A DNA stretch of 24,171 bases from contig CBDUXW010000001.1 of assembly GCA_965371275.1 (NCBI GenBank), forward strand, positions 1 through 24,171, given 5' to 3'. The translations under genes and the position numbers were made by a program. Positions 1-24,171 of the stretch are shown here, piece by piece. This DNA is from an uncultured bacterium. Lineage in GTDB: Bacteria; Acidobacteriota; UBA890. The notes beneath the pieces were generated by a model that saw only the letters and a list, made by a program, of their open reading frames with translations, did no database searches and was not told the origin of the DNA. Position 1 is the stretch's first letter. Each line of letters starts with the position of its first letter.

Positions 1-1
1 C

Positions 2-280
2 CCCGTGCCGCCGCCCGAGCAGGCTCCATGCCGCGAGGCCGGCGTGCTGGCTTCGCTGCCCGGGGTTGTCGGCACGATCCTCGCCACCGAGACCATCAAG
101 CTGATCATCGGCACCGGATCGTCGCTGCTCGGTCGCCTGTTGCTCATCGACGTGCTGGAGAACTCGTTTCGCTCGGTCCGTGTGCGGCGAGACGCTGGCT
201 GCGCGCTGTGCGGCGACGAGCCGTCGATCAAGAAACCTACCGCGGTTGCGGTTGCGGTGTGTCGTGACGACAGCGACTGA
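2..280 (+). CDS. MoeB/ThiF/HesA-family E1-like adenylyltransferase, C-terminal part (5'-truncated by window edge)
   Basis: PPPEQAPCREAGVLASLPGVVGTILATETIKLIIG...GRLLLID...CALCG matches the MoeB C-terminal pattern (active-site Cys region, PGxxG, Zn-binding CxxC). No rhodanese domain follows. The frame is open from position 2. Confidence 0.85.
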   Translation, partial: PVPPPEQAPCREAGVLASLPGVVGTILATETIKLIIGTGSSLLGRLLLIDVLENSFRSVRVRRDAGCALCGDEPSIKKPTAVAVAVCRDDSD

Positions 281-695
281 ACGGGTTCGCGTTTCCGACG
301 CGGTACGCGCTCGAGTCGAGGAGGAATGTCGCCGCAGCTACCCGGCCGAAGCCTGCGGGTTTCTCCTGGGTGAGGACAACGGCGCGGGCTGCTCGATCGA
401 CGAGGCGCGGCCGGCCGTCAATGGGGCCTCCCGTGATGACCGTTTTCACATCGATGCTCGGCAGGTGTTCGAGGCCATGCGCGGGGCGCGGCGCGACGGT
501 AAGTTGCTGCTCGGCGTGTATCACTCGCACCCGGACGGCGTGCCCGAGCCCTCGAGCACGGACCGCAAAGACGTCTGGGGTCGCTGGCTCTATCTGATCG
601 TCGCCTGCAGTGGCGGCGAGTTGACGGAATCGGCGTGCTGGCGCCTGGTGCGCGACCGCTTCGTGCCCGTGGCCATCGAACGGGACTCGGCGTGA
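264..695 (+). CDS. JAB/MPN (Mov34) metallopeptidase, Mec+/CysO-cysteine peptidase-like
   Basis: YPAEACGFLLG and YHSHPDGVPEPSSTD give the complete JAMM motif (E...HxH-x7-S-x2-D). GTG at 264 chosen as start; it overlaps the MoeB 3' end by 17 nt. Confidence 0.88.
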   Translation: MTTATERVRVSDAVRARVEEECRRSYPAEACGFLLGEDNGAGCSIDEARPAVNGASRDDRFHIDARQVFEAMRGARRDGKLLLGVYHSHPDGVPEPSSTDRKDVWGRWLYLIVACSGGELTESACWRLVRDRFVPVAIERDSA

Positions 696-714
696 ACGCG
701 GGGGCGATGACTTC

Positions 715-2256
715 GTGACCGATGCCGACCGGCCGCCGCCGTGGCCGTACGATCGCTGCCAGATCTGCGTGAGCCTTGGCGCGCCCGATCCGGCGGCGCT
801 GGGCGCCAAGATGAGTGGCGTCGACGGCGCCGACTTGATCGAGGTGCGTCTCGACACCCTGGACGATCCACAGGCGCTCAGCGCCGACGATCTGCAGGGG
901 ATCGTGACCGCCAGTCCGGTACCTGTGGGATTCACGTTGCGGCCGCAGTGGCAGAACGGCGGCTATGTCGGCGATGAGGCCGAGCGGCGGGCATTGCTCG
1001 AGATAGCCGCTGCATCCGGGGCCGCGTTTGTTGATGTCGAGCTCGATGCCGGCTGGGTCGAAGACTTCCTTGCCGCGGCGAAGTGTCCTGTCGTCGTCTC
1101 GCACCATTGGGAGGATCGGCACCCCGCGGACCTGGATGTACGCATAGAGCAAGTGCGGAGGCTGCGACCGTCCGTCGCCAAGCTGGTCGGGACGGCAGAG
1201 TCGCCCGTCGAGGCGCTACCGCTGCTGCGTGCGGGCCGGGCGCTGGCGCAAGGGGGGCAACGGGCGACCTGCTTTTGCATGGGCGAGGGGGGGGCGGCGA
1301 GCCGCCTCCTGGCAGTCGGCGCCGCCGGCGCCATCATGTACGCCGCGCCGTCGTCCGCCGCCGCCGTGGCGCCCGGGCAGTGGACGGTCGACCGACTCGT
1401 CAACGAGCTCCGAGTGCCCGGATGGGGCACGGCGACCGGTTTCTGCGGCCTGGTCGGCCACCCGATTCAACACTCGCTGTCACCGGCGATTTTCAACGCT
1501 GTCTTTCAGGATCGCGGTGTCGACATGGCCTACGTGCCGCTTGCGGGAGCGAAGCTGGCGCCGGTCGTCGAGCTTGCTGAGCAAATCGCCATGCGCGGTT
1601 TGAGCGTGACGATGCCGTTCAAGGAAGAGATGGCGGGCCGTTGTGTCGAGCTCGATCCGCTTGCCGAGAAGATCGGCGCGGTCAACACGGTGGTGGCGAC
1701 CGCCGCGGGCTGGGTGGGGTACAACACCGACGCCACTGCGATCATGGAGGCGACGGCAACGGTTGCCGAGGTGTCGGGGGCCTCTGTTGTTGCGCTTGTC
1801 GGCGCCGGCGGCGCGGCGCGCGCCGCGGCGGTGGCGTTTCGCCACGCGGGCGCCGAGGTGACGGTGTTCAATCGAACCGCCGAGCGTGCGGCCGCGGTGG
1901 CGCAGCTTGCCGGCGCCGCGTCGGCGCCGCTCGAGCAGCTCGCCGAGCGCACCTACGACATCGTCATTAATGCCACACCGGCCGGCATGCAGGGTGGTGG
2001 TGCCGCCGCGGAAACTCCGTTCCCCGTCGAGTGGCTCGAGGGTAAAGAGGTCGTGGTCGACATGGTGTACCGCCCGCGGCGCACGGTCTTGCTGCGAGAA
2101 GCCGCGGCACGGGGTTGCACGACCGTGGACGGGCTCGAGATGTTCGTTCGACAGGCCGCCGCCCAGTACCGACTTTTGACCGGAAACCCCTCCATCGAGC
2201 CGCTCGACGGATTGCGTGCCGCGGCGCTCGAAGCTTTACGAGAAAATCGCGGCTAG
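715..2256 (+). CDS. aroDE: Bifunctional type I 3-dehydroquinate dehydratase / shikimate dehydrogenase fusion
   Basis: N-half has IEVRLD, VDVELD, VVSHH, VAKLV, CMGEGG..SR and APGQ (type I DHQase). C-half has GHPIQHSLSP, VTMPFK, GAVNT, YNTD, GAGGAAR, NRT, NATPAGM, DMVY and GLEMFVRQA (AroE). Confidence 0.92.
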   Translation: MTDADRPPPWPYDRCQICVSLGAPDPAALGAKMSGVDGADLIEVRLDTLDDPQALSADDLQGIVTASPVPVGFTLRPQWQNGGYVGDEAERRALLEIAAASGAAFVDVELDAGWVEDFLAAAKCPVVVSHHWEDRHPADLDVRIEQVRRLRPSVAKLVGTAESPVEALPLLRAGRALAQGGQRATCFCMGEGGAASRLLAVGAAGAIMYAAPSSAAAVAPGQWTVDRLVNELRVPGWGTATGFCGLVGHPIQHSLSPAIFNAVFQDRGVDMAYVPLAGAKLAPVVELAEQIAMRGLSVTMPFKEEMAGRCVELDPLAEKIGAVNTVVATAAGWVGYNTDATAIMEATATVAEVSGASVVALVGAGGAARAAAVAFRHAGAEVTVFNRTAERAAAVAQLAGAASAPLEQLAERTYDIVINATPAGMQGGGAAAETPFPVEWLEGKEVVVDMVYRPRRTVLLREAAARGCTTVDGLEMFVRQAAAQYRLLTGNPSIEPLDGLRAAALEALRENRG

Positions 2257-2356
2257 TCGCATGATGAGATCCCGCGACGGCACACTATGGATGTAGCGGG
2301 TTCTTTGGTCGACGGTGGCGCTCCCAATAAAGACGCCGACCCACGAGGAGAACGAA

Positions 2357-3184
2357 ATGAGCGACGAGCAGGACAACTACGACGACGCGCCGGAGTCGGG
2401 GAGGGCCGACATCGACGATGTGTCCTCGTATGCCTACGGGGAGGAAGCTCCCAGCGGCGCCGGGGCTATCTTCGGCCCCTTCTTCAACGCCATTCTCGGT
2501 CCGGCTGATTGTTGGAGAGCCCTCGATGCGCGACCGTTGCTGGGTATCTGGATCGCGCTCTGGGTGGGCGCGTTTCAAACAGTTCTGGCAATCATCAATT
2601 TGCCGATCTCGCGACAGGCCATGATTGCCGTCGCCCGCTCATCCATGCAGGCGCAGGGTGAGGTGACCGCCGAGCAGTTGCAGCAAACGACGGGCATGAT
2701 GACCATGATCGCCACCATCTCCGCCTACGCCGGGGTTCTGTTCATCCTGCTGATGATCGCCGTGGTGGCGCTGACGATCTGGCTGTTGGCGACGATGATG
2801 GGTGGCGAGGCGACGTTCGGCCGCAGCTTCGCGTTGGCGAGCGCCGCGGCGGTCATTAAGCCGCTGCTGTACAGCGTCTACGTAACCATCATTCTGCAAA
2901 TCAATCCGCCCGAAATTCGTCGCGCCGAAGACATCCAGGAGATGACACCGACGCTCGGCCTCGACTTGCTGGTCTCACTGATTTGGGGGCCCGACACGCC
3001 CGCGTGGCTCAACGCCGTGTTCATGCGCGTCGATCTGTTCAGCCTCTGGTGGATGGTACTGATCGTGTCCGGGTCGATGGCGCTGCTGAAGCTGTCGAGG
3101 GGGAAGGGGATAACGCTGGGCGCCATCCTGTGGGCATTCGGCACGTTGTTCGCGATGCTCGGCGCGTTCTTCCAGGCCGGATAA
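2357..3184 (+). CDS. YIP1-domain integral membrane protein
   Basis: About 5 hydrophobic segments with YIP1-like spacing and an acidic N-terminal tail. Start moved to ATG 2357 because GAGGAG lies at 2345-2350. Confidence 0.7.
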   Translation: MSDEQDNYDDAPESGRADIDDVSSYAYGEEAPSGAGAIFGPFFNAILGPADCWRALDARPLLGIWIALWVGAFQTVLAIINLPISRQAMIAVARSSMQAQGEVTAEQLQQTTGMMTMIATISAYAGVLFILLMIAVVALTIWLLATMMGGEATFGRSFALASAAAVIKPLLYSVYVTIILQINPPEIRRAEDIQEMTPTLGLDLLVSLIWGPDTPAWLNAVFMRVDLFSLWWMVLIVSGSMALLKLSRGKGITLGAILWAFGTLFAMLGAFFQAG

Positions 3185-3204
3185 CCCGCCTGTTCGCTGC
3201 GCTG

Positions 3205-3235
3205 TCGGCGCGGCAACGTAAAGCCGCGGCGCCGA
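3205..3235 (+). terminator. GC-rich hairpin after the YIP1 gene (no U-tract; terminator or pause candidate)
   Basis: TCGGCG-CGGC (3205-3214) pairs with GCCG-[CGG bulge]-CGCCGA (3223-3235), loop AACGTAAA. Confidence 0.3.
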
Positions 3236-3265
3236 TTGACCGTCGCGTCGCAACGTTGCTACCAT
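3236..3265 (+). promoter_or_regulatory. Sigma70-type promoter of the trp operon
   Basis: TTGACC (3236-3241), 18 nt, TACCAT (3260-3265) with an extended -10 TG at 3257-3258. It sits about 28 nt upstream of the leader ORF. Confidence 0.7.
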
Positions 3266-3292
3266 CCTGCCTTCATCAACGGAGCGACCGCT

Positions 3293-3391
3293 ATGCGCGA
3301 CATCACCGCAATTCGGCACCGCCGTCTCGGCGCGCGCGCTCCGTCTATGCTGGCCCTCCACGCCTGGCGATATTGGTCCTGGACCTGGTAG
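3293..3391 (+). CDS. trpL: Trp-rich leader peptide, MRDITAIRHRRLGARAPSMLALHAWRYWSWTW* (32 aa; 14 aa if started at ATG 3347)
   Basis: GGAG at 3281-3284, ATG 3293, TGG codons at 3365, 3374, 3380 and 3386, TAG at 3389-3391. It lies between a promoter and trpE and is too short for the supplied ORF track. Confidence 0.85.
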   Translation: MRDITAIRHRRLGARAPSMLALHAWRYWSWTW

Positions 3392-3392
3392 G

Positions 3393-3448
3393 GGCCGGCT
3401 TCCGTTTTCTCTCTTTTCCCTGACAAACAAAACGACGGAGGCTGGGCC
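3393..3448 (+). promoter_or_regulatory. Attenuator hairpin sequestering the trpE ribosome-binding site
   Basis: GGCCGGCTTCC-GTTTT (3393-3408) pairs with AAAAC-[GAC]-GGAGGCTGG[G]CC (3429-3448), using two G-U pairs. The 3' arm contains GGAGG (3437-3441), 8 nt before TTG 3450. Confidence 0.7.
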
Positions 3449-3449
3449 G

Positions 3450-5036
3450 TTGACAGAACGGTCAAGGCGCATGTGTGTGTTCCCGGATTTCGACGACTTC
3501 GCCGCCGCGGCGGAGCGGGGGAACTTCGTGCCCGTGTGCACCGAGCGCCTGGCCGACCTATTGACGCCGGTTGGTGCCTATCTGCGCATCGTCGGCCGCT
3601 GGCGACGCCCGTTCCTGCTGGAAAGCGCCGAGGGCGGTGAGCACATCGGTCGCTACTCGTTCTTGGGCGGCGATCCGTTTCTCGAGGTCGAGGGCGACGT
3701 CGACGAGTTGACCGCTTGTGAACCGGACGGTACCCGACGCCGGATCGACGGCGATCCCGTAGCGGCGCTGGCCGAATTGCAGCGCCGGTATCGCGCCGAG
3801 TCGGTCCCGGGAGCTCCGCCGTTTACCGGCGGCGCCGTGGGCTACATCGGTTACGACGCAGTCCGTTGGGTCGAACGAATCCCGGACGTCAATCCTTCCG
3901 ATCCCGACATGCCGTGGGTAAACCTTGCCTACTACGACACGGTGCTGGCCTTCGACCACCTGCGACATCGCGTCGTTCTCGTGGCCAACGCCCGCATCGA
4001 GGCGGGCGCCGGCGAAACCGAGTTGCGCCACGCATACGAGCAGGCGATCGACCGGCTGGGGGAACTGTCGGCGGTGCTCGACAGCGAGCCGCGCGCCGCG
4101 GCGCCGCTCGATCGTATCCATGGCGATCGAACGACAATCGACCTCAAGGTCGGCGAGGAAGGTACCGAGAGCCTCGGACACGACGAATTCTGCAGGGCGG
4201 TGAGCGCCGCCCAGGAGCTCATCGCTGCCGGCGACGCGTTTCAGATCGTGCTGTCGCGGCGTCTCAGCCGCGCCACGACGGCGTCGCCGTTGAGCGTGTA
4301 TCGGGCGTTGCGCGCCATCAATCCGTCACCGTACATGTTCCTGCTCGATACCGGAGACGCCCACGTCGTCGGCTCGTCGCCCGAGATGCTGGTGCGGGTC
4401 AGCGATGGCGTGGTGGAGAATCGGCCGATTGCCGGCACCCGGCCACGCGGCGCGAATGCCGCTGCTGACGAAGAGCTGGAAGCGCAGCTTCTCGCCGACG
4501 AAAAAGAGTGCGCCGAGCACCTGATGCTCGTCGACCTGGGACGCAACGACGTCGGCCGGGTGGCCGAGTACGGCACCGTCGAAGTGCCGGAATTCATGAT
4601 CGTGGATCGCTACTCGCACGTCATGCACATCGTCTCCAGCGTCAAGGGGAGGCTGCGGTCGGAGCTCGGCCCATTCGAGGCACTGTTCGCGGCTTTTCCC
4701 GCGGGTACGGTGAGTGGTGCGCCGAAGATCCGCGCGATGGAAATCATCGACGACCTCGAGCCCGTGGCCCGCGGCGTGTACGCAGGGGCCATCTTGTACG
4801 CGGATTTCGCCGGCAATCTCGATTCGTGCATCGCCATCCGCACGATCGTGATGAAGGACGGACGTGCACAGGTGCAGGCCGGTGCCGGCATCGTCACCGA
4901 CTCGGTGCCGACGCGCGAGTTCGACGAGACCAACCAGAAAGCGGCGGCGGCGCTGCAGGCCTTGGCCTGGGCGACCGAGGCCGAAGAGGCGCCCGCGGCG
5001 GCGCTCGACAACGTCGACAGCATGGTGTCGTCATGA
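3450..5036 (+). CDS. trpE: Anthranilate synthase component I
   Basis: FLLESA and NPSPYM (Trp feedback site), SSPE, PIAGTRPRG, EHLMLVDLGRND, GTVSGAPK, AGAGIV. TTG start has a well-spaced GGAGG. Confidence 0.95.
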   Translation: MTERSRRMCVFPDFDDFAAAAERGNFVPVCTERLADLLTPVGAYLRIVGRWRRPFLLESAEGGEHIGRYSFLGGDPFLEVEGDVDELTACEPDGTRRRIDGDPVAALAELQRRYRAESVPGAPPFTGGAVGYIGYDAVRWVERIPDVNPSDPDMPWVNLAYYDTVLAFDHLRHRVVLVANARIEAGAGETELRHAYEQAIDRLGELSAVLDSEPRAAAPLDRIHGDRTTIDLKVGEEGTESLGHDEFCRAVSAAQELIAAGDAFQIVLSRRLSRATTASPLSVYRALRAINPSPYMFLLDTGDAHVVGSSPEMLVRVSDGVVENRPIAGTRPRGANAAADEELEAQLLADEKECAEHLMLVDLGRNDVGRVAEYGTVEVPEFMIVDRYSHVMHIVSSVKGRLRSELGPFEALFAAFPAGTVSGAPKIRAMEIIDDLEPVARGVYAGAILYADFAGNLDSCIAIRTIVMKDGRAQVQAGAGIVTDSVPTREFDETNQKAAAALQALAWATEAEEAPAAALDNVDSMVSS

Positions 5037-5644
5037 TCTTGGTCATCGACAACTACGACTCGTTCACGTTCAACCTCGTGCAGGCTTTCGGCGAGCTCGG
5101 CGTCGACGTCGAGGTCCGCCGCAACGACGAGGTCGACGTCGATGTCGTCGGCGAGCTGGCCCCCGGCGCAATCGTCATGTCGCCGGGTCCCGGACGCCCC
5201 GAGGACGCGGGTTGTTGCTGCGAGCTGGTCGAACGTCTAGCGCCAACGTTGCCGACGCTCGGGGTCTGTCTCGGGCATCAAGCGATCGCCAAGGCGCTCG
5301 GCGGCGTCGTGCAGCGGGCTCCGGTGGTGGTGCACGGCAAGACCGCCAAGGTGCATCACGACGGCGGCGGGTTGTTCGCCGGCCTGCCGGAGCCGTTCGA
5401 GGCGGCCCGCTACCACTCGCTGATCGTCGAGCGCGATCGGCTTCCCGAGCAGCTCGAGGTCACGGCCTGGACCGACGACGGCTTGGTGATGGGTGTCCGG
5501 CACCGTGAATGGCCATTGTACGGCGTGCAGTTTCATCCCGAATCGATCGCCACGCCCGACGGCCCGCAGCTGCTGCGCAACTTCTTGATCGCCGCGGGTG
5601 AGCTCGCCGCACCTGCTGCTCGAGCCGCCGGGGGAGGGGCGTAA
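5033..5644 (+). CDS. trpG: Anthranilate synthase component II (class I glutamine amidotransferase)
   Basis: MILVIDNYDSFTFNL, SPGPG, GVCLGHQ, RYHSL, GVQFHPES. ATGA overlap with the trpE stop. Confidence 0.95.
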   Translation: MILVIDNYDSFTFNLVQAFGELGVDVEVRRNDEVDVDVVGELAPGAIVMSPGPGRPEDAGCCCELVERLAPTLPTLGVCLGHQAIAKALGGVVQRAPVVVHGKTAKVHHDGGGLFAGLPEPFEAARYHSLIVERDRLPEQLEVTAWTDDGLVMGVRHREWPLYGVQFHPESIATPDGPQLLRNFLIAAGELAAPAARAAGGGA

Positions 5645-5649
5645 TCGCG

Positions 5650-6669
5650 ATGCTGGGAACGGCCATCAACAACGCGGTGCGCGGTGTCGACCTGTCGCGC
5701 GATGAGGCGCGCGCGGCAATGCAAACGATCATGCGGGGCGACGCCACGCCGGCGCAGGTGGCCGGCTACCTCGTGGCGCTGCGCATGAAGGGTGAGACCG
5801 TCGACGAAATCACCGGCAGTGCGGAAGCCATGCGCTCCGCCGCCATTCGTGTCGACGTCGCCGCCGACGATCTCGTAGACACGGCAGGAACCGGCGGCGA
5901 CGGTGCCGGAACGATCAACGTCTCGACTACCGCGGCGCTCGTAGCCGCCGGCGCCGGCGTGCGCATCGCCAAGCATGGCAACCGGGGCGTGTCGAGCGAG
6001 TGCGGCAGCGCCGACGTCCTCGAGGCTCTGGGCGTGACGTTGATCGATGATCCGCGGCGGCAGGCACGAATCCTCAACGACGTCGGGATCGCGTTTCTGT
6101 TCGCGCCGTTCCAGCATCCGGCGATGAAGCACGCCGTCGGGCCGCGCCAGGAGCTGGCGATCCGCACGATTTTCAACGTGCTCGGGCCGCTCACCAACCC
6201 GGCCGGGGCGCGCCGCCAGGTGGTCGGCGTGTACGACGGCGCACTGATCGAGACGCTGGCCCGGGTTCTGGGTGAGCTGGGTGCGATTCGAGCGCTGGTG
6301 GTTCACGGCGCCGGCGGGCTCGACGAGCTGTCGACACTCGGTCCCAGCCGCATCGCCGAGTGGGATGGGGAAGACGTCCGCACGTACGAGATCGACGCTG
6401 AAACTCTGGGCCTGGCGCGGGCGACGGCGGAGCAGATCGCGGGCGGCGCCGGCGAGGAAAATGCCGCCGCAGTACGCCGAATTCTCGATGGCGAGCCGGG
6501 ACCGCACGCCGATATCGTGTTGCTCAACGCCGGCGCCGCGATCTATGCGGGCGGCTCCGCCGCCGACTTGGCAGAGGGGCTGGAAATGGCGCGGGTGTCG
6601 ATTGACAGCGGCGCGGCGGGCGCGCGACTCGAACAGCTCGTCCGGGCGACCGGCGAGGTGGCACCATGA
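5650..6669 (+). CDS. trpD: Anthranilate phosphoribosyltransferase
   Basis: LRMKGET, DTAGTGGDG, NVST, AKHGNRGVSS.CGSAD, FNVLGPLTNP, LDE, LLNAG. Confidence 0.95.
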   Translation: MLGTAINNAVRGVDLSRDEARAAMQTIMRGDATPAQVAGYLVALRMKGETVDEITGSAEAMRSAAIRVDVAADDLVDTAGTGGDGAGTINVSTTAALVAAGAGVRIAKHGNRGVSSECGSADVLEALGVTLIDDPRRQARILNDVGIAFLFAPFQHPAMKHAVGPRQELAIRTIFNVLGPLTNPAGARRQVVGVYDGALIETLARVLGELGAIRALVVHGAGGLDELSTLGPSRIAEWDGEDVRTYEIDAETLGLARATAEQIAGGAGEENAAAVRRILDGEPGPHADIVLLNAGAAIYAGGSAADLAEGLEMARVSIDSGAAGARLEQLVRATGEVAP

Positions 6670-7538
6670 GTCGCTTGCGCCTGTCTGATCTCGTCGAGGC
6701 AGCGCGGCACACGACCACGCGGCAGCGGGCGCAGGTGTCGGAAGCCGCGTTGCGCAGCGACGCCGAAGCGTCGGGAGCGCACAATGGCGGTCCCGGCAGG
6801 TTCCAAGCTGCCCTGCGCCAGTCCGGTGTTTCGGTAATCGCCGAGGTGAAGGGCGCGAGCCCCTTGAGCGGCACGCTGCGCGATCCCTTCGAACCCCTGG
6901 AACTGGCGACGTGCTACGCGGACGGTGGCGCAGCGGCGATTTCCGTGCTGACGGAGGAGCATTTTTTCGCCGGCTCCATAGATCATCTGGAAGCGATCAG
7001 TGCCAGCGTGGTGCTACCCACTCTGCGTAAGGATTTCATCGTCGAGCTGTACCAGGTATTCCGCGCGGCGAGCGCCGGAGCATCGGCTGTGCTGCTGATC
7101 GCCGAGCTGCTCGACGGCGCGGCGCTGGCGGAGTTCGTCGAGGCGGCACATAGCGTCGGTCTCGATTCGTTGGTCGAGTTTCATCGTCCCGAACTGCTGA
7201 TACCGGCGGTGCAATCGGGCAGCGGCTTGGTGGGCATCAATAATCGTAATCTCGATACCATGGAGATCGATGTCGAGCACGCGATCAAGTTGGCGGAGGA
7301 GCTGCCGAGAGACTTCGTGTCGGTGGCCGAGAGCGCCATCGCCGAGGCGGCCGACGTCGGCCGCGTCGCCGCGGCCCGATTCGACGCCATTCTCGTGGGC
7401 ACGGCGCTGGTCACGGCCCCGGAGCCGGGCGACGTTCTGCGTGAGCTCGTCGATGCCGGTGCTGCTGCGGCCGAGGCCGGAGAGTCGAGTGAGTCATCGG
7501 AGCCGGACTTCCCTCTCGCCGGGGCACACTTGCTATGA
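6666..7538 (+). CDS. trpC: Indole-3-glycerol phosphate synthase
   Basis: IAEVKGASP, ISVLTE..FF.GS, LRKDFIV, LVEFH, GINNRNL, AES, LVGTAL. ATGA overlap with trpD. Confidence 0.92.
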   Translation: MSRLRLSDLVEAARHTTTRQRAQVSEAALRSDAEASGAHNGGPGRFQAALRQSGVSVIAEVKGASPLSGTLRDPFEPLELATCYADGGAAAISVLTEEHFFAGSIDHLEAISASVVLPTLRKDFIVELYQVFRAASAGASAVLLIAELLDGAALAEFVEAAHSVGLDSLVEFHRPELLIPAVQSGSGLVGINNRNLDTMEIDVEHAIKLAEELPRDFVSVAESAIAEAADVGRVAAARFDAILVGTALVTAPEPGDVLRELVDAGAAAAEAGESSESSEPDFPLAGAHLL

Positions 7539-8167
7539 GCGACCTGTACTGGAAGGTCTGCGGCATCACCAACGAGGCCGACGCCGACGCCGCAGTGGCC
7601 GCCGGCGCTGACGCTCTGGGCTTCGTGTTCTGGCCGCACAGTCCGCGGGCTATCGACCTCGATACCGCGTCGGACATCGTGGGTCAGGTCCCCGAGGAGG
7701 TGCAAAAAGTCGGAGTGTTTGTCGACGTGTCCATCGCGGAGCTGAACGCTGCCGCCGCCCGGGTTCCGCTCGACCTCGTGCAACTTTCCGGCAACGAGTC
7801 GCCCGCGGCTTGCGCCGCGCTCGCCCGGCCGGCGTGGAAAGCGTTGCGCCTGTCGGCCGCGACCTCGATGGAAGAGGCGGCCAAGCTGGCCTCGGCGTAC
7901 GCCGACTGCACGTTGCTGGTGGACGCGTCGGTACCCGGCGAATACGGTGGCACGGGAGAGACATCCAACTGGCCGGTGGCGGCGGCGTTGGCGGCGTCGC
8001 ACCGCGTCGTTTTGGCGGGGGGGCTCAACGCCGACAACCTGGCGGACGCCGTAGACAGCGTCAGGCCGTGGGGAATCGACGTTTCGTCCGGCGTCGAGAA
8101 GAGCCCGGGTCGCAAGGATCACGACGAGCTGCGCCGGTTTGCCGCGGCGCTGGAGCCCTACCGATGA
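7535..8167 (+). CDS. trpF: N-(5'-phosphoribosyl)anthranilate isomerase
   Basis: KVCGIT, GFVF...SPR, VGVFVD, LVDA, GGTG, LAGGL, DVSSGVE. ATGA overlap with trpC. Confidence 0.93.
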
Positions 8168-9396
8168 GCGACTCGATCCGGCACGCATCTCTGCCTGATG
8201 AAGGCGGGCGCTTCGGCGAGTTCGGCGGTCGCTACGTCCCCGAGACGCTGATCCCGGCGCTGATGGAGCTCGAGGAAGCCCACGCCGAGGCGATGGGCGA
8301 TCCCGAATTCATCGAGCGCTTGGACCTCTTGCTGCGCGACTATGCCGGGCGTCCGACGCCGTTGTTCGCGGCTTCGGGCCTCGCCGCGGAGCTCGGCGGC
8401 GCCGCGATTTGGCTGAAGCGCGAAGACCTTCTCCATACCGGGGCGCATAAGATCAACAACACGATCGGCCAGGCACTACTGGCGCAGCGCATGGGTAAGC
8501 AGCGTGTGATCGCTGAAACCGGCGCCGGCCAACACGGCGTCGCCAGCGCCACGGTTGCCGCGATGTTCGGCCTCGATTGCACGGTGTACATGGGCGAAGA
8601 GGACATGCGCCGCCAGCGTCTCAATGTGTTTCGCATGGAGCTGTTGGGGGCTCGTGTGATGCCGGTGTCCTCGGGCAGTCGTACGCTGAAGGATGCTACC
8701 AACGAGGCCATCCGTGACTGGGTAACGAACGTCGAATCGACCTTCTACATCCTTGGCTCGGTGGTCGGCCCGCACCCTTACCCGGCCCTGGTACGTGACT
8801 TTCAATCGGTCATCGGCCGTGAGGTCAAGGAGCAGTTGGCGGCCGCCGGTGAAACGCCGCCCACATTGCTCCTCGCCTGCGTCGGCGGGGGCAGCAACGC
8901 CATCGGACTGTTCGCCGAGTGGCTCGATGGCGACGTCCGCATGATGGGTGTGGAGGCCGCCGGGCATGGCGTCGACAGTGGCGAACACGCTGCCACCTTG
9001 TGCCGCGGCCGCGTCGGCGTGCTGCACGGAGCGAGCTCGTACTTGTTGCAGGATGCAGACGGGCAAGTGGCGCCGGCGCACTCGATTTCGGCGGGCCTCG
9101 ACTATCCGGGCGTCGGGCCGCAGCACTCCTTCCTGAAGGACTCCGGCCGCGTCGAGTACACGGCGGTTACCGACCGACAGGCTGTCGAAGCGCTGCAGCG
9201 ATTGTCACGCAGCGACGGGATTATCCCGGCGCTGGAGAGCGCGCACGCCATTGCCAAGCTCTACGAGATGGCCGACGCCGGCGAGCTCGGCAGCGACGAC
9301 CGGGTCATCGTCTGTCTCTCGGGTCGCGGCGACAAAGACGTCGAGGCCATCGCCGAGTATCTCGAAACCCACCCCGACCAGGATCTGCGTCGATGA
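8164..9396 (+). CDS. trpB: Tryptophan synthase beta chain
   Basis: [28 protein letters not shown] (PLP Lys), [43 protein letters not shown]. True start is ATG 8164 (ATGA overlap). Confidence 0.97.
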
Positions 9397-10256
9397 GCGG
9401 CCGGGCGATCGAACCGGGAGGCGCGCCGCGCATCGAGGCGGCGTTTGCCGCCGGTCGCGCGGCCGCTCGACCGCTCGTGATCCCGTTCATCACGGCCGGT
9501 TTTCCGGCTGCCGATGCCACCGGACCGATCGTCATGGCGATGGCCGCAGCCGGCGCCGACATCGTCGAGATCGGTATGCCCTTTTCCGACCCGTTGGCTG
9601 ACGGCCCGACCATCCAGCGTTCCAGCGAGGTGGCGCTGCGCAATGGCACGACCGTGGCGGGAACACTCGGCGTCGTTGGCGACCTGCGCGCCCGCGGCTT
9701 GAGCACTCCCGTAGTGCTGATGGGATACTTGAATCCACTGCTTGCCTACGGCTTGGAGCGATTTCTAGCCGATGCCGTGGCAGCGGGGGTCGATGGGCTG
9801 ATTGTCCCCGACCTGCCGCCCGACGAGGCGGCTGACTACCTGGAAGGCTGTCGGCAACATGGCTTGTCCGCGACGTTTCTGGTTGCCCCCAACGCTCCCG
9901 ATGACCGCGTCGTGAAGGTCGACGAGGCGTCGACGCATTTCAATTACTGTGTGACCGTTACCGGGGTTACCGGGGCGCGTAGCGACGTCGAGGAGCGGAC
10001 CATAGAATTCCTGCAACGCGTGCGACGGCTGGCGACCAAGCCGTTCGTGGTCGGCTTCGGCATCAAGCGGGGCACCCACGTTACGGCGTTGGGACCCCAC
10101 GCCGACGGTATCGTGGTGGGCAGCGCCGTGATCGATGCGATCGAGGCGGAGGGTGACGATCCGGCCGGCGCGGCGGCGCGCGTACTCGCCCCGCTGTGTG
10201 CTGCGGCGGACGAGCTCGCGGCAGCGAACAACCCGGGCGAGGGAGTACAAACATGA
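9393..10256 (+). CDS. trpA: Tryptophan synthase alpha chain
   Basis: [47 protein letters not shown]. True start is ATG 9393 (ATGA overlap). Confidence 0.96.
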
Positions 10257-10561
10257 GCGATCCGAAACGCCGTGCGCGGAGCACGATCGATGCGGCCCGC
10301 GTGGAAATCGACCGGATCGACCAGGAGGTTGTGCGTCTGCTGAGCGAGCGGGCGACGTGTGTGCAGCGCATCGGCGACGCTAAGCAGATTCTCGGCGATC
10401 CTGTTTATCAGCCGGATCGCGAGGAAAAGATCTTCGAGCGCGTGGTCGCCGCCAATGAGGGGCCCTTCGATGACGGCGCCATCCGGCGTCTCTTCGAGCG
10501 CATCCTCGATGAGGCGCGACGCCTCGAACGAACGGTTCACAAGACCGATGACAAGGGTTGA
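10253..10561 (+). CDS. Monofunctional chorismate mutase (AroQ/type II)
   Basis: [17 protein letters not shown]...IG.AK......YQP.RE...F....FERILDE.R. 102 aa, ATGA overlap with trpA, GGAG SD at 10242-10245. Confidence 0.9.
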
Positions 10562-10604
10562 CACGATAACGACAGCCCTCGTGCGGGGGCTGGGAGGAAA
10601 CGGC

Positions 10605-11624
10605 ATGGTCATTGTCATGAAACAGGGCGCCTCGGAGCCCCAGATCGAACACGTCATCCAACGGTTGACGGCGCTGGGCTTCGATGCCCACCGGTCCAGT
10701 GGATCCGAGCGTACGGTCGTTGGTGCGGTGGGCGGCAACGTCGAAGAGGTCGATCCTCGCGAGCTCGAGGTTCTCGAGGGCGTCAAGGAAGTCTTCCGTA
10801 TCAGTAAGCCCTACAAGCTGGTGTCGCGCTCGTTTCGTCCCGAGAACACGACGATTCCGATCAACGGCGCGCGCATCGGCGACAACGCCGTAGTGGTGAT
10901 GGCCGGCCCCTGCTCGATCGAAGGTGAAGAACAGATCCACCAGATCGCCGAGATCGTCGCCAAGGCCGGCGCCAAAGTGTTGCGCGGCGGCGCCTACAAG
11001 CCGCGGACCTCGCCGTACTCGTTCCAGGGGCTGGGCGGCGAAGGGCTCCGCTTCCTGCGAGAGGCCGCCGATGCGCATGGCATGAGCACGGTGTCGGAGG
11101 TCATGGACGCTTCGCAGGTCGAGTTGATGAGCGCCTACGTCGACATCTTCCAGGTCGGCGCCCGCAACATGCAGAACTTCTCGCTGCTCAAGGCTCTGGG
11201 AAAGGTCGACAAGCCGGTGCTGCTGAAGCGCGGGTTGTCGGCGACCGTCGAGGAAATGCTGATGTCGGCGGAGTACATTCTCGCCGGGGGCAACCACAAT
11301 GTGATTTTCTGCGAGCGCGGTATCCGAACGTTCGAGAATGCCCTACGCAACACCTTCGATGTCTCGGCGATTCCGGTGGTGCAACAGGCGACACACCTGC
11401 CGATCATCGCCGATCCGAGCCACGCTACCGGCATTCGTGACAAGGTGGCGCCGGTGGCCCGCGCCGCCGTGGCGGCAGGCGCCGACGGGCTCATTATCGA
11501 GGTTCACCCTGACCCGGAGCAGGCCATGTCGGACGGCCCACAATCTTTGTATCCGGAGCAGTTCGAGGAGCTCATGGAGCAGCTCCGGCACATCGCGCCG
11601 GCGCTGGGGAGATCGATCGCCTAG
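10605..11624 (+). CDS. aroF: DAHP synthase, type I-beta, with N-terminal ferredoxin-like regulatory domain
   Basis: MVIVMK...[10 protein letters not shown] regulatory domain, then [67 protein letters not shown] at 10593-10597. Confidence 0.93.
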
Positions 11625-11627
11625 CCG

Positions 11628-11660
11628 GTTGCTGAAGCGCTACCCGGTGCGCTGGGCAAC
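11628..11660 (+). terminator. Hairpin after aroF (no U-tract; terminator candidate)
   Basis: GTTGC (11628-11632) pairs with GCAAC (11656-11660) and AGCGC (11636-11640) with GCGCT (11649-11653). Confidence 0.35.
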
Positions 11661-11689
11661 TTGACCGACAAGCAGGACCTGGGTAGCCT
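11661..11689 (+). promoter_or_regulatory. Sigma70-type promoter of the bioY-sucCD operon
   Basis: TTGACC (11661-11666), exactly 17 nt, TAGCCT (11684-11689), 54 nt upstream of the bioY ATG. Confidence 0.6.
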
Positions 11690-11743
11690 CGCTCCGAGCC
11701 CCCCGTCGTCTCTTCCACTGCTTGCTGAACCCCTGATTGAACG

Positions 11744-12310
11744 ATGCTGGCTACCGAACGACAGTCGATCGCCGAACGCTTCTCGGTTTCCGTAGCGCTG
11801 ACCAACGTCGCGGTCGCGGTGGCTTTCGCGACGACGATTTTCATTGCCGGTCAGATTCGAATCCCGCTGCCGTTCACCCCGGTTCCGATTACCTTGCAGA
11901 CGCTGGTCGTGTACCTGGGCGCCGCCTGGTTGGGCGCCGGCCGTGGCGCCGCGGGCCCGTTGCTGTTCGCCGTCGCGGCGGCGTCGGGATTGCCGGTGCT
12001 GTCCGGTTTCCAGGCGGGACTCACGGGGGCCACCGCCGGGTACATTCTCGGCTGGATGCTGGCCGCCTACCTGTTGGGCAAGACTCTCGGTGGCAAGCCG
12101 GCCTCGATGCCCAAGACAGTCCTGCTGATGGCGGGCGCCTCGTTGCTCGTCTACACGTGCGGAATGCTGCACTTGGCACTGCTGCTCGAGGTTCCGTTGC
12201 GGCAGGCCCTGTGGATGGGCTTTCTGCCGTTTCTCCCGGGTGACGCCATCAAGATCGGCATCGCGGCGACCGTCTATCATCGCCGGCCCAACCTGCTGTC
12301 GCAGCGTTGA
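11744..12310 (+). CDS. bioY: Biotin transporter BioY (ECF S-component)
   Basis: QIRIPLPFTPVPITLQTL, GLPVLSG, G.TAGYILG, PFLPGD.IK. Confidence 0.92.
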   Translation: MLATERQSIAERFSVSVALTNVAVAVAFATTIFIAGQIRIPLPFTPVPITLQTLVVYLGAAWLGAGRGAAGPLLFAVAAASGLPVLSGFQAGLTGATAGYILGWMLAAYLLGKTLGGKPASMPKTVLLMAGASLLVYTCGMLHLALLLEVPLRQALWMGFLPFLPGDAIKIGIAATVYHRRPNLLSQR

Positions 12311-13476
12311 AGCTTCACGAGTTTCAGTCCAAGGCGCTGTTGCGCCAATTCGGGATCCCCGTACCTGACAGCGCCGTCGCCGACAGCGCCGGCAACGCGG
12401 TCGTTGCCGCAGCAACGCTCGCCGCGCAGGGCTACGAGATCTTCGCGGTCAAGGCGCAGGTGCACGCCGGCGGCCGCGGCAAGGGTGGCGGCATCAAGAT
12501 CGCCAAGACTCCCGAAGAAGCCGGAGAGCTGGCCGACGCGATGCTCGGTACCCGGCTCATCACACCGCAGACCGGCGCCGACGGCGTCGCCGTTCGCCGC
12601 GTGCTGATCGAAGGCGGGGTCGACATCGCCAACGAGCTGTATCTCGGCATCACGCTCGATCGCTCGCGCCGGTGCCCGGTGATCATCGCTTCGTCGGAGG
12701 GCGGAGTGGAGATCGAAGAGGTCGCCGCCCGCACGCCGGAAGCGATCCACAACGAGTGGATCAAGCCGGGCTGGGGGCTGCAGGCGTACGAGGCCTCGCG
12801 GCTGGCGTATCGCCTGAATCTGAGCGGAAAAACGCAGCGCGCCGCTGCGGCGATCGTCCGCAAGCTCGCCACGATGTTTTGTGATCTCGACGCTTCCCTG
12901 GTCGAGATCAACCCGCTGGTGGTGACGGGAGAGGGCGACGTCATTGCATTGGACGCCAAGATCACCATCGACGACAGTGCATTATTCCGGCGACCTGACC
13001 TCGAAAAATTGCGCGATCAGAGCGAGGAGGATGCGCTCGAGGTCGCCGCGGCCGAGCACACCCTCTCGTACATCGCGCTCGACGGAACGGTTGGTTGCAT
13101 GGTCAACGGCGCCGGATTGGCGATGGCGACGATGGACGAAATCCTGCTGGCCGGCGGGACGCCGGCGAACTTTCTCGACGTCGGTGGTGGGGCGTCGGTC
13201 GACCGTGTGGCGGCAGCTTTCAAGATCCTGATGCAAGCGCCGGAGCTCAGCAGCGTGCTGATCAATATCTTCGGGGGCATCGTGCGCGGCGACAGGGTTG
13301 CCAAGGGCATCATCGAGGCGCTGGACCAGATAGAGGTCGATGTGCCGGTGGTCGTGCGCCTGCAGGGCACCAACGCCGCGGAGGGTCGCGCGCTGCTGAA
13401 CGAATCTTCGCTGGAGTTCATCGTTGCCGAGACGCTCGACGAAGCGGCGCGCCAGGCGGTGGAGGCGGGACGATGA
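12307..13476 (+). CDS. sucC: Succinyl-CoA ligase (ADP-forming) beta subunit
   Basis: [67 protein letters not shown] start overlaps the bioY stop (TTGA). Confidence 0.96.
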
Positions 13477-14369
13477 GCATTCTGGTTCACGCCGACAGCA
13501 AGGTTCTGGTGCAGGGCATCACGGGGACGGAAGGCTCGTTTCACGCCAAGCAGTGCATCGAGTACGGCACGCAGATCGTCGCTGGTGTCACGCCCGGCAA
13601 GGGCGGCCAGAAATTCGAGGATTCCGTGCCGGTGTTCGACACCGTCGAGACGGCGGTGCAAGAAACGGGCGCCGACGTGTCGCTGATCTTCGTGCCGCCG
13701 GCGTTCGCCGCCGACGCGGTGATGGAGGCGGCCGGCGCCGGCCTGCGATTGGCGATATGCATTACCGAGGGCATTCCGGCGCTCGACATGGTCGACACGG
13801 TCGCCTATTGCTGCGATCGGGGCACACGCCTGGTCGGGCCCAACTGCCCGGGCGTGATTTCGCCGGGGCAGTGCAAGGTCGGAATAATGCCCGGTTTCGT
13901 GCACCAAGAGGGTTCTGTGGGCGTGATCTCGCGCAGCGGCACGCTCACCTATGAGGCCGTGGACCAGTTGACGCGCGTCGGTTTGGGCCAGTCGACCTCC
14001 GTAGGAATCGGGGGCGATCCCGTTATCGGTACGACGTTCAAGGATTGCCTCGAGATGTTTGCCGAGGACGAGCAAACCAAGGGGGTCGTATTGATCGGCG
14101 AAATCGGCGGAACGGTGGAAGAAGAGGCGGCGGCCTATCTGGCCGACGACTATCCGTTGCCCGTCGTCGCATTCATCGCCGGGCGCACGGCGCCGCCGGG
14201 CAAGCGCATGGGTCACGCCGGTGCCATCATTGCCGGCGGCAAAGGCACCGCCGACGAGAAGATGAAAGTGCTCTCCGCGGCGGGAGCCACGGTGGTCGAG
14301 AGCCCGGCGGTAATCGGCACGACGATGCGCGACATTCTCGGCACCGGCGCGGGTTCGGATACCGGGTGA
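13473..14369 (+). CDS. sucD: Succinyl-CoA ligase alpha subunit
   Basis: [56 protein letters not shown] (phospho-His). True start is ATG 13473. Confidence 0.96.
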
Positions 14370-15604
14370 GCGACAGGGCGGGCGACCAGGGCCGTAACCG
14401 GCACTTCGACACCCGCGCCGTGCGCGCCGGCAAGGATATTGAGCTCGCTGCCGGCACTCCGACCTCCACGCCGATCTACGCGAGCTCGGCGTTCGAGCAG
14501 GACAGCGCCGATGCGGTCGACCAGGTCTTCGCGGGCGAGCGCAGCGGCTACGTGTATGGCCGCTACAACAACCCGACGGTAGATGTGCTCGAGGCGGCTA
14601 TCGTCGAACTGGAGGGAGCCGAGAGTGCGGCGGCGTATTCGTCCGGCATGGCGGCTATCGGCGGAGCGTTTGCCGCCCTCGAACTGCCGCGAGGCGCCAA
14701 GATCCTGACGGCCCGCGACCTGTACGGCACGACGATCACCTGGCTGGAGCGAGAAGCCGAGCGTAACGACTGGCAGATTGTGTACGTCGACTTTGCCGAC
14801 CGTTCGTTCACTTCGAAAGCGGTGCGCGACGAGGCGCCGGCGGCTGTGTATTGCGAGTCTTTGTCGAATCCGCTGACCCAACTCGTCGACCTCGGCTCGT
14901 TGGGCCCGGCGTGCCGTGACGCCCGCGTGCCGTTGATCGTCGACGCCACGTACACTCCGCCCTGCCTGTTGCGGCCCATTGAGCATGGGGTGACGCTGGT
15001 GGCACATTCGGCTACCAAGTTTCTCGGTGGTCACGGCGACGTCATCGCCGGAGTCCTGTCCGGCTCCGGTGAGCTCATCGAGGCTGCCAAAGCACGGCGC
15101 AAGCTCGACGGCACGATCACGGATCCGTTTACCGCCTGGTTGGTACTACGCGGCATACGCACGTTGTCGCTGCGTGTCGAGCGCCAGTGCACCAACGCGC
15201 AACAGGTCGCCGCGCATCTGCACACGCACCACACGGTCGAGCAGGTTCACTACCCGGGAGTCGGGCGCCGCGACAACCCGCGCGAGAAAAGCACGCTCGA
15301 CCGCCTCTTTCCCCACGGCCACTACGGCTCCATGCTCGCCTTCGAAATCGCCGACGCAACCGGTGCCACGACGCGCCGTTTCCTCGACGCCCTCGAACTA
15401 TGGCGGCCGGCGACGACACTCGGCGATTTGGAGAGCCTGGCGCTGATTCCGGCGATGACGTCGCATCGGCAGCTATCCGCTGAGCGCCGCAGCTACATGG
15501 GAATCACCGAGAGCTTGGTTCGTCTCTCCGTCGGCATCGAAAATGCCGACGACCTGATTGACGACCTGGACCGGGCGCTCGAAACCGCGGCCGGCGAACG
15601 CTAA
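14366..15604 (+). CDS. Cys/Met metabolism PLP-dependent enzyme (cystathionine gamma-synthase/lyase, methionine gamma-lyase or acylhomoserine sulfhydrylase family)
   Basis: [34 protein letters not shown] (PLP Lys), [18 protein letters not shown] start overlaps the sucD stop (GTGA). Confidence 0.88.
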
Positions 15605-15681
15605 CCCGACCTTCGCGGCGGGCCGTCGCGCCCGCGCCCCGGTGACAAGCGCGAGCTGCACGGGCCGACGGGCAGCGGATG

Positions 15682-17880
15682 TCAGTGTGACTCGAGAGCT
15701 TGCTGGATCTCCGGGGCAGGCGGCCGCTGTTGCTTGTCGTCGTCCGCGATCACGCGGAGAAAGGCGTCTACGACTTCGGGGTCGAAGTGGCTGCCGCTGG
15801 ATTCGATGATCGTTTCGATCACGGTCTCGACCGGGAATCCGTCGCGATAGGGGCGATCGGAAACCATCGCGTCGTAGACGTCGGCGACCGCGAAAATTCG
15901 GGCATAGAAATGGATCTTCTTCTGGGCCAAGCCGTCGGGATACCCTGTCCCGTCCCATTTTTCGTGGTGTTGTCGAACAATCGGGATGACGTCGGCGTAT
16001 GCAGCGATCGGCTGCAGGATGTTGGCGCCGATTACGGGGTGCTCCTGCATGAGCTGGTATTCCTCCCGAGTGAGCTTGCCCGGTTTGTCGAGGATCACCG
16101 CCGGCACGCCGATCTTGCCGATATCGTGGAGCAAGCCGCCGCGGTGCAGGACGTCGATTTCCTCGGCGGCGAGCTTCAACTCGTCGCCGATCCGGATACC
16201 CATGCTGGTGACCCGCTCGGAGTGACCGGCGGTCCACGGTGACTTGGCATCAACAGCGCGGGCCAATGCCGTCAGCGTGCCCCAGTTGAGCGCGTCGAGC
16301 TCCTCCACGAGATGCGTGTTCGCCAGGGCTACGGCGACCTGATCGGTGAGCTGCCGAACCTGTTCGAGGTCGTCGTCGTGATGGGTCGGCGGCAAGATGA
16401 ATCCGAGAGCGATAGCGCCCGACGCCTCGCCGCTGATGAACATCGGCAACACGACGAAGCTCTTGCAACCGGTGCGCGCCATCGGCGCCACGAACGACGG
16501 AATCCCTTCACCCGACTCGATCGTCGAATGCTCCGGGTAGCGGCTGAAGCGACGAAGGTCGGCTTGGCTGAAGAACGTCGTTTCGACCGAAGAGCGAAAC
16601 TTGGCGCCTGGCGGAAGGGTGTACGTGCGCGGCACTTTTTGCTGGTCCGGAGACATCAGCGTCACGCTCACGGCGTCGCAGGGGACCAGGTCGGACATGC
16701 GAAACAGAACGGTCTCGACGATCTCTTCGATGTTGAGGCTCGACAAGATGGTGCGGTCGATGTCGGCGATGGCCGCCAGCGCCGTGAACTGTTTGTCGAG
16801 ACGACTCGCCATGTGGTTGAACGAGTCGGCGAGCTCCTCGAACTCGTCGCCGCTGTCGATCTCGACGGTGACGTCGAATTCGCGCTCGGCGATGCGCCGC
16901 GTGCCTTCGTGGAGACGTTCGAGCGGCACCAAGCTGCGGCGGATCTGCTGGATGCTGAGCAACGCCACCAGCCACAGTGACAGCAAAATCACCATGGGGA
17001 AGGCGCGCCGGAAGGCATCCATCGGCGCCAGCAAGTCGGCCTTCTGTTCGCTCAAAACAATCGTCCACTGCGGAACGACGAATTGAAACGCGAGCGGCAA
17101 GGCCCAGCGGCTGGCGAGGTATTCGTCGCCCTCGATCTCCCATTCGAAGTTCCCGGAATTGCCGGCGGCGATCTCTGCTTGAACGGCCGGGGGCACGACG
17201 CCGTCTGCCGGGCGCGTGCAAAATAGAGTTTGGTTACGGTCGTCGAAAACGCAGAGTTCCATGTTGCGCGGCAACGTGTCGGCGCCGCCGGCCCAGACGT
17301 AGCGGGAATCGACGTGCCCGACGAGCAGCCGGCCGGGGTTGTCGGGGTCAGGCTGCTGAACGAGCACAATGAAGGGAGCTTCTCCCTCGCGGATCCGGGT
17401 CCACAGCACGGTGCCGCCGCCGGCAAGGTGGGCCACATCGGCGGCGCTGAATTCGGGAACCGGCGCCGCTTCCGCGCCCCTCAGCAGCATCGTCGCATCC
17501 CCTTCTACGGCCGCAACGCTCGTGAAGCGAACGGCCGTGACCCAGTCGAAGGTCGACGAGTCGGCCACCTCTTGTGTCTCCGCCTCCGTCGGGGGGAGCT
17601 CGCCAACGAGGCGCAACTCTGCTTCGAGCAACAGGAGACGCTCCGCGATGCCTTGCCCGGTTGCCCGCACCGCGGCGTCGAGCCGCTGCTCGCCGTGCTC
17701 GTACAGTTGGTCGCTGACGCGACTGAAGGAGTACACAGCGAGCACCGTGATCGGCAACAGGGCGCACACGATGAACAGCAAGAATATGCGGCGCGCGACC
17801 TTGCTGGTCAGCAGGTTCCAGCGCGCCGCCGATTGCGGTTTTGGCTGATCGACCTCCGGGTCGTCGTCGTGGTCGTGCAT
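15682..17880 (-). CDS. Membrane-anchored HD-GYP c-di-GMP phosphodiesterase (TM-periplasmic Cache-like-TM-HAMP-GAF-HD-GYP)
   Basis: TM1 IFLLFIVCALLPITVLAVYSF, about 240-aa extracytoplasmic region, TM2, HAMP (PLERL...DEFEELADSFNHM), GAF-like region, then GHSERV, LHDIGKIG, HPVIG, HHEKWDGTGYP, VADVYDAM..DRPY, HFDP. Confidence 0.9.
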   Translation of the reverse strand: MHDHDDDPEVDQPKPQSAARWNLLTSKVARRIFLLFIVCALLPITVLAVYSFSRVSDQLYEHGEQRLDAAVRATGQGIAERLLLLEAELRLVGELPPTEAETQEVADSSTFDWVTAVRFTSVAAVEGDATMLLRGAEAAPVPEFSAADVAHLAGGGTVLWTRIREGEAPFIVLVQQPDPDNPGRLLVGHVDSRYVWAGGADTLPRNMELCVFDDRNQTLFCTRPADGVVPPAVQAEIAAGNSGNFEWEIEGDEYLASRWALPLAFQFVVPQWTIVLSEQKADLLAPMDAFRRAFPMVILLSLWLVALLSIQQIRRSLVPLERLHEGTRRIAEREFDVTVEIDSGDEFEELADSFNHMASRLDKQFTALAAIADIDRTILSSLNIEEIVETVLFRMSDLVPCDAVSVTLMSPDQQKVPRTYTLPPGAKFRSSVETTFFSQADLRRFSRYPEHSTIESGEGIPSFVAPMARTGCKSFVVLPMFISGEASGAIALGFILPPTHHDDDLEQVRQLTDQVAVALANTHLVEELDALNWGTLTALARAVDAKSPWTAGHSERVTSMGIRIGDELKLAAEEIDVLHRGGLLHDIGKIGVPAVILDKPGKLTREEYQLMQEHPVIGANILQPIAAYADVIPIVRQHHEKWDGTGYPDGLAQKKIHFYARIFAVADVYDAMVSDRPYRDGFPVETVIETIIESSGSHFDPEVVDAFLRVIADDDKQQRPPAPEIQQALESH

Positions 17881-18452
17881 CAGAAGTCTTCGGCGAGCCC
17901 GATGTACATGCCGTTGTTGGCGCGCACGATGTCGTCGAGGCTGTCTTGGGCGGTAAACGCCAGGACCGTGTTGCCGTCTTTACCGGCGCTGTACAGGTCG
18001 AAGTCCGAGTTTACCGGCACCAGGAACCTGTCCTTGCGCCCGCCGCCGCCGCCTTTGCCGCCTTTGCCGCCGCCGGCGGCGACGATAATCGAATAGAAGT
18101 AGGCGTTGCCGTACGGATCCAGCATCGCGCCGCGACCGATCTCGCCCAGGTTGTTGGGATACCGTCCGTTGTCGAACCAGAAGAGGCCGATCTCCGAGCT
18201 CATCGCCGCGATGTCACCGATGGCGCGCGCCACCCGTGCGTTGTCGAGGGCTTCCATGTACTGCGGCAAGGCGATTGCCATGATGGTGCCCAGAATGGCG
18301 ACGATAATCAAAATCTCGATCAGCGAGAAAGCCCGGCTCCACGAGCGTCGCATGTCGCCCAGCAACGGATTGCCGATCCGTGGCTCGAGGCGCGCACGTA
18401 CGGAGGAGCGGCGGGCCTTCGAGATGATCATCGTTCGGGCGCGCCCATTCAT
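17880..18452 (-). CDS. Prepilin-type N-methylation domain protein, GspG-like pseudopilin
   Basis: RA/FSLIEILIIVAILGTIMAIALPQY class III signal (F+1 at 18329, E+5), DPYGNAYFY, FDLYSAGKDG and DDI motifs as in GspG, no Cys pair. Start is ATG 18452 (coupled) or ATG 18353. Confidence 0.85.
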   Translation of the reverse strand: MNGRARTMIISKARRSSVRARLEPRIGNPLLGDMRRSWSRAFSLIEILIIVAILGTIMAIALPQYMEALDNARVARAIGDIAAMSSEIGLFWFDNGRYPNNLGEIGRGAMLDPYGNAYFYSIIVAAGGGKGGKGGGGGRKDRFLVPVNSDFDLYSAGKDGNTVLAFTAQDSLDDIVRANNGMYIGLAEDF

Positions 18453-19048
18453 GATTGGCTCTTTCTCAGCTTGAAGCCGTCGAGGCGGTCGCCGAGCCCG
18501 GCCAACCCTTCTTCGAGGCCGGTCATATGAGAGCCGATATCCGCCTCCGAATCGGAGCGCAGCGCCCGCCGCAGATGCTCGAACTGTTCTCGTGAATAGC
18601 GCTGCTCCTCGGCGATGCCGGAAACGCGCTGGCGCAGCGACACCAGCATGGCGTTGAGAGCTTCGGCTTCATTACCCAGCAGGTCGCGCTCGCGGATTCC
18701 GGCGAAAGGCACCAGGTTGCCGCTCTGGATCTCCTTGAAGACCATGCGGAAGCGGTACAGCGGGCCGGCGATACGATGTGACGTAAGAATCGAGTGCACT
18801 GCCAGCAATCCGAACGTGATCAGAATTGCCGGCCAGAAGCGCGTGTGCAGGGCGAGAAACTCGGTGGCGATGGCGGCCCGTGCTTCCGGCGACTCGGTGT
18901 CGCCGGTGAGCTGCAGCATCAGGGGCGTGAACAGCGCCGCCGCGAAGATCGTGGCGGCGGCGACGAAATACAGCAATGTAATGGCGAGCAGCCGCACCTG
19001 GAGCCGATCGATGAGAATTCGGCGACGCTTGTGCTTCTGCGGTGCCAT
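18449..19048 (-). CDS. Two-TM membrane protein with HAMP-like domain and coiled-coil tail, no catalytic or signalling output domain
   Basis: Basic N-terminus (KHKRRR), TM1, about 30-aa loop, TM2, SHRIAGPLYRF...GNL...RERD...ALNAML HAMP-like segment, helical tail. Confidence 0.75.
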   Translation of the reverse strand: MAPQKHKRRRILIDRLQVRLLAITLLYFVAAATIFAAALFTPLMLQLTGDTESPEARAAIATEFLALHTRFWPAILITFGLLAVHSILTSHRIAGPLYRFRMVFKEIQSGNLVPFAGIRERDLLGNEAEALNAMLVSLRQRVSGIAEEQRYSREQFEHLRRALRSDSEADIGSHMTGLEEGLAGLGDRLDGFKLRKSQS

Positions 19049-19423
19049 CTAGCGCCGTGCCTTCCGCCAGGTCATGTTGGGTTGGTTCTTCAGCCTGACG
19101 CGCCCGTTGCCCGACGTGTCGTAGTACAAGGCCATGTGGTATTGCTGGCCGTCGCCGTCGACGTACTCGATTGTGTGCAGGAACCCGACCTCGTCCTGCA
19201 GCCGGACGACGGTGACGATGCGGTAGCGCTCCGGCCTGGCCTCCCCGGTACCGATCAGTAGTTGCACATCGGTCAACGTAAAAAAGCGGCCGGCGTAGTC
19301 CGGATCGGTCGTTCGCCAGGTGCCGATGAGTCCCGCCGGCATGGGGATAACCTCGCTGCCGTCGAGGAGACAGGCGCACGTCGTCAGGAGGCAAAGTGTG
19401 AGCACGATCGTTCGCCACCCCAT
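19049..19423 (-). CDS. Small exported protein of unknown function (124 aa)
   Basis: ATG 19423 preceded by GAGAGG at 7 nt. N-terminal signal-like MGWRTIVLTLCLLTTCAC, then a beta-rich body starting LIGTWRT. Its TAG directly abuts the next ATG (19048). Confidence 0.7.
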   Translation of the reverse strand: MGWRTIVLTLCLLTTCACLLDGSEVIPMPAGLIGTWRTTDPDYAGRFFTLTDVQLLIGTGEARPERYRIVTVVRLQDEVGFLHTIEYVDGDGQQYHMALYYDTSGNGRVRLKNQPNMTWRKARR

Positions 19424-19474
19424 CCCGCAACCTCTCTCCCTGCTGACCGAATGCACCAAACCCGTGTGTCGCCC

Positions 19475-19559
19475 TGCGCACGAATACCTACATGTGCGCA
19501 CAGTCTGACGACCCGGAGGGACTGGATTCAATCCCTTTCGTCGGTTTCTACGATTGAAT
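19475..19559 (-). promoter_or_regulatory. Cluster of inverted repeats upstream of the four-gene pilin/HD-GYP operon
   Basis: TGCGCAC-N12-GTGCGCA (19475-19500), ATTCAATC-N18-GATTGAAT (19526-19559), and an overlapping stem AGGGATTG-AATC-CAGTCCCT on the - strand (19517-19536). Confidence 0.4.
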
Positions 19560-19611
19560 TGCCCACGCGCGACCCGCGAGACGGAGGGCTGTTCCCCGTG
19601 TCTTTTCGGTG

Positions 19612-21267
19612 CTAGCCGGGAAAAGTGGCCTCGCCGCGGCGAAATGTCGCCGTCACGTCGATCCCGAGAAGCTCCGATCGATCCGCGGTGAGCGGATTCG
19701 AGGACAACAACGCCAGGTCGGCCGGCTCTCCGGCGCGCAACACGCCGCCGCGCTGATCGCCCCCGCCCGCCGGGCGCAACGCCGTCGCCATGCGCAGGCT
19801 CTCGACGCGGGATAGTCGCTCCTGGGGCTGCCAGCCGTCGTTCGGCAGTCCCTCGCGGTTACAGCGCGAGACGGCGGCGTAGAAATCGAGCAACGGCGGG
19901 CCCGGGGCGACGTAGTAGTCCGACGACATCGCCAGGTTGGCGCCGAGGCCATGCAGCGTTTTCCATGGATACACGCGTTCGCCGTGCTCCGGCCCCAGCC
20001 GCCCGTCTTCCATTGTCTTGCCGTTGGCGTCGGGGTCGATGAACTGCGGCTGCGCCACGAGCACGAATCCCTCTGCCGCGGCGCGCCGAATGTCGGCGAC
20101 GGAGGCATAGGCGAAGTGCTCGATGCGAAAACGGCGGGGATCGGCACCGGTGGCGTCGGCCACCGTGCAGTAGGCGTTCAGGACCCGATGCACGGCATCG
20201 TCGCCGATGGCATGCGTGGAGATGTCGAGGCCGGCGTCGATGGCGCGTCGCGTTTCGTACTGCAACTCCGCATCGCTCATTCGCATGAAGCCGCGGGTGC
20301 TCGGGTCGTCGACGTACGGATGGCTGAGCGCGGCGCCGCGGCTGCCGAAGGCGCCGTCGGCGTAGAGCTTGATATGGGTCACTCGATGGCGTGGCGACAG
20401 CTCACGAAAGGCGTCGGGATCGGCAACGATCTTGTCGGCGAGCGGGCTCGGCGCCGGAATCATCAGATTGACGTCAACGGCCAGCGGCGACTCGGCATCG
20501 GACCACGCCAGTAGCTCCAGGTAGAGCTCGAAATCGACCATCATGCTGACCATCGCCGGGCAGGCCATGAAGCCGGCATCGAAAACCTCGGTGACGCCGC
20601 GTGCCGCCAGGGCGTCGGCGGCACGGCCGAACGCGGCGCGTACTTCCCAGCCGGCGGGCCCGGGGATCTTGTCGAGCACCGCTTCGACGGCGCGCTCGAG
20701 CAGCATGCCGGACGGGTTGCCGTCGGCGTCGCGGCGAATCTCGCCGCCGTAGGGCTCGGTGCCGGTCCGGGGAATCCCGGCGGCCTCCATCGCCGCCCGG
20801 TTGACCCACGCCGAATGCGCATCGATACGAACCAGAAACACCGGGTGGTCCGGAACCGCGGCGCTCAGCGCCTCGTGTGACGGCAGCTCGGTTACGCCCC
20901 AATCGTGTTGGTTCCATCCCATGCCGAGTATCCAGAGGCCCGGCTCCACCCGCTTTGCTCGGTCCCGGACGAGCGCGACGATCTCGTCGGCGGAGGCGGC
21001 GCCGGCCAGATTGAGGTTCACCCGCTCGTTCTCTTCGGCGTTCAAGAGGGCGAGCCCGACGGCGGTCAGATGCAGGTGATGGTCCTTGAGGCTGGGAATG
21101 AGGCAGCCGCCGCCGAGGTCGATCGTTTCGTCGGCCGACGCGGCGTCGACCTCGTCGAGCGAGCCGACGGCGGTGATTGTTTCGCCCTCGACCCGCAGCG
21201 CCTCGACGGTTGTGGCGTTCGCGTCGAGGGTGAGGATCTCAGCGCCGCGGAAGACTTTCGTGCTCAT
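19612..21267 (-). CDS. YtcJ-like metal-dependent amidohydrolase (amidohydrolase_3 family)
   Basis: DLGGGCLIP.L.DHHLH, GWNQ..W, RIDAHSAWVN..A, G.L.E.A, K..ADGAFGSRGA.L..PY, THAIGD, RIEH, SSD, G.PADL..L. Confidence 0.88.
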   Translation of the reverse strand: MSTKVFRGAEILTLDANATTVEALRVEGETITAVGSLDEVDAASADETIDLGGGCLIPSLKDHHLHLTAVGLALLNAEENERVNLNLAGAASADEIVALVRDRAKRVEPGLWILGMGWNQHDWGVTELPSHEALSAAVPDHPVFLVRIDAHSAWVNRAAMEAAGIPRTGTEPYGGEIRRDADGNPSGMLLERAVEAVLDKIPGPAGWEVRAAFGRAADALAARGVTEVFDAGFMACPAMVSMMVDFELYLELLAWSDAESPLAVDVNLMIPAPSPLADKIVADPDAFRELSPRHRVTHIKLYADGAFGSRGAALSHPYVDDPSTRGFMRMSDAELQYETRRAIDAGLDISTHAIGDDAVHRVLNAYCTVADATGADPRRFRIEHFAYASVADIRRAAAEGFVLVAQPQFIDPDANGKTMEDGRLGPEHGERVYPWKTLHGLGANLAMSSDYYVAPGPPLLDFYAAVSRCNREGLPNDGWQPQERLSRVESLRMATALRPAGGGDQRGGVLRAGEPADLALLSSNPLTADRSELLGIDVTATFRRGEATFPG

Positions 21268-21286
21268 ACGCGCGGCACGTGCCGGG

Positions 21287-22003
21287 TCAATGCACGACGT
21301 GGAGGTTGCCGCGATGGTGCTGCGGCCGACCGCGATCGGCGCCGCCGAACAGGCTCACGAGCAGCACACCGACCAGGAAGCCTCCGATGTGCGCGTACCA
21401 GGCGACGCCGCCGCCTCCTCCGGTGAACGCCGAGAAGATCTGAATGAAGAACCAGATGCCCAACAGCACCGCCGCCGGCAGATACATGATCCGGATGAAG
21501 AAGATCAGGAAGACGAACGTCAGCACGTTGGCTTGCGGGTGCAACACCAGATACGCGCCGAGCACACCGGCGATGGCGCCGCTGGCGCCGATCATGGGGA
21601 TGGAACTGCCCGGATCGATCATGACCTGCGAGATCGCGGCGCCGAGACCGCACACGATGTAGAACAGCAAGTACTTGGCGTGGCCCAGCGTGTCTTCGAT
21701 GTTGTCGCCGAAAACCCACAGATAGAGCATGTTGCCCGCCAGGTGGAAGATCCCGCCGTGGACGAACATCGAGGTGAACAACGTCAGCGGCGCCGGGATC
21801 GCCGTCTGCGACCACGTCGACGGCGACAGCAACTGGCTCGGGGTGACCGCAAGCTGCTGCACGAACCCGACGTAGGCGTCGTTGTTGCTGCTGCCCCATA
21901 GCAGGAGGATCTGGTACATGAACACCGCGATGTTGGCGGCCACCAGCCCGTGGTTTACCCACGGCGTGATCAGCGTCGGGTTGTCATCGCGCAGCGGAAT
22001 CAA
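21287..22003 (-). CDS. Rhomboid family intramembrane serine protease
   Basis: MIPLRDDNP, TSMFVHGGIFHLAGNMLYLWVFGDNIED, GASGAIAG (catalytic Ser), AWYAHIGGF (catalytic His). TTG start overlaps the upstream stop. Confidence 0.93.
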   Translation of the reverse strand: MIPLRDDNPTLITPWVNHGLVAANIAVFMYQILLLWGSSNNDAYVGFVQQLAVTPSQLLSPSTWSQTAIPAPLTLFTSMFVHGGIFHLAGNMLYLWVFGDNIEDTLGHAKYLLFYIVCGLGAAISQVMIDPGSSIPMIGASGAIAGVLGAYLVLHPQANVLTFVFLIFFIRIMYLPAAVLLGIWFFIQIFSAFTGGGGGVAWYAHIGGFLVGVLLVSLFGGADRGRPQHHRGNLHVVH

Positions 22004-22284
22004 TGCACGAGCTCCCCGTCGCCGCCGTCGAACCGGTCATGGATGATGCGCGCGAAACGCGTTCGGTAGATCAAGTCGAACTGCGCCTCGCTGCCGGGAA
22101 ACAGCGCCACGGTCGCAGCCCGCATGCGCTCAACGATCGCCTGTGCTTCGTCGACCGTCAGGTCCGCCTGTATCAACTCCGCGGAAGTCAAAGACACCAG
22201 AAATCGCAAACGCTTCAGGCGTCGGTTCTCATCGGCGAGGGCGTCGGCATCATGGGGGGAGCTATCGTCTCGTACCGTCGTCAT
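22000..22284 (-). CDS. Small helical hypothetical protein (94 aa; alternative GTG start at 22317)
   Basis: ORF fills the gap between plsC and the rhomboid gene and its TGA overlaps the rhomboid TTG. Amphipathic pattern RRLKRLRFLV...LFPG....FDLIY..RF.RII. Confidence 0.7.
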   Translation of the reverse strand: MTTVRDDSSPHDADALADENRRLKRLRFLVSLTSAELIQADLTVDEAQAIVERMRAATVALFPGSEAQFDLIYRTRFARIIHDRFDGGDGELVH

Positions 22285-22303
22285 GGGTGGCCGCGCCGCA
22301 TCG

Positions 22304-23062
22304 TCAAGCCGCCTCACGCCGCTCTGTTGTCATCGCGATCACCGCGTCACGGATCGCATCGGCGAGCGCCCTCGGTTCGGCGAACTCGGCAGGGTCGAGC
22401 GGTCGACCGATCTTGACGCGGATCACACCGGGATCGGCGTGCCACGAACCGCGCGGCAACAGCCGCCCGCTGTTGAGAATGGCGACCGGAACGACCGGTA
22501 CGCCGGCGGCATGCGCCAGGTTCACGCCGCCGCGCTTGAAGCGGGCGATCTTGCCCTCCGGTTGGCGGGTGCCTTCGGGGAAAATGACCACCGACAGGCC
22601 CGACGCGACGCGTTTCGCTGCGTCGTCGAGACTCGAGCGCGCCTGCTTCGGATCCTGTCGCTCGACCGGGATGTAGCCGACCCGCGACATGTACCAGCCC
22701 ATGAAGGGGATGCGAAACAACGACGCCTTGGCGAGCATGCGGAACGGAAAGGGCAGGCAGGTGAGCAGCGTCGGTATGTCGAACAAGCTCTTGTGATTGG
22801 CCATCACGACGTACGACTTGCCCGCCTCGAAATGCTCGCGGCCCTCGACGTCGACCGTCACCCGGCAGGTCTGGAAGATCCAGGCCCCCCAGTTGTGAGC
22901 GCAGGCGTGGACCCATCGGCCGCGCCGGTCGAAGAGCGAAATTACCAGGGCAGAGCTGCCCCAGAACGCAGTCCACAGAGCCGTGAGTAGGCACTGTACC
23001 GGATAGCGAACGCGCGCCAATCCAGTGTAGTAGAGCTTGCGGTCGGGATGGGCTCGGTCCAT
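22304..23062 (-). CDS. plsC: 1-acyl-sn-glycerol-3-phosphate acyltransferase (PlsC/LPLAT family)
   Basis: NHKSLFD (HX4D), AKASLFRIPFMGW, FPEGTR, FKRG, PVVPVAI; N-terminal hydrophobic helix. Confidence 0.88.
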   Translation of the reverse strand: MDRAHPDRKLYYTGLARVRYPVQCLLTALWTAFWGSSALVISLFDRRGRWVHACAHNWGAWIFQTCRVTVDVEGREHFEAGKSYVVMANHKSLFDIPTLLTCLPFPFRMLAKASLFRIPFMGWYMSRVGYIPVERQDPKQARSSLDDAAKRVASGLSVVIFPEGTRQPEGKIARFKRGGVNLAHAAGVPVVPVAILNSGRLLPRGSWHADPGVIRVKIGRPLDPAEFAEPRALADAIRDAVIAMTTERREAA

Positions 23063-23068
23063 CGGGTC

Positions 23069-23083
23069 AGTCTAGCGTAGAAT
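23069..23083. promoter_or_regulatory. Back-to-back -10 boxes (candidate bidirectional promoter for plsC and yqeY)
   Basis: TAGACT on the - strand (23069-23074) ends 6 nt before the plsC ATG. TAGAAT on the + strand at 23078-23083. No good -35 for either. Confidence 0.4.
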
Positions 23084-23116
23084 GAATCTTCCCTCTGGAG
23101 GTCCCCGGCAACAGCC

Positions 23117-23566
23117 ATGCTCGAACGACTGCGAAACGATCTGACCACGGCCATGAAGGCGCGCGACGCCGTGACGATGCGCGTGTTGCGCATGGTTCTG
23201 GCCGACGCGCACGACCGCAAGATCGCCGCCGGCGAAGATCTCAACGACGACGAGCTCATCGAGGTCTTGCAACGCTGTGTCAAGCAACGGCAAGAGGCTG
23301 CCGAGCTGTTCGAGAAAGGCGGGCGCCAGGACCGCGCCGACGACGAGCGCGCCGAGATCGAGGTGTTGCGTGGCTACCTTCCCGAACAACTCGACGGTGA
23401 CGAGCTCGCCGCCGCCGTCGACCACGTCATCGCTGACATCGGCGCCGCGTCACCTTCCGACATGGGCCGCGTGATGGGCGAGTTGATGAGCCGCCACAAG
23501 GGCCGGCTCGACGGCAAGGCGGCCAACGCCGTCGTCCGTGACAAGCTGCAGAGCGGTAGCGGGTAG
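23117..23566 (+). CDS. yqeY: GatB/YqeY domain protein
   Basis: L..DL..AMKARD......LRMV, KQRQEA.E.F..GGR.D.A..E..EI.VL..YLPEQL, DMGRVM, GRLDGK. Confidence 0.92.
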   Translation: MLERLRNDLTTAMKARDAVTMRVLRMVLADAHDRKIAAGEDLNDDELIEVLQRCVKQRQEAAELFEKGGRQDRADDERAEIEVLRGYLPEQLDGDELAAAVDHVIADIGAASPSDMGRVMGELMSRHKGRLDGKAANAVVRDKLQSGSG

Positions 23567-23580
23567 GAGCCGGCCGCCCG

Positions 23581-24171
23581 ATGGATCCTGTCACGCACGC
23601 CGTTGCCGGGGGACTGGTGGGCAAGTCGGGGGTGGCGCACCGTCTGCTGCCTGCGGAGCTCGAAACTCGCGGCGTCATGCTGACGGCGGCCTGTGCATTG
23701 GCGCCCGACCTCGACGCCATCGCCGAGTTCAGCCCGGACCCACTGGCGTTTCTGCGCTATCACCGCGGCTTGACCCACTCGCTGTTCGGTGGCGCCGCCC
23801 TGGCGTTGCTCCTGGCATTTGCCTTGGCGCCCTTGTTCCCCGGCGTGTCACGCCGGCGGTTGTTCGTGCTCACCAGCTTGGGTGTGTACATCCACATCGT
23901 GCTCGACCTGCTCACTTCGTACGGCACCGTGTTGTTGTACCCGTTCCTCTCACGACGCTTCTCACTGGATTGGCTGTGGACTTTCGATCCGACCTTCCTG
24001 GGAATCCTGCTCGGCTGTGCCGTGGGCGTGTACTTGCTGCGCCAGGCGCCTCGCCGCGTCGCCAAGGTCGGGCTGAGCTTCGCTCTCGGCTATGTCTTCT
24101 TGTGCGGCGCCCTGCAATGGGTCGCTGTGCAGGCGATTGCCGCCGAGGCCTCGACGCTGGAGATTGCCGGC
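23581..24171 (+). CDS. YdjM-like membrane-bound metal-dependent hydrolase (3'-truncated by window edge)
   Basis: Missing from the ORF track because it has no stop in the window. Translation gives MDPVTHAVAG...APDLD...HRGLTHSL...HIVLDLLTSYGT.LLYPF...FDP, the family signature. Confidence 0.88.
   Translation, partial: MDPVTHAVAGGLVGKSGVAHRLLPAELETRGVMLTAACALAPDLDAIAEFSPDPLAFLRYHRGLTHSLFGGAALALLLAFALAPLFPGVSRRRLFVLTSLGVYIHIVLDLLTSYGTVLLYPFLSRRFSLDWLWTFDPTFLGILLGCAVGVYLLRQAPRRVAKVGLSFALGYVFLCGALQWVAVQAIAAEASTLEIAG

Follow-up and report, generated by a model that had tools for sequence, protein, structure and literature searches.

A Trp-codon-rich leader ORF and a paired ribosome-binding site upstream of trpE: a candidate attenuator in an uncultured class of Acidobacteriota

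The trp operon and its leader ORF

The window (the whole stretch of 24,171 nucleotides that was analysed, from an uncultured member of the Acidobacteriota) contains a trp operon with the gene order trpE-G-D-C-F-B-A plus a DAHP synthase gene, in which trpE comes first; Pfam matches were obtained for trpE-G-D-C-F, trpA and, downstream, the DAHP synthase gene. The region upstream of trpE holds a short ORF and a series of predicted RNA hairpins, designated P0 to P3. The following features were distinguished:

3236-3265, + strand: promoter-like site TTGACC-18-TACCAT with an extended -10 TG; predicted transcript start near 3272
3279-3286, + strand: 5' strand of P0, comprising the leader's own SD region (GGAG, 3281-3284); pairs with 3337-3344
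3293-3391, + strand: trpL-like leader ORF of 32 codons; ATG at 3293, stop codon TAG at 3389-3391
3337-3344, + strand: 3' strand of P0 (consensus fold), with an anti-SD CUCC in leader codons 16-17 (Ala-Pro-Ser)
3349-3399, + strand: hairpin P1 (RNAalifold consensus), 3349-3357 pairing with 3391-3399
3395-3445, + strand: hairpin P2, 3395-3406 pairing with 3434-3445; 12 bp including 3 G-U, 27-nt loop; sequesters the GGAGG at 3437-3441
3399-3434, + strand: pyrimidine-rich, G-poor tract (anti-SD strand plus P2 loop) with 3 G and 12 C in 36 nt
3445-3463, + strand: hairpin P3 (consensus fold), with the trpE TTG (3450-3452) in its 5' strand
3450-5036, + strand: trpE, encoding anthranilate synthase I (Pfam PF04715 and PF00425), with a TTG start at 3450-3452

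A preliminary description of this DNA had listed a promoter, a GGAG and a 32-codon ORF with four Trp codons among its last eight, the final one directly before the stop, and all of these are indeed present. The promoter-like site was found once against 0.1 expected from shuffled sequences, and an identical site occupies the same place in one relative (L006). The Trp codons of the leader (3365-67, 3374-76, 3380-82 and 3386-88, i.e. codons 25, 28, 30 and 32) follow the spacing W-x-x-W-x-W-x-W at the very end of the ORF, which itself is preceded by GGAG as its SD. The leader thus is what a trp leader is expected to be, a short translatable ORF enriched in Trp codons upstream of a gene for Trp biosynthesis. 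The trpE start proposed earlier also holds: the GGAGG at 3437-3441 lies in the 3' arm of a stem, 8 nt before the TTG at 3450, and the TrpE N-terminus is conserved from that TTG onward within the family of the window. The ATG at 3471 of the window aligns with the trpE start used in one genus of relatives (g3). A search of genome contigs with TrpE was saturated by universal motifs; its best hits, spread over many phyla, did not exceed 51% identity.

The arrangement was compared within the class, which comprises one order with two families and 26 species genomes, and with additional metagenome loci. A Trp-rich leader ORF followed by a helix over the downstream SD was found in all 15 genomes of the window's family and in 10 of the 11 of the sister family, and the same arrangement recurred in about 15 further metagenome loci; overall, the ORF, its SD and the Trp cluster are kept in some 37 loci. 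Indels within the leader ORF are all multiples of three (3, 18 and 69 nt); in metagenome leader L123, 23 codons are inserted between P0 and the Trp cluster. An alignment of the leaders, as had been proposed, bore out a conserved Trp cluster and a conserved stem, with covariation in P1, and not a conserved terminal Trp: the codon at 3380-82 is invariant across the window's family, and the terminal one (3386) is missing in about half of the relatives (genera g3 and g4, L002 and L114-118). Sister-family leaders have their Trp codons at a distance of 9-10 codons from the stop, with 9-12 nt left to the helix, and they contain two serial small ORFs. When a loose DNA pattern was used to look for additional leaders, hits stayed at background level, with only the trpE copy convincing in each genome of the window's family, and a de novo genome scan for other leader ORFs gave a signal that was too noisy at 66% GC.

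Hairpins in the leader RNA

Both ribosome-binding sites of the leader RNA are base-paired to CUCC-type strands, that of the leader ORF in P0 and that of trpE in P2, where the partner is the strand just after the leader stop. In P0, 88.7% of the cells in the alignment of 21 sequences are paired and the core is invariant; in other genera (e.g. L015 and L016) the pairing is made by different sequences. The 3' strand of P0 can alternatively pair with the SD of trpE, as in the minimum-energy folds of L001, L002, L008 and L116 (GACGGAGG). P1 is paired for 97.3% in the same 21 sequences, has an energy of about -25 kcal/mol and shows covariation at two pairs (UA 9/UG 8/CG 4 and CG 15/UG 3/UA 1). All four Trp codons are found in its loop, with the stop codon at the beginning of its 3' strand. 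An alternative pairing of 3352-3360 with 3386-3396, noted previously, is real and corresponds to this conserved hairpin. P3, which holds the trpE start codon, is paired for 94.6% (-8.6 kcal/mol).

The stem over the trpE SD had been placed 1 nt after the leader stop; we recovered the stem, P2, starting 3-4 nt after the stop, and two more pairs, 3393/94 with 3447/48, would need a bulge. P2 covers the SD in 21 of 21 leaders with arm sequences that are genus-specific, and since the arms differ by genus and yet keep pairing, compensatory change has occurred across genera; among members of the family the P2 core does not vary, and covariation of P2 is thus seen in the between-genus comparison only. 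A leader ORF with an SD-covering helix is present in every relative that has upstream DNA, with the exception of genus g3, in which 34 nt separate the GGAGG of P2 from the ATG of trpE and no state closes the start site. With a covariance model derived from the family, the homologous helix of genus g10 scored only 10-13 bits (E 0.1-1), although it came out at or near the top in all five g10 loci. Taken over 3270-3480, the fold energy is unremarkable (z = -0.11), and that of the local P2 segment is lower (z = -2.4); it is mainly by its conservation that the element stands out from chance.

The strand 3395-3399 is common to the 3' strand of P1 and the 5' strand of P2, which makes the two hairpins mutually exclusive over their full length. 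Complete P2 has an energy of -17.1 kcal/mol, and -4.3 kcal/mol is left when P1 occupies 3395-3399. P1 and the core of P2 are anticorrelated in the predicted ensembles of the 21 sequences. In genus g10 it is the base of P2 and P3 that share a strand (GGCCG). The G-poor tract, which is predicted to be unpaired when P1 forms, falls within the 0.02% of 36-mers in the 24-kb window that have the fewest G, and C exceeds G in the tract of all relatives.

As the preliminary description had it, trpE is not preceded by a strong hairpin with a U-run. No intrinsic terminator was called in the trp leaders of the window and its relatives, and the only candidate in the window is a weak 5-bp stem with a T-rich tail, at chance level (1 found against 0.8 expected). 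The his and leu leaders of the same class (L143-L149), which have ORFs with runs of His or Leu codons followed by strong hairpins and T8-T9 terminators, served as positive controls (for his a 12-bp stem with T8, for leu T9). Termination might still be sought at P1 itself, a strong GC hairpin (-25 kcal/mol) that is followed by TTCCGTTTTCTCTCTTTT, with a ribosome stalled in the P1 loop preventing formation of the terminator. We regard this as very improbable: the T run at 3400-3419 is interrupted and is not conserved (relatives have CACTTCTCGCC and similar sequences, and the sister family lacks a T run), genuine terminators of the class have T8-T9 and none was called in the relatives, and P1 would be blocked irrespective of Trp if a ribosome followed the polymerase closely.

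We found no indication of a T-box or of TRAP. A search of 2900-3800 against Rfam (E <= 10) returned nothing in the leader, neither Trp_leader (RF00513) nor a T-box (RF00230), and the gene for TRAP (PF02081) was found in 0 of the 26 genomes, the control matching in Bacillus subtilis. The N-terminal domain of Rho (Rho_N) is present in 22 of the 26.

Ribosome position and the output of the leader

The preliminary description had proposed a geometry like that of cat and erm, in which a ribosome that stalls at the last Trp codons covers the 5' arm of P2 and exposes the trpE SD. SecM-secA and the mycobacterial poly-Cys uORFs are of this kind as well, and for Mycobacterium smegmatis there is experimental precedent of amino-acid sensing in this manner (bioRxiv 10.1101/834739). 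When the terminal Trp codon (3386) occupies the A site, the footprint extends to about 3398 and 4 of the 12 P2 pairs are broken, which weakens P2 from -17.1 to -6.9 kcal/mol. The predicted cost of opening the trpE site came out below that of free RNA, by 1.5-5.5 kcal/mol in the family's six genome loci with the terminal Trp and by 4-8 kcal/mol in several loci of the sister family. Nevertheless, no Trp codon brings the footprint as far as the strand that pairs with GGAGG (3399-3403); this strand stays paired in the remaining 8 bp at 3386, and with the ribosome at 3380, the invariant Trp codon, all 12 pairs of P2 persist. Moreover, the terminal Trp codon is the one that about half of the relatives lack, and sister-family leaders have 9-12 nt between their last Trp codon and the helix base. 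P1 may already hold 3395-3399 in ribosome-free RNA, in which case a stall gains nothing over free RNA. We therefore consider direct occlusion of the P2 arm unlikely.

The folding with and without footprint constraints that had been suggested as a check pointed the same way. When the footprint was held single-stranded, no consistent drop in the opening cost of trpE was seen at any Trp codon; it was seen only at the stop codon. These energies have to be read with the caveat that the models are blunt for RNA of 66% GC, random sites requiring 15 +/- 4 kcal/mol to open against 18-23 kcal/mol for trpE. At the stop codon 5 bp of P2 remain (-1.8 kcal/mol). Judged by the footprint, P2 is opened by a ribosome at the stop codon in the window's family, and for the sister family by one within the last nine codons; there the opening cost falls to 4-15 kcal/mol in the stop state only. 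In the window's family P3, and possibly the P0 strand, would still be on the SD in that state. An anti-sequestor fold under footprint constraints was absent from all 21 sequences with three footprint models. In the energy model a stall blocks P1, the 3' strand of P1 then becomes available to extend P2, and stalling thus tightens P2 instead of loosening it, which for a purely translational switch is the wrong sign. Of the hallmarks of a translational attenuator, the helix over the SD or start of the regulated gene is present (21 of 21 leaders, genus g3 being the exception), and a stall site that occupies the sequestering strand or frees a displacing strand was not found; a mechanism in which the stall simply unmasks the SD fails as stated, because P2 is not opened by a ribosome at the Trp codons.

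Three further arrangements were rejected. Frameshifting at hungry codons that would fuse the leader with trpE does not fit, since the relation between the leader and the next start is frame 0, 1 or 2 among relatives and is thus not conserved. Bypassing of the gene 60 type, from UGG-UAG to a downstream UGG, would land in the wrong frame and would depend on a terminal Trp that is not conserved. A classical 2:3/3:4 switch, in which full P2 opens P3, is incompatible with the single nucleotide that the two share in the family and with the persistence of P3 in the stalled-state folds.

It is almost certain that the leader ORF and the four conserved hairpins serve in Trp sensing by way of the ribosome. 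For the mechanism we favour, as somewhat more probable than not, a Trp-sensing leader-peptide attenuator of the trpL type, with an output other than an intrinsic terminator. We take this output to be the loading of ribosomes on trpE, or Rho, or both. Depending on where the leader ribosome stands, either P1 or full-length P2 would form, and the ribosome would be the sole agent able to strip the anti-SD strand from the trpE SD, so that the decision would act on ribosome loading at trpE, with Rho-dependent polarity on untranslated message as the likely way in which it spreads to the operon. Two routes are proposed, both of which would, as modelled, give the right sign, i.e. more TrpE upon Trp shortage. 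In the first, a stall would block P1, and full P2 would hide the G-poor, C-rich tract from Rho and let RNA polymerase escape. In the second, a queue of ribosomes behind slow Trp codons would keep P0 open, more ribosomes would reach the end of the leader and P2 would be opened there.

The first route amounts to Rho attenuation with classical hairpin logic, comparable to mgtL-mgtA or to a mirror image of tnaC. With sufficient Trp the ribosome would finish the leader, P1 would form, P2 would collapse, the tract at 3399-3434 would be open and Rho would stop transcription early in a poorly initiated trpE; without Trp the stalled ribosome would block P1, full P2 would form and the tract would be masked. 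Here the sign is right, and it is obtained with the effect of a stall on RNA structure that has the best support; the Trp codons are placed in the P1 loop like the His codons in the 1:2 loop of the his leader of the class. The tract ranks among the stretches of the window that are poorest in G, the Rho domain is present, and the weak TTG start within P3 would give Rho time. Genus g3, moreover, retains P1 and P2 although its P2 does not cover the trpE start. On the other hand, the tract is only about 35-45 nt long, and translation could compete with Rho, as the SD may be exposed or held by the P0 strand when P1 is formed. The account fails in the sister family, in which P2 (-19 to -33 kcal/mol) wins in the ribosome-free RNA anyway. 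As a complete explanation we hold this to be possible, on the doubtful side.

The second route, taken by itself, is a traffic-gated coupling in which translation of the leader opens P2 and, once a ribosome has passed, the leader start is shut again by P0; slow decoding of Trp would park the following ribosome on the 3' strand of P0, loading would continue and each arrival would open P2. The conservation of P0 is consistent with this, and the stop or tail state is the only state that opens P2 in both families, whatever the position of the stop. A toy exclusion-process simulation gave up to 25-fold more ribosomes at the stop when Trp decoding was slowed from 15 to 0.5 per second. This support is a model only, the 23 extra codons of L123 separate P0 from the Trp cluster, P3, and perhaps the P0 strand, would still be on the SD in the stop state of the window's family, and genus g3 does not fit. 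We know of no documented mechanism that is gated by traffic in such a way, and we judge it quite improbable.

For the favoured Trp-sensing attenuator it follows from the models that the helix formed during the wait at the Trp codons would be the one that hides the SD. The logic might then be unlike that of the textbook attenuator or of cat/erm, with P2 as a mask over a Rho site or with a self-closing start that is held open by a queue, a suggestion that we put forward tentatively.

Comparison with known leader systems

Attenuation by leader peptides is a textbook example of the coupling between translation and gene control, and to our knowledge it has been little charted outside the proteobacteria, Firmicutes and Actinobacteria. 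The leader found here shares with trpL of Escherichia coli and Sinorhizobium (RF00513) a short ORF with Trp codons before trpE, alternative hairpins that share strands and a leader start that is sequestered after the first round (PMC6614838). It differs in that there is no terminator and no Rfam match, the Trp codons are at the end of the ORF and a helix lies over the SD of trpE.

With the poly-Cys leaderless uORFs of M. smegmatis (e.g. Ms5788A) it has in common an amino-acid-sensing uORF, a very stable duplex at the SD, the lack of a terminator and polarity on downstream genes (bioRxiv 10.1101/834739), the latter being proposed here. In those uORFs the strand that pairs with the SD region consists of the sensor codons, and a ribosome that stalls there occludes the duplex (bioRxiv 10.1101/834739), whereas in the present leader 9-19 nt separate the Trp codons from the SD-pairing strand downstream of them and the leader has an SD of its own. 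As in cat, ermC, ermB and SecM-secA, a ribosome on an upstream ORF would control a hairpin over a downstream start, and the serial small ORFs of the sister family resemble ermBL/ermBL2 (PMC8274638). Those systems, however, sense drugs or secretion through nascent-peptide arrest inside the hairpin arm, whereas in the present leader the hungry Trp codons are outside the arm.

The Rho-dependent systems tnaC-tnaA, mgtL-mgtA and toiL-topAI (PMC12121999) likewise have a leader ORF, no terminator, a C-rich and G-poor tract beside the stop, a sequestered downstream start and Rho, the role of which is putative in our case. In tnaC free Trp is sensed via the nascent peptide and a catabolic operon is induced, unlike in the trp leader described here.

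The conserved geometry of the leader contradicts the picture of a stalled ribosome that unmasks an SD, which makes it a compact test case for the interplay of ribosome position, RNA refolding and possibly Rho. Even if the element turns out to be ordinary, it adds an unannotated regulatory gene and RNA that can be used in annotating the trp operons of the lineage. Close counterparts are also present within the class itself, in the his and leu leaders (L143-L149): their sensor codons likewise occupy the loop of a first hairpin, and some 10-15 nt separate the last of these codons from the next strand. These leaders end in a hairpin with T8-T9, whereas in the trp leader the final hairpins cover the SD and the start codon, and a single uncultured class thus offers a natural comparison of two output stages, the terminator type in his and leu and the terminator-less, SD-hiding type in trp.

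The trpE leader and its conservation

The window has a GC content of 66% and carries, in this order, aroDE, a gene encoding a Yip1-family membrane protein, a gap of 265 nt, trpE-G-D-C-F-B-A and a DAHP synthase gene. The preliminary description listed a promoter, a GGAG, a Trp-rich ORF, a stem covering the Shine-Dalgarno (SD) sequence of trpE and a TTG start, and these are all present in the sequence, with small coordinate shifts only. RNAalifold and pair counting on 21 sequences of the type found in the window's own family (f1) yielded four helices (P0-P3).

Features of the trpE leader (window positions, forward strand; pairing frequencies refer to the 21 f1-type sequences)
3236-3265: promoter-like site, within the 265-nt gap
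3281-3284: GGAG of the leader ORF
3293-3391: leader ORF, 32 codons with TAG stop, TGG at codons 25, 28, 30 and 32
3279-3286 with 3337-3344: P0, pairing the leader's own SD region with codons 16-17
3349-3357 with 3391-3399: P1, 97% paired, two covarying pairs
3395-3406 with 3434-3445: P2, 12 bp, with a pyrimidine-rich loop of 27 nt
3445-3463: P3, 7-bp hairpin over the trpE start codon, 95% paired
3450: TTG start of trpE, inside P3

The reference set for the window's class comprised one order with two families, f1 and its sister family f2, and 26 species-level genomes. A Trp-rich ORF with its own SD precedes trpE in all 15 f1 genomes and a Trp-rich leader ORF was found in 10 of the 11 f2 genomes; in the f2 genus g11, trpE begins 18 nt after the Yip1 gene, without a leader (L014:2976-3100, minus strand). 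No such ORF was present at five loci examined in other families of the same phylum, and scanning metagenomes with the Yip1 protein yielded some 15 further distinct leaders. The peptides end in, for instance, AWRYWSWTW, AWRYWYWCS or YWWFWRN in f1; endings in f2 include HAWRDAYWYWRYQRPACGA and YYWWCPRPLLHA. Indels within the ORF measure 3, 18 or 69 nt; in the P2 loop they can have any length, and this contrast fits a translated ORF. In-frame insertions were seen in metagenome leaders (L114:1122-1336, L116, L117 and L123:2205-2470), either as an 18-nt tandem duplication (IRSDIS twice) or as 69 nt inserted after the P0 strand, ahead of the Trp cluster. The codons beside the Trp codons (3368-3373) are the rare CGA and TAT (W-R-Y), kept in f1 and f2 despite the high GC content; they fall in the AU-rich apical loop of P1 and could be slow codons or a requirement of the loop.

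The P0 core is invariant in f1-type sequences, and other genera form the same pairing with different sequences. The P1 loop holds all Trp codons and its 3' strand begins with the stop codon, while the 3' strand of P2 contains the GGAGG (3437-3441). Within f1 the P2 core is invariant save one GC-to-AU change, but across genera its arms are very different (CUUCCG:CGGAGG, GCCU.CGG:CCG.AGGC, CUCUCCUC:GAGGAGA, UCCUC:GAGGA, UGCCC:GGGCA, ACUUCG:CGGAGU), and still P2 covers the SD in 21 of 21 leaders (-18 to -33 kcal/mol).

Ribosome position and the helix over the trpE SD

P1 and P2 have positions 3395-3399 in common and are anticorrelated across sequences in the predicted ensembles. P1 is worth about -25 kcal/mol; when it is formed P2 is reduced to -4.3 kcal/mol, against -17.1 kcal/mol without it. 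With P1 formed, the predicted folds allow the P0 strand to take the trpE SD and leave the tract 3399-3434 unpaired; this tract, with 3 G in 36 nt, ranks within the most G-poor 0.02% of stretches in the window.

P2 pairs remaining by ribosome position (footprint taken to extend 15 nt upstream and 12 nt downstream of the A-site codon's first base)
A site at 3374 or 3380: 12 pairs, -17.1 kcal/mol
A site at 3386: 8 pairs, -6.9 kcal/mol; GGAGG stays paired
A site at the stop codon: 5 pairs, -1.8 kcal/mol

It had been proposed that a ribosome stalled on the last Trp codons covers the 5' arm of P2 and frees the SD, as in cat/erm leaders. In the window this is partly borne out, P2 being shortened with the A site at 3386, but the GGAGG remains paired. 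As a conserved logic it does not hold: the Trp codon invariant in f1 is that at 3380, which leaves all 12 pairs; genera g3 and g4, L002 and several metagenome leaders lack the terminal Trp; and in f2 a distance of 9-12 nt separates the last Trp codon from the helix that follows it. There, nine more codons read through the P2 5' strand and the stop falls in the P2 loop; a covariance model built from f1 aligned the f1 stop UAG to a sense codon CAG of genus g10, with weak matches (10-13 bits) at the expected place in five of five g10 loci. In sequences that have a terminal Trp codon, a ribosome positioned on it may contribute by occluding the arm directly.

In partition-function folding the footprint was kept unpaired, pairs bridging the ribosome were either allowed or forbidden, and two footprint sizes were used; for none of the Trp codons did the opening cost of the trpE start site fall consistently. 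A lower cost was seen only when the ribosome stood on the stop codon or the leader tail, reaching 4-15 kcal/mol in f2, on a blunt scale where random sites in the window DNA cost 15 +/- 4 kcal/mol. Since P1 is also blocked by any ribosome sitting on the Trp codons, the modelling predicts a shift towards full P2 during a stall. Stalling would then promote the very hairpin that conceals the SD, which is an unusual geometry.

Output stage and known systems

A hairpin plus U run was found neither in the trp leader of the window nor in those of relatives. Attenuators of the textbook kind precede the his and leu operons in relatives from the same class, in front of hisG (L143:1-3471, L144:1-3423, L145:1-3456) and of leuA (L147, L148, L149); their leader ORFs contain 6-7 His or 5-7 Leu codons in a row. 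Their sensor codons lie in the loop of the first hairpin, as do the Trp codons in that of P1, but they end in a strong hairpin and T8-T9 where the trp leader has hairpins over the SD and start codon. Canonical terminators are therefore in use in this lineage, and in the trp leader these hairpins have taken their place. No TRAP gene was found in the 26 genomes of the class, and no T-box or other Rfam family matched the trp leader; the Rho N-terminal domain occurs in 22 of 26 genomes.

On balance we lean slightly towards the trp leader being a Trp sensor that is read by the ribosome and acts through ribosome access to trpE and/or through Rho, and not through intrinsic termination. We infer two routes that would have the right sign. 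A stall that blocks P1 would let full P2 form and hide the G-poor tract from Rho, which is consistent with f1 and g3 but inconsistent with f2. Alternatively, a queue of ribosomes behind slow Trp codons would hold P0 open and so increase the number of ribosomes that arrive where P2 is opened; a toy simulation gave up to 25-fold more arrivals, which speaks to plausibility only.

Translational attenuation by a uORF sensing cysteine has been established experimentally in mycobacteria (bioRxiv 10.1101/834739), and leader peptides without terminators were noted in Actinobacteria by comparative genomics (PMC1262725). Full-text literature searches turned up no account of a Trp leader whose output sequesters an SD.

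Deviating genera and a second small ORF

In f2 the start codon behind the P2-hidden SD belongs to a separate small ORF, 15-17 codons long, whose stop overlaps the trpE start (ATGA or TTGA; L015, L016, L018, L019, L022 and L025, in the 60 nt upstream of the trpE core). In f1 this second ORF is fused in frame to trpE, and the first 10 residues of the f2 ORF are homologous to the N-terminal extension of f1 TrpE, so f2 has two leader ORFs arranged in series. Because the P2 base and P3 have GGCCG in common in g10, P3 can, in the predicted structures, keep the start codon locked even as P2 is held open by a leader ribosome.

Genus g3 (five sequences: L013:2900-3206, minus strand; L125:2306-2620; L128; L130; L131) has lost the TTG start behind P2. 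A TGA directly follows GGAGGC, a 10-nt insertion leads to a new ATG 34 nt downstream of the P2 GGAGG, and TrpE begins MRVFPEF. The start site is not covered by P2 and is open in every state (7-11 kcal/mol on the same blunt scale); the leader, P1 and P2 are still kept in all five. The g3 start codon aligns exactly with an in-frame ATG of the window (3471-3473, codon 8 of the annotated trpE), which could be the true start in place of TTG 3450; an SD-like AAGG lies merely 3 nt upstream of it. Further downstream, trpB and trpA are covered by a pair of long ORFs that overlap (7810-10256), and the 445-aa ORF from 8919 matches TrpA over residues 176-423 only, so trpA probably has its true start much farther downstream.
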